Shown here: positions 1 through 64,000 of the stretch, piece by piece
Layout: every line of letters begins with the position of its first letter
Numbering within the stretch: the first letter of the stretch is position 1
Source of the DNA: a virus
Direction: 5' to 3' (one strand)
DNA: 64,000 bases
Virus record (IMG/VR): IMGVR_UViG_3300025424_000009
Program-made: the position numbers and the translations under genes
The notes under the pieces: generated by a model
What the model saw: the letters and a program-made list of their open reading frames with translations, nothing else
Databases searched by the model: none
What the model was told of the DNA's origin: nothing

Positions 1-1
1 C

Positions 2-448
2 AAAGTCCTTTTAAGATATCCTAAACTTCGTTATACCTTGATTAAAGTTCTTACGTCTCAAAAAGACCCAGGACCAATTGCAGACAAAGAGATAAAGGAT
101 ATAGTTACAGATATAAAAGCAATCTGCTATAGACCTACTACATTTAAGATTGTATTTAAGAATTCAAATTATATGGATTTAAAATACGACCCTACACCAA
201 GTATGGTTAAGAATCCTCAAGAGTATACTCCATCTGATTATTTCAGAGTGACAGTATTAGGAAAAGATTATGATTTAGGTTTAAACTCAGATTACGAGCA
301 AGCTCTAGATCAAATAGCAATTGCAATGAGCCATAACCCTATTGATACAAAAAATCCAGATTTACAAGACCAAGCTACAGAAAATGGCGAGGCACCTGAA
401 GAACCACAAGGACCTAAACCTAAAGAAGAACCTGAACCAGAAAGCTAA
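2..448 (+). CDS. hypothetical protein, 5'-truncated at window edge
   Basis: Frame of the 38..448 ORF is open back to position 2 (KVLLRYPKLRYTLIKV...); acidic/Pro-rich C-terminus. Confidence 0.75.
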   Translation, partial: KVLLRYPKLRYTLIKVLTSQKDPGPIADKEIKDIVTDIKAICYRPTTFKIVFKNSNYMDLKYDPTPSMVKNPQEYTPSDYFRVTVLGKDYDLGLNSDYEQALDQIAIAMSHNPIDTKNPDLQDQATENGEAPEEPQGPKPKEEPEPES

Positions 449-1242
449 TGAAAGATTTATACGGACAATTATTACTAAGCCTATTAGAAGTCACAGAGTA
501 TAAAATAGAATTAAAGAATGGAAAGACTATGACTAAAGTTCTATCTGATTCTGATTATAGAAATATCAAAAATTCTATAGGTACTCCAAAGGGTATAGTT
601 AAATCAATAACTCCTGTAGGTAAAGTAGAGTATTTTGATGACGAAGGGGAATTTGAAAAAAAAGAAAAGGCTTTAATAAAAGATCGTGAGAAAAAAGTTG
701 AAGATTATTATAAAAAATTTGACCCTAATTTTAAATTAAATTCTTCAGCAGAGGAGGAGTATGAAAAGCTATATCCAGGAGATGGTAGTGTAAATAAACA
801 TCTACTAAACAATTATAAAATAACACCATATGAATTAGATTTTTGTATAATAGCAGAGTTAAAAAATATTATAAAATATAAAAATCAAAATATAAATTTA
901 TCTCAGATTAGGTGCATAACTAACGACAAAGATTATAAAATAAACGAAGTACCAAAAGAATTACAAGATAGAGGTGTTAAAATTTACCCATCTGAATTTA
1001 GCTCTATTATAGAATACATTAAAAAGATTAGACATGACCTTGAAGTTATTTTAAAGGTAAATAGTGTTTTTGATAAATGTATAATTGCAGGAGCAAAAGA
1101 AGGTATACCAAAACCTTTAAATATAGATAAAAAAGATGTTCAAACATATTTAAGATATTATGAAATGAAAGATGTAAATACAATTGGTAAAGAACCTTTA
1201 TATAACTTTTTCTTAGATTATTTAAAATCAAACTTAAAATAA
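448..1242 (+). CDS. hypothetical protein (possible internal head protein)
   Basis: 264-aa ORF, start overlaps upstream stop (TAATG); no recognisable family motif. Confidence 0.7.
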   Translation: MKDLYGQLLLSLLEVTEYKIELKNGKTMTKVLSDSDYRNIKNSIGTPKGIVKSITPVGKVEYFDDEGEFEKKEKALIKDREKKVEDYYKKFDPNFKLNSSAEEEYEKLYPGDGSVNKHLLNNYKITPYELDFCIIAELKNIIKYKNQNINLSQIRCITNDKDYKINEVPKELQDRGVKIYPSEFSSIIEYIKKIRHDLEVILKVNSVFDKCIIAGAKEGIPKPLNIDKKDVQTYLRYYEMKDVNTIGKEPLYNFFLDYLKSNLK

Positions 1243-1745
1243 TGGACTTATTTAAAAAAGTATTACGTAGTGTAATATTAAAAGAAGATCAATCTTTAGA
1301 TCACCAGAAGCATCTAGAAAAAACAAAAGAAGTAACATCAGGCTCTACTACACCAGATGCAAAAGTAATGGATTCAAAATCTATTCCTATAGAACTTAAG
1401 AAATGGGTTTCAGAAGTGTCATCAGGTAAACGCCCTAGCAAATATAACATTATGACTGATATAACTTCAGTTAAATATGATGATTATTTAAACTCTCTTA
1501 CAAAAGAGATTTCTCAATTTTTCACTTTTAATGTAGATGCTAATGGCAATATGATTGGAGTAAAAAAGATAGGAGATGAGGTTGAAAGAGATGGTAGTCA
1601 AATACAATATACAGGTAATCAGCAAACATCAGGCAGCCAACATACAGGAGGTAGAGCACCTATACCTAAAAACTCTTTTTTAGCCGTTGTTCAAATATAT
1701 CAAGGTAAGTATGTATCAGTGTACATTTACGCAAATATGACATAA
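1242..1745 (+). CDS. hypothetical protein (possible internal head protein)
   Basis: 167-aa ORF coupled by TAATG overlap; N-terminal ILKE motif. Confidence 0.7.
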   Translation: MDLFKKVLRSVILKEDQSLDHQKHLEKTKEVTSGSTTPDAKVMDSKSIPIELKKWVSEVSSGKRPSKYNIMTDITSVKYDDYLNSLTKEISQFFTFNVDANGNMIGVKKIGDEVERDGSQIQYTGNQQTSGSQHTGGRAPIPKNSFLAVVQIYQGKYVSVYIYANMT

Positions 1746-1747
1746 CC

Positions 1748-2152
1748 ATGACCCCTTCCCAACTCCAATCACTTAAACAACATATAAAAGGACTTGTCCT
1801 ATATTTTAAAGAACAGGGATTTGATTTAAAACCTTATCCTAAAATTACGTTTTCAAAAGATAATAACTCTGATGACATCCTAGATAAAACAGGATATTAC
1901 AATCCAGACGAAAACGCTGTTGTTATATATATTAATGGTAGATCACCTAAAGATTGTTTAAGAACCTGTTCACACGAGTTTATACATGTACTGCAAGGCC
2001 ACAGAGGAGATTTAGACCAAGATAAGATAGGCCCTGTTTCAGATGATTACACACAAGGTTCAGAGCACCTAAAGGAAATGGAAGATGAGGCCTACCTATT
2101 AGGTAATACATTAATGAGAGGGTATACTGAGAAGCTAAAATCTTCTCTATAA
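1748..2152 (+). CDS. putative zincin-like metallopeptidase
   Basis: HEFIH (HExxH) motif with downstream E (EMEDEA) typical of zinc metalloproteases. Confidence 0.6.
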   Translation: MTPSQLQSLKQHIKGLVLYFKEQGFDLKPYPKITFSKDNNSDDILDKTGYYNPDENAVVIYINGRSPKDCLRTCSHEFIHVLQGHRGDLDQDKIGPVSDDYTQGSEHLKEMEDEAYLLGNTLMRGYTEKLKSSL

Positions 2153-2159
2153 TTTTCAC

Positions 2160-2198
2160 TATAATTTTCGTGATATTTATTATTATAGGGGTAACCTA
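2160..2198 (+). promoter_or_regulatory. extended putative late promoter element plus hairpin (copy 1)
   Basis: TATAATTTTCGTGATATTTATTATTATAGGGGTA, identical but for one G to 14701..14733; followed by TAGG/CCTA stem. Confidence 0.65.
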
Positions 2199-2216
2199 AA
2201 ATTAAATAGATATTAC

Positions 2217-2846
2217 ATGGATTTCATTAAGAAAAATTTTATAAGTGTTGTAGTTTTAATATTACTAGTATTAATTTTATTACAACGTTGTGGTGACCAT
2301 AAGGTTGAAAGTACTAAACCTACCATAACAGTTATTAGAGATACTCAATGGTATACCCATAGGGACACAATACCGATTTCATCTCCAATTCCTATAAAAA
2401 CCATTCCTTATATCCTCAAAACTAAGGATACCTTTTTCATTCCAGATACAAATTACGTAAAGCTCAGAAGTCAATTTGACTCTCTTAGAGATATGTTTTT
2501 AGCTGAGAATATATACAAGCAATCTATCAAGCAAGATAGCTCATCTGTAGATGTGACAGATACTGTATTCAAGAACAGAATACTAGGTTCTAAATACATC
2601 TTTAACCTTAAGTACCCTATCATAAAAGATTGTACCATAGTAAAAGAGCCTTACAAGCCTGTAAATCAATTGTATATAGGAGGTGCAATAGGGGGAGGTA
2701 AATTAAACTTAGTTAATTCTGTAGAGACAGGACTTATTTATAAAACAAAATCAGATAAACTATTCCAAGGAAAGGTTAACATAGACCTCAACGGAAACGT
2801 GACTTATGGGGTAGGTACATATTGGAAATTATCTTTGAAGAAATAG
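2217..2846 (+). CDS. putative lipoprotein / membrane protein (spanin-like candidate)
   Basis: N-terminal KK plus hydrophobic helix ending in LLQRC; Gly/aromatic beta-strand-like C-terminus (YGVGTYWKL). Confidence 0.55.
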   Translation: MDFIKKNFISVVVLILLVLILLQRCGDHKVESTKPTITVIRDTQWYTHRDTIPISSPIPIKTIPYILKTKDTFFIPDTNYVKLRSQFDSLRDMFLAENIYKQSIKQDSSSVDVTDTVFKNRILGSKYIFNLKYPIIKDCTIVKEPYKPVNQLYIGGAIGGGKLNLVNSVETGLIYKTKSDKLFQGKVNIDLNGNVTYGVGTYWKLSLKK

Positions 2847-3617
2847 ATGGTAAAAGGGTTAGATAATCAGTCAGAGTTTAAAAAATGTTCTAAATCATTT
2901 GAATATTTCCTACTTAATCACTGGAGGGTAATGACTTATTGTCACAGAATAGAGACTATCACCCCAAATAGGTACCAAATTCACATAGCAAGGCTTATAT
3001 CTCAAGTAAAAGAGATACTTATAAATACAGCCAGACAAATGGGGATAACAACAATTCTAGTTGCCTACTCAGCTTGGCTGATAACATTTAAACCTAATCA
3101 GATTATTGTCGTAACCAGTATTTCAGATACAGTAGCAAAAGAGTTTTTAGATAAATTTCTATATTCGTATGGTAAATTACCAGTATATGATTTTATAGAA
3201 CAACAAAAGCCCTTCTTTATAAGGTTTAAAAATGGTTCAGAGTTACATATAATAAGCCCTACTGCAAATGTACCCAATAATATTAAACTGGCAATTATAG
3301 ATAATGCAGACTTCATATCTAATTTACTAAATATCCAAGAAAAGATGTTAAATAATCTTAATGAAGATGGGTGTCTTATTACTGCATCTACTATATTTCA
3401 TGATTCTGAATTTTTAAAACAATGTGTAGATGCTAGAGATAATTATTCAGATGCAGAATATATAGAAATAAAAAGTGACATAACACAACGCAAAACAGGA
3501 AGATGGTTTGAAAAGAAAGTGATAAAAAATGGAAAATTAAAAGCAAAGGTAGAAACCTCTCCTCAATATTATATTGAAAATAATGAATTAAAACACATAA
3601 ACAATTACGAGGATTAA
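2847..3617 (+). CDS. truncated terminase large-subunit ATPase-domain paralog
   Basis: Aligns by eye to the N-half of 3751..5391 (EYFLL/EYFIL, TARQMGITT/KSRQLGITT, IIDNADF/IYDEFAF, TAST/LST); no nuclease domain. Confidence 0.7.
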   Translation: MVKGLDNQSEFKKCSKSFEYFLLNHWRVMTYCHRIETITPNRYQIHIARLISQVKEILINTARQMGITTILVAYSAWLITFKPNQIIVVTSISDTVAKEFLDKFLYSYGKLPVYDFIEQQKPFFIRFKNGSELHIISPTANVPNNIKLAIIDNADFISNLLNIQEKMLNNLNEDGCLITASTIFHDSEFLKQCVDARDNYSDAEYIEIKSDITQRKTGRWFEKKVIKNGKLKAKVETSPQYYIENNELKHINNYED

Positions 3618-3767
3618 GTGGGAAGACTAAAGATATACAAAACAGAGGAAGAAGCTAAAAATGCTAAGAACGCAGCTACTAAAAGGTGGTACGAGCGTAA
3701 CAAAGAAGAAGTAGATAAAAAGGCACGAGAAAAATACCATAAAAGCAAAAATGGCAAAGGCAACTAG
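3618..3767 (+). CDS. small basic protein (49 aa, MGRLKIYKTEEE...), paralog of 53972..54139
   Basis: GTG-started ORF read manually; fills the gap between the two terminase-like genes and overlaps the TerL start. Confidence 0.65.
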   Translation: MGRLKIYKTEEEAKNAKNAATKRWYERNKEEVDKKAREKYHKSKNGKGN

Positions 3768-5391
3768 AAAAGTAAATACACCAGTGACGGAGACTCCCTC
3801 AGCAAGACCTGTCAACCTGAAGGAGATAGCTTTATCAGAGTATAAAAAATGTTTAGAATCCCCTGAATATTTCATACTTACCTATGTATGGATACAAACT
3901 ACAGTCGGGGGTAGAAGTAAATTCAAGCTGTATCCTTTCCAAAGAAAGCTTCTTTACTTATTACACACCCGTGATAGGATTATTGTATTAAAGAGTCGGC
4001 AGCTAGGTATTACTACTTTATGTGCTGCATATGCATTATGGTTATTCTTGTTTAAAAATGACTCCTCTATACTATGTATGGCTCCCACTACCAATACGGC
4101 CAAGGCTGTAATGGATAAGTTTAAGTTTGCATATACAGAATTACCTAAATGGATGATTGAACTTTCTAACTCTGCCACCCAAGAAGAGAATCAAAAGAAG
4201 GTGGTAGGATTAAATGGCTCTAAGATTGAGGTTATATCTGGAGCAAAAAATTCACCAAGAGGTAAAACGGCATCTTTTCTTATCTATGATGAGTTTGCAT
4301 TCGTAGAGGATGATTTAGAAAGCTACGCTGCTGCCCAACAAACATTAGCTACAGGGGGAAAGTGTATAGTCCTTTCGACTCCTTTTGGATCCGAGAACAA
4401 GTTCGCTGATTTGTACTCCGAAGCAGAGCTAGGTAATAATGAATATCTTCCAATTAAATTAGATTGGACAGTACACCCTGACAGAGACCAAGCTTGGAGA
4501 GATGCACAAGAAAAAGAATTAGGTAAAAGACTTGCAAGTCAAGAGTGTGATGGGCTTTTGATTTCATCTGGTAATACATATTTTGAATCGGAAGACTTAG
4601 ATTGGGTAAAAGATAACTTAGAAGACCCTATACAATATAGAGAAAGAGATAACTCTTTTTGGATATGGAAATTTCCAGAAGAGGTAGTCAACTGTGCTGT
4701 TATTGTAGATACGGCTAGGGGTGATGGATTAGACTTTTCAACACTACAAGTAATAGACCTTCTTACAGGAGAGCAAGTAGCCGAATACATGGGAGATAGG
4801 GGACCTAAAGAACTGGCTCAATTTGCAGTATCAATATGTATAGAATATAACAGTGCCTTACTTATAGTGGAAAACACAGGTATAGGTAATACTACTTGCA
4901 GTTACGTAACTGATTTAGGTTATAAAAATGTATACAAGTCTTTAAAAGGTGATACAACTAATGTTAGCCAGTATTTGAATAAATACCAAGATGATGATAA
5001 GATGACTCCTGGATTTACTACATCTACAACTACAAGATTACCTATGCTTGATTCATTAAGGGTAGCAGTTGAAGAAAAAGCTATAAAGATAAGGTCAAAA
5101 AGACTTTACACTCAAATGAGATCTTTTATCTGGAAAGGCCCTAAACCAACAGCTAAATCAGGTTCTAATGATGACTTACTTATTCCACTTGCAATAGGTA
5201 CATACCTAAGAGGTACAGCACTCATCTATGCAGCTAACAGTGAAGAAATGCAAAGAGCATGTCTAGGAGGTATCAGAATGGTAACCCCCAAACCTGTTTA
5301 CAGTAATAGAAATATACAAAATACTCATTATATGATGCCTAATCCCGTAACAGGAGAGATGGAAGATTACAGTTGGGTATTAAATAGTTAA
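3751..5391 (+). CDS. terL: terminase large subunit (T4 gp17-like)
   Basis: LYPFQ Q-motif, KSRQLGITT Walker A region, IYDEFAF Walker B, VDTARGDGLDFS and NDDLLI RNase H-like nuclease motifs. Confidence 0.93.
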   Translation: MAKATRKVNTPVTETPSARPVNLKEIALSEYKKCLESPEYFILTYVWIQTTVGGRSKFKLYPFQRKLLYLLHTRDRIIVLKSRQLGITTLCAAYALWLFLFKNDSSILCMAPTTNTAKAVMDKFKFAYTELPKWMIELSNSATQEENQKKVVGLNGSKIEVISGAKNSPRGKTASFLIYDEFAFVEDDLESYAAAQQTLATGGKCIVLSTPFGSENKFADLYSEAELGNNEYLPIKLDWTVHPDRDQAWRDAQEKELGKRLASQECDGLLISSGNTYFESEDLDWVKDNLEDPIQYRERDNSFWIWKFPEEVVNCAVIVDTARGDGLDFSTLQVIDLLTGEQVAEYMGDRGPKELAQFAVSICIEYNSALLIVENTGIGNTTCSYVTDLGYKNVYKSLKGDTTNVSQYLNKYQDDDKMTPGFTTSTTTRLPMLDSLRVAVEEKAIKIRSKRLYTQMRSFIWKGPKPTAKSGSNDDLLIPLAIGTYLRGTALIYAANSEEMQRACLGGIRMVTPKPVYSNRNIQNTHYMMPNPVTGEMEDYSWVLNS

Positions 5392-5398
5392 TCACATT

Positions 5399-5406
5399 AT
5401 ATTTAT
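5399..5406 (+). promoter_or_regulatory. putative late promoter core ATATTTAT
   Basis: Recurrent intergenic motif; 4 nt upstream of portal ATG. Confidence 0.55.
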
Positions 5407-5410
5407 AATC

Positions 5411-8400
5411 ATGAGCAATAAAGCTTTATTTGCACAATTAAAACAAAAGTTTACCACTGACACTGTAATCAAAAGGGCAGGAGGTAAGTATTTAAAAGTA
5501 TCCGATTTTAATGGAATACAAGCCTTTGGTAATCTTCAGCAAAATACACTAGCTAATAGATATACAAGATTATACTCAAATAATGCTTTAGTTCAACCTG
5601 GAATAGGTTATGGAATGCAAGCAACTAGAGCTCAATTATATATGGACTACGAAGCTATGGATTTAGATGCATTAGTAGGTCCTGCTTTAGATATATTATG
5701 TGAAGAGGCTACTCAGGTGAATGAAATGAATAATGAGGTATTATCTATAAGATCATCTTCTGAGAATATTCAAGACGAATTATACAACCTATTCTACAAT
5801 GTTTTGAACATAGAATTCAATCTACCAATGTGGATAAGAGGAATGACAAAATTTGGAGATTTTTTTCTTCTATTACGTTTATCTGACCAGTTTGGAGTAT
5901 ATGGAGCCAGACCCTTATCTGTTTATGAAATAACCAGAGAAGAAGGGTTAGATGCTAATAACGGAGATTACATTAGATTTATACAAGACCCAGGAGCTAT
6001 TACAGGTGGTGTAAGTTCTATAGGTCAATCAAGGAACCATAGAGTATATGAAAACTATGAAGTAGCTCATTTTAGATTAATAAAAGATGCTAGTTTCCTT
6101 CCTTATGGAAAATGTTTAAAAGGTAATTCTTATATAGAAACTGAGTTTGGAGTAAAAACTATTGATAAAATAGAAGAAGGAGATAAAGTCTGGTCTTATA
6201 ATGTAGATAGTGATAGTTATGAGTTAACTACAGTATTAAAGCAAATATGTTCAGGGGAGAAAGAAATATTTAAAGTGTCTACTAAAAACAATTTTATAGA
6301 AGGTAGTGCAGAACACCCTGTACTTGTATTTTCAGAAGGAGAATTGAAATATAAGCAAATCCAAGATCTTAGTATAAAAGATTTATTAGCTATTACGGAT
6401 TATCAATTTAAACAAGTTAATCCTGACAGTAAGTTAAATAAAGATGTATCTAAAGAGAATAAGAAAAATGGTTGGCAAAAAGGATTGGAGTTTATTCCAG
6501 AAGTATATGAAGAAGATTTTGCAAGATTATTTGGATTTTTATTAGGAGATGGTTGGACTTCAAAAGCATGTGTTGCTTTTGCACAAGGGGTACATGATGA
6601 TAATAATCAAAAATATAAAGATTTACTACAAAAGTATTCTGGTAAAGTTTGCGGAGAGCATAATAGGAAGATAACAAATACAAATATAGCTTCACAAGCT
6701 TATAGTCATTCTAAAGCTCTTAAAGTAGTGCTTATAAACAATGGGTTTGTAGGTAAAGCAAAAACTAAAAGATTTCCTTCTTGGATATACGAACAACCTG
6801 AAAATGTACAACTAGCTTTTATAGAAGGGTTAGTAGATGCAGACGGAGCTATATTTACTGATAGATGGAATTGTAATAGATATACAGTAGAATTAGCTAA
6901 TAAAGAAATGTTAGGAGATTTAAAAGTTTTATTGCAAAGGTTAAAGATAAAATCAGGTAAAATACAAAAAAGAAAACCAAGGACTACTGTAGTATTTGGT
7001 GATAAAATTTATGATAAAAATGAGTCATACATTCTAACATTTTATACAGATGGTAAAAAGGTAGCTCAAGCTAAAAAACATAAACAAGAGGGTATTCAAA
7101 ATGTCATTTTAGAGCCTATTGTAGCAATTGAGCAGTCTGGTAAGGATTTAACTTATGATATATACGTAGAGTCTGAAAATCACAATTTTATTGCTAATGG
7201 AATAATTGTACATAACTCTTACCTCGAAAACGGGCGTAAATTATTTAAGGCTTACACTATGATGGAGGATGCTGCGGTAACACATCGTGTAACTAAATCT
7301 GCTGAAAAAAGAATTTTTTATTACAATGTAGGAAATCTACCACCTAATGAGGTAGATGCAATGATGCAAAAACATATATCTAGTCAGAAGAGGAGTCCTT
7401 TATTTGATCATAAAACAGGTCAGTTTGATTACAAGTTTAATATAATGAACTTGATGGAAGATTTTCACATCCCTGTCAGAAATGGTGATAATCTTACCCG
7501 TATTGAAACAGCAAAAGGGCTGGAGTATACAGGTATGGATGATATGAATTATTTCATAAATAAAATGTTTTCTGCCCTTAAAATACCTAAGGCATACCTT
7601 AATTATTCAGATGAATTGAATGGTAAGTGCCTACATCCAGACACTAAAATACCTTTGCTTAATGGTACTGAAAAAACTATAAAGGAAATATCTGATTTAT
7701 TTGAGACAGAAGAAAATGTTAATCTTTGGGTATATTCATATGACAAGGAGACTAATTCAATTATACCAGGTAAAGTAGTTAAAGCAGAAAAAACAAGACG
7801 TGATGCTAAACTAGTAAAGGTTACTCTAGATAATGGAGAAAGCTTAATAACAACCCCAGACCACGGTTTTGTCAGAAGAGGGGGAGAAAGAGTAGAAGCT
7901 CAAGAGTTGAAAGAAGGAGATTCTTTACAAGCAGTTTATAGGAAATTTGAAAAATTAAGAAATAATCAAAATGATTATGAACATGTTTACCAACCTAATT
8001 TAGATAAATGGGTTCTTACTCATAAAATGGTTGATGAGTACTTTAATGGTAAATTAGAGAAGAATGGATTTAATGATGAAGGTAAGTTTAAAAGAGATGA
8101 TTTAGTTGTAGTGCATCATAAAGATTTTAATAGATATAATAATCAACCTGATAACCTACAGAGATGTACTTATAGGGAACATTCAGCTATACATGTAGCT
8201 AATGCTGAAAAAGGTATTTGGTCTGATAAATCAAAAGAGAAATCTAAAGCTACTAAGCAAGGAGAGGAGTATAGAAAGAAAGCTTCTGAAATAGGTAAAG
8301 TTAATATGGCAAAACAGTGTGAAAAAGATCCTGAATCAAAGAATAGATTAAGAAATGCTTGGTTATCTTTATCATTTGAAGAAAAGAGTAAAATTGCAAT

Positions 8401-9766
8401 AGAAAAAGTAACTGAAAGTACAAGAGAAAAACTAAGAGCTACTGCAAATAGAACTTTAGAAAAGAGATTGCCTATAATGCAAGAAGCTCGGAGAAGGTGG
8501 GCAGAAGCTAATCCAGATTTTAATAGGGGTAGTAATAGTTATAGATGGATAGAAAGACCTTCAGTAGATTATATAAAGAGTTTTGTACAAAATTATGAAG
8601 GTGATAAATCTGAAATAAACGGGAGAGAAAAACTTGCTGAAAAATTAGGATTTGGTGAAAGGGTACTAAGAGAGATTCTTGCAAAGGAAGGTAGGGATAT
8701 TGTTGAATTTTTAAATGAATATATTGGATTTATAAAAGGTAGGAAGTTAAATATTAACAAAGATGCCTTGATAGAAAAATTACAAGGATATGAATCAGTT
8801 GAGGATTTTTGTAAACAATATAATTTTAAAACTAAATCAGTAAGAATATTAGAAAAAATATTAGGTGAACCTTTAGCAAATCATGTATGTAAAACTTATA
8901 ATCACAAGGTAGTATCAGTAGAGTTTTTAGATTATACTTCAGATACATATAATATGGAGGTTTATGATAAAAATGAAAATCATAACTTTCTTACAAGTGC
9001 TGGCGTTATAATAAAAAATTCCACGCTATCAGGTTTAAGTTTAAGTTGGTCTCGCCAGATTGAATATGTACAAAGAATGGCCATTGCACAGCTTCAAAAG
9101 ATAGCTCAAGTGCACCTTACCCTACTTGGATATGAAGATTCAGATTTAGCTAATTTTGATATAACACTTGCTAGACCTTCTATACTTCATGAGCAAGAAC
9201 GTATAGCATTATTGAAAGAAAAAGTAGACCTTGCCAACCAAATGCAAGAGAAAAATTTCATGTCAACTGATTGGGTATATGATAACATCTTCCAAATGAG
9301 TGAAGATCAAATAAACCGAGAAAGAGGTTTGATAGCTGAAGATGCTAAACGTAAATTTAGATACACTCAAATTGAACAAGAAGGTAATGACCCTTCTATA
9401 TCCGGAGTATCTTACGGTACACCACATGATTTAGCATCTATTTATAAAAATAATGCATCTGGACCTGAAGATGTACCTAGTGGTTATGATGAAAAGAAGG
9501 TAGTAGGCAGACCTGTTACACATCATTCTATATACAATACAGATAAATCCCCTGAAGGAAGAGATCCTTTAGGTAAAAAAGATATGAAGGATACATATAA
9601 AAAGGATAGTCTAAAACCTAATCCCCGTAAAGGTATGTATAATGAAGGATTAAGTAGAAAAGACTTAGATAAAATAAGACCAGGCAAGAAGATTAAACTG
9701 TACGAAGAGGTAGAAACTAAAGAACTCTCTATACTAGATGAAAGAAATTTATCAGAGAGTGAATAA
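5411..9766 (+). CDS. portal protein (T4 gp20-like) containing two inteins; 619 aa after splicing
   Basis: YEAMDLD, KFGDFFL, LPYG(K)/SYLE, MMEDA..HR..KSAEKRIFY.NVGNLPP, MEDFHIPVRNG, ALKIPKAYL motifs; position after terL. Confidence 0.92.
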   Translation: MSNKALFAQLKQKFTTDTVIKRAGGKYLKVSDFNGIQAFGNLQQNTLANRYTRLYSNNALVQPGIGYGMQATRAQLYMDYEAMDLDALVGPALDILCEEATQVNEMNNEVLSIRSSSENIQDELYNLFYNVLNIEFNLPMWIRGMTKFGDFFLLLRLSDQFGVYGARPLSVYEITREEGLDANNGDYIRFIQDPGAITGGVSSIGQSRNHRVYENYEVAHFRLIKDASFLPYGKCLKGNSYIETEFGVKTIDKIEEGDKVWSYNVDSDSYELTTVLKQICSGEKEIFKVSTKNNFIEGSAEHPVLVFSEGELKYKQIQDLSIKDLLAITDYQFKQVNPDSKLNKDVSKENKKNGWQKGLEFIPEVYEEDFARLFGFLLGDGWTSKACVAFAQGVHDDNNQKYKDLLQKYSGKVCGEHNRKITNTNIASQAYSHSKALKVVLINNGFVGKAKTKRFPSWIYEQPENVQLAFIEGLVDADGAIFTDRWNCNRYTVELANKEMLGDLKVLLQRLKIKSGKIQKRKPRTTVVFGDKIYDKNESYILTFYTDGKKVAQAKKHKQEGIQNVILEPIVAIEQSGKDLTYDIYVESENHNFIANGIIVHNSYLENGRKLFKAYTMMEDAAVTHRVTKSAEKRIFYYNVGNLPPNEVDAMMQKHISSQKRSPLFDHKTGQFDYKFNIMNLMEDFHIPVRNGDNLTRIETAKGLEYTGMDDMNYFINKMFSALKIPKAYLNYSDELNGKCLHPDTKIPLLNGTEKTIKEISDLFETEENVNLWVYSYDKETNSIIPGKVVKAEKTRRDAKLVKVTLDNGESLITTPDHGFVRRGGERVEAQELKEGDSLQAVYRKFEKLRNNQNDYEHVYQPNLDKWVLTHKMVDEYFNGKLEKNGFNDEGKFKRDDLVVVHHKDFNRYNNQPDNLQRCTYREHSAIHVANAEKGIWSDKSKEKSKATKQGEEYRKKASEIGKVNMAKQCEKDPESKNRLRNAWLSLSFEEKSKIAIEKVTESTREKLRATANRTLEKRLPIMQEARRRWAEANPDFNRGSNSYRWIERPSVDYIKSFVQNYEGDKSEINGREKLAEKLGFGERVLREILAKEGRDIVEFLNEYIGFIKGRKLNINKDALIEKLQGYESVEDFCKQYNFKTKSVRILEKILGEPLANHVCKTYNHKVVSVEFLDYTSDTYNMEVYDKNENHNFLTSAGVIIKNSTLSGLSLSWSRQIEYVQRMAIAQLQKIAQVHLTLLGYEDSDLANFDITLARPSILHEQERIALLKEKVDLANQMQEKNFMSTDWVYDNIFQMSEDQINRERGLIAEDAKRKFRYTQIEQEGNDPSISGVSYGTPHDLASIYKNNASGPEDVPSGYDEKKVVGRPVTHHSIYNTDKSPEGRDPLGKKDMKDTYKKDSLKPNPRKGMYNEGLSRKDLDKIRPGKKIKLYEEVETKELSILDERNLSESE
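6113..7216 (+). mobile_element. intein 1 in portal (368 aa) with LAGLIDADG homing endonuclease
   Basis: Starts CLKGNSYI, ends GIIVHN followed by Ser; FGFLLGDG and FIEGLVDADG motifs; removal restores LPYGK-SYLE. Confidence 0.92.
7628..9019 (+). mobile_element. intein 2 in portal (464 aa) with HNH endonuclease
   Basis: Starts CLHPDTKI, block B ITTPDHGF, ends GVIIKN followed by Ser; VHHKDFNRYNNQPDNL HNH motif; removal restores LNGK-STLS. Confidence 0.9.
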
Positions 9767-9769
9767 TTG

Positions 9770-9777
9770 ATATTTAT
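9770..9777 (+). promoter_or_regulatory. putative late promoter core ATATTTAT
   Basis: Intergenic, between portal stop and 9802 start. Confidence 0.55.
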
Positions 9778-9801
9778 TAAATATAGTTAAACTTATAAGC
9801 C

Positions 9802-10647
9802 TTGGCGAACAAACATAATAAATTGCGGAATACAGGTCTTCTATTTGAATTACTGGTTAGGCAATTCACAACAGACACACTTACTAAGAAAGAAGACTCT
9901 AGTTCAGTAGCAATATTGAAGGAGTACTTTAATAATACTGATATATTTAAAGAATACCAGATATACAATACAATAGCTAAAGCTAAGAATCTTTCAGATT
10001 CAAAAGCCGAAGTGTTATTAAGTGCATGTTTAGAATCCTACAAGAAGTTACCTAAAGATAGATTAAAAAATCAAAAATATAAGTTAATAGCAGAAATAAA
10101 GAAAAGTTATGATTTGGATGAGTTTTTTAAAGCAAAAGTTGATAACTATACTGTACTGGCATCTGTCTATAACTTGTTAGAAATGCATGCTAGCCCTAGC
10201 ATTGATATAGATAACTATTCTAAATGTAAAAGTACTATTTTAGAGCATATTACTTCTAAAAAAGAATCCCAAGACAACAGTCTTATTGAAGAATTTTCTA
10301 AATCTGATGAAGGTACCAGGGCTTTAATATATAAGATGACTGTCAATAAGTTTAATGAACGTTATGAAGGGTTAGATAACTCTCAAAAAAGCTTGTTAAA
10401 AGAGTATATCAACAATATATCTACATCCAATCATTTAAAAGAGTATTGCAACAAAGAGATTAACACTATAAAAACAGAACTGAAGAGTTATATAAAAGCT
10501 ATCCCAGATGAAGTTCGTAAGATAAAATTACAAGAGGTGTCTAACCTCATTAGTGAAATACCTTCATCAAGAAATGTAAATGAAAGTGATATCAGCAATA
10601 TCCTAAGTTATTTGGAATTATTAAAAGAATGTAAATCATTAAAATAA
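9802..10647 (+). CDS. hypothetical head-module protein
   Basis: 281-aa ORF, TTG start, helical/charged; directly after portal. Confidence 0.75.
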   Translation: MANKHNKLRNTGLLFELLVRQFTTDTLTKKEDSSSVAILKEYFNNTDIFKEYQIYNTIAKAKNLSDSKAEVLLSACLESYKKLPKDRLKNQKYKLIAEIKKSYDLDEFFKAKVDNYTVLASVYNLLEMHASPSIDIDNYSKCKSTILEHITSKKESQDNSLIEEFSKSDEGTRALIYKMTVNKFNERYEGLDNSQKSLLKEYINNISTSNHLKEYCNKEINTIKTELKSYIKAIPDEVRKIKLQEVSNLISEIPSSRNVNESDISNILSYLELLKECKSLK

Positions 10648-11085
10648 ATGTCTAGTATACCCGATACACTTACTATATCTACCTCTGAAGACATTTTCCT
10701 TAATAATAATTATAGGAACTCTTCAGTAGTAGAAACCATTAGCCTTATCAGCTCAATAGATAACAGGATATTTAACATACCTACAGGGTCACCTGCTCAA
10801 ATTGTGTCTTTTACAGGATCATTGGCAGGTTCGTTAGCAGGTAACATACAGAGCTCATCCTTGGCTTATTTAAGACTGACTAATATAGATACACAAGGAA
10901 CATTAAATCTCCTTGTTTCAGGCTCTATTTCAAGCTCATATGAAGTTCAACTACAACCTGAAAATTCATATACACTGAATAACACATGGATGTTAGGTGG
11001 TACAGAACATGTAACATCTATTTCAGCGTATGTATATAGTGGTTCTTCACCAATAGCATTAGAATATTATTCTGCAACTTATTAA
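10648..11085 (+). CDS. hypothetical Ser/Thr/Gly-rich protein (possible capsid decoration)
   Basis: 145-aa ORF abutting upstream stop; beta-rich composition. Confidence 0.65.
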   Translation: MSSIPDTLTISTSEDIFLNNNYRNSSVVETISLISSIDNRIFNIPTGSPAQIVSFTGSLAGSLAGNIQSSSLAYLRLTNIDTQGTLNLLVSGSISSSYEVQLQPENSYTLNNTWMLGGTEHVTSISAYVYSGSSPIALEYYSATY

Positions 11086-11094
11086 AAATAACAA

Positions 11095-11706
11095 ATGAAT
11101 CTCAATACAAGATATCAACAAGTAAAGGCCGGAGAGTTTTCAAAAGTAGATTTCTTAAAAGAAGCTAAGGAAGATACTCGTGTTAATAAGATTTTTTCAC
11201 ACCTTAACTCGTATGAAGAGGTAATAAACATCTTTAAAGAAAAGGGTTATATTACTGAAGTTAATGACTTTACTCCTGAAAAAGAGTTTAATTTCATGTC
11301 TATATTAAAAGAGTCATTGAGTGATTTAGGCAACTTAGAAGATTTTTCTTATCAAGTACAACAAGTAAACCCTTTTGAGTATGAAAAAGGTTGGAGATAT
11401 GAAGCTAGAGGTAAAAATCTAAACGAAGATAATGTAGTTATGTCTGCCCAAAAGAAAGCTATAGCTAATTTAAAGAAAGATCCATTATTCTACACTAAAA
11501 TAGAAATGGGTAAGCATGCCCCATCTGAAAAGGAAATAGAAGCTAAAAAGCATATTGACATTTCAAAAGGTCAAAACTATGTTGACAAGAATAACCAGAT
11601 GAAACCTGTTAAGATGACCAAACCAGATGTTAAAGAAGATGCAGAAAGGGTTAAAATTGAAAAAATCAAGACAAAATTGCTTGAGGATTTAAAAAAAAAA
11701 GCTTAA
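11095..11706 (+). CDS. hypothetical head-module protein; N-terminal part of putative -1 frameshift fusion
   Basis: 203-aa ORF ending ...GAT TTA AAA AAA AAA GCT TAA. Confidence 0.75.
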   Translation: MNLNTRYQQVKAGEFSKVDFLKEAKEDTRVNKIFSHLNSYEEVINIFKEKGYITEVNDFTPEKEFNFMSILKESLSDLGNLEDFSYQVQQVNPFEYEKGWRYEARGKNLNEDNVVMSAQKKAIANLKKDPLFYTKIEMGKHAPSEKEIEAKKHIDISKGQNYVDKNNQMKPVKMTKPDVKEDAERVKIEKIKTKLLEDLKKKA

Positions 11707-14084
11707 CCGATAAGCAACTTAACGAAGGAACCTGGTCAAAGTTAAAGTATGCATCTGCCCAATTACATAAATTAAAACCTAATTCAAAAAAAGGATTAGA
11801 GTTACAAAAGTTTGTGCACCAGGAAGCAGACAAGCAAGTTAAAGATAAAATCTCCGAAATAGAAGATGAGATAAATAAAATAAGTCCTGAATTCCCTAAT
11901 GAGGAGTCAAACGAAGATTTTTTAAAATGTGTATTTGTAATTGCCGGTGCCTATGACTCTGTAGTAGCTGCCACTAAGCTTGATGTTTCTGATAAAAACT
12001 ACATAGACCCCCTATTAGCTAATAAGATAATAGATGGATTAAAAAAATACACTACAATTATAAAAGATCATGACCTAGCAAGTACCTATAAAGTATTCAA
12101 AGAGTCTTTAAATGAGAATGTACAAGTACTGCCAGGAGAGGGTATAACTCAAGTTTTACAAAAAATGACAGGTATTAAGCTTGGTGCAAGCCAAAGTGTA
12201 GATAACCTAAAGGCTGCTGTTGAAAAAGTAGGTAATGGTGATTACGAAAAAGGTCTTGAAGTAACTAAAAAGCTATTTACAAACAACGGTGCAGGATCTA
12301 TAGACCAACAAGCAGATAAATTAAACGATGTTATTCAGCATGGGGGTAAGCTAGGGGATGCCTTTACTAAGGCTCAAGGAACATTCGGTAATAAAGGATT
12401 ATTCTCAGTTAAATTGCCACCGGCCACTACAGAAAAAATTGTAAATACAGTAGCAAAAATAGCTAATAAAGCTTCACAAGCAACAAGCCATTTAGATACT
12501 GTAAAGCATGCTGGAAATACAATAAAACATGCTGCTGCCTCTATTGATTTTAATTATGCTCCGTATATAGCAGCAGCAGGAGTTATAATAGGTACTGGAA
12601 TAGTTGTTGGAGCTGCTATAAAATATGCAAAATCTATAAAACCAACTGAATCTAGGTTAAAGACTTTACAAGGGTTAGAAGATAGATTACAACTAGTAGC
12701 AGAACCAGAGGATATATCTAAACCAATAGAGTTAAATCCTAAAGTGACTAATACTAAGACTAAAGAAACTGAAAAATCAGGAGTAACTGTGACTCCTCAA
12801 AACAATGAGCCTAAAAATGTAGCAACACCAACAGAAATAGAACCTACATCAGCAGATACCAAAGAAAAGAAGCCTGAAGTTAAAACAAAAGAAAAGGTTG
12901 ATAATAAAAAGGCTTCCAAAGAAGATGAAGATAAAACTGGCAATACTACGAAAAAAGAATCAGAACTTACTAAAACTGTCAGAAAAGTATCTGGAGAAGA
13001 AGAAAAGAAAAAACCTGAAATTAAAACAAAGAAGAAGGAGAGTAATAAGGAGACTACTAAAGAAGATGAAAAAGCAATAGCAAAAGAAGATGAATTAGAA
13101 TATGCCATCCCTCATAAGTATGATGTAAAATACCTAAAAGATAAAGAAGGAGTTGCTACAATAACCTTAACAGATTTAAAATATACCCCCGAATCTAAGA
13201 AACTTAAAAAGAAAGATATAGTAGTTGTAGTAGACCCTTTACTTAAAAAATATTATGAACGTCAAGCAAAAGAAAAAGGAGGATCTTTATATTCTGCATT
13301 AAATGACCTTTATAACAGACAATCTTCTGAAAAAAGAAAATTAATTATTGATTTATCGAAAGAACCTACTCAAGAAAAACTACAAAAGAAAGCTTTACAA
13401 ATATCCAAAGCATCTAAATTATCTGATGAGCAAATAAAAGAAGCTTTTAAAGCTAAATTATTGGAAGACTTATATACACCTTCATTAAGATTATTTATAC
13501 CAGATCCTAAAGGTAGACTAGTTGATAAAGATGATTTAGAAAGAGAATTAAGAAGTAACACCCCTGCTGACAATCAAAATTATGATAACGGTTCTAATGT
13601 ATACACAAATAAAATAGATTCAGAAAGACTAGTAAAAATTGACACCCTTATATCACAAATGGGAGAGCCTGGAGTGGCTATGTATAACAAATATGCTAAA
13701 GCATACGGAGCTGAACCTTATGATGGGAGAGCTAAAGTATTCAATCCAGTACAAGTACCGGCAGATGACAGAACTTACATAGACGGTAACGGAGACGTAG
13801 AGCCTGTGAAAAATAAAACAAAAGAGGTCTTTGAATCTCAAAAACCAAACTTTGTACCTGAAGCACAGAATTTCCTTCAAACATTGAACGATATTTATAG
13901 AAGGTGCATTCCTAAAACAGGTATTAAACCCTTCATAGAACATTTAGATAATTTAGATATGAAGGATCAAGAACCTAAATTAGCAATGGCCTACATAAAT
14001 CATAAACTAAAGGATACTAAGTGTGAATATAAAGAAGAATTGCAAAAAGCACTAGATAAAATAAAAGCTAAATACAAATCATAG
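11685..14084 (+). CDS. large hypothetical protein (possible internal/ejection protein); -1 frame partner of 11095..11706
   Basis: ORF-track start is GTG 11814, but the frame is open from 11685 (FKKKSLTDKQLNEGTWSKLKY...); hydrophobic segment APYIAAAGVIIGTGIVVGAAI; K/E/T low-complexity linker. Confidence 0.7.
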   Translation, partial: GFKKKSLTDKQLNEGTWSKLKYASAQLHKLKPNSKKGLELQKFVHQEADKQVKDKISEIEDEINKISPEFPNEESNEDFLKCVFVIAGAYDSVVAATKLDVSDKNYIDPLLANKIIDGLKKYTTIIKDHDLASTYKVFKESLNENVQVLPGEGITQVLQKMTGIKLGASQSVDNLKAAVEKVGNGDYEKGLEVTKKLFTNNGAGSIDQQADKLNDVIQHGGKLGDAFTKAQGTFGNKGLFSVKLPPATTEKIVNTVAKIANKASQATSHLDTVKHAGNTIKHAAASIDFNYAPYIAAAGVIIGTGIVVGAAIKYAKSIKPTESRLKTLQGLEDRLQLVAEPEDISKPIELNPKVTNTKTKETEKSGVTVTPQNNEPKNVATPTEIEPTSADTKEKKPEVKTKEKVDNKKASKEDEDKTGNTTKKESELTKTVRKVSGEEEKKKPEIKTKKKESNKETTKEDEKAIAKEDELEYAIPHKYDVKYLKDKEGVATITLTDLKYTPESKKLKKKDIVVVVDPLLKKYYERQAKEKGGSLYSALNDLYNRQSSEKRKLIIDLSKEPTQEKLQKKALQISKASKLSDEQIKEAFKAKLLEDLYTPSLRLFIPDPKGRLVDKDDLERELRSNTPADNQNYDNGSNVYTNKIDSERLVKIDTLISQMGEPGVAMYNKYAKAYGAEPYDGRAKVFNPVQVPADDRTYIDGNGDVEPVKNKTKEVFESQKPNFVPEAQNFLQTLNDIYRRCIPKTGIKPFIEHLDNLDMKDQEPKLAMAYINHKLKDTKCEYKEELQKALDKIKAKYKS
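11688..11715 (+). other. candidate -1 ribosomal frameshift signal (T TTA AAA, A10 run, hairpin)
   Basis: X XXY YYZ heptamer in frame; -1 frame open from 11685 to 14084; GCTTA-ACCGA-TAAGC hairpin 6 nt after the heptamer. Confidence 0.65.
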
Positions 14085-14085
14085 A

Positions 14086-14694
14086 ATGATACCATTAATA
14101 GAATATTTTCCAGTAATATTAACCGAAGCAGCTTCTTCATATACACCAGGTAAACCTCTTGTATTTAGGCATATATTACTTCAAAGAGCTAATTCAAAAA
14201 ATAGAAACGGACGTATATACCCTAAATCAGTACTAGAGCCTGTATTAGAGAGGTATAACGAGGAGTTCGTAAAGACCAGAAGAGCCCTCGGAGAATTGGA
14301 CCACCGATCGTCTATGATTGTGGAACTTAAAAATGTATCTCATTTAGTTACAGAAATGCACTGGGAAGGAGACGAAGTATATGGTGATATAGAAATATTA
14401 GATACCCCTTCTGGCAGAATATTAACAGAATTAGCAGTAAAGAAAATACCATTCGGAATCAGCTCCAGAGCCCAAGGTAGTGTAATGGAATCAGAAGATG
14501 CTATCATAGTTCAAAATGACTTAGAAATGATGTGTTTTGATACAGTATCTTTTGAATCAACACAAGGTTCCACTCTTGTTTTAAATGAAGGTTTAAATGC
14601 AATTAATAACAAGTATAACAAGATTGATAGTATATTATCGGACATAATATGTTCAAACACTAATTTCTGTCCTTGTAAATTAGATAAAAAATAA
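14086..14694 (+). CDS. prohead core protease (T4 gp21-like)
   Basis: NRNGRIYP, ALGELDH, GISSRAQGS, CFDTV..ES motifs; lies before scaffold and MCP. Confidence 0.9.
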   Translation: MIPLIEYFPVILTEAASSYTPGKPLVFRHILLQRANSKNRNGRIYPKSVLEPVLERYNEEFVKTRRALGELDHRSSMIVELKNVSHLVTEMHWEGDEVYGDIEILDTPSGRILTELAVKKIPFGISSRAQGSVMESEDAIIVQNDLEMMCFDTVSFESTQGSTLVLNEGLNAINNKYNKIDSILSDIICSNTNFCPCKLDKK

Positions 14695-14700
14695 TCCACG

Positions 14701-14748
14701 TATAATTTTCGTATATTTATTATTATAGGGGTATTCTTAATTACCCTT
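14701..14748 (+). promoter_or_regulatory. extended putative late promoter element plus hairpin (copy 2)
   Basis: TATAATTTTCGTATATTTATTATTATAGGGGTA followed by AGGGGTA/TACCCTT stem; upstream of scaffold-MCP. Confidence 0.65.
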
Positions 14749-14764
14749 TACACACCTTAATATT

Positions 14765-14829
14765 ATTACCTCCCATAGGTAATCAAGGTTAAAAACAAAA
14801 ACACATTATACCTCCTCCTAATAGGTATA
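14765..14829 (+). promoter_or_regulatory. two related hairpins in the scaffold/MCP leader
   Basis: ATTACCT-CCCAT-AGGTAAT (14765..14783) and TATACCT-CCTCCTAAT-AGGTATA (14807..14829). Confidence 0.5.
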
Positions 14830-14853
14830 CAAAATCAAAAACTAAAAAATTAA

Positions 14854-15963
14854 ATGAAAAAAAGCGTATTGGAAGAAGCTTTGGCAGATGCTAAAGAACT
14901 AAAAAGAATGGCAATCGAATCGGCTAAATTATCTCTTCACGAATCAATTACTCCTGAAATCGAGAAATTACTTTCTAAGCAATTAAATGAAGATTTAAAC
15001 GAAGAAGAAGAGTATGAAGATGAAGCTGCTAAACAAGAAGCTGGAAAGCCTAGCGTAATGGAGCAAATCTCTAGTCTTGGTCTTGATGAAACTACTTTAG
15101 CTGCAATTAAAAATGCATTAGGAGAAGGTTCAAACGAAGAAGAAGAACAAGATGAAGCTGCTGAAGGACAAGATGAAGTGGAAGAATCTTTTGATCTTGA
15201 TACTGCATTAGCTGAAATTGAATCAAAAGAAGCTGACGATAAAGAAGATGAAAAAGAAGAAATGGACGAATCATTAGACATTGATGCTATTTTAGCTGAA
15301 ATGGATTCTGAAGATGAATCTTATGAAGATTCAGAAGAAGATAATGAAGAAGATGCAAAGCATGAAGAAGATGAAGTAGACGAAGCCTTTGGTGATAAAG
15401 GTCCTGAAGCTGGTAAAACTGCTGAAAAAGGTAAAATAGTACATGCTGAACCAGACACTAAAGGATTTACAAAAGATTATATCGACATTCTTCACAAATT
15501 AGTTGACGACATGGCTAAAAGCTATGAAGCTGGCAAAGGTGCTGAAAAAGGTAAAGATATTAATACCGGTAAGGAAAATGAAACCAAAGGTAAAGGTACT
15601 GAAAAATTAGAAGAAGCAGCTCTAGCTAAACAATTAAAAGGTGAATTAAACGAATTGAAATTGTTTGCTGGTAAAAACATGTATTTAAATAAAGTATTGG
15701 TATTACCTAACTTAACTGAAGCTCAAAAAGCAAAAGCAATTACTGCATTTGATAAAGTTAAGACCCTTGATGGTGCAAAAACTACTTACGAAGTATTAAA
15801 AGCCTCAATCACTCCTACAAAAAGAAAACAATCAATCACAGAATCACTAGGATTTAGACAAAAAACTTCTGAAATTTTAATTGAGAGTGCTAAAAAATCA
15901 GAACCAATTCAATATTTACCAGAAGCTGTTGAATTCAAAAGAAGAGCTGGAATTAAAGATTAA
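14854..15963 (+). CDS. prohead scaffold protein (T4 gp22-like position)
   Basis: Highly acidic coiled-coil protein with many L-x-E motifs between protease and MCP. Confidence 0.8.
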   Translation: MKKSVLEEALADAKELKRMAIESAKLSLHESITPEIEKLLSKQLNEDLNEEEEYEDEAAKQEAGKPSVMEQISSLGLDETTLAAIKNALGEGSNEEEEQDEAAEGQDEVEESFDLDTALAEIESKEADDKEDEKEEMDESLDIDAILAEMDSEDESYEDSEEDNEEDAKHEEDEVDEAFGDKGPEAGKTAEKGKIVHAEPDTKGFTKDYIDILHKLVDDMAKSYEAGKGAEKGKDINTGKENETKGKGTEKLEEAALAKQLKGELNELKLFAGKNMYLNKVLVLPNLTEAQKAKAITAFDKVKTLDGAKTTYEVLKASITPTKRKQSITESLGFRQKTSEILIESAKKSEPIQYLPEAVEFKRRAGIKD

Positions 15964-15988
15964 TCAAAAACAAAAAAAATAAAACAAC

Positions 15989-17668
15989 ATGAGTACAATC
16001 TCACAATTATTAGAATCATCTAGGACTATGGAGGACAAAATGCAAGTCCTTACCAAGCTAGAACAAAAATGGGCACCTACAGGTCTATTAGACGGTAGTG
16101 CTTTGAAAGCTCATCCTTACGAAAAACGTAATATGGCTTTATTGCTTGAGAACCAAAACAAGCAAATCTTAGTAGAAGAACAAACTACCAATAAAGGTGG
16201 TGCAAACTTCATAGCAGGCTCTGGCGAACAATGGGCTGGTATCGTTTTACCAATGGTTCGTAAAGTATTCGCTGAAATTTCTGCTAAAGAATTCTTGAGT
16301 ACACAACCTATGAGCATGCCTTATGGTTTAGTGTTCTATCTAGATTTCCAATACAACAACCAACAACCTTATATAGGAGGTGGTGCAACTAGTAGATTTA
16401 ATGTAGGTGACAGTGTATATGGTACTACTAACACTCCTGGTGTTGACCCATTCGGTGGTTTGTATGGTGCTGGTAAATTCGGATATTCTATGAACGAATA
16501 TATAGCTATTGTACCTTCAGCTTCAATGACAGTAACAACTGCATCTTTAAGTGGTGCTGATACTAACTATAACGGTAATGTATCTGCATCTGCTGCTGCT
16601 TCTGGTTTACGTAAAGTAACTATCAACAGTGCTTCTGTAGTTATACCTAACCTTGATATAACTGCTGTAAGATCTTTCGTATTCACAGGTAGTGGAATCA
16701 GTGAAGGTGTTATCTATCCTGAATTTACTTCTTACAATAGTACATTTGACCAATTATCATTCATCGTTACAGGTAGTTTAACTACTGTTGCTGGTGGTGC
16801 TCCTAATGCAAATGTTACTACTTACTACTCAGTTCAAACTAGTGCTAACTTCCGTGGTGATTTTGAAGATAGTCCTTCAACTCCATTAACAGGTAGTAAC
16901 GCTATCTCTGAAATTGACATCGCTCCTTCAAGTAAAGGTATCACTGCTAAAACTCGTAAGTTAAAGTATAGCTACACACAAGAAGCTCAACAAGATTACA
17001 ACGCTTTCCAAAGCATTGATATCGAAGCAGAAGCTACAAGTATGTTAAGTGAATATATCTCTCGTGAAGTTGACTTAGAATTACTTGATTTAGTAAACCT
17101 AGCAGCAGCTCAAACTACAGAAGTATGGTCAGCAATCAACAACAAAACTTTTGATGCTACAACTAATACTTGGACTTTGAACAGTGCTACAACTGGATCT
17201 GGTTTCTACAACAGTCAACAAGATTGGTTCACCACTTTAGGTACTAAAATGCAAAGAGTATCTCGTGCAATCCATACCAAGACTCAAAGAGGTGAAGCTA
17301 ATGTTGCAATGGTATCTCCAAAAGTAGCTGCAATCATCGAGTCAATCGCTGGTTATGCTGCTGGAACTGATGGTTCTAAAATGGAGTATGCATTCGGTAG
17401 TAAAGAAAGCGGTAAATTGAATGGTAAATTCAAAATACTTGTTAACTCTTACATGCAAGAGAATACAATCATCATGGGCTTTAAGGGTTCTAATTACTTG
17501 GATAGTGGTGGTGTATTTGCACCTTACATTCCATTGATTTCTACACCTCTTGTGTTCGATCCAACTACATTCAAAATGTCTAAAGCTTTATCAACTCGTT
17601 ACGCTAAGTTGATAACTCGTCCGGAATTCTTCGGTAGAATTTATGTAGCTGACTTCAATAATTTCTAG
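15989..17668 (+). CDS. major capsid protein (T4 gp23-like)
   Basis: KWAPTGLL, LLENQ, LPMVRKVF, QPMSMP.GLVFYLDF, AKTRKLK, ISRE(V)D, GVFAPYIPL, TRYAK motifs. Confidence 0.95.
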   Translation: MSTISQLLESSRTMEDKMQVLTKLEQKWAPTGLLDGSALKAHPYEKRNMALLLENQNKQILVEEQTTNKGGANFIAGSGEQWAGIVLPMVRKVFAEISAKEFLSTQPMSMPYGLVFYLDFQYNNQQPYIGGGATSRFNVGDSVYGTTNTPGVDPFGGLYGAGKFGYSMNEYIAIVPSASMTVTTASLSGADTNYNGNVSASAAASGLRKVTINSASVVIPNLDITAVRSFVFTGSGISEGVIYPEFTSYNSTFDQLSFIVTGSLTTVAGGAPNANVTTYYSVQTSANFRGDFEDSPSTPLTGSNAISEIDIAPSSKGITAKTRKLKYSYTQEAQQDYNAFQSIDIEAEATSMLSEYISREVDLELLDLVNLAAAQTTEVWSAINNKTFDATTNTWTLNSATTGSGFYNSQQDWFTTLGTKMQRVSRAIHTKTQRGEANVAMVSPKVAAIIESIAGYAAGTDGSKMEYAFGSKESGKLNGKFKILVNSYMQENTIIMGFKGSNYLDSGGVFAPYIPLISTPLVFDPTTFKMSKALSTRYAKLITRPEFFGRIYVADFNNF

Positions 17669-17695
17669 TCTTAATTAACCAATAAAAACTGAAAT

Positions 17696-17727
17696 AAGCC
17701 ACTTCTAACAGAGTGGCTTTTTCTTTT
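17696..17727 (+). terminator. intrinsic terminator after MCP
   Basis: AAGCCACT/AGTGGCTT stem followed by TTTCTTTT. Confidence 0.85.
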
Positions 17728-17777
17728 ATACTAATAAATTATTTTTTGCTATTTATTAATGAATCAAAAATTAATAG

Positions 17778-18449
17778 ATGTCATCACTCCCTCACACTGA
17801 CGAAGTTTACAAACCAAAGAGAGTTTTAAAAAATCCAATAAAGTTTAAAATAGAGTTAACTGAAGAGCAAAAATTAGCAAAAGCATCTGTTTATGAAAAA
17901 GATATTACATTTATACTGGGGACATATGGCACAGGAAAAACGAATGTAGCGTGTAACATAGCCTTAGACATGCTTTTTAAGCGTCATAATGACATAGATA
18001 AGATTTATATAGCTAGACCTATAGATTTCTCAGCTACTGGTTATTTATCTGGAGATTTTTCACAAAAAGTAAAATTTCATATTATGCCTATCATGCAGAA
18101 TATGTATGCATCCTACGGTAAAGAAAAGATAGATAAGTATTTAGAAGATGGCACTATCGAAATATTACCTATCGACTATATGAAGGGAATGAACCAAATG
18201 AATAGTGTAACAATAATAGATGAGTTTGAAGATGTAAATTATAAAGACTTTAAGATGATCTTAACCAGGCTTTGTAAAGGTAGTAAACTTATTTTTACAG
18301 GTTCTGAAGAGCAAATAGATATTAAAGATAGTTGTATACCTTACATAAAGAAGTTAAAAGACTCTGGATTAGTAGGTTATCATGTACTTACTATTAACCA
18401 AAGAAATGAAGCTATTCAAAAAATAATTGATTTCATAGATACCCATTAG
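17778..18449 (+). CDS. phoH: PhoH-family ATPase
   Basis: GTYGTGKT Walker A, ARP, GYLSGD, YMKGMN, IIDEFED, LTRL..GSKLIFTGS.EQID. Confidence 0.88.
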   Translation: MSSLPHTDEVYKPKRVLKNPIKFKIELTEEQKLAKASVYEKDITFILGTYGTGKTNVACNIALDMLFKRHNDIDKIYIARPIDFSATGYLSGDFSQKVKFHIMPIMQNMYASYGKEKIDKYLEDGTIEILPIDYMKGMNQMNSVTIIDEFEDVNYKDFKMILTRLCKGSKLIFTGSEEQIDIKDSCIPYIKKLKDSGLVGYHVLTINQRNEAIQKIIDFIDTH

Positions 18450-18453
18450 TTTG

Positions 18454-18461
18454 ATATTTAT
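18454..18461 (+). promoter_or_regulatory. putative late promoter core ATATTTAT
   Basis: Intergenic, upstream of neck gene. Confidence 0.55.
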
Positions 18462-18487
18462 ACTAATAACAATTTAAATTTAAAACT

Positions 18488-19675
18488 TTGGCTACCGCAA
18501 TAGATATCCCCCAATATGCAGAATCACTGGTTCTGAGACCGGTCAAAGGTAATACCAATTTTGGATATTACGACAATGACCCCTCATTTTTATCAGATGC
18601 ACAAAAGTTTGCCAATTATGCTTACAGAAAGCTTGGTGGTATAATGGAGGATATCGAGTTACAAGATTTGCATTATTATACTGCTATAGAAGATGCAGTA
18701 ACCACTTTTGGAAAAGAGCTATATGAATATAAGATAAGGGAGAACTACCTCAGCCTAGAGGGTTCTCCCACTGGCTCTGTAACACTAAATAATACTGTAA
18801 TACAGCCTAATCTAGGCACTATAATAAGACTTGCACAGGATTATGGTACAGAGACTGGTACAGGCGGTAATACGACTTGGTATACAGGCTCTTTTCAAGC
18901 TACTATCGGAGTACAAACATACGACCTAAATGAATGGGCCATGTCATCTTCTGTAGTAATGCCTGGAGATGCTATAGAGATAAAAAGAGTATTCTATGAA
19001 ATACCCCCTGCTGTAACAAGATTCTTTGATCCGACAGTTGTAACTGGGATAGGTTATGAAAGTCTTTTAAGTAGCTTTGGATTTGATACCATGAGCCCGG
19101 CTGTTAATTATACCATGATGCCTATATACTATGATTTATTAAGGGTACAGGCTATAGAATTTAACGACATGGTAAGAAGGTCATCTTATACTTTTGAGAT
19201 GACTAATAACATTCTAAAAATATTTCCTATACCTGTTTGGGAGAGAGAAATAAGATTTGAATACATTAAATTATCTGAAAGAAACTCCCCTTATAGGTCT
19301 GTAGGAGGTGTAGTACCTCAAGGTAATATTACAAACATATCTAATGTACCTTACGATGCTCCTGTATATTCACAGATAAATATGATTTTTAAGAAATGGA
19401 TATTTGAGTATGGAGTAGCAATATGTAGGGAGATATTAGCCGGCATAAGAGGTAAATATCAAACAGTACCTATACCAGGTAATGATTCAAGTGTAACTCT
19501 TAACGGAGATGCACTAAGAGCTCAAGCAGATGCAGACAAAGATAAACTAATACTTCAGTTGAGAGATACATTAAATGCATCTTCTAGACAAAAGCAATTA
19601 GAAATGAAGGCTGCTGAAGCACAAAGTATGAATCAGATAGAGCAATATGTACCTATGCTAATTTACGTAGGATAA
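18488..19675 (+). CDS. neck protein (T4 gp13-like)
   Basis: YRKLGG..EDIELQD N-terminus, WIFEY..A..REIL..IRGKY..P...VTLNG C-terminus; position after MCP. Confidence 0.75.
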   Translation: MATAIDIPQYAESLVLRPVKGNTNFGYYDNDPSFLSDAQKFANYAYRKLGGIMEDIELQDLHYYTAIEDAVTTFGKELYEYKIRENYLSLEGSPTGSVTLNNTVIQPNLGTIIRLAQDYGTETGTGGNTTWYTGSFQATIGVQTYDLNEWAMSSSVVMPGDAIEIKRVFYEIPPAVTRFFDPTVVTGIGYESLLSSFGFDTMSPAVNYTMMPIYYDLLRVQAIEFNDMVRRSSYTFEMTNNILKIFPIPVWEREIRFEYIKLSERNSPYRSVGGVVPQGNITNISNVPYDAPVYSQINMIFKKWIFEYGVAICREILAGIRGKYQTVPIPGNDSSVTLNGDALRAQADADKDKLILQLRDTLNASSRQKQLEMKAAEAQSMNQIEQYVPMLIYVG

Positions 19676-19689
19676 AAAGATAATAAGAC

Positions 19690-20178
19690 ATGCCTTTATA
19701 CGGACGAGTAATAGATTCAGCTTTTATCAGAAGGGTAAACAGAGACCTTATTAACAGGGTAATGGGTGAGGAGGTAGGTTATTATAAACTTTCTCTTGCA
19801 GACACTCAAATAGATATATACGGAGAATCAAGTAGTAAGATGTATTTTAATCCTGTATTGCTTACTTGTATTGTAGGAAGAAATCCTCAACAAAATAATC
19901 AAACATCTTATGGTAGTGATACAGACAGGCTAATGTCTTTCTCCTTTCTTAAAGCTGACTTGATACCTATAGGACTAGTGCCGGAAAAGGGGGATATTAT
20001 TATGTGGAATGAATCTTATTTTGAAGTAGATATACCTATAGAAGACCAACTAGTGGTAGGCAAAGACCCTAATTATGCTTTAGAAGATTCTAATAAATAC
20101 TACGGTATGTCACTATCCATAACTTGTGAATCCCACCTCACTCATATTAATAGATTAAATATCATACAAAGTAGATAA
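19690..20178 (+). CDS. neck / head-closure protein (T4 gp14-like)
   Basis: PEKGDIIMWNESYFEV motif typical of head-closure proteins; synteny. Confidence 0.65.
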   Translation: MPLYGRVIDSAFIRRVNRDLINRVMGEEVGYYKLSLADTQIDIYGESSSKMYFNPVLLTCIVGRNPQQNNQTSYGSDTDRLMSFSFLKADLIPIGLVPEKGDIIMWNESYFEVDIPIEDQLVVGKDPNYALEDSNKYYGMSLSITCESHLTHINRLNIIQSR

Positions 20179-20181
20179 GTG

Positions 20182-20189
20182 ATATTTAT
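20182..20189 (+). promoter_or_regulatory. putative late promoter core ATATTTAT
   Basis: Intergenic, 9 nt upstream of ATG 20199. Confidence 0.55.
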
Positions 20190-20198
20190 TAATTACAG

Positions 20199-21425
20199 AT
20201 GCCGACCCCAAGAAGAAATCAGACTATCAAGCCTAGGCCACAAACAGAGCCTGAAGCATTCAACAATGCTATAGACCCTGTTATACCTAATACTAAACCA
20301 GATTTACCCGATTTACAAAATAGAGTACATCAAATTAGTCAAAAAAATGATGAACTAAGGGATTACTCAATAGGCCTTGAAGATATAGATACTGCGGTGT
20401 TCTACTACTTCAGAGAGGTTATAAAACCGTATGTAATAGAGGATTCAAACAGGGTCTCAGTTCCTGTTATATACGCAAACCCAGAAAGATTTAAATCAGC
20501 ACAGTATGACGGAGATATACGCGATAAAGATGGTAAAATCTTATTCCCTGTTATTACAATAAGGAAAGTAGACATAGAAAAGGTTAGAACACTTGGTAAT
20601 AAAATAGACGGCAATATAGCTCATAATCATTATCTATTTGAACAAAGGTATACTAAAGAGAATCAGTATGATAATTTTTCAGTAGTATTAAACAGGGTTC
20701 CTGTAAAGAAAATACAAGTCCTTACTGTACCTGATTACCACAGAATAACCTATAGTTGTGAGATTCATGTTAACAATGAACGTGATTTAAATAAGATTCT
20801 AGAAGCTGTAACATATTCATCTTATTCATATTGGGGAGACCCAAAGAGGTTTATGTTTATGGCTATGATAGATAGTGTACCTATTACTAGGGAAGTTAAT
20901 GCAAGTGAGAACAAGAAGATAAGCTCTACATTCAATATTATCTTAAATGGATATATCATTCCAGATTCCATTAATCATTACATGTCAACCAACCCTACTT
21001 ACTACTCAAAGGCAGCAGTAGTATTTAACAATGAGACAGTAGTACCTATATTCAATAATAAACAACAGAACAAAGTATCCTATGTTACTACTCAGCCGTC
21101 TATTATAATTAACAATAACACTAATTCTAGACTTGTGGATGCATATTTATCTCTTGTAGTATCTAAGCAAGCTTCATCTGAAGATATAGCCTCTAATAGC
21201 TTCTATTTGAGAAATTCAAGTATTGCTATAGCACCATCAGGATTACCTGCCACATCTGTAGATAATTTTACAGTTACTATAAACGGACAAGTAATAGGTA
21301 CTCCAGACATAACAGCTATAACACAAGTAGGAGCAGATGTACAAGTAATACTAGATACCTTCAAGCTAGGGTATGCATTACAACCATCATTTGAAATAAT
21401 TGTAAAAGGAAAATTTAGCAGCTAA
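20199..21425 (+). CDS. tail completion / sheath stabiliser (T4 gp15-like) with C-terminal extension
   Basis: VPVIYANPER, FPVITI, VPDYHRITY motifs; synteny. Confidence 0.65.
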   Translation: MPTPRRNQTIKPRPQTEPEAFNNAIDPVIPNTKPDLPDLQNRVHQISQKNDELRDYSIGLEDIDTAVFYYFREVIKPYVIEDSNRVSVPVIYANPERFKSAQYDGDIRDKDGKILFPVITIRKVDIEKVRTLGNKIDGNIAHNHYLFEQRYTKENQYDNFSVVLNRVPVKKIQVLTVPDYHRITYSCEIHVNNERDLNKILEAVTYSSYSYWGDPKRFMFMAMIDSVPITREVNASENKKISSTFNIILNGYIIPDSINHYMSTNPTYYSKAAVVFNNETVVPIFNNKQQNKVSYVTTQPSIIINNNTNSRLVDAYLSLVVSKQASSEDIASNSFYLRNSSIAIAPSGLPATSVDNFTVTINGQVIGTPDITAITQVGADVQVILDTFKLGYALQPSFEIIVKGKFSS

Positions 21426-23707
21426 TGCCTCATATCTACGGTTCACAACTTGAAATACCTTTTATCCTCGCAACAGGAAGTCAACAACTATTATACGTTG
21501 ACCAAAATGGTATATCTGGTTCTTTTGTAGGTAATTTAACAGGTACTGCCTCTTATGCTCTAAATGGTGGTGGTGGACAAGTATACCCAACTTACTTAGT
21601 TCCTTTTGGAGATGGAGTAACATCTGGAGGTACAACTAGCGGTCAATTTGTATTCAATTCATCCTCATATTTCAATGTAGAGGTAGACTTTGAAGATAAG
21701 AGTGCAGGGCATTGGTCTGGAGTAGGTGCCTCTGGTTTATGGGGAGAGAATTCATCAAGTTATTCTTACTTAGAAGTAGGTTACAATAATACTGGATATA
21801 CGTTTTCTGGAGTTATAAATACCAACGCAGGTATTTTCATGAATGATTCAGGGTTAACTATAACTAATTTTAATAATACGTTATATTGGCCTACAGGTAG
21901 TGGTAGTAGTGGAAGTGCACTTGTAACAAACGGTGCAGGTAATTTAGTATTTAGCCCTCAAGTCCCAACTGCATCATATGCTAGTACAGCATCATATGCA
22001 GATACAGCATCTTATGCATTGAGTGGGTTGTACATTATCATATCAGGTTCTAATACTATATCAAGTTTTACAGGACAATCTACTTGGTACTTTAACCACA
22101 ATTTGAATTATCAAGATGTTGTTGTTCAAACATTTGATTCAAATTACAATCAAATTATCCCTCAAAACATACAACTTACTGATGCAAATAATGTAACTAT
22201 TACATTTCCAGTAGCAGTAGATGGGTATGCAATAGCAGTAGTAGGGGGTACTTCTGGGGTAGGTGGTGCATATACACCTCTAATAGTAAAGACTAAATCT
22301 CAAATAGATACACTCATATCTACAAATGAACTAACACCTGGGGCATCATACTTAATAACAGGAGTAAACACGTCATTGTATGGGGGTACGGATATTATAC
22401 TAGAAGCTACATCCCATAATACATTGAGTTTATCGGGAAAAGGTAAATTCTATAATCCTAATTACCCACATAATAACAATGGAAATAATATATGGACTAA
22501 CATAAGTTACATATACACATACTCAACTTCCGGCGCATTTAATGCAAATGAAGACATAACTGCTGATAATGGAGCTACAGGTACGTTATATACTACATTA
22601 AGTTCTAGCCAATTTATATCATCTTCTGGAGATTGGACTACAGCTAATCATATAACAGGTAATTCAACTGGAGCCACAGCTTATATTGATGGAGTTGATA
22701 TACAATCCTATGCAGTATCATCCTCTGTATTTTGGGGAGGAAAAGCATGGGTAAACTTAACAGGAAATATAGGCTATTCAAGTAATGTATTAAATCTAAA
22801 TACAAATGATTGGCAAGCAATCCCATACTCTAATTTAGATTACTACAATGTAGTATGGGACGAAATACAATATGATTATACCCATGATCTTATTATTTAC
22901 AGGAAAGACTCCGCTAATAATGTAGTATTAACTAGTAAGGCTAACGAAGACTATAATCAAGATAATTTTAGTAATTTTTATTCTATAAATACATTTCAAT
23001 GGGGTAATCCTTACTCTTATTCTGGTAATAGAGGGGTAGGTGAAAATTATATATATAGTTCTTATTGTGAGAATGTAAATTTTACAGGACGTAATTTCAT
23101 ATGTAACACATTCACTCAGCAATCAGGCTTAACTAGTGGTAATTTCGGTAAACGAAATTCACATTTTAGTTATAACAATATTTTAAATAATTCAGTATTG
23201 TATAACAATAATTTTTCAAATTCAACTTTTAGTTATAATACATTAAATGCCAGTTATGTAGGGTATGACATATTCAGCGCAGGATCTAATTTAGCTAATA
23301 ATAGTTATATAAGCAGTTATATGGGTGGTAATACATTTGATAGTATCGGTCTAAATAATAACACTTTTAACAATAGTGGTATGTATGATAATAAGTTGCT
23401 AAATTCCAATATATCCAACAATACACTAAATAACAATGGTTCTATTGGTAACATCACATTAACAAATTCCACAATACAATATAATAATATCCAAAACAAT
23501 GGAGGTTTTTCATTTTCAAATACTATAGACTCTAAAACATTACAATATATAACTTGTGAGAATGTAACTTTGAGTATGGACATATCATCAGCAACTGATA
23601 TTTATAATGGGTACACTAAAAGAGTAATAGGTAGACAAGATGGAACTCCAGTATTAATGTTCATCGACAATTCAAATACTCAAATAATAGAAGCAGTAAC
23701 AACATAA
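21425..23707 (+). CDS. tail fibre / spike-associated protein with Asn-rich beta-helix C-terminus
   Basis: TASYA repeats, FNHNLN..DVVVQ.FD domain, N-rich periodic repeats (NNxFxN) in last third. Confidence 0.6.
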   Translation: MPHIYGSQLEIPFILATGSQQLLYVDQNGISGSFVGNLTGTASYALNGGGGQVYPTYLVPFGDGVTSGGTTSGQFVFNSSSYFNVEVDFEDKSAGHWSGVGASGLWGENSSSYSYLEVGYNNTGYTFSGVINTNAGIFMNDSGLTITNFNNTLYWPTGSGSSGSALVTNGAGNLVFSPQVPTASYASTASYADTASYALSGLYIIISGSNTISSFTGQSTWYFNHNLNYQDVVVQTFDSNYNQIIPQNIQLTDANNVTITFPVAVDGYAIAVVGGTSGVGGAYTPLIVKTKSQIDTLISTNELTPGASYLITGVNTSLYGGTDIILEATSHNTLSLSGKGKFYNPNYPHNNNGNNIWTNISYIYTYSTSGAFNANEDITADNGATGTLYTTLSSSQFISSSGDWTTANHITGNSTGATAYIDGVDIQSYAVSSSVFWGGKAWVNLTGNIGYSSNVLNLNTNDWQAIPYSNLDYYNVVWDEIQYDYTHDLIIYRKDSANNVVLTSKANEDYNQDNFSNFYSINTFQWGNPYSYSGNRGVGENYIYSSYCENVNFTGRNFICNTFTQQSGLTSGNFGKRNSHFSYNNILNNSVLYNNNFSNSTFSYNTLNASYVGYDIFSAGSNLANNSYISSYMGGNTFDSIGLNNNTFNNSGMYDNKLLNSNISNNTLNNNGSIGNITLTNSTIQYNNIQNNGGFSFSNTIDSKTLQYITCENVTLSMDISSATDIYNGYTKRVIGRQDGTPVLMFIDNSNTQIIEAVTT

Positions 23708-23720
23708 AATAAAAAATAAC

Positions 23721-24008
23721 ATGGCAACAGTAAATTTTGACGAATCAGTAGGAGGTTTAGCAGCAAAGATAACTCCTTTCAAGGCAGTGTTTAATGATAC
23801 AGAAAATGTAACACACCTTCGTATAACACTTACAAATGATAATCAAAAAGATAGAGCAAGTCTTTGGTGGGAAGTAATAGATTCAAAAGGTATAAAACAT
23901 GTATCTGGCACATTAGTACTAACAGGTGAAGATTACATTAACTACAATGTTTCAAAAGAAACAAGGTTTACCTATGTAGCTGGTAAAATAGGTGTTACAT
24001 TCATTTAA
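23721..24008 (+). CDS. small hypothetical protein (possible fibre accessory)
   Basis: 95-aa ORF with A-rich leader between two fibre-like genes. Confidence 0.6.
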   Translation: MATVNFDESVGGLAAKITPFKAVFNDTENVTHLRITLTNDNQKDRASLWWEVIDSKGIKHVSGTLVLTGEDYINYNVSKETRFTYVAGKIGVTFI

Positions 24009-24016
24009 TCTAGTCA

Positions 24017-27000
24017 ATGACGATATATTCTCCGATAGTATCTGGATCTTTAGAAGTAGCTGGTAACGTAGTAGTATCAGGGTCAGGCGATAGCTTATTA
24101 GATATAGTAGCTACCGACCAAGGACCTTGGACATTTCGTATGTTTAACACTACATTTTCATCAAGTGCAGCACTAGAAGGGTTTATATGGGATACAGGCA
24201 GGGCTTCTATAGGTACCGAAATAGACAATACTATAGAACTATCTACCAACAATAGGTATGATAATCCTCAATTTACAATATCTAGCTCATTTGTAAAGAT
24301 AGACAGCGTACCACTTTTAATAAGAAATAGCAGTGCGCAATGGGTAGATAATGATGGAAATGTAAATGCACAGATTAATAGTGATGGGAGTGGGTATTTG
24401 GGTGGAAGTAATCCTTACGGTGGTAATATTTTATTTAATAATAATGGAAATTTTACTATAAATAGCGATAATTATGGTGATGCTTTTTTTCAAGTTGCTT
24501 CTCAATCAAGATATATTTTTATAGGAGATTTAAATAATGATAATAACAGTACCTATATAAAATTAGACGACAACACACAAACCATCACAGCCAACGCCAC
24601 CAATGGCTATACGTTTAGTGGAGGTAATGCTAATTTCAATAATAGTGCAATAGGGAATTTTGATAATAATAATTGGGAAATTCTTGAAAATGGACTAGTT
24701 AGAGGTACATCTTTACAAGCTATAGATGCATATAATAGTTTTGAAGCAGATATTAATTGGAATAATGGATTTATTGGATTAGGAACAGATAATAATAGTT
24801 ATGCATATAGTTATCAGTTAAATGCAAATGGAATAGCTGTATCTTATTTTGATTATATTGGTAATCAAAATACTTTTAATTCAAATGCATATTCAGTTCA
24901 AGGAACTTATGGAACAGATGGGAGTAGTTATCAATTAGCAGGCAATGGAATTAATCTTGTTTATCAAAATAATTCTATTTTTAATATTGATGCAAATGGT
25001 AACGTAACAGCCAATAGCTTCATAAAAACAGGAGGAACATCAGCACAATATTTAATGGCTGATGGTAGTGTTAGTTCTGGACCTACTGTTTATAGTACAC
25101 TATCCCAAATATTAACTAATGGTAATACAACTAGCGGTAATAATATAATTATATCAGATAATGATAGTATTTATGCTGCTGATTTTAACACAGATTATTC
25201 AAACCCCACCTCACAATTTGTTATTAGAGGTTCTAATGCTGCCATTGGTGGGACAAGTCAAGGTGGTGGAAATATTATAATACAGGGTGGGGCATCTTAT
25301 ACAGGAGAAAGCCAAACAGCAGGAGATGTCATCCTTAAAGGGGGTGTAAATAACTATGCTGGACCACTTAATAATGGGTATGTAAGATTATTTACAGCTA
25401 ATACAGAAAGAGTAACAGTTGATAGTGCTAATGGATATGTGGGGATAGGAACAACTTCTCCTACTGAAAAATTAGAAGTAAATGGTAATGTTAAAGTAAG
25501 TAATAGAATAACAGCAGATGATGGAACATTTAATCAGACATTAAGTGTTGGTGGAGCAAGTGCTGGAAGTACAGGAGATATTGCAGCTAGTGGAGATGTT
25601 TATGGTAATTCATTTATTACAAGTGGTGGTACATCTGCACAATATGTAGCTGGAGATGGTTCTTTGATAACTTTTCCAACTATCCCCTCTGTAGGCACAT
25701 GGGGAGCTTTAAATTATCCTACATGGTCTTCTGGTACTCCTTTTATAAAAATGACTACTGCTGGTACATTTGCTCTTGATACAAATACCTATTTAACTTC
25801 TGTAGGGATAGCTAATTTAACAGCTACAGGAACACCTTCTTCTTCAACATATCTTAGAGGGGATAATACTTGGGCTACTATTTCTGGAACCATATCAGGA
25901 CTTACTTCTGGACAAGTAGCATTTGCTAATGATACTACTTCAATAACAGGAAGTTCTAATTTTACTTGGAATAATTCAACAGGTCAATTATCAACTACAA
26001 ATACAGGTGTAAATACCATACCTTTAATAATTAATAGAACTGGTAACAATAGTCCTGCATTAGGAGGAGATTTAGGAAGCAGAAGTATTGCTTCTTTTAC
26101 GGCAGGAAGTAATGTTACATATATACATCAAGGTGCAATTAGCAATCTCAGTGGATTAACATTAAATCCATTTGGAAGTTATGTATCAATAGGAGGTACA
26201 TATAATAGCCAAGGTTCAACACTTAATGTTTATGGATATGGAACTACCCATAATAGCAACTCATTTACTGTATGGAATAATCTTGGTAATTATGGAAACA
26301 TCAATGCAAGTTTCCCAATGTTTAATGTTTCTAGTGGAGGAAATGTAACTATTGGCTTTGATTATAACACTTCATTTACAGTACCTTCATCTTTATTTCA
26401 AGTTTACCAATCAAATACAGGTATAGGTACTGTATCTACATCAGGAACTACAGTTACTGGTACTAATACACAATTTACTAATACTTTTAAAGTAGGAGAT
26501 ACTATTACAATTGCATCAGTAGCATACACTATATCAGCTATAGCATCTAATACAAGTATGACTACAAGTACCCTTCCTACTTTATCAAATCAATCATATA
26601 ATGTATCTAGTGCAAATAGATTTAATGTTTATGGTAATGGTAATATAGTATTTGGCTCTACATCTTCAATGTGGTATGATGCTAGATATGGTGCTTTAAA
26701 TATAGGATCATCTGCAAGTCAATCTACTTATAAACTAAATGTGAGTGGGTCTGTAAATGCCACTTCATACAATGTATCAGGAGGAACATCAACACAGTTT
26801 CTTAAAGCGAATGGAACACTTGATAGTAATACATATTTAACATCTGGAGCAGCTAGTGGAAGTTATCAACCTTTAAATTCCAATTTAACTTCTATAAGTG
26901 GATTATCTTACTCCTCATTAGGGTTTTTAAAGATGACTGCTGCTGGTACATTTGCTTTAGATACAAATTCTTATTACCTATCTTCCAATCCTAGTAATTA

Positions 27001-29689
27001 CATCACTTTATCTTCCATTTCAGCAGGGACAGGTATTTATTATAATAATACAACAGGTGTTATAACATCAACAATAACACAATATACTGATAGTAATGCT
27101 AGGGCTGCTATCTCTCTTACTACAACAGGTAGCAGTGGTTCTTCATCTTATTCCTCTTCTACAGGAATATTAAATATTCCAACATATACATTAGTTGGAT
27201 TAGGAGGATTATCATTATTAGGAGGAGATTTAACAGGAACAGCAGGATCTGGTTATCATGGATTTATTTCTCAATCAGCAACACCTTCTACTCCTTCTTC
27301 AGGATTTAGATTTTATGCCGATAGTACAAATAGACTTTCCTGGATAGGAACAAATGGATATACAAGAACATTTGATGGGACATCTAACACTGATAATAGA
27401 GTATATACACTTCCAAATAGAGATATTACATTTGATAATATTACAACATCTTCCACCACTAATGGTACAGGATTCTTAAAAGGAAATGGCTCAAATATTT
27501 CTTTTGATAATAGCACATATATTACAGGATCAGCAGGTTCTAATGGACAAATACAATTCAATAATTCTGGAGCTTTTGGAGCTTCAAGTAATTTACAATG
27601 GAATAATTCTTCTAATTATTTAGGGATAGGTCAGCTTTCAACTCCATCAGGTACACCTACTACATCAACAGCAACAACAGGCGGTACTTTAACTGCTTCT
27701 ACATATTATTACAAAATAGTTGCAATAGATGGTAATGGTAATACAACATTAGCTGGAACAGAAAAATCTCAAACAACAACAGGAAGCACATCAACTGTAA
27801 CAATATCATGGACGACAGTAGCAGGGGCATACTCTTATAGAATATATCAAGGTACTGTTTCTAATTCACAAACACAATACCTAACAGCAACAACAAATAC
27901 TGTAATAGATATAGGAAGTGGCTACACTACAGGCAGTAGTTTACCAAGTAGTAACACTACCTCAATGAACTACATAAACAGCAGTTCAAACAACTTCTTA
28001 AACGGTATTACAGTTGGTAAAGGTAATGGTAATTTATTTAACAATACAGCAATAGGTGTTGGCGCATTAAATGTTACAATAGGATCAGCAAATACAGCAG
28101 TAGGATATAATGCATTGTTATCAGTCACATCAGGAAGTAATAATGCTGCTTTAGGTTCAGGTGCAGGATACCAAATAAATACAGGGGCTAGAAATTTAGC
28201 AATAGGGACAAGTACATTAGCTGCTTTAACTTCTGGAGGGAACAATGTAGCAGTAGGATATACAGCACTTAATGGAATAACTACACAATCAAACAATGTA
28301 GCTATTGGGGATTTATCAGGTAGATTTATATCAGGAGGTTCTACTGCTAATACAGGCTCTTCAAATAGTGTATTTATTGGACAAGCCTCTTATCCTTTAG
28401 CTGATAATCAAACCAATCAAATAGCCATAGGCTATCAAACAGTAGGCTTAGGGTCTAATACATCTGTAATAGGTAATTCCTCAACCTTAGTACATGGTAT
28501 ATGGGGGAGGACACTAATAGGTACATCAACATTGCCAAGTGATGATGGTAGTACGATGTTGCAAGTTGGAGGTAATATTAGCATTAATACAATGCCATCT
28601 AATCTAGCTCTATTAAGTGTTAATCAACCTACTACAGGTATAGGAACAATAGTAATAAATAGTTCAGGAGCTGTAACAGGTACAGGTACACAATTTACAA
28701 ATACATTTAAACTTACAGATACCTTTACTTGTAATTCTGTACTATATACCATTACAGCTATTTCTTCTGATACAGCAATGACTGTATCTCCTACAACAGC
28801 TCAAACTAGCCAAGGATATACATTAACAGGAGGTAGTAGATTTAATGTTTATAGCAATGGAAATATAACATTTGGAGCTAGCTCAGGAACAATTGGAGGT
28901 GCTAATAGTAAAATGTGGTGGGATGCAGCTAATAACGCTCTTAATATAGGAACTTCTACTATTCAAAGTAGTTATTTATTAAATGTTAATGGTTCTGCAA
29001 ATATTAATTCACAATTGTATATAGGTGGAGGTTCTGGTAGGGGCATCTTTGTAAATAAAGCAGGTTCTTCCCCTACATGGATTTCTGTAGCACTAACTAA
29101 TACTACAGTTTCAGCCGACTTAGGGTTAGCAGGAACAACAAATGATTTTTTCGCAGGCACATCAGCTAACGATATATGTTTTAAAGCATATTCAAATAGT
29201 GGTAGTTCAAGATTTTTTATAGGAGCAACTGCTGTATCAGTAGCTAATATAGTTCTGTTTTCATCAGGAGCTATTGTTATGGGAGCTACTACTGATGATA
29301 CTATAAATAAATTACAAGTATCAGGAAGAACTAAATTAAATGGACAAGTTTCTTATGGTGGAACTACACCTACAATAGCTGCTGGAACAGGAGCTGGGAC
29401 ATCTCCCACTGTATCAATAGCAGGAACAAATAATGGAGGACTTGTAACAGTGACAACTGGAACTTTACCTTCAACATCATCCACTGTAGTTACTATAACA
29501 TATACAGGAGCTTTTGCAACAGGAAGTCAAGTAGTATTATACCCCACCAACAGTAATACAGCTTTATTATCAGGAGTATCTATGGTATATACAACAGGAA
29601 CCACAACTACATTTACAATAACAGCAGGAATAACAGCATTAACAGCAGCAACAACTTATGCATGGGCTTACCATGTAACAGGATATTAA
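24017..29689 (+). CDS. long tail fibre protein (1890 aa)
   Basis: G/S/T/N-rich; VGIGTTSPTEKLEVNG, NTAIG/NTAVG/NVAVG/NVAIG trimeric beta repeats; internal duplicated modules. Confidence 0.8.
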   Translation: MTIYSPIVSGSLEVAGNVVVSGSGDSLLDIVATDQGPWTFRMFNTTFSSSAALEGFIWDTGRASIGTEIDNTIELSTNNRYDNPQFTISSSFVKIDSVPLLIRNSSAQWVDNDGNVNAQINSDGSGYLGGSNPYGGNILFNNNGNFTINSDNYGDAFFQVASQSRYIFIGDLNNDNNSTYIKLDDNTQTITANATNGYTFSGGNANFNNSAIGNFDNNNWEILENGLVRGTSLQAIDAYNSFEADINWNNGFIGLGTDNNSYAYSYQLNANGIAVSYFDYIGNQNTFNSNAYSVQGTYGTDGSSYQLAGNGINLVYQNNSIFNIDANGNVTANSFIKTGGTSAQYLMADGSVSSGPTVYSTLSQILTNGNTTSGNNIIISDNDSIYAADFNTDYSNPTSQFVIRGSNAAIGGTSQGGGNIIIQGGASYTGESQTAGDVILKGGVNNYAGPLNNGYVRLFTANTERVTVDSANGYVGIGTTSPTEKLEVNGNVKVSNRITADDGTFNQTLSVGGASAGSTGDIAASGDVYGNSFITSGGTSAQYVAGDGSLITFPTIPSVGTWGALNYPTWSSGTPFIKMTTAGTFALDTNTYLTSVGIANLTATGTPSSSTYLRGDNTWATISGTISGLTSGQVAFANDTTSITGSSNFTWNNSTGQLSTTNTGVNTIPLIINRTGNNSPALGGDLGSRSIASFTAGSNVTYIHQGAISNLSGLTLNPFGSYVSIGGTYNSQGSTLNVYGYGTTHNSNSFTVWNNLGNYGNINASFPMFNVSSGGNVTIGFDYNTSFTVPSSLFQVYQSNTGIGTVSTSGTTVTGTNTQFTNTFKVGDTITIASVAYTISAIASNTSMTTSTLPTLSNQSYNVSSANRFNVYGNGNIVFGSTSSMWYDARYGALNIGSSASQSTYKLNVSGSVNATSYNVSGGTSTQFLKANGTLDSNTYLTSGAASGSYQPLNSNLTSISGLSYSSLGFLKMTAAGTFALDTNSYYLSSNPSNYITLSSISAGTGIYYNNTTGVITSTITQYTDSNARAAISLTTTGSSGSSSYSSSTGILNIPTYTLVGLGGLSLLGGDLTGTAGSGYHGFISQSATPSTPSSGFRFYADSTNRLSWIGTNGYTRTFDGTSNTDNRVYTLPNRDITFDNITTSSTTNGTGFLKGNGSNISFDNSTYITGSAGSNGQIQFNNSGAFGASSNLQWNNSSNYLGIGQLSTPSGTPTTSTATTGGTLTASTYYYKIVAIDGNGNTTLAGTEKSQTTTGSTSTVTISWTTVAGAYSYRIYQGTVSNSQTQYLTATTNTVIDIGSGYTTGSSLPSSNTTSMNYINSSSNNFLNGITVGKGNGNLFNNTAIGVGALNVTIGSANTAVGYNALLSVTSGSNNAALGSGAGYQINTGARNLAIGTSTLAALTSGGNNVAVGYTALNGITTQSNNVAIGDLSGRFISGGSTANTGSSNSVFIGQASYPLADNQTNQIAIGYQTVGLGSNTSVIGNSSTLVHGIWGRTLIGTSTLPSDDGSTMLQVGGNISINTMPSNLALLSVNQPTTGIGTIVINSSGAVTGTGTQFTNTFKLTDTFTCNSVLYTITAISSDTAMTVSPTTAQTSQGYTLTGGSRFNVYSNGNITFGASSGTIGGANSKMWWDAANNALNIGTSTIQSSYLLNVNGSANINSQLYIGGGSGRGIFVNKAGSSPTWISVALTNTTVSADLGLAGTTNDFFAGTSANDICFKAYSNSGSSRFFIGATAVSVANIVLFSSGAIVMGATTDDTINKLQVSGRTKLNGQVSYGGTTPTIAAGTGAGTSPTVSIAGTNNGGLVTVTTGTLPSTSSTVVTITYTGAFATGSQVVLYPTNSNTALLSGVSMVYTTGTTTTFTITAGITALTAATTYAWAYHVTGY

Positions 29690-29699
29690 ATACAAACTT

Positions 29700-29999
29700 A
29701 TGATAACATTTACAAAATCAATAGAACTAATAAAAGATGAATTATTTAAACCCCAAATGGGAACATTCACTTTATTAGATGGAATAATTACAGATGAAAA
29801 TAATGTTCAATATGTAAAACTACAATTTGAACTATTACAAAATCATCAATCAGGAAATAAAACAGTGAGAACTGGAATAGTATCAGTACCTAAACAAATG
29901 TTTGATACCTTATCTATCAGTTATGACGGACAAATAGGAACTCCATCTGCATGTAAAGATTTATTACAAAATTTTAATATCAATGACTTAAGTGACTAA
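29700..29999 (+). CDS. small hypothetical protein (possible fibre chaperone)
   Basis: 99-aa ORF directly after fibre gene. Confidence 0.6.
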   Translation: MITFTKSIELIKDELFKPQMGTFTLLDGIITDENNVQYVKLQFELLQNHQSGNKTVRTGIVSVPKQMFDTLSISYDGQIGTPSACKDLLQNFNINDLSD

Positions 30000-30002
30000 T
30001 AT

Positions 30003-30380
30003 ATGAAACAAATCATCATTTCAATTTTACTGATTATAGTAGCTATTCTATTAATGTTATTATTGTTAATACCAGCTATAATTTGGCAATGTAGATGTAT
30101 ATTTAAAGAACATAAGCCTTACTCATACATGTCAAATCTTCTATTCTCTATAGCTCAATGTATAGACGAATTAGGAAATGTTGCATATCAAGAGTTATGG
30201 AATGATGTATTGATTACAAGTAAAGGTTACCGCTTCGGTCTAGCAAGTGAGCGTATCAGCAGCGTAATCGGAAAAAACTTATTAATGGGTACACTATCCC
30301 CTACAGGAAAGTGGTTAAATAACATACTAAACAAAATAGAACCAAACCATACAATAAATTCTATACAAAGGAATGTATAA
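30003..30380 (+). CDS. membrane protein
   Basis: Long N-terminal hydrophobic helix, then IDELGN...FG..SERISSVIGKN. Confidence 0.65.
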   Translation: MKQIIISILLIIVAILLMLLLLIPAIIWQCRCIFKEHKPYSYMSNLLFSIAQCIDELGNVAYQELWNDVLITSKGYRFGLASERISSVIGKNLLMGTLSPTGKWLNNILNKIEPNHTINSIQRNV

Positions 30381-30386
30381 TTATAC

Positions 30387-30394
30387 TATCTTTG
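30387..30394 (+). promoter_or_regulatory. possible Bacteroidota sigma70 -7 element (TATCTTTG)
   Basis: Matches TAnnTTTG; no clear -33 TTTG. Confidence 0.4.
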
Positions 30395-30416
30395 CAATAA
30401 ATTAAAATTAAATTAA

Positions 30417-30809
30417 ATGGAGTTAACAAACAACGAGTTATCAATTCTAGTAGAAGAAATCAACGATGCAATTGGTAAAATAAGTAAAGAAGGCGGACAG
30501 CCTCTTAAGTTCAATCTTACTGTACTATTTGAAAAAGCACTTGAAGGTATAAAACCCTTTAATAAGCTAAAGGAAGAGTTTTTAAAAGAAAAAGGAACCC
30601 CAGGAGAGAATGGTACCTACTATATCCCCCAAGTAATAGATAAAGATAAACCTATTACAGAAGATAATCTAACCACTGAGTTTAAAGAATTCTTAGATTT
30701 ATTAAATCAGAAAGTAGAAATTACATTTAAAATGATTCCTGTTTCATATTTTGAAAAGTTAAATTCAGATAAGCTATATCCTATTCTATCTAAGTTTGTA
30801 GAGTTGTAG
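30417..30809 (+). CDS. hypothetical protein
   Basis: 130-aa helical ORF with A-rich leader. Confidence 0.65.
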   Translation: MELTNNELSILVEEINDAIGKISKEGGQPLKFNLTVLFEKALEGIKPFNKLKEEFLKEKGTPGENGTYYIPQVIDKDKPITEDNLTTEFKEFLDLLNQKVEITFKMIPVSYFEKLNSDKLYPILSKFVEL

Positions 30810-30839
30810 TTTAGGTATTTCATCCTAGAGAATATAGTT

Positions 30840-30869
30840 GATATTTATTATTATAGGGTAATAGCCCTA
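30840..30869 (+). promoter_or_regulatory. extended putative late promoter element plus hairpin (copy 3)
   Basis: GATATTTATTATTATAGGGTA followed by TAGGG/CCCTA stem; upstream of sheath. Confidence 0.65.
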
Positions 30870-30888
30870 AGTAATTAATTTAATCAAA

Positions 30889-33800
30889 ATGACTGAAAAA
30901 CTATCAACTACAGGGGTTTATACCAGCGAAGTAAACCAATCGTTTATAGCTCCCATACAAGTACCGGACGGATGTGCAATTGTAGGACCTACTCAAAAAG
31001 GAGAGGCATATGTACCTACTAGTGTACAATCACCAGGACAATTTAGTGCAATATTTGGTACAGAAACTTCTAATACCTATGTACCTCAAGCTGTGTATAA
31101 TTACCTACAAGCAGGTGATTCTATACTAGTTACAAGAGTATTAGGTAATGGGGGTTGGCAGTATACCCCAGCTAAATCCTTAGCTGCAATTGTACAACCG
31201 GCCGTATCAGCTTCTCTAGGAAGTACAGCTTCAGTAAGCATACCTACTGCATCTTTATTAAGTTCTATATCAGGGTCTAATCAACAATTGATTACTCTTG
31301 CAGGAGCAAATACAGAATATTTTTATGGATATGATCCTACTCCAGTAGTAGTATCAGGATCTATAGTAGTAGATGTTCCAGCTACTGCAACTTTATATAT
31401 TACTGACACAGGTAGTATAGGTAGTAATGTTATCTATACCTTAAATGACCCTCAATCAGGAAGTACAGTATTAGGGTCTTACAGTCAGATAACAACTGGA
31501 TCTTATTTATTAGATGTAGCTTACGCAATAAGTTCTTCAATATCAGGTAATTCACTAAATTACACAAGCTCTGTAGATTCTAAAGGTAATGTTGTAATAA
31601 CAGCTCCCTACGGAAAAGGAGATACTTTAAATGGAAGTTTAATTACTCTATCCTCTGTACCAGAGGTTAGGGCATCTGGTTCATTATTAATACCAGCTCC
31701 AAGTGCTATTAATAATTCTTATATGATAGTTAATCTATCAGGTACAAGGTTATTTATATATAATCCAGCTTCTTATTCAACTAATGATTTAGGTAATCTA
31801 GTTGCATCACAAGCCAATGCATCAAGTGGATTTAGTGCTTCTTATAACTCAGGTACTACCAAAGTAACCTTTTATGCACCAATCGGATTAGGTTATTCTG
31901 GAAATAACCTTGTCGGTAGATGTAATATAGGGGCTGTAAGTAGCTTTACATTTTCAGGAGGATCTTACGGAACTCATACAGAATCTCCAGCTTATACTAC
32001 TATTAATACTAGTAACTTGACTGCTTATACTCCTTCTGTAAATGGAAGCTATTGTACATTCAGTCTAAATATTGTAGATACAAATAATAATTTAATTACA
32101 TCATTAGGGTTGTATACAATAATGAGTTCTGATATAGATTCTCAAACAGTTACTACACACTTCTTATCAAATATAAATGCATTAGGTAATCAAGGATTTA
32201 CATTAACACCTTCAGCAACTTATAACCAAATTTATTTAAAATACAAACCTGGGCATGGTTCTAGTGTAAATACTAATTTAACAGGAGGTTATATATGTAG
32301 TTTAGTTTACACAGAGTATGATAGTACTGGTAATGCAATAGGATATGGAGGTATAGGCACTTATAACTTCATAGGTGGAGTAGACCCAGCTTTACCTTTA
32401 GATACACCAGCCACTCCTTTTGAAGGGGGTGTAACAGGAAATACAGGATCATACCAAGTTATAAAGGGAGGTCCTGATACAGACAGACTAGGAGCTATTT
32501 ACTTTATAAATACAGGTAGTAAAGCAAGTCAAGTAAGTAATCTTTTAAATACAATTAATAACTATAGTAGTCTAACTAATGTAACAGGTTCTTTATCTGG
32601 AGGTTCTATAGTGTTATCATCCATAACTACAGGATCTATCTATAATTCTTATTATGCAGGTTCAGCCCCTACAAGTTCAGGAATAGTACCTTCTGTATCA
32701 CAATCTATGTTCTACGGAGGTTTAGATTCAATTGCAGCAGTACCTGGAAGCGTGATAGGTATACTACACCCTTCTCTTAATAACCACCCTTCTTTAACAA
32801 GTTTAAATAACTCAAATTTATTTGGAACCTCAAACAACAGCTTAAGCCTTAGCCTTTCTGGTAATCAAGTTAATCAATCTGGAATTGTATCAATGTACAA
32901 TACAGACAAGAACTTTTACACCAAAGTATTAGGAACAAATGCACAAGCTTCTACAGGAGGTGCTTTTGCTTACCTTTACTTCCAGAGTGCATCTTTAAGT
33001 TCAACTACACCTGTTACACTAGCTCTTCAAACTGGTAATTGTACATTCACATCTTCTTACGCAGAAGGATACGATTCAGCAGCAACTCCATGGGTATTAT
33101 CAGATGCTAATACAAGATTATTCTACTTTGAACATAGGTCACAAGGGTTCATGACAAATACAGATGTAAAGGTATCAATTACCAATATAACTGTAAATCC
33201 AGACCCTAGTATATTTACTACCTTCTCTATCTTAGTAAGACAATATGGAGATACAGATAAAACACCTGTAATACTAGAACAATACAATCAAGTAACATTA
33301 AATCCTGATGCACCTAACTACATCGCAAATGTAATAGGAGATAAGTATAATTACTATGATTCTTTACATAACAAAGTAGTATCAAAAGGAGAATTTGATA
33401 ACGTATCAAATTATATTAGAGTAGTTGTTTCCGAAATGGTATCTAAAGGTAACGTAGCAGCTAACACTTCTATATCAGGTCACGAACCTTTATTTGAACC
33501 AATAGCAGGTTTTGGTAGCTTATATAGCTTACCTGCCATAAAGTATGTTCAATCTAACTCAGGTTCTTATTTATATAGCGGATTTGATTTTTCAAATGTT
33601 GATAATAGTAATTACTTAAACCCAGTTCCACTAGAAGCAGGATACGGTAATAACATACCATTCACACTACCTTCTAACGATAATAAATTCACCTTGCCTT
33701 TACAAGGAGGTACAGATGGTACTTCTTACTCAACCATAAAGAAAATAGGATCTGATATCGCAGCAGATGGTACCAATGTATTCGGGTTTGATTTATCAAG

Positions 33801-34662
33801 TGTAAGTTCAACTGGATACCTAGCTTTCAAACAAGCATTAGACATCTTATCAAATACTCAATTATACAAATATGGTATATTAACTATGCCTGGTGTAATA
33901 GAGCAATATCACGGTGCTGTAACTGCATATGCACAAGCGATGGTTGAAACTAGAAAAGATACTGTATACCTAAGAGATTTAACAGGTGTAGATGAAAGTG
34001 TAAATGCTGCAATAGAAGTAGCTTCAGGATTAGATAGCACATACAGTGCCACTTACTATCCTTGGGTTAAAGTAAATGACATAGGATCTTCTAAAAAAAT
34101 ATATGTACCTCCAACCGTATTAGTACCACAAGCTGTGGCATACACAGATAGAAATGCAGCACCATGGGTAGCTGTAGCTGGAACAGGAAGAGGTACACTG
34201 GGTGGAGCTATAGATACTAAAAATAGATTATCTAAGGCTGAACAAGGAGCTTTATATGATGCTAACATTAACCCAATAGCTAAAGCCCCTAATACAGGTG
34301 TGGTGATATTCGGCCAAAAGACTTTATCAAAACAAAGTACAGCTTTAAATAGATTAAATGTACGTAGATTACTAATCACTTTAAAAGATTATATATCTAC
34401 ACTAGCAGCAGACTTAGTGTTTGACCAAAACCTTAATTCAACTAGAACTACATTTGTAAACAAAGTAAATCCATATTTACAAACTGTACAACAAAATGGA
34501 GGTATAACAGCTTTCAGTGTAAGATGTGATTCGAATAATAACTCAAATACAGATGTAGCTAATCATATTTTAAATTGTAAAATACAGATTATCCCTACAA
34601 TGTCTATTGAATACATCTTACTTGAATTTGATATCACCCCTCAAGGAGCAGTATTCAGTTAA
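30889..34662 (+). CDS. tail sheath protein (T4 gp18-like) with large central insertion
   Basis: N-terminal GVYTSEVNQS, IVGPTQKG, VTRVLG; C-terminal YYPWV, VPP, W.AVAG..RG, LYDANINPI, VIFGQKTL, RLNVRRLL. Confidence 0.93.
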   Translation: MTEKLSTTGVYTSEVNQSFIAPIQVPDGCAIVGPTQKGEAYVPTSVQSPGQFSAIFGTETSNTYVPQAVYNYLQAGDSILVTRVLGNGGWQYTPAKSLAAIVQPAVSASLGSTASVSIPTASLLSSISGSNQQLITLAGANTEYFYGYDPTPVVVSGSIVVDVPATATLYITDTGSIGSNVIYTLNDPQSGSTVLGSYSQITTGSYLLDVAYAISSSISGNSLNYTSSVDSKGNVVITAPYGKGDTLNGSLITLSSVPEVRASGSLLIPAPSAINNSYMIVNLSGTRLFIYNPASYSTNDLGNLVASQANASSGFSASYNSGTTKVTFYAPIGLGYSGNNLVGRCNIGAVSSFTFSGGSYGTHTESPAYTTINTSNLTAYTPSVNGSYCTFSLNIVDTNNNLITSLGLYTIMSSDIDSQTVTTHFLSNINALGNQGFTLTPSATYNQIYLKYKPGHGSSVNTNLTGGYICSLVYTEYDSTGNAIGYGGIGTYNFIGGVDPALPLDTPATPFEGGVTGNTGSYQVIKGGPDTDRLGAIYFINTGSKASQVSNLLNTINNYSSLTNVTGSLSGGSIVLSSITTGSIYNSYYAGSAPTSSGIVPSVSQSMFYGGLDSIAAVPGSVIGILHPSLNNHPSLTSLNNSNLFGTSNNSLSLSLSGNQVNQSGIVSMYNTDKNFYTKVLGTNAQASTGGAFAYLYFQSASLSSTTPVTLALQTGNCTFTSSYAEGYDSAATPWVLSDANTRLFYFEHRSQGFMTNTDVKVSITNITVNPDPSIFTTFSILVRQYGDTDKTPVILEQYNQVTLNPDAPNYIANVIGDKYNYYDSLHNKVVSKGEFDNVSNYIRVVVSEMVSKGNVAANTSISGHEPLFEPIAGFGSLYSLPAIKYVQSNSGSYLYSGFDFSNVDNSNYLNPVPLEAGYGNNIPFTLPSNDNKFTLPLQGGTDGTSYSTIKKIGSDIAADGTNVFGFDLSSVSSTGYLAFKQALDILSNTQLYKYGILTMPGVIEQYHGAVTAYAQAMVETRKDTVYLRDLTGVDESVNAAIEVASGLDSTYSATYYPWVKVNDIGSSKKIYVPPTVLVPQAVAYTDRNAAPWVAVAGTGRGTLGGAIDTKNRLSKAEQGALYDANINPIAKAPNTGVVIFGQKTLSKQSTALNRLNVRRLLITLKDYISTLAADLVFDQNLNSTRTTFVNKVNPYLQTVQQNGGITAFSVRCDSNNNSNTDVANHILNCKIQIIPTMSIEYILLEFDITPQGAVFS

Positions 34663-34677
34663 TAATTACTAAACCTT

Positions 34678-34685
34678 ATATTTAT
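34678..34685 (+). promoter_or_regulatory. putative late promoter core ATATTTAT
   Basis: Intergenic, upstream of tail tube. Confidence 0.55.
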
Positions 34686-34709
34686 TACTATAAATAAAAA
34701 ATAAAAACA

Positions 34710-35195
34710 ATGCCAATTCTTTCCGCACAAGATATGTTACCTACAGTGTTTGAACCTATCTTGTCACACAGGTTCGTACTTTACTACAGAGACATCCCTA
34801 CCTACATGATTAAAAGCATAGACGGCCTAGGCTGGGATGACGGTAGCGTGACGATTGATTATATTAACGCTTATACAAGTTTTAGGGCTAAAAGAAGGTA
34901 CTCAGATATAAATTTAAGTTTATATGACCCAGTATCTCCTTCTGGAGCACAGGCTCTGGAGTCTCTTGGGTTATTGCAATACGAGTTGCTTTCAGGAAGA
35001 TCAGCGTATTTTGATGTATACGCAACTGATTTTTCTTTACAAGTACTAGGACCTTCTGGAGATATAGTGAGGGAGTGGATAATTAAAAAAGCATTTATAA
35101 TGAATGCTAAATATGGTACTTATGATTACTCTACAGAAGTTTATACTACTATAGATATTACTATTAAGCATTCAGGACTCGTACTTAATTACTAG
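34710..35195 (+). CDS. tail tube protein (T4 gp19-like)
   Basis: FEPILSHRFV, LSLYDPVSPSGAQ, QVLGPSGDIVREW motifs; follows sheath. Confidence 0.88.
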   Translation: MPILSAQDMLPTVFEPILSHRFVLYYRDIPTYMIKSIDGLGWDDGSVTIDYINAYTSFRAKRRYSDINLSLYDPVSPSGAQALESLGLLQYELLSGRSAYFDVYATDFSLQVLGPSGDIVREWIIKKAFIMNAKYGTYDYSTEVYTTIDITIKHSGLVLNY

Positions 35196-35236
35196 TTTAT
35201 ATATCTATATACTTATATATTTTATTATGTGATAAT

Positions 35237-35265
35237 AAATCCGTATCTTTGTGGTACGGATTTTT
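35237..35265 (+). promoter_or_regulatory. hairpin plus T-run overlapping a TATCTTTG (-7) element
   Basis: AAATCCGTA/TACGGATTT 9-bp inverted repeat; TATCTTTG at 35244..35251. Confidence 0.5.
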
Positions 35266-35286
35266 AATTAAAAGTGTAAATATAAT

Positions 35287-36609
35287 ATGGATTTTAAAGT
35301 ATGTAAATGTTGTAAAGAAACTAAATTAGTATCAGAATTTTATAAGGATAAAAGATACCCTAACTCTTATAGTGTATTATGTACAAGTTGCAGTAAAAAA
35401 TCAGCGGTTGACTTAGAGATACATAGATCAACTGTTGAGATATGTTGTAATAAATGTAATATTATAAAGCCTGTCAGTGATTTTATTAAATCTAAGCACA
35501 ATATCAATGGTTATGAATATAGATGTAAGGATTGTAATAAGCGTGTTGATATTGATTTACATTTACTTACAAAAGAGATATGCTGCTCAAAATGTAAGCA
35601 AATAAAAACAGTAGATAATTATTATCTCAGTAAATGGGTAAAAAATGGTTATAATATCAAATGTATAAGTTGTATTAAAGATATTGATAAAACTGTTCAT
35701 GAAGACATTAAAGAATTAGAGTGTAAAATTTGTAAGCAAGTACTCTCTAAAAAAGAATTCCAAAAGAAACCTAGTAATCAATTAGGGTATACCACTGTTT
35801 GTAAGGTATGTTATAATAAAAAGAATGAGGAATTAAGGTCTAATATTACTCACAAGAAATGTTCTAAGTGTAAAGAGGTTAAAGAGATAAATCAATTCAC
35901 TCAATCTTTAACTATAAAATCAGGTTATACATACAGTTGTACAGATTGTATAAAAATTAATAAAGAAGCAATACCTACTGTTACAGAAAAATCTTGTACA
36001 AAATGCAATCAGGTAAAACAATCATCAGAATTTTATAAAAATAAAACCCAAAAGACAGGTTTATCACCTCATTGTAAGGAGTGTGTAAAGAAAGATCAAA
36101 AAGAGTATAAGGAAAGAGATATTAAAAAGTATAATGAGATGGTTAAGGCTGTAGGTGTTAGAAGAAGAAAGAAAATGAAAGATGAAGGTAGTACTTACCT
36201 AAGAGATTATGAAAGAAATAAAAGGCATACTAACATTGAATATAATATATTATGTAATCTAAGAGGTAGGGTTTATTCTGCTTTAAAATATAAAAGAGTA
36301 GTAAAATCAAAAAGAACCCTAGATTTATTAGGTTGTACTGTTGAATTCCTAAGACAGTACTTAGAAGAACGCTTTTTACCTACTATGACTTGGGAAAATT
36401 ATGGTTCTAAATGGCACCTTGATCATGTAAAAAGTTGCAACAGTTTTGACCTAACCGACCCTGACCAGCAGAAGCTTTGTTTCCATTATACTAATCTTCA
36501 GCCCCTATTCGCAGTTACTACTATAATTGATGGCGTAGAGTATATTGGTAACATGAATAAAAGTGATAAAGACATAGATTATATAGCCCGTCCAGTATAT
36601 AACAATTAA
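35287..36609 (+). CDS. free-standing HNH endonuclease with six tandem CxxC...CxxC zinc-finger repeats
   Basis: Six repeats such as CTKCNQVKQSSEFYKNKTQKTGLSPHCKEC; C-terminal TWENYGSKWHLDHVKSC...CFHYTNLQPL. Confidence 0.82.
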   Translation: MDFKVCKCCKETKLVSEFYKDKRYPNSYSVLCTSCSKKSAVDLEIHRSTVEICCNKCNIIKPVSDFIKSKHNINGYEYRCKDCNKRVDIDLHLLTKEICCSKCKQIKTVDNYYLSKWVKNGYNIKCISCIKDIDKTVHEDIKELECKICKQVLSKKEFQKKPSNQLGYTTVCKVCYNKKNEELRSNITHKKCSKCKEVKEINQFTQSLTIKSGYTYSCTDCIKINKEAIPTVTEKSCTKCNQVKQSSEFYKNKTQKTGLSPHCKECVKKDQKEYKERDIKKYNEMVKAVGVRRRKKMKDEGSTYLRDYERNKRHTNIEYNILCNLRGRVYSALKYKRVVKSKRTLDLLGCTVEFLRQYLEERFLPTMTWENYGSKWHLDHVKSCNSFDLTDPDQQKLCFHYTNLQPLFAVTTIIDGVEYIGNMNKSDKDIDYIARPVYNN

Positions 36610-36616
36610 TTCAGTG

Positions 36617-36624
36617 ATATTTAT
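36617..36624 (+). promoter_or_regulatory. putative late promoter core ATATTTAT
   Basis: Upstream of ATG 36641. Confidence 0.55.
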
Positions 36625-36640
36625 AATTAAAGAATACAAC

Positions 36641-37981
36641 ATGCAAAGAAATTTTAAAGAACTTCTTGAACAAGCTAAGAAAGAACTTACAGAAGATATA
36701 AAATCCGGTAAGATAAAGTTGAATGAAGCTGCTGACCTAGATGAGTTAAAAGAGGTACAAAAGCTAGTAAAAATAGCTAATATCCTTATTGAAAAAGGTG
36801 TAGATAAAGATGGAGATAAATTAGAAGTGGTAGATCCTGAATCTACATATGAAGAACCTTACACATACGACCTAATTAAGATAGAGGGTGAAAAAGTGAC
36901 TGTAACTTCTTATGCCACTATGAAAGGTAATAAAAAAGAAGTAGATGTAATGAAGGTAGGTAATATATCTGATTCAGTAGTTGAATACTTAAAGAGTATT
37001 ATCAAAGGATTTAAAAGAGCCTATAAAGAGGCTGGAATACCTCTTCCTACTAGTAAATCTGAATTACAAGAAGGAGAAGTGGTAATTGCAAAAGATGAGT
37101 CAGACCCTCAAGCCAAACAAGCTGCTAATGATGCAATAAAGAGAGGAGATACAGTAAGGTACGTAAAGCCTGGTACCACACTTCAAGAAAAGAAAGACAA
37201 AGAGGAAGAAGAGCCTATTGAAGATACAGAAGAATCAAAACCTGAAGATGTAGAAAAACCTTCCACATCAACTCCAGATGCTATTTCATCAGAGTTAGAA
37301 GAACACATCAAACAAGCTATTGATTCAGCAGCAGAGTTCATTAAATCTATTGATGACAAGAAGTACGAAACTGCTCTTGGGAAAGTTATCAAAAACTTGA
37401 CCATGGCTCAAGGTGCTTTAGAAGCAGTGAAGGTTCGTGAAAATAAACTAGCAGAAGAAGCTGGAATATTACGTGAAAAATCAATTAAAAAGTATAGCGA
37501 TACATTTATCAAGGGCTTGAAGAAATACATCAAGGATGAGACTCTAATGAACAAAATACTATCATTGTATAAAAAGGCAATAGAAGCTTACCATGATAAG
37601 AAGGTTCCTGCTGAGAAGATGACTGAACAAGTATGGAAGCACTTCACACTTAATGAGGGGATGCAAAAGAAGGTAGGTTATATCCTTACCGAAGCAGCCG
37701 GAGACCAAGATTTAGATAATCTAACTCAGTTTGTAAAAGGTCCTATTGCCAACTCTAAGTTCAAGAGTATTGAAAGTGATGTTGATGTTGTTAAGGATGG
37801 TAAAGACCTAGTAGTTAAATACACAGTAAATGGTCAACCTAAAGATCTTCCTACAGATGCTTTAAAAGAACTTGAAAATAAGTATAAAGTAGACAAGACA
37901 CCTAAAGGGTATATCTTAACACCAGGAGTTATTAAACAAGGACCAAACTTAGGGGATGCTCTAGGTAAGATGAGTAAATAA
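36641..37981 (+). CDS. hypothetical charged protein (possible internal head protein)
   Basis: ORF-track start 36614 includes the promoter motif, so ATG 36641 is preferred; multiple LNE/LQE/LTE motifs. Confidence 0.7.
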   Translation: MQRNFKELLEQAKKELTEDIKSGKIKLNEAADLDELKEVQKLVKIANILIEKGVDKDGDKLEVVDPESTYEEPYTYDLIKIEGEKVTVTSYATMKGNKKEVDVMKVGNISDSVVEYLKSIIKGFKRAYKEAGIPLPTSKSELQEGEVVIAKDESDPQAKQAANDAIKRGDTVRYVKPGTTLQEKKDKEEEEPIEDTEESKPEDVEKPSTSTPDAISSELEEHIKQAIDSAAEFIKSIDDKKYETALGKVIKNLTMAQGALEAVKVRENKLAEEAGILREKSIKKYSDTFIKGLKKYIKDETLMNKILSLYKKAIEAYHDKKVPAEKMTEQVWKHFTLNEGMQKKVGYILTEAAGDQDLDNLTQFVKGPIANSKFKSIESDVDVVKDGKDLVVKYTVNGQPKDLPTDALKELENKYKVDKTPKGYILTPGVIKQGPNLGDALGKMSK

Positions 37982-38054
37982 AAGAAATAGGCCTATATAC
38001 ACCCAGCCCATTTGTTCGAGAATATCGCAGAGGGGTTACCTATCTTAATAATAA

Positions 38055-38086
38055 TTTGTTTATATCAAAACTATTTATTAAATTTG
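38055..38086 (+). promoter_or_regulatory. Bacteroidota-type sigma70 promoter
   Basis: TTTG (38055) - 20 nt - TAAATTTG (38079..38086); ATG only 4 nt downstream. Confidence 0.7.
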
Positions 38087-38090
38087 CATT

Positions 38091-38264
38091 ATGAATGAAT
38101 TAGAAGTAACTACACCTGTAGTTAAGCTTACCAATATAAGTATAGATTCTAACACTAGAAATCTTACTTTAGAATTTGAAGGGTTTGATAATCTTACACC
38201 ATTTCCTATATCTGATGAGGATATGAATAAGATTTTAGAGTTTTACACAAAAGAGTATAAATAA
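38091..38264 (+). CDS. small hypothetical protein (57 aa)
   Basis: Read manually: MNELEVTTPVVKLTNISIDSNTRNLTLEFEGF...EYK; sits directly behind a host-type promoter. Confidence 0.6.
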   Translation: MNELEVTTPVVKLTNISIDSNTRNLTLEFEGFDNLTPFPISDEDMNKILEFYTKEYK

Positions 38265-38285
38265 ATTTAATTAAAAATTAAAGAT

Positions 38286-39032
38286 TTGAAAAATAGAAAT
38301 CCCCTTAACCTCCTTACGGAGAAGATAGATTTACCTTCTAAAGGTAAGTTATACCCCCTAGACAGCCCCCTATCACAAGGGTTTGTTGAAATACTATACC
38401 CTACAGCTAAGGAAGAAGATATCCTTACTAACCCTAACTACATCAAAAATGATACTGCCATTGATAAGTTCATTGAGAGTATTATGGTAACAGACATAGA
38501 TATAAATGATTTGTGCCTATGTGACAAAGATGCTGTGATGGTTGCTGGAAGAATCCTAGGACTAGGATCGGACTATACAATCAGGGAGGGTTTATCTAAT
38601 CCTATCACTTTCAACCTGTCTGAATTGCAAGACAAAGAAGTAGATTGGAGCTTATTTGATAACACTAACGAATTTGAATATAATATTAAAGATGTTGTAA
38701 TCAAGTTCAAAGTACCTACTGGCCACGACATGATTGCCATGAAGAAAGAAGTAGAAGGACTAAAGAAAATAGATCCTAATGCCACTATCGATACTAGGAT
38801 TATCTACAAGTTCACTATAGTAGAGGTAAATGGTAAAAGAGACTTACCTACTATTAATGATTTCTGTAATAGAATACTAATGGTAGATTCAAAGAAACTA
38901 AAAGCTTATGTGGATTTAGTGACACCTGGATATACATGGAAGGGAACTGGTACCTACATTAAGGATAATAAACAAGAGAAAGTGGAGGGTCTCACTATAC
39001 CAGTAACTACTACATTTTTTTACCCTTCCTAA
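38286..39032 (+). CDS. tail assembly chaperone / baseplate hub assembly protein (T4 gp26-like)
   Basis: LPSKGKLYP, PTAKEEDILTN, DKDAVMVAGRILGLG motifs; upstream of tape measure. Confidence 0.75.
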   Translation: MKNRNPLNLLTEKIDLPSKGKLYPLDSPLSQGFVEILYPTAKEEDILTNPNYIKNDTAIDKFIESIMVTDIDINDLCLCDKDAVMVAGRILGLGSDYTIREGLSNPITFNLSELQDKEVDWSLFDNTNEFEYNIKDVVIKFKVPTGHDMIAMKKEVEGLKKIDPNATIDTRIIYKFTIVEVNGKRDLPTINDFCNRILMVDSKKLKAYVDLVTPGYTWKGTGTYIKDNKQEKVEGLTIPVTTTFFYPS

Positions 39033-39399
39033 CAGCAACTTACTAGGTATAGCTAAACTAAACATACCTGATGAGCATTTACCTTACATAGTAAAAAGAA
39101 AGGAAATATTTAAAAATGAGATATTCTATTTAGTAAGACATGGAGGGGGTGGATTCACATGGGATAGTTGTTACAGTATGCCTATTAAAATACGTAAATG
39201 GAATGTAGATAAACTTAGTAAAGAGATAAAAGCAGAGAATGAAAGTGTAAAACAAGCATCTAAATCTAATAAAGGTGGTACTCAACTCTCTATGGATGAT
39301 ATGATTAAAGGGAAGGGTGCAGAAGAATTGAAATCAGATTATAAAGCCCCTCCTCGCAAAAACATGAGGAATCAAAACACACCTCTGCCTAACAAGTAG
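39007..39399 (+). CDS. +1-frame extension of the tail chaperone (G/GT-type); ORF track shows only 39178..39399
   Basis: Frame open from 39007 with no ATG/GTG/TTG until 39178; encodes ...EIFYLVRHGGGGFTWDSCYSMPIKIRKW...; T7 run at 39015..39021. Confidence 0.65.
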   Translation, partial: LLHFFTLPNSNLLGIAKLNIPDEHLPYIVKRKEIFKNEIFYLVRHGGGGFTWDSCYSMPIKIRKWNVDKLSKEIKAENESVKQASKSNKGGTQLSMDDMIKGKGAEELKSDYKAPPRKNMRNQNTPLPNK

Positions 39400-39412
39400 G
39401 GGTTTTTCTTTT
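39381..39412 (+). terminator. probable intrinsic terminator
   Basis: ACCTCTGC/GTAGGGGT stem (with GU pairs) followed by TTTTCTTTT. Confidence 0.6.
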
Positions 39413-39416
39413 GGTG

Positions 39417-39424
39417 ATATTTAT
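39417..39424 (+). promoter_or_regulatory. putative late promoter core ATATTTAT
   Basis: 8 nt upstream of tape-measure ATG, directly after a terminator. Confidence 0.55.
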
Positions 39425-39432
39425 ACACAGCT

Positions 39433-41742
39433 ATGGCAGTATCAACTAATTCAGGTGTAAAACCTAACTTAACAGATAAGAATTTATCAGACTATCAACA
39501 GATAACCCAAGATTTATTTGGAACTGTAGACCAGTATACTAATAAGTTAAGGGATATGGATGTTAATCTTGGCAAAGTGTTTCAAAACATTGCCACTAAC
39601 TCCACTGAGATCAATAACTCTTTAAAGAGAACTATAGACTTGACAACAGGTATAGGAGATTCCTATAAGAACTATGGCAAGTTAGTTCAGAATTTATCTA
39701 AGATTGATATAGAGAATAGGAAAATAAAGGCAGCTAAAGAAGCTTTTATAATCAATCTAACCTCGCAAGGCCTAAAGATAGAAAAGGAAATCCTAAATAC
39801 AGCCTTAGAAAGTTTATCTGCAAACGAAAAGAAGCTTAGTACTACTAAAATTCAAATATCAGAGCAGGAAGAATTACAAAGACTTGCTAAGGGAAATGCT
39901 ACTATTCAAGCAACATCTGGAGCGAAGCTAAAAGAATTAAAAGAAGAAGATGAAAAATTAACTAGAGAAAGAGAAGCTCTAGAAAGTAAGTTATTAGAAA
40001 TGCTTGGTGGGCAAAACAGCTCTTACGCCGAACAAAATCTAATAAAACTACAGTTAATTGATGCTGAAATAATAGCAGCAGATAAGGCAAAAATATTAAC
40101 TAAGGAAATTATAAAACAGAATGGGTTTTATGGGCAGTTTTATGATATCTACGAAAAGATATCTAAGATAACCCCTTTAGCAGGTTTAGCTTCAGCATTC
40201 AGTCTAGCGTCTGTAGTAAAGACTCTAACAGACTACGTATTTAAAATAGATAAGTACTCTACTGATATTGCTAATAGCTCTGGGGTAACAAAAGACTTTG
40301 CACAAAAAGTAAGCATATATTATGCCGATTCATCCTCAACACTAAGTGTAACTAACGCGTATCTAGATAAATCTCTTCTAAACCTTAAAGCACAAGCAGA
40401 GGCTCAGGATCAATTACAAAAGTCTACAGGCCAAATGGCATTGTACACAGAAGATAGTGTACAGTCACAAATATATCTCACTAAACAACTGGGGTTACAA
40501 GGTGATGAAGCAGCTCGTATAGCACAGCTTGGATTATTAAACAAAACCAGTACCCAAGATGTAACAGATAACGTAGCTGACCAAGTAGCTAACTTCAATA
40601 AATCAAGCGGCTTAAATCTAAGTATACGTGATGTATTAAAGGATGTAGCAAAGGTCAGTGGAGTTATTGCAGCTAACTATGACAATAACCCTAAAGCCAT
40701 AGCTAGAGCCGTTGCTCAAGCCAAGTCACTGGGGGTATCTTTACAAGAAGCCTCAGCAGCATCAAGGTCTTTACTTGACTTTGAATCTTCTATTGAGAAT
40801 GAACTAGAAGCCGAACTCTTAACAGGTAAAGCTTTTAATCTAGAAAAAGCTAGAGCATTAGCTTTAAGTGGAGATTCAGCAGGGGCACTAGAGGAAGAGT
40901 TAAAGAATGTAGGTTCTCTAGCTGAATTCCAAAGGCAAAATGTAGTAGCCAAGGAAGCAGAAGCTAAGGCTATAGGAATGACAGTAGACCAACTCTCTGA
41001 TGCATTACATCAGCAAGAGGTGTTGAAGGGTTCTACAATTGAGACTAAAAAAGCCTACGAAGAAATTCTAAAGAGTATAAAAGGATCTTCAGAAGAAACT
41101 AAATATAGAGCTGAACTAAATTCAGCTATGAATGGTGCAGACCTTCAAGCTAAGACAAGTTTAGTATCTAAGCAATTAGAGTTTGAAGAATCTATGGAAA
41201 GAGTAAAGGATACATTCAGTGGTATAGTATCTGGGCCTTTAGGTAAGATGGTAGGTGCATTTGTTGATGTATTAAATACTACAGGAGGTATTACTGCTGC
41301 CTTAACTCTAGGAGCTGCTTATATGGGTTTTACAGCAGCAAGAGCTATAGCTACAGCTTTTGCAACAGAAGCAACAGCAGCAGCTATAGGTAATTGGGCA
41401 GGAGCAGCAGCAGGGGCAGTAGCACTAACATATGCAGTAACACAGCTTAATTCAACACCTCCTCCAATAAACGTACATGATGCCTTGATAGGACCTACAG
41501 GAGGTATAATGATTCAAACTGCTGAAGGACAGTTAGTTAAACCTAGTCCGAGAGACTCTGTACTAGTAGCACCTAATGCAGCAGATGCAATAGGAGGAGG
41601 TTCTAGTAACTCTCAAAGCAATTCAAGAATGGAATCCTTACTAGCTGGTATACTTAATGTAGTATCAAGACCAGGAGGTGTATATCTAGATTCCTCAAAA
41701 GTTGGTACTAGTATGGGCTTATCTTATTCCGTATATGCATAG
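39433..41742 (+). CDS. tape measure protein
   Basis: Long helical protein, LLDFESSIENELEAELLTGK..NLEKARALAL motif, Ala/Gly-rich hydrophobic C-terminal region; follows chaperone. Confidence 0.85.
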   Translation: MAVSTNSGVKPNLTDKNLSDYQQITQDLFGTVDQYTNKLRDMDVNLGKVFQNIATNSTEINNSLKRTIDLTTGIGDSYKNYGKLVQNLSKIDIENRKIKAAKEAFIINLTSQGLKIEKEILNTALESLSANEKKLSTTKIQISEQEELQRLAKGNATIQATSGAKLKELKEEDEKLTREREALESKLLEMLGGQNSSYAEQNLIKLQLIDAEIIAADKAKILTKEIIKQNGFYGQFYDIYEKISKITPLAGLASAFSLASVVKTLTDYVFKIDKYSTDIANSSGVTKDFAQKVSIYYADSSSTLSVTNAYLDKSLLNLKAQAEAQDQLQKSTGQMALYTEDSVQSQIYLTKQLGLQGDEAARIAQLGLLNKTSTQDVTDNVADQVANFNKSSGLNLSIRDVLKDVAKVSGVIAANYDNNPKAIARAVAQAKSLGVSLQEASAASRSLLDFESSIENELEAELLTGKAFNLEKARALALSGDSAGALEEELKNVGSLAEFQRQNVVAKEAEAKAIGMTVDQLSDALHQQEVLKGSTIETKKAYEEILKSIKGSSEETKYRAELNSAMNGADLQAKTSLVSKQLEFEESMERVKDTFSGIVSGPLGKMVGAFVDVLNTTGGITAALTLGAAYMGFTAARAIATAFATEATAAAIGNWAGAAAGAVALTYAVTQLNSTPPPINVHDALIGPTGGIMIQTAEGQLVKPSPRDSVLVAPNAADAIGGGSSNSQSNSRMESLLAGILNVVSRPGGVYLDSSKVGTSMGLSYSVYA

Positions 41743-41746
41743 TCTG

Positions 41747-41754
41747 ATATTTAT
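41747..41754 (+). promoter_or_regulatory. putative late promoter core ATATTTAT
   Basis: Intergenic, upstream of 41770. Confidence 0.55.
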
Positions 41755-41769
41755 AATAAAACAATAATC

Positions 41770-41988
41770 ATGTCATTAATTGATACTATCAAACAATCAA
41801 ATCTTAACTATCAGGGAGGTACTCCACAATCAATGTTAATTGTGCCAGATACCCTCAATGATACATCTACGATTTTAGGTATTCCAGCTTTCTCTACTTA
41901 TCAGCGTGCTTTTTTAAGAAAGCTTAAGCCTACTAAGCTGGCTGCCAACTTTTATCCTAAGCATTACTTAGATAATCCACCTAAATAA
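41770..41988 (+). CDS. small hypothetical protein
   Basis: 72-aa ORF behind late motif. Confidence 0.6.
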   Translation: MSLIDTIKQSNLNYQGGTPQSMLIVPDTLNDTSTILGIPAFSTYQRAFLRKLKPTKLAANFYPKHYLDNPPK

Positions 41989-41995
41989 AAATCTT

Positions 41996-43609
41996 TTGCC
42001 GAACCCTACTCTTTCTGAATTAGTAACCAACCTAAGCACCTTCAACTATTACTCTGGTAAAGGAAACTTCACCAAGAATAAAGTTGGTGACTTCAATCAT
42101 GTACCGATTGAAGAGGTGCTTGCTTTGCAATATCTAGAAAAGAAATCTGCTAACTATCTAAGTAAGCTTTTTAATCCTAGTCAAAGCTACGGAGGACCTA
42201 AACCAGATTATAAAGGTGCCGGTAATGCTGATAACAGCATAGAAGGTAGTGTCGGTACAAGTAACATCCTAGATTTACTAACAGCTATGACGCTTGGGGG
42301 TAATAAGACTTTCCCTAAGCTGCAAAAGGGGGATGTCTACAAATCAGAGAAAGACCTATATAGCTTCAAGAATAATGATGGTATACTAGGATTCTTAGAT
42401 TCAACAACCACTGTAAAATCTTATGCCAGTACCTTTGCTGCTAAGGATGCATCAGCTACCTCAGAAGCTAATGTGGTAGTAATTCCAGAAGAAGATATAC
42501 TAAACATAGACCCTGACACATCTATATTAAGTACACCTTCTACTAAGGGTGTACCTTTTGATTTTTCAATACAAGACTTCAGGGCGTATAAAAAAATTAT
42601 CAACCCAAATGCTTTTCCTGATTACGTACCTAATGTAGGACCTGGAATAGTAAATGGTGCTTATAAAGGTACTAGAATAGTATTAGATACTGCTGAAAAT
42701 GCTCGTAAATATAACATATACAACAGGCTAGGTATTATAAATACCAATAACCAAGATGGATTTGGGACTGTATATCAAGATAGGTTAAATGCACTTAGCT
42801 TATATTATGGAGGAGGTGCTAATGGTCTTAGAAATGAACTGTCTGATATGAATGGTTACAATGTAACTAAAGATACTATCAGAGATCTTATAAAATTCAG
42901 GATAAAAGCTATAGATAATGATCACATAGGTAGTGGAGTATTCATGGTATTTAGAGCGTTCCTTAATGGAGCTATTACAGATAGTATTACCCCTACTTGG
43001 AATCCTATTAAGTATACAGGACGAGGTGAATCATTTTATTCTTATGATGGAGTAACTAGCACTATTAGTTTTAGTTTTACAATAGCAGCGTTGTCTAGGC
43101 AAGAAATGAAACCTCTTTATCAAAAGTTAACTTACCTGAAGTCTATCATGTACCCAGACTATAAGGCTAATAAAATGAGGGGTACCGTCATAGAACTTAC
43201 CATCGGTGATTATATTAAGTATCAACCAGGTATTATTAACTCATTGAGTATAACTATACCTGAAAATACTCAATGGGAGATAGCTCTGAATTCTCCTGAT
43301 TTAGAAAATAAAAATAAATCTTTAGATGATGATATGCATGAACTTCCTATGATGCTTAAAGTGGACATGGAGTTTATACCTATATGGAATTTCCTACCTC
43401 AAAAATCTAAGGTAAGCAGTAATGAAGCTAAACTTACACCATTCATAGGAATTGACAAGTCAATAAATGATAGAAATAATGAATGGAGTTACAGTTCCAC
43501 TTTAGAAGAAAATGGTAAGCCAAAATACACCACACCACCTAATGATTCCAAAGCAATAGCCCCACAGGTAAATACCAGTACATCTGGCAATAACACTCAG
43601 GGAAAATAA
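41996..43609 (+). CDS. baseplate / tail-tube initiator-like protein
   Basis: C-terminal FRAFL..ITDS.TPTWN..KYTGRGE.FY.YDG...ISFSF, ELTIGDY...PG.I.SL motifs; position after tape measure. Confidence 0.65.
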   Translation: MPNPTLSELVTNLSTFNYYSGKGNFTKNKVGDFNHVPIEEVLALQYLEKKSANYLSKLFNPSQSYGGPKPDYKGAGNADNSIEGSVGTSNILDLLTAMTLGGNKTFPKLQKGDVYKSEKDLYSFKNNDGILGFLDSTTTVKSYASTFAAKDASATSEANVVVIPEEDILNIDPDTSILSTPSTKGVPFDFSIQDFRAYKKIINPNAFPDYVPNVGPGIVNGAYKGTRIVLDTAENARKYNIYNRLGIINTNNQDGFGTVYQDRLNALSLYYGGGANGLRNELSDMNGYNVTKDTIRDLIKFRIKAIDNDHIGSGVFMVFRAFLNGAITDSITPTWNPIKYTGRGESFYSYDGVTSTISFSFTIAALSRQEMKPLYQKLTYLKSIMYPDYKANKMRGTVIELTIGDYIKYQPGIINSLSITIPENTQWEIALNSPDLENKNKSLDDDMHELPMMLKVDMEFIPIWNFLPQKSKVSSNEAKLTPFIGIDKSINDRNNEWSYSSTLEENGKPKYTTPPNDSKAIAPQVNTSTSGNNTQGK

Positions 43610-43612
43610 TAT

Positions 43613-43643
43613 TTTGTAGTTTAGATATTAAGTATTATATTTG
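43613..43643 (+). promoter_or_regulatory. Bacteroidota-type sigma70 promoter with no downstream ORF
   Basis: TTTG (43613) - 19 nt - TATATTTG (43636..43643). Confidence 0.65.
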
Positions 43644-43647
43644 TGTT

Positions 43648-43724
43648 TTGGTAATTCATTTTAATTAGGGATTTGTTACCCCTACACCCACTTGGATTTC
43701 TGCCCTCATGTGGGCTTTTTATTT
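43648..43724 (+). ncRNA. candidate small RNA / attenuator between host promoter and terminator
   Basis: No ORF; TAGGG/CCCTA hairpin; alternative CCCAC/GTGGG and GCCC/GGGC stems; ends in T-run. Confidence 0.35.
43702..43724 (+). terminator. possible intrinsic terminator
   Basis: GCCC-TCATGT-GGGC followed by TTTTTATTT (short stem). Confidence 0.5.
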
Positions 43725-43729
43725 AAATG

Positions 43730-43737
43730 ATATTTAT
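43730..43737 (+). promoter_or_regulatory. putative late promoter core ATATTTAT
   Basis: 4 nt upstream of ATG 43742. Confidence 0.55.
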
Positions 43738-43741
43738 ATAC

Positions 43742-44044
43742 ATGAACAGATACCAATCTTTACCTACCCTAACCGACAATCTAGGCCGGAGGTATATGAA
43801 AACTCCTAAGTACCCTCAAATACCCTTGTCATCCAATGACATATATATAATGAGTGTAGCTGGAGATAGGGTAGATCAATATGCCAATGATTATTACAGT
43901 GATGTAGAAGACTATTGGATAATCAATGTAGCTAACGGATTTCTAGGAGATAGCCTATATATTCAACCTGGGATACAGGTACGAATTCCTCAAGATATAA
44001 TTACCATAAAAAGAAACTATAACAAACTAAACGGTATAGACTAA
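43742..44044 (+). CDS. baseplate LysM-like / gpX-gp53-like protein
   Basis: GDRVDQYANDYY.D..DYWII..AN...PG.QVRIP; ATG 43742 preferred over 43727, which lies in the promoter motif. Confidence 0.75.
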   Translation: MNRYQSLPTLTDNLGRRYMKTPKYPQIPLSSNDIYIMSVAGDRVDQYANDYYSDVEDYWIINVANGFLGDSLYIQPGIQVRIPQDIITIKRNYNKLNGID

Positions 44045-44045
44045 G

Positions 44046-47000
44046 ATGAGTATTTTTAAATCAACCTTCCCTCCATTTGTATCTAGACAACTATTAGCCC
44101 GTCAACATCTATTACAGGATGGGGATAATTCAGCTACGCGTACACGTAATGTACAGCACTATACATCTAGTAAGACAGCATGGGCAAGGATGGTATCTTT
44201 AGTTAATTACGATGATGGTGGTAATGGGACATTTACAGATGCATTAGCTAGGAAGTATGTACTAGAAGCAGGAACTTTATATACAGACCCGACTGATAAC
44301 AATGTATTTGGACTAAGAAGTGGAGTAGGTACCAGTAAAGGTTCATATGCAGGGGATTATTCAAAGAAGGCTAGGCCACTAGGTATAAGACCTATGCCCG
44401 GCATAGTATCTTTTGACATAGTTAATAAAGGTGCTTTTGGTTCACTTAGGCAAGCCACTATCAGATTTAAGGCTTGGGATAAAAATCAACTAGATGATTT
44501 AGAAGTATTGTTTATGAGAACAGGTTTTTGGGTTACCCTTGAATGGGGTTGGTCTATGTACCTTAATACGTATAAAGAAAGTGATGCAACAGCCTCTGAT
44601 TCAAATGCTTTGAAGGTGTCTGATAGTGAGTTGAAGGGTTATATAGATAAACAAATGCAAACTTTCAAGGACCCTTCCCTAGATCCTTTTGACTCATCTT
44701 TGTCTTTAGAGGATATTTACGACAAGATGGAAGGTTATCGAGCTAAGTTTTGCGGTAATTACGATGGGTTAATAGGCTGCGTAGAAAATTTCACTTTTGA
44801 ATTGATGCCGGATGGAAGTTACGACTGCACTACTGTACTGATTAGTATAGGTAATGTACTAGATAGCTTAAAAATGAACAGACCTAGCTCTAAAGAAATA
44901 GATACTATAAAAACAAACTTCTCCACCACCATGGATAATTTTGTTAATATGCCTATTGGAGAGTTTATAACAAAAGTTCTGGATGGTAATGAGCCTCCAC
45001 GAGGATTGAATACAAACACGTTTATAGATGTAAATACACATACACTCCCTTCTGTATTTAATGGAGATCAACCTAAACCGACACAAGGATCCAATGCACA
45101 AAAGAATGCAATGAAACCTGTGTATATACAGTTTGCATATCTTATTTATATTATTAACATCAAACATAACCTATACGATAGTAAGAAAAACAAATATCTA
45201 AACATCATACCACCATTACCTACTCCTGATAACGAAGATATAGGACTTTGTCTAGCATCTGTGGATAGTGTATCTATTGACCCTCGAAATGTACTAATAA
45301 ACAATACTAGTGCTACCTTTGTTACTGGTATTAATCCAGGAGATACACAAGGGGGATTTGATATAAATGCAGTGATAAATTCACTTGTTTGTGACACTAA
45401 TCTTCAAACCCAATCACCTACTAATGCATCGAGTTATGTACAACTGAACGGTGATAGAATGAAAGATTATCTAGTAGAGGGAGAGCCTAAAGGACACTCA
45501 TTAGGTTATATAGGCAACATATATCTAAATGTGCAGCATGTCAAAGATGTGTTTGAAGATATGATTACAAGCAATAAAAGCTATAGTGGTGATGTAGGTA
45601 TAAGAGCTTTTATAAAAAAACTTTTAGAGGAGATGTCCTATGCACTTGGGGGTATAAATGACTTCGACATATTTGTAACTGAGAATATAATACAAATCAT
45701 AGATAAGAATTATTGTGAACGTACTGCTAAGAGTAATAAGAACACTAAATTCATGTTGAATGTTATGGGTAACAATTCGATTGTAAGGAACTTTAAAATA
45801 TACTCAAAGATATTTCAATCACAAGCCACTGAAATAGCTATAGCTGCACAAGCTAGACCTAATCTAGGTGGTATTTATACAGCCACTCAACAACAGTTCA
45901 ATAAAAACCTATCATCTAGGATATATCACTCACTTAAAACAGAAGAGGAATTAAACAGTTCGACTACCCCTGCACCTCAATCACAAGCTGCTAACATAGA
46001 TAAAACTAAAGAAAAAAAGGAAACCTCCGACCACCTTATTGAGATTGCAAAAAATACCCTTAAATTAAGGCAGTATTTAAGCTTATTCCTACAAGGGTAT
46101 CACTATCCCCCACCTGAGCAAATATCTACAGCTAACACATACTTAAAATCAGTTTTAATAGAGGTTAACCAAGACTCTAACTTTAGAGCACCTATCCCAC
46201 TATCTCTAGAAGTAACTCTAGATGGCATATCAGGAATGATTATAGGACAGATTTTTACTGTAAATACAGATATATTACCACAAGACTATGCTAGAAATGC
46301 ACTTGGATTTATGGTAACAGCTTTGCAGCAACATGTAAAAGGGTCTGATTGGACTACGGTAATAGGGACTAAACCTGTACTGCTTAATCAAGGTAATTTA
46401 GGTAATCCTAAAGATGTTGATTATGTAAAAGGACTTGTAGCTACAGAAGTTTCAAATCAAGTGACTGAGAATTTAAAAACAGCAATAGCAGCTACACAAG
46501 CTTATTTAAGGGTGATGTGCTTTGTTAAATTATACTTTGAAAAAGGTATAGATATAACAGGTGTAATAAATAGAACACACAAGAGTACAACACCAGTACT
46601 TACATTTTTTAATAGTGACCCAACAGCAGAGGATGTAAAGTACACTTTAGAAAATATAAGCACTGCACCTATTAAAGGGACTAGAGCTAATAACATATTT
46701 GAAAGCAGAACTAATAACAGTCTAAGCTATAGTCAAATAGAAGGGTTAATGTCTGATGTAAGAAGTGCCTTGATTAAAAATGTTGATAATGACAAGATTA
46801 TAAAAGCGTTTTTAGAGAAGAACAGTATTACAAATTCATCTGAAAAAATAAAAGAAGTACAAGGTATCATTACTGATAAGTCTAATGTTAAGGTAAACTT
46901 TACAGATTTAAGTTATCAATTATCCCCTACTGAAGATGTCTTTGTACAAATAATAGAATCTTTACCAGATTATAATTTATTACCTTCTTACCTAAAAAAT

Positions 47001-47207
47001 AAAGCTGCATCTATCATAAACAGATTGGTTAAACATGGAGCAGATCATACTGCAAATGTATACGGTTTAAAAGTAAATGCAGATTCTAATGGTACAAACT
47101 TATCTTACATAGAAGATGCTTCAATAGGACAGATGAGTATAAGGTCTGAATCTTATTTCTCAGGTGTCATTACACCCAATTATGCTAAACTTCCTGAAAT
47201 AAATTAA
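44046..47207 (+). CDS. baseplate hub-like protein
   Basis: RPMPGI, GSLRQATI.FKAW..QLDDLE.LFMRTGF.V.LEWGW, NYDG.IG...NF, IPLSLEVTLDGISG..IGQIF motifs. Confidence 0.7.
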   Translation: MSIFKSTFPPFVSRQLLARQHLLQDGDNSATRTRNVQHYTSSKTAWARMVSLVNYDDGGNGTFTDALARKYVLEAGTLYTDPTDNNVFGLRSGVGTSKGSYAGDYSKKARPLGIRPMPGIVSFDIVNKGAFGSLRQATIRFKAWDKNQLDDLEVLFMRTGFWVTLEWGWSMYLNTYKESDATASDSNALKVSDSELKGYIDKQMQTFKDPSLDPFDSSLSLEDIYDKMEGYRAKFCGNYDGLIGCVENFTFELMPDGSYDCTTVLISIGNVLDSLKMNRPSSKEIDTIKTNFSTTMDNFVNMPIGEFITKVLDGNEPPRGLNTNTFIDVNTHTLPSVFNGDQPKPTQGSNAQKNAMKPVYIQFAYLIYIINIKHNLYDSKKNKYLNIIPPLPTPDNEDIGLCLASVDSVSIDPRNVLINNTSATFVTGINPGDTQGGFDINAVINSLVCDTNLQTQSPTNASSYVQLNGDRMKDYLVEGEPKGHSLGYIGNIYLNVQHVKDVFEDMITSNKSYSGDVGIRAFIKKLLEEMSYALGGINDFDIFVTENIIQIIDKNYCERTAKSNKNTKFMLNVMGNNSIVRNFKIYSKIFQSQATEIAIAAQARPNLGGIYTATQQQFNKNLSSRIYHSLKTEEELNSSTTPAPQSQAANIDKTKEKKETSDHLIEIAKNTLKLRQYLSLFLQGYHYPPPEQISTANTYLKSVLIEVNQDSNFRAPIPLSLEVTLDGISGMIIGQIFTVNTDILPQDYARNALGFMVTALQQHVKGSDWTTVIGTKPVLLNQGNLGNPKDVDYVKGLVATEVSNQVTENLKTAIAATQAYLRVMCFVKLYFEKGIDITGVINRTHKSTTPVLTFFNSDPTAEDVKYTLENISTAPIKGTRANNIFESRTNNSLSYSQIEGLMSDVRSALIKNVDNDKIIKAFLEKNSITNSSEKIKEVQGIITDKSNVKVNFTDLSYQLSPTEDVFVQIIESLPDYNLLPSYLKNKAASIINRLVKHGADHTANVYGLKVNADSNGTNLSYIEDASIGQMSIRSESYFSGVITPNYAKLPEIN

Positions 47208-47209
47208 AT

Positions 47210-47785
47210 ATGGCATATTACCCCCTCAATAAAATAACACCTAATCTATTCACCTCTGGTAATGAGTTCATACTCACTACATCAGGTAAAGACTATAAAG
47301 GCTACTATTACAGTGCCTATGATGGAAAGTATTTTACAGGTAAGACTGTATCCCCAGAATCAGAAGAGTTAATCAAAACGTCTGATAAGATTATACCAAG
47401 TGTAAGTCTTGCTACACAACCTTATGACAACATAAGTAAATACAGAAATAACATAACACCACCTTCATCCTCTGTGACGGTACCTACAGAACAAGATTAC
47501 GTAAATGGATATTACTACAGATACTTCAGTAAAAGAGTGAATGGTGACTTATCTACCATCATAGAGTTAAGTAAAAGTAGCTACGACTCACTTGCATCAA
47601 ATGTATTGTATAATAGAGTACAGTTAAGATGGATGATAAGAGGACCTTTGGAAGATCAGTATATTTCAGGCATGCTAGTACTAGGAGTTATTAACAGAAA
47701 CCTAAAAGAGATACAACAAGCATCTAAACAAATGCTATACTTAGATCAATATTTAATTAATCCAACACAGTATTTTAAAAAATAA
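47210..47785 (+). CDS. hypothetical baseplate-region protein
   Basis: 191-aa ORF, Tyr-rich (YKGYYY, GYYYRYF); last gene of the structural block. Confidence 0.65.
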   Translation: MAYYPLNKITPNLFTSGNEFILTTSGKDYKGYYYSAYDGKYFTGKTVSPESEELIKTSDKIIPSVSLATQPYDNISKYRNNITPPSSSVTVPTEQDYVNGYYYRYFSKRVNGDLSTIIELSKSSYDSLASNVLYNRVQLRWMIRGPLEDQYISGMLVLGVINRNLKEIQQASKQMLYLDQYLINPTQYFKK

Positions 47786-47786
47786 T

Positions 47787-47817
47787 TTTGTTGGTATTGT
47801 TATGTATGCTATATTTG
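47787..47817 (+). promoter_or_regulatory. Bacteroidota-type sigma70 promoter at start of replication module
   Basis: TTTG (47787) - 19 nt - TATATTTG (47810..47817). Confidence 0.7.
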
Positions 47818-47837
47818 CATTGTAATAAAACATATTT

Positions 47838-48170
47838 ATGGAAACAACAAGAGAGGATTGTATAGAGTTAGTAGACGAGTTAAACGCTGAATTAACTAAA
47901 GTAACTTTTTTTGAAAATTACTTTAATATAAGATTTAAATATATGACTGAAGGTTATGACGATTATATTATGTTAGGTGATATAATCTTATATACATCTC
48001 AAGATGGATGTCTATATAAGTGGCGTGATGGTCTACCTGTAGAAATTACTTTAAGAGAATACTTATTAAAAGAACTTAAAAAGTTATTATTTAACACTAG
48101 AAAGATGTCTTTTTGGGTACACAATGAATTGAAAAGTTATGAAATCAAAGAAGATAATAGCACTGATTGA
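47838..48170 (+). CDS. hypothetical protein
   Basis: 110-aa ORF after host-type promoter. Confidence 0.6.
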   Translation: METTREDCIELVDELNAELTKVTFFENYFNIRFKYMTEGYDDYIMLGDIILYTSQDGCLYKWRDGLPVEITLREYLLKELKKLLFNTRKMSFWVHNELKSYEIKEDNSTD

Positions 48171-48318
48171 GATAATACTAATAGTAATTATCTGCATGGT
48201 ACAGGTATTTCCTAACTGGAATAATAAATACACCACACCAGGTGATTTATTTTGCCTAGAGATAGTAGGGTTATTAAGTTGGAATATTTATGAAAATTTA
48301 AAAAAGAAAGTTAGCTAG
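48139..48318 (+). CDS. small membrane protein (59 aa)
   Basis: Read manually: MKSKKIIALIEIILIVIICMVQVFPNW...LSWNIYENLKKKVS; stop overlaps polymerase GTG. Confidence 0.55.
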   Translation: MKSKKIIALIEIILIVIICMVQVFPNWNNKYTTPGDLFCLEIVGLLSWNIYENLKKKVS

Positions 48319-49640
48319 TGTTTTATATAGTAGAGACAGAAGAGCAGTTACAAAAGTTTTCAGAATACAATCTGGAGAACTCATTCATTGAGCCTATCCC
48401 CTTCAATGACAACTATCACCCTGCACTAACACAAGTGTGTGCCTACTATATCAAACCTTTTCAATCCAGAACAGGATTTATCTTACCTATTTCACATTCA
48501 GAAACTTTATCATTAGATGAAGATAGGATATTACAACTATTTGCTAATAAGGTGCTCAAGGCTTACGTATTTGACTTAAAAAGGGTTATGTATCACCTTA
48601 ACTTACAAGTCCCCTTTATATGCCTTAAAACGGCTAAATTCATAGAGTCACATCAAATATTAGATTTAAAGTCTTTCAATCAGCCTATACACAACTGGTT
48701 ATATAGCCAGAATGGAGATAGGTATGATATCAATAGGATTGTACCCATATCAAAGTTAGCTGAGAAGTACGATAACTTTATTAATTCTCAAAAGAGCTTA
48801 CTTAAGAGTACAATATATACCAAGAAGCATTTTAAGTTTTACAACGAGTACGTAAATAAAGTCCTGCATGAAGTAGAAAAGCAAGGCATAAAAGTATCTA
48901 CAATTGATGTACCGAATGTAGATTACATGTATGATGGAGAAAGGGTATACACACACTATAACCAATATACACAAACAGGTCGACCTTCTAATGCATTTAA
49001 TAATGTAAACTTCGGAGCATTAAATAAAAGCGATGGGTCTAGGGAGATGATTATACCTAGTAATGACTTCTTATTAGAATTTGATTATAGTAGTTACCAT
49101 CCTAGAATATTGGCTAATTTAGTGGGGTATGACTTCAAGGGAGAAGATATACACACTCACCTAGGTAAGATGTATTTTAACACAGATGAAATCACAAAGG
49201 AACAGCATGATGAAAGTAAAAATATTACTTTTAAAATTCTTTACAATAATTCAAATGAATTCACTAACTTTGTATTCTTCAATAAGGTTCACGAATTAAC
49301 AGATAAGTTATGGTATGAATACAACAAGAAGGGATTTATAACTTCAATATTAAGTAAAAAACCTATTACAGGTATTACGAGTAAAACTCAAGTATTACCT
49401 TATCTACTTCAAGCTTATGAAACGGAGCGTAATATATGGGTAATGTTTAACTTGACGGAGTTACTAAAAGAGTTCAACAGTAAGCTAATTTTGTACACGT
49501 ATGATTCGTTCTTAATAGATTACAGTAAGGCAGATGGCAAAGACTTAATAGATAAGATAAAAGAGATTACAGACGAGGATGGTTTTGTAACTCAAGTAAA
49601 GTATGGTTATGACTACAATAATATGAAAAACATTAATTAA
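48318..49640 (+). CDS. polA: short family A DNA polymerase
   Basis: YNQYTQTGRPSN, motif A FDYSSYHPRIL, motif B SKNITFKILY, YLLQAYETE, motif C LYTYDSFLID. Confidence 0.85.
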   Translation: MFYIVETEEQLQKFSEYNLENSFIEPIPFNDNYHPALTQVCAYYIKPFQSRTGFILPISHSETLSLDEDRILQLFANKVLKAYVFDLKRVMYHLNLQVPFICLKTAKFIESHQILDLKSFNQPIHNWLYSQNGDRYDINRIVPISKLAEKYDNFINSQKSLLKSTIYTKKHFKFYNEYVNKVLHEVEKQGIKVSTIDVPNVDYMYDGERVYTHYNQYTQTGRPSNAFNNVNFGALNKSDGSREMIIPSNDFLLEFDYSSYHPRILANLVGYDFKGEDIHTHLGKMYFNTDEITKEQHDESKNITFKILYNNSNEFTNFVFFNKVHELTDKLWYEYNKKGFITSILSKKPITGITSKTQVLPYLLQAYETERNIWVMFNLTELLKEFNSKLILYTYDSFLIDYSKADGKDLIDKIKEITDEDGFVTQVKYGYDYNNMKNIN

Positions 49641-49644
49641 AAAG

Positions 49645-50127
49645 ATGACAGAGCGAGAAGTTAATTACAACAGAGTACAAGAAGTACAATCAGTTCAAAA
49701 GAGTAAAATTGCCAACAAGATCTTTACTACATTTTGTAAAAAAGAAGATTTACAAGATATGATAGATAAGATAAAATCTACCTATTCTATCCTAAACAAT
49801 AGGATACTTGTATTCACATCTGAGCAAACAGAAGAATATATACTTACCTATAATGTAGAGCCTGGTAATCTATTAGAAGTAGAAGTAATAGGAAATACAG
49901 TATTACTGCATCGTAACAAAGATTACAAGACACTATTCTCCATTAATGCAATTAACATGCTGAACCAAATGGAAAATGGTAATACTGATAACTATTATAC
50001 CGTCCCATGGGAAAAGTATGAAAAGAGTATTTTATTGACAAGGAAGGGTGCTTTCTGTCAATTAAAAACAGAACTCTATAAAACTATAGATACCACACCA
50101 AAGACAGAAAACAATTTTTTTATTTAA
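49645..50127 (+). CDS. hypothetical protein of the replication module
   Basis: 160-aa ORF between polA and SSB. Confidence 0.7.
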   Translation: MTEREVNYNRVQEVQSVQKSKIANKIFTTFCKKEDLQDMIDKIKSTYSILNNRILVFTSEQTEEYILTYNVEPGNLLEVEVIGNTVLLHRNKDYKTLFSINAINMLNQMENGNTDNYYTVPWEKYEKSILLTRKGAFCQLKTELYKTIDTTPKTENNFFI

Positions 50128-50142
50128 TAACAAATATCAATT

Positions 50143-50571
50143 ATGAGCACAAACACAGACAACAAAGACTTAACAGTCGATGAACAAAAGCAAGATGCAG
50201 GTAAAACAGAAAAAAGTTTTAATGCAAACCTTAAAAAGGTAGTTTCAATACTAGGAAGTAAAGATTTACTTGCCCCTAGTAAAAAAGTAAAAGGTAATGT
50301 AGTTTCTGATATAGTAGCAGAACTCACAAAAGACCGAGAAGAACAAAATAGGCAAGCAGTAAAGACGGAGCTTTCTACCTTACTGACAAAGTATGTAGAA
50401 TTTGAAACTGAAGTGAAAAAGAAGGAAGAAGAGTTTAAAAAGCTGAAAGAACAGAAACAAAAAGAATTCATTGACGCATCTAACAAATTCTTCAATAAGA
50501 TTCAAGAAGTAGATACATTTATCAAAAGTATGGAACAAGCTTTATTAAAAGCATCTGAAACACAAGAATAG
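50143..50571 (+). CDS. hypothetical coiled-coil protein
   Basis: 142-aa K/E-rich ORF. Confidence 0.65.
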   Translation: MSTNTDNKDLTVDEQKQDAGKTEKSFNANLKKVVSILGSKDLLAPSKKVKGNVVSDIVAELTKDREEQNRQAVKTELSTLLTKYVEFETEVKKKEEEFKKLKEQKQKEFIDASNKFFNKIQEVDTFIKSMEQALLKASETQE

Positions 50572-50572
50572 T

Positions 50573-50983
50573 ATGAATACAAATAGTTATGAAAAGGTAT
50601 TAGTGTATACTATTACTGAAACAAACAAAACTTTGAATAGATGGAAGATTGAAAAGTGTAATCATCTAGTTATAACTAAGCAAGATATAAAAAGTGTGTT
50701 TAATTCGTATTTTGAAAAGTATATAAAGCATTATTTAAATCTTGATAATGTACAAGCAGCTAAACTAATGACTTGGCATAAATCAGATATATTCATTAAT
50801 GATCAATATCAAATAGTTCAAGTAAGATTCCTAGATCTTAATGATAAAGATCACTTTTGTATACATCACCTAAAAAAAGTCCTAGAAACTATAGATTACA
50901 ATAGCTTACAACACACTAAAGAGGAATCTTTAACACTGGTAGAAGATATATCTTTCAACTCTATTCAAAGTATTAAATTTTAA
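50573..50983 (+). CDS. hypothetical protein
   Basis: 136-aa ORF in the operon. Confidence 0.55.
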   Translation: MNTNSYEKVLVYTITETNKTLNRWKIEKCNHLVITKQDIKSVFNSYFEKYIKHYLNLDNVQAAKLMTWHKSDIFINDQYQIVQVRFLDLNDKDHFCIHHLKKVLETIDYNSLQHTKEESLTLVEDISFNSIQSIKF

Positions 50984-50996
50984 AACAACAATTATT

Positions 50997-52160
50997 ATGG
51001 CACTAAGCATCAGAGAATTAGCAGCACAAAGACTTAAGAAGTCACAATCAAGCGGAGGTGGTAACATAGATTACGCCAAGCTTAAGTTCAAACCTGAAAT
51101 AGGTAAAGAATACCAAATTCGTATTCTCCCTAATAAGTACTCAGAGTATCCTATCCAAGAGTTAGAGATACACAAGTATGACACCTTTAAAAAATCCCCA
51201 ATTGCCCTAACATCCTTTGGAGAGCCTGACCCTATTGTTAAGTTCATCAAGAGTCTATGGGATGAGGTAAACAAAGCAAAAGCAAGTAATGACCCTAACT
51301 TAGCAGTTATTACAAAAGAGAATGGGGATATTGCCAAGGCAATGAAACCAGGTAAGCGTTTCTTTGCACAAGTGATAGTACGTGGAGACGAAGCTAAAGG
51401 CCCCATCATCTGGGAATTTGGTTCTACTATTGCATCACAGATAGACAGTTTTCTTGCTTCTGAGGATTATGAAAACCTAACTGGTATTCAAGACGGCACT
51501 GATATAGTAGTTACAGGTATTGAAGCTTCAATGAAAAGTGGTCAGAAGTACACAGATGTATCTATTACCCCTCGTAAAAAAGAATCTCCTATATCTAAGG
51601 ATCCAGATACAGTTGAAAAATGGTTAGAAGATCAAAAAGACCCAGCACAAGTATTGTATAAAAAAATGACTTATGATGAGTTAAAGAAAATGTTAAAAGA
51701 TTACTTAAATCCAGGAGATGGAGATGATGAAAAGGAAGAGCAACCAAAGAAGAAGCCTCTCCCACTTAAACCTGCAAAAGCACCTGTTAAAAAAGTAGAA
51801 GTAGAGGAACAAGATGAAGACGAAGAGGAAGATACTCCACCCCCACCACCGGTTAAAAAACCTATTAAAAAGACAATAGAATTAGAACCAGAAGACGAAG
51901 ATGAGGAACCTGAAGAGGAAGAAGAAACAGACGATTTACCTTTCAAAGCTCCTGCTAAATCTTCAAAAGCATCTTCAAGTAAAGTTCCAAAAGAGTACGT
52001 AGAAGAGGAAGATGAACTACAAGATAAAATCCCAAGTGTAAAAGGTTCTGCAAAAGCTGAAATTAAAACTAAGGCTCCTGTTACAAAAAAAGCAATCACA
52101 CCTACTTCAACTAAGAAATCTTTTGAAGATGTGTTTGACGAAGATGAAGACGATGAATAA
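50997..52160 (+). CDS. single-stranded DNA-binding protein (T4 gp32-like)
   Basis: QIRILP, FGEPDPI, RFFAQVIVRGDE.KGP.IWEFG, GTDIVV core; long acidic/Pro-rich tail. Confidence 0.82.
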   Translation: MALSIRELAAQRLKKSQSSGGGNIDYAKLKFKPEIGKEYQIRILPNKYSEYPIQELEIHKYDTFKKSPIALTSFGEPDPIVKFIKSLWDEVNKAKASNDPNLAVITKENGDIAKAMKPGKRFFAQVIVRGDEAKGPIIWEFGSTIASQIDSFLASEDYENLTGIQDGTDIVVTGIEASMKSGQKYTDVSITPRKKESPISKDPDTVEKWLEDQKDPAQVLYKKMTYDELKKMLKDYLNPGDGDDEKEEQPKKKPLPLKPAKAPVKKVEVEEQDEDEEEDTPPPPPVKKPIKKTIELEPEDEDEEPEEEEETDDLPFKAPAKSSKASSSKVPKEYVEEEDELQDKIPSVKGSAKAEIKTKAPVTKKAITPTSTKKSFEDVFDEDEDDE

Positions 52161-52163
52161 TTA

Positions 52164-52273
52164 GCCCCTGATTAGGGATCGAAGGCACATCATACCTAGT
52201 CATAGGTACACTCTGATGTTGGGAACGTAGGCCCATGAGTTTCTTGATTCTAGAGCATTTTCCAAAAATCAAG
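52164..52273 (+). ncRNA. candidate structured RNA upstream of tRNA-like element
   Basis: Stems CCCT/AGGG, ACATCA/TGATGT enclosing TACCTA/TAGGTA, TGGG/CCCA, CTTGATT/AATCAAG in a non-coding, GC-enriched stretch. Confidence 0.35.
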
Positions 52274-52276
52274 GGT

Positions 52277-52350
52277 AAACAAGTTAGCTCAATTGGTTAG
52301 AGCACCCTTATTGTAAAGGGTAGATGGAGTTCGAGTCTTCACTTGTTTCA
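52277..52350 (+). tRNA. degenerate tRNA-like gene, most consistent with tRNA-Thr(TGT)
   Basis: AACAAGT/ACTTGTT acceptor, TAGCTC-AATTGGTTA-GAGC D arm, CCCTT-ATTGTAA-AGGGT anticodon arm, GGAG-TTCGAGT-CTTC T arm (one pair short); no encoded CCA. Confidence 0.55.
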
Positions 52351-52355
52351 CAAAA

Positions 52356-52438
52356 GCAGTAATTATAGAAATACCCTTGTACCCCTGCACTAGGGTTGGG
52401 TTAGACATAGTTATTCTGATTTAAGGTTTAATTACTGT
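52356..52438 (+). ncRNA. candidate structured element downstream of tRNA-like gene
   Basis: CAGTAATTA (52357..52365) / TAATTACTG (52429..52437) closing stem with an internal ACCC/GGGT hairpin. Confidence 0.3.
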
Positions 52439-52516
52439 ATATAACCATACCTTTAAGAATAACAAGTGGGAGTACTCCCTGCCAGAGTGGGGGTAAATTT
52501 TAAAAAAATAGATAAT

Positions 52517-52774
52517 ATGAGACAAACAGGTAGAACAGCTAGAATTGTAGATTTTGTTGTAGATCAACTATTTAGTATAGGGCAATGTATAGTTACAGAC
52601 CATATAGCATTTGAGTTTGAATATATCAAAGGATCACACTTACAACAGAATCTAATTAGCAGAGTACAAGAAAGAATAGCATTTAATCTTAGGCATTTTG
52701 AAAATCCAAAACAACTTAATTCTGAAATATTAGATATAAAAGGATTTAAGGTTGTACACTTTTCTTTAATTTAA
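52517..52774 (+). CDS. hypothetical protein (85 aa)
   Basis: ATG 52517 with the same 17-nt leader as recA is preferred over GTG 52466. Confidence 0.55.
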   Translation: MRQTGRTARIVDFVVDQLFSIGQCIVTDHIAFEFEYIKGSHLQQNLISRVQERIAFNLRHFENPKQLNSEILDIKGFKVVHFSLI

Positions 52775-52792
52775 AAATAAAAAATAGATAAT

Positions 52793-53923
52793 ATGGCAAA
52801 ATCAGCTAAGACATCAGCTACAACAAAAGAAAAAGAAGAACCTAAAGTAAACCTAAAAGCAGCCGTTACACAAGCGGTGGGAGGGAAGTTTGATAAGGCT
52901 AAATCAGATGCATTACAAAGGTTTAAGAAGTCTCACAATTTATCTGACACTGCTAACTTTAAACCTCAATCTTGGTTACCTATGTCCCCTGCTTTTAGGA
53001 AGGCTACTGGGTTACCAGGGTTATACGAAGGGGGTTTGAATATAGTTAGGGGTTGGTCAGATTCAGGTAAGACTACAGTACTTATAGAGGCTGCTATATC
53101 TGCTCAGAAAGCTGGAAAATTACCAGTTTTTATTATAACCGAACAAAAATTCAAATTTCAACATATAATTGACGCTGGATTCGAAGCAGAAGAAGTGGTA
53201 GATGAAGAAACAGGTGAGATTACCTATCAAGGGGATTTTATCTACATTGACAGAGAGCATATAGATGTTTTAGAAGATGTTGCAAAATTTATATTAGATT
53301 TATTTGATGAGCAAAAGAAAAATTTGCTAATGTTTGATCTTGTAATTTTGTGGGATAGCGCAGGGAGTTTACCATCAAGAAGGTCTGTAGAATCAAAATC
53401 TAACAACGCTCAATGGAATGCAGGATGTATGTCAGAAGTTTTTGGTCAACATGTGGTTCAAGAGTTTGCAAAAAGTAGAAAAAAATCATACCCGTATATA
53501 AATACCTTTGTTGTATGTAATCAAGTAAGATTAGAGCTTCCAGCTAACCCTATGGCAGGACCTGCTATAATGAGGAATAAAGGTGGAGATGCTTTATATT
53601 GGGCAGCAGACCTTGTAATTACAATGGGTAAGCTTACTAATGCAGGGTTAGCAAAAGTAGAAGCAACAAAGAACGGCAAAAAGGTTCTATTTGGTAAGAT
53701 TACTACTATAGCAATTTCAAAGAATCATATCTCAGATGTTACTACAAGTGATAAAATAGTAATGACTGCACATGGTTTTATTGAAAACACTAAAGAGGCT
53801 ATTACAGCTTATCAAAAAGCAAATAGTAAAAGGTGGCTTACTGAGTTTGGAACTGAAGATGTAGATGTTGTTATCAGTGAAGAACAAGGAGATTCTCAAC
53901 CTAATCTAGAGGAAGAAGATTAA
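52793..53923 (+). CDS. recA: RecA/UvsX-like recombinase
   Basis: GWSDSGKTT Walker A, VFIITEQK, WDSAGSL Walker B, VVCNQVR, KGGDALYWAA, KNHI. Confidence 0.9.
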   Translation: MAKSAKTSATTKEKEEPKVNLKAAVTQAVGGKFDKAKSDALQRFKKSHNLSDTANFKPQSWLPMSPAFRKATGLPGLYEGGLNIVRGWSDSGKTTVLIEAAISAQKAGKLPVFIITEQKFKFQHIIDAGFEAEEVVDEETGEITYQGDFIYIDREHIDVLEDVAKFILDLFDEQKKNLLMFDLVILWDSAGSLPSRRSVESKSNNAQWNAGCMSEVFGQHVVQEFAKSRKKSYPYINTFVVCNQVRLELPANPMAGPAIMRNKGGDALYWAADLVITMGKLTNAGLAKVEATKNGKKVLFGKITTIAISKNHISDVTTSDKIVMTAHGFIENTKEAITAYQKANSKRWLTEFGTEDVDVVISEEQGDSQPNLEEED

Positions 53924-53950
53924 TCTCAACTTTTCTCTCAACTTTATTTG

Positions 53951-53958
53951 ATATTTAT
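53951..53958 (+). promoter_or_regulatory. putative late promoter core ATATTTAT
   Basis: Upstream of the small ORF / GIY-YIG pair. Confidence 0.55.
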
Positions 53959-53971
53959 TAATATAACACCT

Positions 53972-54139
53972 ATGGGCAGATTGAAAAAATATAAGACAGC
54001 AGAAGAATTAGCAATAGCACGTAGAGGTTATAGTAAAAATTATTATAATAAAAATAAAGAGAAAGTAGATGCCAGAACCAAAGCAAACTATTACAGAAGA
54101 AAAAAGGATAGCGAAGGTATACCGAATTGTGAATCCTAA
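53972..54139 (+). CDS. small basic protein (55 aa, MGRLKKYKTAEE...), paralog of 3618..3767
   Basis: ATG 53972 preferred over 53948; overlaps the endonuclease start by 71 nt. Confidence 0.65.
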   Translation: MGRLKKYKTAEELAIARRGYSKNYYNKNKEKVDARTKANYYRRKKDSEGIPNCES

Positions 54140-55529
54140 AGGTAGTATTTATGTAGGCAGTACCATACAAAAAATAACAAATAGGTGGAGCCCTTATAAA
54201 ACACTAAATTGTAAAGAGCAAAGTAAACTATATAACTCATTGAATAAGTACGGTGTAGATAACCATATCTTTGAAATTATATGGGAAGGTAAGTTTGAGC
54301 AAATGTATAAGATGGAACGTACATTTGGTGATTACTATAATGTACTTGATAGAGATAGTGGACTAAACTTAGCTTTACCTGGTTATGATGATATACCTGG
54401 AGTATTATCAAAAGAGACTAAGGATAAGATACGAGAGTCAAGAGCTTATTTATGTAAGCCTAACAAAAAATGGACTAATTCAATAGTAGTAAATCAATAC
54501 AATTTAGAAGGTGATTATTTAGACACTTTTTATAATTTAATATATGTCAAACAAAAATTTAGGTTAAGTAATCAAGGACTTAAGTCTATGTTAGATGATA
54601 AAGATTATGTTTATGGTGATTTCATATGGATGCTTTATGAAGGAAATACTGATAATATCAATGTAGAAGATTATCCTATAAAAGTTGATAAGTATGACCT
54701 AAAAGGGAATTACATAGAAACTTTTAAATCTACTTTTGAAGCAGCTAAATCTATTGGAGGTAAAGTTCATCATAATGCTAGGAGTATTAGAAATTGTGTT
54801 AAAAAATTAAATAGAACTAGTTTTGGATTTATATGGAAGTATACTAGTGAAAAATTTATTCCAGAAAAAGATAGATATGAAAGACCTTCAGGAAAACCTT
54901 TATCTCTATCTCATAGAAAGATATTAAGTGATAGACATAGTAAAGCTGTAGTTATGTATGATGAAAAGGGTATTAAAATTAGAGAGTTTAAATCTGGTAC
55001 AGAAGCTGCTAAACATGTTGGGACTACTTCATCAGAAGTAAGTAGATCTTGTATAGTAAACAATTCTAGAACAAAAGGTTATTATTTCAGATATAAAGAA
55101 AGCTATAATGAGTCTACTTTACAAAAATTACAAGTATTTGTAAACCCTAAAAAATTAAGAGTAAAACAGATTTGTCCTAAAACTTTAGAGGTTATTAAGA
55201 TTTGGGATAGTATCACCGAAGCAGCCTGTTTCCTTAACGGAAGTACAACAGATATATCTGCGGTATGCTATGGTAAGAGAAAAACCTCAAAAGGTTTTAA
55301 ATGGGAACATGTTGAAGAAGGTATAGATAAAAGAATATGTCAAATTAATAAAGATAATAATGAGCTTATCAAAGTTTGGGATGATGTAAAACTTGCATCA
55401 GAGCACCTAAATTTAGAAGGTAGTAATATTTATGCAACCATAAAAGGCACCAGAAGAAAATCTTGTGGTGGTTTCATTTGGAAGTATTACTCAGATTACC
55501 TACCTTCGCAGGAACAATTAGTTAATTAA
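54069..55529 (+). CDS. free-standing GIY-YIG homing endonuclease with about five NUMOD1-like repeats
   Basis: KVYRI...IYVGST...R...LYNSLNKYG...FEII..E N-terminal domain; repeated V.(Q/K/M)Y...G..I..F.S..EAA...C....GF.WKY units. Confidence 0.85.
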   Translation: MPEPKQTITEEKRIAKVYRIVNPKGSIYVGSTIQKITNRWSPYKTLNCKEQSKLYNSLNKYGVDNHIFEIIWEGKFEQMYKMERTFGDYYNVLDRDSGLNLALPGYDDIPGVLSKETKDKIRESRAYLCKPNKKWTNSIVVNQYNLEGDYLDTFYNLIYVKQKFRLSNQGLKSMLDDKDYVYGDFIWMLYEGNTDNINVEDYPIKVDKYDLKGNYIETFKSTFEAAKSIGGKVHHNARSIRNCVKKLNRTSFGFIWKYTSEKFIPEKDRYERPSGKPLSLSHRKILSDRHSKAVVMYDEKGIKIREFKSGTEAAKHVGTTSSEVSRSCIVNNSRTKGYYFRYKESYNESTLQKLQVFVNPKKLRVKQICPKTLEVIKIWDSITEAACFLNGSTTDISAVCYGKRKTSKGFKWEHVEEGIDKRICQINKDNNELIKVWDDVKLASEHLNLEGSNIYATIKGTRRKSCGGFIWKYYSDYLPSQEQLVN

Positions 55530-55543
55530 TAAAACAAACAATT

Positions 55544-55765
55544 ATGGTAAGAAAAAATTTGACAGATGTCACACTACCTGCAAGTGAAGTAATAGTGAAT
55601 CCTTCTGGGCATTGTGAAGTGCTTGTATCTTTAAAAGATGTACCTAAAGATAAGTTATTAAACCATCTTTCACCAGATGATGTAGTAAACTACTTCGGAG
55701 TCGAAGACTTAATAGACACAATAGGACAAGATGTAGTATTCAAACATTTTAATATAGAGAATTAA
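55544..55765 (+). CDS. hypothetical protein
   Basis: 73-aa ORF with A-rich leader. Confidence 0.55.
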   Translation: MVRKNLTDVTLPASEVIVNPSGHCEVLVSLKDVPKDKLLNHLSPDDVVNYFGVEDLIDTIGQDVVFKHFNIEN

Positions 55766-56118
55766 TGATAATTAATAACTTTGTTTCAGATAAAATATTT
55801 AATGATATTTGTAAGTTTCGTATAAATATGCTATACGATGTTCAAATACTTAAATATCCAAGCAGTCTCTCAGCTATAGCTGATTGTATTAGAAAAGATT
55901 TAATACAAGGAGACTTATTTAAAGAATATCGTTTAACTGATGTCAGAATAACTTGTAGTATTAAAGACGATAAATACATTGAAGTCAGAGCGGAAATAAT
56001 AGATTTACCTTGGATGCAACCTAGAGTTGAAATTCACCTTAGTAAGATGAAAATTTATCATAATGAGGAAATAATTAACTCATTTGCATACAATATAATA
56101 TATGCAGTACTAATATGA
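55765..56118 (+). CDS. hypothetical protein
   Basis: 117-aa ORF, start/stop overlaps on both sides. Confidence 0.55.
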   Translation: MIINNFVSDKIFNDICKFRINMLYDVQILKYPSSLSAIADCIRKDLIQGDLFKEYRLTDVRITCSIKDDKYIEVRAEIIDLPWMQPRVEIHLSKMKIYHNEEIINSFAYNIIYAVLI

Positions 56119-57146
56119 AAAATAAAAGATTATTATCTATTTTCGACAAAATAGAAGATGAGATAGAGTTACCCCAACACATCTCTGCTAAGCATCGTAT
56201 TTTGGTCGTTGACGCTATGAATACATTCCTGAGATCATTTGCAGGATTTAATAAACATAATGTTGCAGGACATTTAGTATCTGGCCTAACCGGCTTCCTC
56301 CAAAGCCTAGGATCCGCAGTAAAGGAAATAAGGCCTACTAAAATCATAGTTGCATGGGATGGGGAGAAAGGCTCTCAAGCTCGTAAGTACCTTTGCAGAG
56401 ACTACAAAGCAAACAGAGATAACACTTCAATTATCAAGAAGGGTATCTTTGAATCTAAATCAGAAGAGGATGAGAGTAAGCAAGGACAACTACTTAGATT
56501 GGTAGATTATCTTAACTGCCTTCCCCTAACTATGATTGTTAAACCTAACCTAGAGATGGATGACATTGCAGCTATCCTGGTACAGCACCTAAAAGGTAGA
56601 CCAGATACTCACACATATATCATGTCTACAGACCAGGATTTCTATCAACTAATATCAGATGCGGTAACAGTTTATAAGCCTAAAGAGAAGCAGTTCATTA
56701 CAGAACACGAAGTATTAGCTAAATATAAGGTACACCCAGTTAACTTCTCTGTATTCAAAAGTTTAAATGGAGATACCTCAGATAACTTATCAGGTATCAG
56801 TGGGTTAGGAGAAAAGACCATTCCTAAACTATTTCCAGCACTTTCTACCTCTAGCAAGGTAACTTTAAAGGACATATACCAAACGTGCCAGGATAAGCCT
56901 CAAAATAGCGTTCTGTACGATAGAGTTCTATATTGTAAAAGCACCCTAGAAACCATGTTTAAAATCATGGACTTACATAATGTAAACGTAAGTGATAGCG
57001 ACAGAGAAGAAGTAATAGCCGAATTTGAATCAAAAGTAAATTTGTTTAATCGGAAAGAATTCCTAAATTTGCATTCCGAGGATAGGTTATATGACACCAT
57101 CCCTAACATAGTCAAGTGGCTAGATATTTTTAATAACGTAAAATAG
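56115..57146 (+). CDS. 5'-3' exonuclease / flap endonuclease (T4 RNase H-like)
   Basis: VDAMN, AWDG, YKANR, EMDD, STDQDFYQL, GDTSDN..GI.GLGEKT. Confidence 0.9.
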   Translation: MKNKRLLSIFDKIEDEIELPQHISAKHRILVVDAMNTFLRSFAGFNKHNVAGHLVSGLTGFLQSLGSAVKEIRPTKIIVAWDGEKGSQARKYLCRDYKANRDNTSIIKKGIFESKSEEDESKQGQLLRLVDYLNCLPLTMIVKPNLEMDDIAAILVQHLKGRPDTHTYIMSTDQDFYQLISDAVTVYKPKEKQFITEHEVLAKYKVHPVNFSVFKSLNGDTSDNLSGISGLGEKTIPKLFPALSTSSKVTLKDIYQTCQDKPQNSVLYDRVLYCKSTLETMFKIMDLHNVNVSDSDREEVIAEFESKVNLFNRKEFLNLHSEDRLYDTIPNIVKWLDIFNNVK

Positions 57147-57152
57147 AGATTT

Positions 57153-57959
57153 ATGATAGAAGACAAAGGTTTAAGGTTTAATACAGGGAAGACGCGTTAT
57201 GACTTAGTTCCAGCATTTGCACAAGAACAGTATGCAAAAGTTATGACTAAAGGGGCTGAAAAATATGCCGAGAGAAATTGGGAAAATGGGATGAGATGGA
57301 GTAAAGTATTAGCTTCATTAGAGAGGCATTTAATGGCTGTTAAAAAGGGAGAAGATTATGATCCTGAGACAGGGTTGTTTCATTCAGCACATATTATGTG
57401 TAATGCTGCATTCCTGACTGAGTATTATAAAATATACCCCCAAGGTGATGATAGACCTCATAGTTATTTAACTACTCCTAAAATAGGCCTAGATGTTGAT
57501 TGTGTACTAGCTGATTGGATAGGAGGTTATAAAAAACAATATAAATACCCTGATAATCACGAGTTTGATTCATGGTATCTACATTTCAATATAATTGGAA
57601 GGTGTAATAATGAACTAAGTGAGGATTTTTATTTAAATCTTAAGCCTCTCATAAGTCCCAAAGACTTACCTTTTGAACCTCATTGTTACATTACATCAAG
57701 GAATATACCTTCCTCAGTAACAGAGGAGTGGTTGTATAAAAATGGATTTCCATGTAGACCGGTACGTACAGTAGGCTTATCAGAAAGTAAAGCTGAAGTG
57801 GCAAAAGAGATGGGTGTAGAGTTATTTGTAGATGATGTATATAAAAATTTCCTAGAGCTTAACAAAGCTGGTATATGTACTTTCCTATTTGATGCACCCC
57901 ACAACAGGAGATTTGAAGTAGGTTATAAGAGATTAAGTAATCTAAAAGATCTAGTATAA
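57153..57959 (+). CDS. dATP/dGTP diphosphohydrolase (DUF5664-like) fused to HAD 5'(3')-deoxyribonucleotidase-like domain
   Basis: N: GLRFNTGKTRYDLVP, GAEKYAERNWENG, SLERHL, DPETGLFHSAH; C: LDVDCVLADW, YITSR, FVDD. Confidence 0.75.
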   Translation: MIEDKGLRFNTGKTRYDLVPAFAQEQYAKVMTKGAEKYAERNWENGMRWSKVLASLERHLMAVKKGEDYDPETGLFHSAHIMCNAAFLTEYYKIYPQGDDRPHSYLTTPKIGLDVDCVLADWIGGYKKQYKYPDNHEFDSWYLHFNIIGRCNNELSEDFYLNLKPLISPKDLPFEPHCYITSRNIPSSVTEEWLYKNGFPCRPVRTVGLSESKAEVAKEMGVELFVDDVYKNFLELNKAGICTFLFDAPHNRRFEVGYKRLSNLKDLV

Positions 57960-57982
57960 ATGTAGCATCAAAAAATATAATT

Positions 57983-58177
57983 ATGACACTAAAAAGATTT
58001 ACAATTAAGTTAAATTTCGACATTGACTTAAAGTTCATAGCCATCCTGCCAGCACTAAACATCAATATGCACAGCAGTTCATTAGAGTTTGAATGGTTAG
58101 TATTTGCAATTTATGTAGACTTCTCTAAAGAAAAGAAACACACTTACACACTACTAGATGAAAATTATTATTTCTAA
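57983..58177 (+). CDS. small hypothetical protein
   Basis: 64-aa ORF. Confidence 0.45.
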   Translation: MTLKRFTIKLNFDIDLKFIAILPALNINMHSSSLEFEWLVFAIYVDFSKEKKHTYTLLDENYYF

Positions 58178-58231
58178 CTAGTATCTATACAATCAGTTTT
58201 ATCCTTACTACACACTAAAATTTTTGCATAG

Positions 58232-59551
58232 ATGACAATGAAAAATCTATCTGCATACGGATATGACTTCCGTGTGAAGGTAATATACAGTATAATAACC
58301 TCAAAAGAGTTCCTACAGAATGTAGCAGACATAATAGACTCAGAGCATTTTGAATCTGTTTCTCAACGGTGGATAATTGATAAGACTATTGCATACTTTA
58401 ATAAGTATAATACCTATCCAACCATGAACTTCTTTAAGATAGAAATAAAGAAGCTTACTGATAAGATATTATCTATAGCAGTGTTTGAAGAGCTTAAGAA
58501 AGCTTACGAATGTGAAGATAAAGATCTTGACTATGTACAAGAAGAATTTCATAAATTCTGTGCCATCCAAAAGGTTAAAGCAGCTTTACTATCTTCTGTA
58601 GACATGCTAGATGCAGGTTCAGATACAGATGATATAGCAACGGTGGTTACTAAAGCAGTTACTGCCGGTAAACCTAAAGATAAAATACACATCTACGAGA
58701 AGGATGTAGAATCTAGGTATAGAGAAGATGCTCGTAACCCTATCCCCTTCCCATGGAAGACGCTTACAGATAATACTCAAGGTGGTATGGGTGGTGGAGA
58801 CCTTATTGTACCTGTCTCTGGACCTAAAGGAGGTAAATCTTGGATATGTATAGCATCAGCAGCATATGCAGCTACACTAGGACATAACGTAATGTATTAT
58901 AGCCTAGAACTATCAGAAGACTATGTAGGCAAAAGATTTGATGCCTTCTTCACCAATATAGATGTAGACCAACTAAAAGGTAATACAGAGTTAATTGCCA
59001 AAAAGATTAGTGAAATAAAAGGCCGGATACGTATTAAAAAATACCCACCAGGTAAAACAACCCTTTCTCAAATTGAGAATCATCTAAGAAGAATGAAGAC
59101 TCAAGAAGACTACATACCACATTTTGTTGTAATAGACTATCTAGAAAAGCTCGGCAATCCTAAAAACAGAAAAGACAAGAATGAAGACGCATCAGATATC
59201 TTCACAGAGGCAAAAGGCCTAGCTGAGATATTAAACGTACCTCTTATGTCTCCTGCACAGGCAAACAGAACAGCAGAGGGGTTAGATGTGATAAAGGGTC
59301 AGCACCTTGCTGGTACCTATGAAAAGTTCATGATTGCTGATATTATCTTCACAGTAGCTAAGAAAACTAATATATGGTACATAATGGGTAACAGATACGG
59401 AGAAGATGATATATGTTACAGATCCACCTTTGACCGTAAGACAGGTCATATTGTAATTGACTCAGAACCATATGATCCAGATGGGGAGGTAGACCTTACT
59501 AACCCAGACACCAAACAACGAATGACACAAAAGTTCAGAAAGTTAGAATAA
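58232..59551 (+). CDS. dnaB: replicative helicase (DnaB / T4 gp41-like)
   Basis: SGPKGGKS Walker A, YYSLELSE, IKKYPPG, VIDYL, PAQANR. Confidence 0.88.
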   Translation: MTMKNLSAYGYDFRVKVIYSIITSKEFLQNVADIIDSEHFESVSQRWIIDKTIAYFNKYNTYPTMNFFKIEIKKLTDKILSIAVFEELKKAYECEDKDLDYVQEEFHKFCAIQKVKAALLSSVDMLDAGSDTDDIATVVTKAVTAGKPKDKIHIYEKDVESRYREDARNPIPFPWKTLTDNTQGGMGGGDLIVPVSGPKGGKSWICIASAAYAATLGHNVMYYSLELSEDYVGKRFDAFFTNIDVDQLKGNTELIAKKISEIKGRIRIKKYPPGKTTLSQIENHLRRMKTQEDYIPHFVVIDYLEKLGNPKNRKDKNEDASDIFTEAKGLAEILNVPLMSPAQANRTAEGLDVIKGQHLAGTYEKFMIADIIFTVAKKTNIWYIMGNRYGEDDICYRSTFDRKTGHIVIDSEPYDPDGEVDLTNPDTKQRMTQKFRKLE

Positions 59552-59581
59552 ATATAAGAACATTCTACACGAATAAAAACT

Positions 59582-59589
59582 ATATTTAT
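59582..59589 (+). promoter_or_regulatory. ATATTTAT motif upstream of nrdJ
   Basis: Intergenic occurrence of the recurrent motif. Confidence 0.4.
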
Positions 59590-59632
59590 TAACCCTTCGA
59601 TATTGGAGGAATGAAAAATTAATACAATACAC

Positions 59633-62600
59633 ATGACGGATTTAGGATTGGAGGCGTTATCTAAAACAGTGACGTTTACCAAGTATGCAAAGTATATCCC
59701 AGAGTTAAAGAGAAGAGAGTCTTGGGAGGAAATAGTTGATAGATATACAGTTATGATGATGAAAAAGTATCCTCAGTTAAGACCTGAGATACTTAAGAAT
59801 TCACAGTTTATTTTAGATAAGAAGGTACTACCTTCTATGAGGGCATTGCAGTTTGCAGGCCCTGCTATAGAGACTAACCCAGCTAGGGCGTTCAATTGTT
59901 GTTTTTTACCTATAGATAGTTACCATTCTTTTAGTGAGACAATGTTCCTTTTATTAGGAGGGACTGGAGTAGGATATTCAGTACAAAAGCAAGATGTAGA
60001 AAAATTATTACCGATAGTTAAACCTACAAAAGAAAGAAATTATTTAATAGAGGATTCAATAATGGGTTGGGCTGATGCTGTAAAAGTATTAATGAAGTCT
60101 TATATGTGTGGAAAGCCTTTACCTAAATTTGATTTTAGTGCTATTAGAGAGAAGGGTGCACGACTTGTCACAGCAGGGGGAAAAGCTCCAGGACCTGAAC
60201 CTTTGAAGATTTGTTTGCAAAATATAAAGACCATACTAGACAGAAAAAAAGACGGTGATAAACTAACACCACTAGAATGTCACGACATACTTTGTCATAT
60301 TGCTAACTCTGTTTTAGCTGGGGGTATCAGAAGGAGCGCATTGATATGTCTTTTTTCTGATGATGATTTAAGTATGATTGAATGTAAATCTTCTAATATA
60401 TCTTCTACAATTATTAGTAAAGAGCACCCTAAGTATACTAGTAAAAATGGTTTAGAGGAAGATATTACTAAATATATTTTAACTGTAAAGCAAGGTGATA
60501 TAATTTACAAAGATGTAGTATTACATGCAGATTCTAAGACTGGTAAGTTTTTTGATTTAGACCAATACGATTATGATCAAACTTTAGGTTGGTGGGTTTG
60601 TAACGAACAAAGAGGTAGATCTAATAACAGTGCAGTATTAAAGAGAGGGGAGTATAGTAAAGAGAATTTTCTAAAGCTTTGGAAGAAAATAGAGAATAGT
60701 GGTAGTGGAGAGCCTGGTATATATTGGACTAACAATACCTCTTGGGGGACGAATCCTTGTTGTTTTACTGCTGATACAAAAATATTAACACCTACTGGTT
60801 ATGTGAAAATAGGTGATAATGTAGGTTCATTAGATTTAATAAATAAGGATGGAGAGATTATAAATGGAAGTATTTGGTCTAACGGATTTAAAGATGTTGT
60901 AGAGGTTAAAGGTTCACAAGGATTTAAAGTTAGATGTACTTCTGACCACAGGTTTATGCTAAGTACAGGAGAGGAATGTCAAGCAAAAGATCTTGTAGGA
61001 AAGAGAATAATGCCGTACTTCAGTATTAATAAGGAAATTAATGAATTTGTTAAATATGGCTTTATACAAGGAGATGGAGGTTTAGGTAGACTTGATTCTA
61101 TTTCACATAAAGGCTTAGAGGTAAATATAGGTGATAAGGATGATGATATAATAGAGTTATTTGAAGTAATTAGAGAAGTGGGTAAGCGTTCTTACTATTT
61201 AAATGGATTTAATGAAGTATTAAGATCTTTACAGTTTGATACTAATTCTTTACCAAATAGAGGTTTTCCTAAAACTTTTAATAGTTGGTTGGATAAAGAT
61301 AAGTTGATGTTCTTAAAAGGTATGTATTCTGCTAATGGAAGTATTATAAAAAGTTCTAGGATATCTTACAAAACAACAAGTAAAGCCTTATCCGAACAAC
61401 TGTTAGATACTTTAACTTATTTTGGTATATCGGCTTACATCACAACTAACAAAGAAAAAGAAGTAGAATTCAGCAATGGAAACTATACATGTAAAGAATC
61501 TTATGATATCAATATATGTAAATACGAAAGTGTTATTAGATTTGCAGAGTTAATAGGATTTGTACATTTGTATAAGCAAGTATCTTTATCTAACTTGATT
61601 AAAGAAAAAGCACCTAAGATATCATCCGTAAAATCTACTGGTAGTGAAGAAGTATTTGATTTTAATCTAGATGATGATACTCATTGGGGTGTAGTTGAGG
61701 GTGTTGTTGTACATAATTGTGAGATAGCTCTAAGACCATTCCAATTTTGTAATCTATGTGAGATAAATGTAGATAATATTACTAGTCAAGAAGATTTAAA
61801 TGAAAGAGCTATTATAGCTGGATTCTTTGGTACATTACAAGCAGGATTCACTAAGTTTCATTATTTAAGACCTATATGGCAGAAGACTACTGAGAAAGAC
61901 GCTTTACTTGGAGTAGGTATGACAGGGATAGGTAGTGGTAAAGTATTAAAGTATAATTTACAAGAAGCTGTAGATTGTGTAAAAGCTGTAAATAAAGAAG
62001 TATCTGCAATCATAGGCACTAACGAAGCAGCTAGAACAGCCTGTGTTAAGCCGGCAGGAACAACTTCCTGTGTACTAAAATGCAGTAGTGGTATACATGC
62101 TTGGCATGATGATTATTATCTCAGAACGTTAAGGTTTAATATGAATGAGGATATAGCCAAATTCTTTTTAGAAAACCATCCTGAATTTTGTGAGTTAGAT
62201 GCAGCTAAACCTAAAGATACTCTTTGCGTTAGGTTTCCTATAAAAGCTCCGGAAGGTTCTATATTTAGAACTGAGACAGCCTTGGATACTTTAGAAAGAG
62301 TTAAAAAGTTTTCATTAGAGTGGGTTAGACCAGGACATAACAATGGAGATAATACACATAATGTCTCAGCTACTATTTCTATTGATAAATCTAGATTATA
62401 TGATAATAAAGATGAATGGGAAGTTGTAGGAGAATGGATGTGGAATAACCAAGAGTTTTATAATGGGTTGTCAGTATTACCTTACTTTGGAGGTACTTAC
62501 AAACAAGCCCCTTTTGAAACTATTACAAAGGAAGAATATGAATTGAGATCTTCAACACTAAAAGATATAGATTTAACTAGAGTAATAGAAGAAGATGATT

Positions 62601-62659
62601 TAGTGGACTTTAGTCAAACCAGTGCTTGTGCTTCTGGAAATTGTGAGATTAATGTATAA
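59633..62659 (+). CDS. nrdJ: class II (B12-dependent, monomeric RTPR-type) ribonucleotide reductase with intein; 689 aa after splicing
   Basis: LPSMRALQFAG, FNCCF, GGTGVG, GGIRRSA, GSGEPG, TNPC/CEI, LGVGMTG, VKPAGTTS, GLSVLP, C-terminal CASGNC. Confidence 0.9.
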   Translation: MTDLGLEALSKTVTFTKYAKYIPELKRRESWEEIVDRYTVMMMKKYPQLRPEILKNSQFILDKKVLPSMRALQFAGPAIETNPARAFNCCFLPIDSYHSFSETMFLLLGGTGVGYSVQKQDVEKLLPIVKPTKERNYLIEDSIMGWADAVKVLMKSYMCGKPLPKFDFSAIREKGARLVTAGGKAPGPEPLKICLQNIKTILDRKKDGDKLTPLECHDILCHIANSVLAGGIRRSALICLFSDDDLSMIECKSSNISSTIISKEHPKYTSKNGLEEDITKYILTVKQGDIIYKDVVLHADSKTGKFFDLDQYDYDQTLGWWVCNEQRGRSNNSAVLKRGEYSKENFLKLWKKIENSGSGEPGIYWTNNTSWGTNPCCFTADTKILTPTGYVKIGDNVGSLDLINKDGEIINGSIWSNGFKDVVEVKGSQGFKVRCTSDHRFMLSTGEECQAKDLVGKRIMPYFSINKEINEFVKYGFIQGDGGLGRLDSISHKGLEVNIGDKDDDIIELFEVIREVGKRSYYLNGFNEVLRSLQFDTNSLPNRGFPKTFNSWLDKDKLMFLKGMYSANGSIIKSSRISYKTTSKALSEQLLDTLTYFGISAYITTNKEKEVEFSNGNYTCKESYDINICKYESVIRFAELIGFVHLYKQVSLSNLIKEKAPKISSVKSTGSEEVFDFNLDDDTHWGVVEGVVVHNCEIALRPFQFCNLCEINVDNITSQEDLNERAIIAGFFGTLQAGFTKFHYLRPIWQKTTEKDALLGVGMTGIGSGKVLKYNLQEAVDCVKAVNKEVSAIIGTNEAARTACVKPAGTTSCVLKCSSGIHAWHDDYYLRTLRFNMNEDIAKFFLENHPEFCELDAAKPKDTLCVRFPIKAPEGSIFRTETALDTLERVKKFSLEWVRPGHNNGDNTHNVSATISIDKSRLYDNKDEWEVVGEWMWNNQEFYNGLSVLPYFGGTYKQAPFETITKEEYELRSSTLKDIDLTRVIEEDDLVDFSQTSACASGNCEINV
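60761..61717 (+). mobile_element. intein in NrdJ (319 aa) with LAGLIDADG endonuclease
   Basis: Starts CFTADTKI, block B CTSDHRF, ends GVVVHN followed by Cys; YGFIQGDG and FLKGMYSANG motifs; removal restores TNPC-CEI. Confidence 0.92.
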
Positions 62660-62665
62660 ATACTT

Positions 62666-62734
62666 ATGACTCATGACTACCTAGTCCAGAATATCATTAA
62701 TGGTATATACCACTGGATACGAATACATAGATAA
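62666..62734 (+). CDS. possible 22-aa micropeptide
   Basis: MTHDYLVQNIINGIYHWIRIHR between nrdJ stop and its terminator. Confidence 0.25.
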   Translation: MTHDYLVQNIINGIYHWIRIHR

Positions 62735-62741
62735 ACATTAA

Positions 62742-62773
62742 CCCCTTGCCCCACCAGGCAGGGGATTTTTTTT
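62742..62773 (+). terminator. intrinsic terminator after nrdJ
   Basis: CCCTTGCC-CCACCA-GGCAGGGG stem followed by A and T8. Confidence 0.85.
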
Positions 62774-62782
62774 AAAGAAATA

Positions 62783-62813
62783 TTTGGTGATATCAAAAAC
62801 ATTCTTATCTTTG
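62783..62813 (+). promoter_or_regulatory. Bacteroidota-type sigma70 promoter
   Basis: TTTG (62783) - 19 nt - TATCTTTG (62806..62813). Confidence 0.7.
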
Positions 62814-62833
62814 TGTTCTAAAATATAAAAGTT

Positions 62834-63049
62834 ATGGGAGTATTTGTTTTAATTGCAGTAGCAATCGTAAGTTTCGGTCTTATTTTTCAGTCCTCGTTAC
62901 CTATCTTACAATGGGAGCCAGAGGGATGGCCTAAATGGCTAGTAGTAACATTAAAAGTATTAGGTATAACTATCCTTACTATATTCATTATAGTAGGTGG
63001 TATCTGTGCTGCAATCATCGGAGGAGGTTTTGATTCAAATAAAAAGTAA
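62834..63049 (+). CDS. small two-helix membrane protein
   Basis: 71 aa, two hydrophobic segments. Confidence 0.6.
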   Translation: MGVFVLIAVAIVSFGLIFQSSLPILQWEPEGWPKWLVVTLKVLGITILTIFIIVGGICAAIIGGGFDSNKK

Positions 63050-63058
63050 AAATATATT

Positions 63059-63259
63059 ATGAGAACAGCACGAGAAATTGTAAATGAAGTACATATGGAA
63101 TGTAGTTTTTATAATTGCCAAAGCTGGCAGATAATATCTGCACTATCTGTTGAGAGAGGTGTTAAAGAATGTATAGAAGATATTATAGAAAAGCTACATG
63201 ATATAGAAACTATATCTGAATTAAAAACATTTATTAGTAAATTAGAAACAATAGTATGA
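63059..63259 (+). CDS. small hypothetical protein
   Basis: 66-aa ORF. Confidence 0.5.
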   Translation: MRTAREIVNEVHMECSFYNCQSWQIISALSVERGVKECIEDIIEKLHDIETISELKTFISKLETIV

Positions 63260-63474
63260 GTAAAATAAAACATTTTAAGTATGTTGATAGACCTTCTTTA
63301 GCAGAGTTATATATTGACTTAGAAAGAGGAGAAACTTGTTATGCAACAAGAACAGAAGATGAAGTTATTAATGGTATTTTAGATTATAATAATAACGAGT
63401 TTAAAACCCTTGCTATATTCTACCCTAAAGGAGAAAGACCTAATTGTTTACCTCACCCAGTTAATAAAAAGTAA
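63256..63474 (+). CDS. small hypothetical protein
   Basis: 72-aa ORF with ATGA overlap. Confidence 0.5.
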   Translation: MSKIKHFKYVDRPSLAELYIDLERGETCYATRTEDEVINGILDYNNNEFKTLAIFYPKGERPNCLPHPVNKK

Positions 63475-63499
63475 ATAGTATAATACAAAATAAACAAAC

Positions 63500-64000
63500 A
63501 TGGAAGTAAAATTTAAAAAAACACTAGACGTACCTACCCCTATCTATGCAACAGATGGCGCAGCAGCAATTGATTTATATGCAGGTACAAAACCTGAATG
63601 GGATATAAAGGGACAATACTACGAATACGACACAGGGATAGCACTTAGTATCCCTTCTGGCTATGGAGCATTACTCCTTCCCAGAAGTTCCATAAGCACT
63701 AGAAATCTAATGTTTGCCAATACGATTGGACTAGGAGATCCAGATTTCAGGGGGTCGTTAAAGGTTCGTGTTAAGTCTATTGATAGAGATTATCACTTAT
63801 ATGATAAGGGAGAAAGAATAGCTCAACTACTTATCATCCCTTGCCCTAAAATTACACTTACAGAAGTAGAAGAGTTAGACAGCACTGATAGAGGAGAAGG
63901 GGGGTTTGGCAGTACTGGGACTAAAGAACAGCTTAAAGTAGGTGATGAAGTAAAAGTAACGCTTGATTGTGAAGGTGTAACTGAAGGTAAAATATATACC
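63500..64000 (+). CDS. dut: trimeric dUTPase, 3'-truncated at window edge, with C-terminal extension
   Basis: Read manually: AAAIDLYA (motif 1), PRSS (2), GLGDPDFRG (3), GERIAQL (4), RGEGGFGSTG (5); frame stays open to 64000. Confidence 0.88.
   Translation, partial: MEVKFKKTLDVPTPIYATDGAAAIDLYAGTKPEWDIKGQYYEYDTGIALSIPSGYGALLLPRSSISTRNLMFANTIGLGDPDFRGSLKVRVKSIDRDYHLYDKGERIAQLLIIPCPKITLTEVEELDSTDRGEGGFGSTGTKEQLKVGDEVKVTLDCEGVTEGKIYT

Follow-up and report, generated by a model that had tools for sequence, protein, structure and literature searches.

Organization of the locus

The window analysed here, a stretch of 64,000 nucleotides from the virus record IMGVR_UViG_3300025424_000009, comes from the 147-kb genome of an uncultured far-T4-like myovirus, whose nearest phages suggest a host among the Bacteroidota. 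Its head module contains, after the portal gene and before that for the S77 prohead protease, a gene that is split over two reading frames. The order in this region is terminase large subunit, portal, a 281-aa protein, a 145-aa protein, the split gene, S77 protease (directly downstream), a 369-aa protein and MCP. The same gene order is found in Flavobacterium phage immuto and in the loci L008 and L009.

11095..11706, plus strand: ORF in frame 0 encoding P0001 (203 aa), the N-terminal domain and putative default (short) product, with the tail KKKA-stop
11691..11700, plus strand: A10 tract, proposed slippage site, where one extra A (A11) unites both frames
11704..11706, plus strand: TAA that terminates the short product, one codon past the A10 tract
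11685..14084, plus strand: -1 frame, P0002, 799 codons, containing the C-terminal 794 residues of the putative long product
12558..12620, plus strand: hydrophobic, transmembrane-like segment, residues 489-509 of the joined protein, in the long product only
14086..14694, plus strand: prohead serine protease, Peptidase_S77, T4 gp21 family (PF03420, 3.9e-23; phrog_207)

The ORF 11095..11706, recorded on 2 contigs, ends in GAT TTA AAA AAA AAA GCT TAA. The -1 frame is bounded by a TGA at 11682-11684 and a stop at 14082-14084, and its first start codon is GTG 11814, which 43 codons precede. A preliminary description of this DNA had the -1 frame opening after that TGA and running without a stop into a 756-aa ORF, and all its statements on the sequence were verified. 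Joining the frames after the third AAA gives a computed product of 996 aa, reading ...LLEDLKKKSLTDKQLNEG..., next to the short product of 203 aa, the two lengths first predicted. The transmembrane-like segment, claimed at the outset for the long form only, was located at 12558-12620. No other 19-mer of the C-part is as hydrophobic as the one it contains (Kyte-Doolittle mean 2.1), and the counterpart of the segment is hydrophobic in all relatives (alignment columns about 520-545).

The third frame is likewise closed at the junction, after 3 or 4 codons. When different run lengths were simulated in the window, A8 and A11 opened about 800 more codons and A9, A10 and A12 led to a stop in 1-4 codons, with ...LNR-stop as the outcome for both A9 and A12. 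The window sequence with A11 in place of A10 reads LKKKSLTDKQLNEG. Simulation on seven relatives gave the same pattern of open and closed run lengths.

One gene in related phages

Relatives in IMG/VR were recovered by alignment-based scans; scans of IMG/VR that used P0002 or P0011 as a single protein gave no hits, and neither half matched any of 50,697 phage records by megablast and tblastn. The protein family is known from metagenomes alone. In four lineages a single protein of 1021-1386 aa spans both halves. Both parts lie within one ORF in P0004, P0005, P0006, P0007 and P0010, and in one frame in the DNA of L002, L003, L004, L006 and L008. Along its full length, P0001 has 53-75% identity with residues 1-203 of P0004-P0007, each of which is encoded by a single ORF. 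The -1 frame 11685..14084 can be aligned over its full extent with the relatives that have a single ORF; this includes the 43 start-less codons that the ORF track had missed, which are conserved protein sequence in these relatives. The C-part is conserved in all relatives.

Four of these loci (L002, L003, L004 and L008) carry A11, in frame, exactly at the join position of the window. Their join codons are TTC/CTT AAA AAA AAA AAT, compared with TTA AAA AAA AAA GCT in the window; run length, A11 in the relatives and A10 in the window, is the sole difference at the join. A product joined at the A run through ...LKKKSLTDK..., as originally proposed, would read as the relatives do. Sequence comparison thus identifies ORF 11095..11706 and the -1 frame 11685..14084 as the halves of one conserved gene of about 1000 codons. 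The two halves are one base short of being in frame, and the full protein therefore probably needs slippage, either of RNA polymerase or of the ribosome. Recorded proteins include no fused one that is highly identical to the window product.

Retention of the A tract

Four lineages with about 50-56% identity use AAA for all three Lys codons of the tract, and 13 of 45 other conserved Lys columns (29%) are all-AAA. The tract is the only homopolymer of at least 8 in each of the five loci L002, L003, L004, L008 and L009. In the distant relatives L011, L017 and L018, too, runs of A9 or A10 are present at this boundary or close to it. In the genome of the window, 18 of the 19 KKK windows avoid AAAAAAAAA and the A10 site is the sole exception (5.2 windows with AAAAAAAAA expected); KKK coding counts in the loci of the relatives are too small to strengthen this test. 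The significance of tract conservation is moderate, each test giving about 0.02-0.03, as these lineages are not independent of one another by descent. These results give moderate support to the view that the tract has been retained beyond what codon usage would predict. The junction also has the features looked for in poly-A/T slippage: an uninterrupted run of about 9 or more A/T is present, altering its length by one base brings two conserved coding parts into one frame, and the remaining frames are closed by stops close by.

The expectation that orthologs keep a slippery site together with the frame offset held only for the A run. The tract is kept but the offset varies: L002, L003, L004 and L008 have A11 and a continuous ORF, P0004-P0007 and L006 are in frame too, and the -1 offset of the window is shared by L009/P0139 and P0138 only. 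Run lengths for P0007, P0135, P0011 and P0138 were deduced from protein tails only.

A second split lineage

The locus L009 has A10 with the same -1 offset as the window. Its N-terminal ORF, P0139, was found on 4 contigs, and P0138 is 86% identical to P0139, with matching out-of-frame tails (KKKILAPNK and KKKILAKSK). The several contigs that carry P0001 or P0139 may stem from repeated assembly of one set of reads. For the P0139/P0138 clade, no fused protein exceeding 64% identity was found; therefore, the split state looks heritable. In the tree, the lineage of the window and the P0139/P0138 clade occupy separate places, and the state has therefore changed at least twice. Judged from these sequences, the A10 split state appears to recur, and in the second clade it looks heritable.

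These data bear on the possibility of a real one-base deletion without rescue, which would leave the N-domain alone, with the C-part either made from GTG 11814 or not made. The frames are truly offset, the GTG is available, and gene callers annotate the C-part apart in both split lineages (P0003 and P0008), all of which such a deletion would explain; it would not explain why the frame of the C-part remains open for about 800 codons in two independent lineages, why all relatives conserve that part, or why the split persists over 14% protein divergence between P0139 and P0138 (N-domain ORFs only compared). Start-less conserved codons after the join, 43 in the window and 105 in L009, would moreover be lost, and the position of the first start codon of the C-part is not conserved. 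We consider an unrescued deletion improbable.

A different case is presented by P0011 (split) and P0135 (fused), whose N-domains are 100% identical over 201 aa; sporadic length differences therefore occur at the tract site. The P0011 tail, KKKV-stop, fits insertion of one A into AAA AAA AAG TCT AG., by analogy with L011. The P0011 split is in the opposite direction to that of the window.

Could the true genome carry A11, so that an ordinary 996-aa gene is split only in the assembly? The variation in length calls between P0011 and P0135 would be expected of such a homopolymer miscall, as would the perfectly intact frame downstream of the tract and the A11 in frame in the closest relatives, and the tract at 11691-11700 is the single longest homopolymer of the 147-kb genome. 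Yet the same 203-aa ORF is present on 2 contigs, and the A10 split recurs both in the L009 lineage, where 4 contigs show it, and in the 86%-identical relative, with no fused form of that clade on record. The A11 run was resolved without trouble in four other assemblies, and no other frame break was found in 147 kb. We therefore regard a miscall as unlikely. The 11095/11685 pair is the sole place in that genome where two long ORFs resemble one broken frame. Pervasive indel errors were considered separately and rejected, as no second broken ORF pair was found across the 147-kb genome.

Most relatives have one continuous ORF, a state that the preliminary description had named as speaking against recoding. 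This is not decisive, because the tract is conserved and there is an independent A10 clade whose members differ by 14%. The remaining evidence is at odds with an error of assembly as the simple explanation.

Heptamer and downstream hairpin

The mechanism proposed initially was a classical -1 ribosomal frameshift at T_TTA_AAA stimulated by a hairpin, and an upstream GAGGA could be added to it as a Shine-Dalgarno-like enhancer.

11701..11715, plus strand: hairpin GCTTA-ACCGA-TAAGC, 5 bp, not counted as a functional stimulator

The heptamer does fit X_XXY_YYZ in frame 0, but the other split clade has C_TTG_AAA at this position; A_AAA_AAA, present in the window, is the sole heptamer shared with L009. 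The GCTTA/TAAGC hairpin exists and starts 6 nt after the heptamer, as described, but it has only 5 bp, does not exceed shuffled sequences in stability and is not conserved. For the downstream 70 nt the MFE was -6.8 kcal/mol, and shuffles averaged -8.4 (z = +0.64), a fold no better than that of shuffles; the pairing is not kept in L009, L003, L004 and L008. A 10-bp hairpin is located about 22-25 nt downstream in L003 and L009 and is absent from the window. Neither a conserved downstream stimulator nor an upstream GAGGA common to both split lineages was found: L009 lacks the hairpin, T_TTA_AAA and GAGGA, and the A run alone is in common. Shine-Dalgarno pairing is little used in Bacteroidota, and an enhancer of this kind is less likely to be apt if the host belongs to that group. 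With most relatives in frame as well, classical frameshifting appears highly improbable. Slippage on the A run, the fallback of the preliminary description, emerged as the best-supported mechanism.

Candidate protease sites and identity of the protein

Three short motifs of the L/I-x-E type could be recognized by the gp21-type protease encoded next to the split gene.

11677..11685, plus strand: Leu-Leu-Glu before the tract, residues 195-197, candidate gp21-type (L/I-x-E) cleavage site
11718..11726, plus strand: Leu-Asn-Glu after the tract in the -1 frame, residues 209-211, second candidate cleavage site
13458..13466, plus strand: second K-x-K-LLE-D-L motif, LLE residues 789-791, candidate protease site

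The sites at 11677..11685 and 11718..11726 flank a Lys-rich linker, and in four lineages the motif before the tract is LLE or LHE and the one after it is [LIV]NE-G. The motif at 13458..13466 is kept as LLED or LLEY and precedes a conserved C-terminal domain. The MCP and the scaffold of the same phage start with MSTISQLLE and MKKSVLEE. The motif is short, and these LxE sequences are putative prohead-protease sites.

An AlphaFold model of the N-domain P0001 was all-helical (mean pLDDT 76). Neither Foldseek nor VIA-align (best Z 4.7) matched it to a PDB structure, and its matches in BFVD were to uncharacterized phage proteins only. The model of the C-part (pLDDT 52) was too poor for structure search. 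Searches of both halves against Pfam and PHROGs returned one weak match only, to phrog_3165 (unknown function; E = 0.0018). P0001 had no match in Pfam at E <= 0.1, DUF5661 (PF18905) included. DUF5661 occurs in distant homologues, inside the aligned region in P0043 and P0045 and elsewhere in the protein in P0010 and P0016; the link to DUF5661 is therefore remote at best.

Discussion

Analysis of the locus favours, with some reserve, genuine slippage on poly-A, be it in transcription or in translation, from which the 203-aa N-domain and a minor full-length product would be made. The A10 tract encodes Lys-Lys-Lys in the linker where the halves meet. As the tract has 10 A, plain decoding yields the 203-aa N-domain only, and the 996-aa protein would arise from the fraction of expression events that effectively read one extra A. 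The likeliest cause would be addition of an A by RNA polymerase during transcription of the tract; alternatively, the ribosome may slip -1 on A_AAA_AAA. In the A11 relatives the long form would be made by default, and the same slippage would give products of the N-domain alone, as each of the two other frames meets a stop only a few codons on. If the flanking LxE motifs serve as protease sites, cleavage would free the same N-domain from the long form. We infer that slippage occurs, that it is mainly transcriptional and that the short form has a use. Against slippage stand the A11 in frame of the nearest relatives, the position of the split at the longest homopolymer, just where a miscall would fall, and the sporadic length differences at this site. 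Tolerance of both A10 and A11 would also be awkward if the short:long ratio mattered.

A further proposal, decidedly doubtful at present, is that the tract could be a selected, heritable dosage switch in a lytic phage head gene, comparable to Gag/Gag-Pol. An abundant N-domain, acting as a core or targeting module, would then be accompanied by a rarer fusion of N-domain and cargo that brings the membrane-active C-part inside the capsid. A change from A10 to A11 or back, by slippage in replication, would flip the major form, and phage lineages could retune their virion cargo load in a manner resembling phase variation.

Poly-A/T slippage is the type of recoding seen in mxiE/spa13 of Shigella. 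In lambda G/GT (tail chaperone) and T7 10A/10B (capsid), a conserved heptamer and a fixed offset are found in all relatives. The present gene resembles these two in the N-terminus shared by the products, the minor longer form and the location in a virion-assembly module, and differs from them in having a shared homopolymer, a varying offset and a position between portal and protease. The prohead core and internal proteins of T4 (gp67, gp68, IPI-III and Alt) are processed by gp21. The location between portal and S77 protease, the candidate L/I-x-E sites at domain boundaries, and a capsid and a scaffold protein that start with short peptides ending in LxE are reminiscent of those core proteins. 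Searches of PHROG, Pfam, PDB and BFVD revealed no T4 protein of similar sequence or fold, and cleavage is proposed from the motifs.

A close parallel is tssM1 of Citrobacter rodentium, in which an A11 tract leads to about 20% frame-restored TssM1; transcriptional frameshifting on A11 takes place in this gene and also in tssM of Yersinia pseudotuberculosis (PMC4256274). In both tssM1 and the window gene the DNA is interrupted at a poly-A tract encoding Lys-Lys-Lys and homologues elsewhere are uninterrupted; an N-terminal fragment as the default, with a minority full-length product via slippage, is the outcome proposed here. The tssM1 case is that of a bacterial secretion-system gene, demonstrated experimentally by AAG substitution and cDNA mass spectrometry, whereas the window gene is a phage head-module gene known from metagenomic sequence alone. 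The tssM1 tract has 11 A and that of the window 10, so the bases added or lost to restore the frame may differ.

In dnaX of Thermus thermophilus, tau and gamma are produced by transcriptional slippage on an A run (PMC5009743), gamma being the slippage product of a gene that is itself in frame and whose two other frames contain stops. The A11 relatives are similar to dnaX in that the long product is in frame and slipped transcripts would be truncated with the same N-terminus. The in-frame state of dnaX is fixed and the ratio is about 1:1, whereas the phages studied here differ in DNA frame. Transcription of runs of 9 A or T by bacterial RNA polymerase leads to added bases (PMC5009743), and ribosomes are reported to slide along poly-A (PMC4363877). 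Among T4-like phages, the methyltransferase gene CPt10_0091 of Campylobacter phage CPt10 is frameshifted within a poly-A tract; the frameshift was confirmed, and its rescue by transcriptional slippage was suggested (PMC2853527). That gene is likewise a T4-like phage gene with a frameshift in poly-A; it is an accessory gene of a single phage, its rescue is only suggested, and no conserved tract across lineages was reported.

For annotation, the '203-206 aa' and '728-756 aa' proteins (P0001/P0003 and P0139/P0008) should be treated as one gene. If the A10 run is a miscall, the value of the finding would lie in this corrected annotation only. If the site is real, it would be a case of recoding by homopolymer slippage in a gene for phage head assembly, away from the well-known tail-chaperone and capsid sites, with the unusual trait that one conserved tract is in frame in some sister lineages and out of frame in others. 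Such a site would then offer a testable example of how uncultured freshwater far-T4-like phages may set the amounts of short and long forms of a virion protein.

Two reading frames meet at a poly-A run

The features of the split gene and its neighbourhood in the window are, in order:

Large terminase gene
5411-9766, portal ORF, 1451 aa
281-aa ORF
145-aa ORF
11095..11706, first part of the split gene, an ORF of 203 aa (P0001, the N-domain), ending GAT TTA AAA AAA AAA GCT TAA
11682-11684, TGA preceding the open -1 frame
11685 to 14084, second part of the split gene, an open -1 frame of 799 codons (P0002, the C-part)
11691-11700, run of 10 A (A10)
11814, GTG, first start codon of the -1 frame, 43 codons in
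12558-12620, hydrophobic segment
Peptidase_S77 prohead protease gene
369-aa ORF
Major capsid protein gene
17778-18449, PhoH-like gene

When the frames are joined after the third AAA, a 996-aa protein results, with ...LLEDLKKKSLTDKQLNEG... across the junction. The preliminary description of the ORF end, A run, open -1 frame and 996-aa join matches the window sequence, and the meeting of two frames at the A run is confirmed.

The window belongs to a 147-kb virus record with an estimated completeness of 86%. Its capsid protein shares 45% identity with the Flavobacterium phage immuto counterpart and is farther from those of Microcystis phage Mel-JY01 and Rhodothermus phage RM378. The gene order is common to both the window and immuto, and a 360-aa immuto protein in the slot of the split gene shares its first 55 residues. 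These relationships mark the source as a far-T4-like myovirus; its host is probably a freshwater Bacteroidota. The PhoH-like gene lies directly 3' of the capsid gene and that of immuto also shortly downstream of capsid, a synteny marker common to the two phages; the tail sheath and other tail genes are downstream of PhoH. In the portal ORF, matches to phrog_213 (portal) are broken by HNH-endonuclease-like stretches at residues ~840-980, and the immuto portal has only 617 aa; the long ORF would fit intein-type insertions. The ORF list of the window also holds a 248-aa ORF at 38286..39032.

The two ORFs correspond to one gene in relatives

Searches with the C-part matched the homologous proteins P0004 (1021 aa), P0005 (1120 aa), P0006 (1139 aa), P0007 (1386 aa) and P0010 (1161 aa), all of which carry the 203-aa N-domain at the N-terminus of the same polypeptide. 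P0001 is 53-75% identical to P0004-P0007 across all 203 residues. In DNA of IMG/VR and JGI contigs, a single frame holds both parts at loci L002 (the same as L007), L003, L004, L006 and L008. The relatives' join reads TTC or CTT followed by AAA AAA AAA AAT, i.e. 11 A (A11) in frame encoding K-K-K-N, against 10 A in the window. Simulated lengthening of the window run to 11 A gave L-K-K-K-S-L-T-D-K-Q-L-N-E-G, colinear with the relatives, so that the window's sole defect is a single missing A in the run. By sequence comparison the two ORFs are one gene, as had been proposed. A continuous single ORF in relatives, named beforehand as an outcome against the proposed frameshift, was nevertheless found: the unity of the two ORFs stands, but the frame offset is not conserved, A11 being in frame in the nearest relatives.

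The middle of the protein family varies greatly, with low complexity and a high content of Lys, Glu, Pro and Thr. In P0007 this region carries E3-binding (PF02817) repeats at residues ~750-800, and an extra insertion of ~190 aa (~1120-1310) lies within the conserved C-terminal domain.

The split recurs and the tract is conserved

The A10 could be attributed to a homopolymer miscall in assembly. The longest run is the likeliest place for such an error, the nearest relatives carry A11, and the several contigs may derive from one set of reads assembled more than once. Moreover, the 202-aa P0011, ending KKKV, and the fused P0135 (1048 aa) match without a difference across 201 residues; by analogy with locus L011, the protein tail of P0011 would be compatible with a one-A insertion into AAA AAA AAG TCT AG. 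Sporadic length differences at the site therefore occur, by errors or mutation. Against a miscall, the same split is found in L009 (Ga0208255_100249), where the N-domain is 58% identical and the join reads TTG AAA AAA AAA ATT, an A10 with the same -1 offset. Its N-terminal ORF, P0139, is recorded on 4 contigs; the C-part is annotated apart as P0008, and a further contig carries P0136, which differs from it by one residue. P0138 and P0139 are 86% identical with homologous out-of-frame tails (KKKILAPNK-stop and KKKILAKSK-stop, respectively), and longer versions of P0139, when searched for, came no closer than 64% identity. The 203-aa ORF of the window is present on 2 contigs, and no other broken-looking ORF pair was seen in 147 kb. 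The N-domain tree places P0139 with P0138 in a supported clade and the window beside the fused P0005/P0006/L003/L004 group as its sister; the state has therefore changed at least twice with the tract kept. By these comparisons the split is a recurring and inherited state.

Conservation extends to the tract itself. AAA is used for all three Lys at the join in each of four independent lineages, compared with 13/45 all-AAA columns among other conserved Lys in the same codon alignment, whose members are ~50-56% identical in protein with identical codons at ~0.55 of conserved residues. The join tract is the sole homopolymer of at least 8 in L002, L003, L004, L008 and L009 (7-19 kb each) and the longest in the window's genome. 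The ORFs of this genome contain 19 Lys-Lys-Lys windows, and AAAAAAAAA encodes only the one at the join, against 5.2 expected from codon usage. In-frame A9 or A10 is seen at this domain boundary or close to it in the more distant L011, L017 and L018; no such run was found in the distant relatives L006/L016 and L019/L020. Taken with the recurring split, this makes the A10 probably more than an assembly error, and we consider a miscall unlikely.

A real frame break left without recoding appears more doubtful still. The ~800 downstream codons are intact in both split lineages, and between the join and the first start lie conserved codons (43 in the window, 105 in L009) that ribosomes could reach, as read from the sequence, solely by coming from the upstream frame.

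Slippage at the A run

A classical -1 ribosomal frameshift, on a T_TTA_AAA heptamer stimulated by a 5-bp hairpin, had been proposed. Both elements are absent from L009, and the 70 nt 3' of the run fold no better than shuffles (z = +0.64), making this mechanism very improbable. An upstream GAGGA, considered as a shared element, is also absent from L009. The only signal common to both split lineages is the A run, in agreement with the slippage offered as an alternative in the preliminary description. Thus one gene and likely recoding are retained from that description, and the signal appears to be the poly-A tract, not heptamer plus hairpin at a conserved offset.

A 10-bp hairpin (GAAGGUGCUU...AAGCACUUUC) lies ~22-25 nt 3' of the tract in L003 (4045-4077, fused) and L009 (3639-3670, split); the L003 region is more stable than its shuffles (z = -2.3). 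Neither the window nor L008 has this hairpin, and the stable fold of L008 (z = -2.7) is a different one. In all lineages compared, both non-productive frames run into a stop after 1-22 codons, mostly 1-7.

In Citrobacter rodentium tssM1, transcriptional slippage on an A11 tract restores the frame in ~20% of products and both forms are needed (PMC4256274). Thermus dnaX yields gamma by slippage from an in-frame gene with stops in both other frames, and on runs of 9 A or T, bacterial RNA polymerase inserts extra bases (PMC5009743). Sliding of ribosomes on poly-A is also described (PMC4363877), and in a Campylobacter T4-like phage a poly-A frameshift was noted, with slippage rescue proposed (PMC2853527). 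The A10 of the window is within these lengths. Real slippage recoding at the tract is, on balance, the reading we favour. The A10 would be genuine and the default product the 203-aa N-domain; one extra A read, most likely at transcription, would give the 996-aa protein, and in A11 relatives the long form would predominate, with truncated N-domain products beside it.

Possible role and processing of the products

Neither half matched PHROG or Pfam beyond weak phrog_3165 (unknown function, E = 0.0018). The N-domain family is broad (126 representative matches, mostly N-terminal in proteins of 400-1370 aa), with DUF5661 in some distant members. The predicted N-domain model is all-helical (pLDDT 76); no solved structural counterpart was found, and its BFVD matches are uncharacterized phage proteins only. 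The C-part model is poor. Its place beside the S77 protease gene makes the protein a plausible candidate for a prohead core or internal protein.

The Lys linker has a conserved L-x-E motif on either side (LLE 195-197 and LNE 209-211), and a third (LLE 789-791) lies N-terminal to the conserved C-terminal domain. The N-termini encoded in 14086-17668 are MSTISQLLE (capsid), MKKSVLEE (scaffold-like) and MIPLIE (protease). Cleavage by gp21 in T4 follows an established rule, which these motifs and the peptides ending (L/I)xE fit as candidate sites. Poly-A slippage sites are a known class; the gene context here is new. Should cleavage occur at the motifs, the N-domain freed from the long form would be the one encoded directly by the short form, and tolerance of both run lengths could be accounted for in this way.
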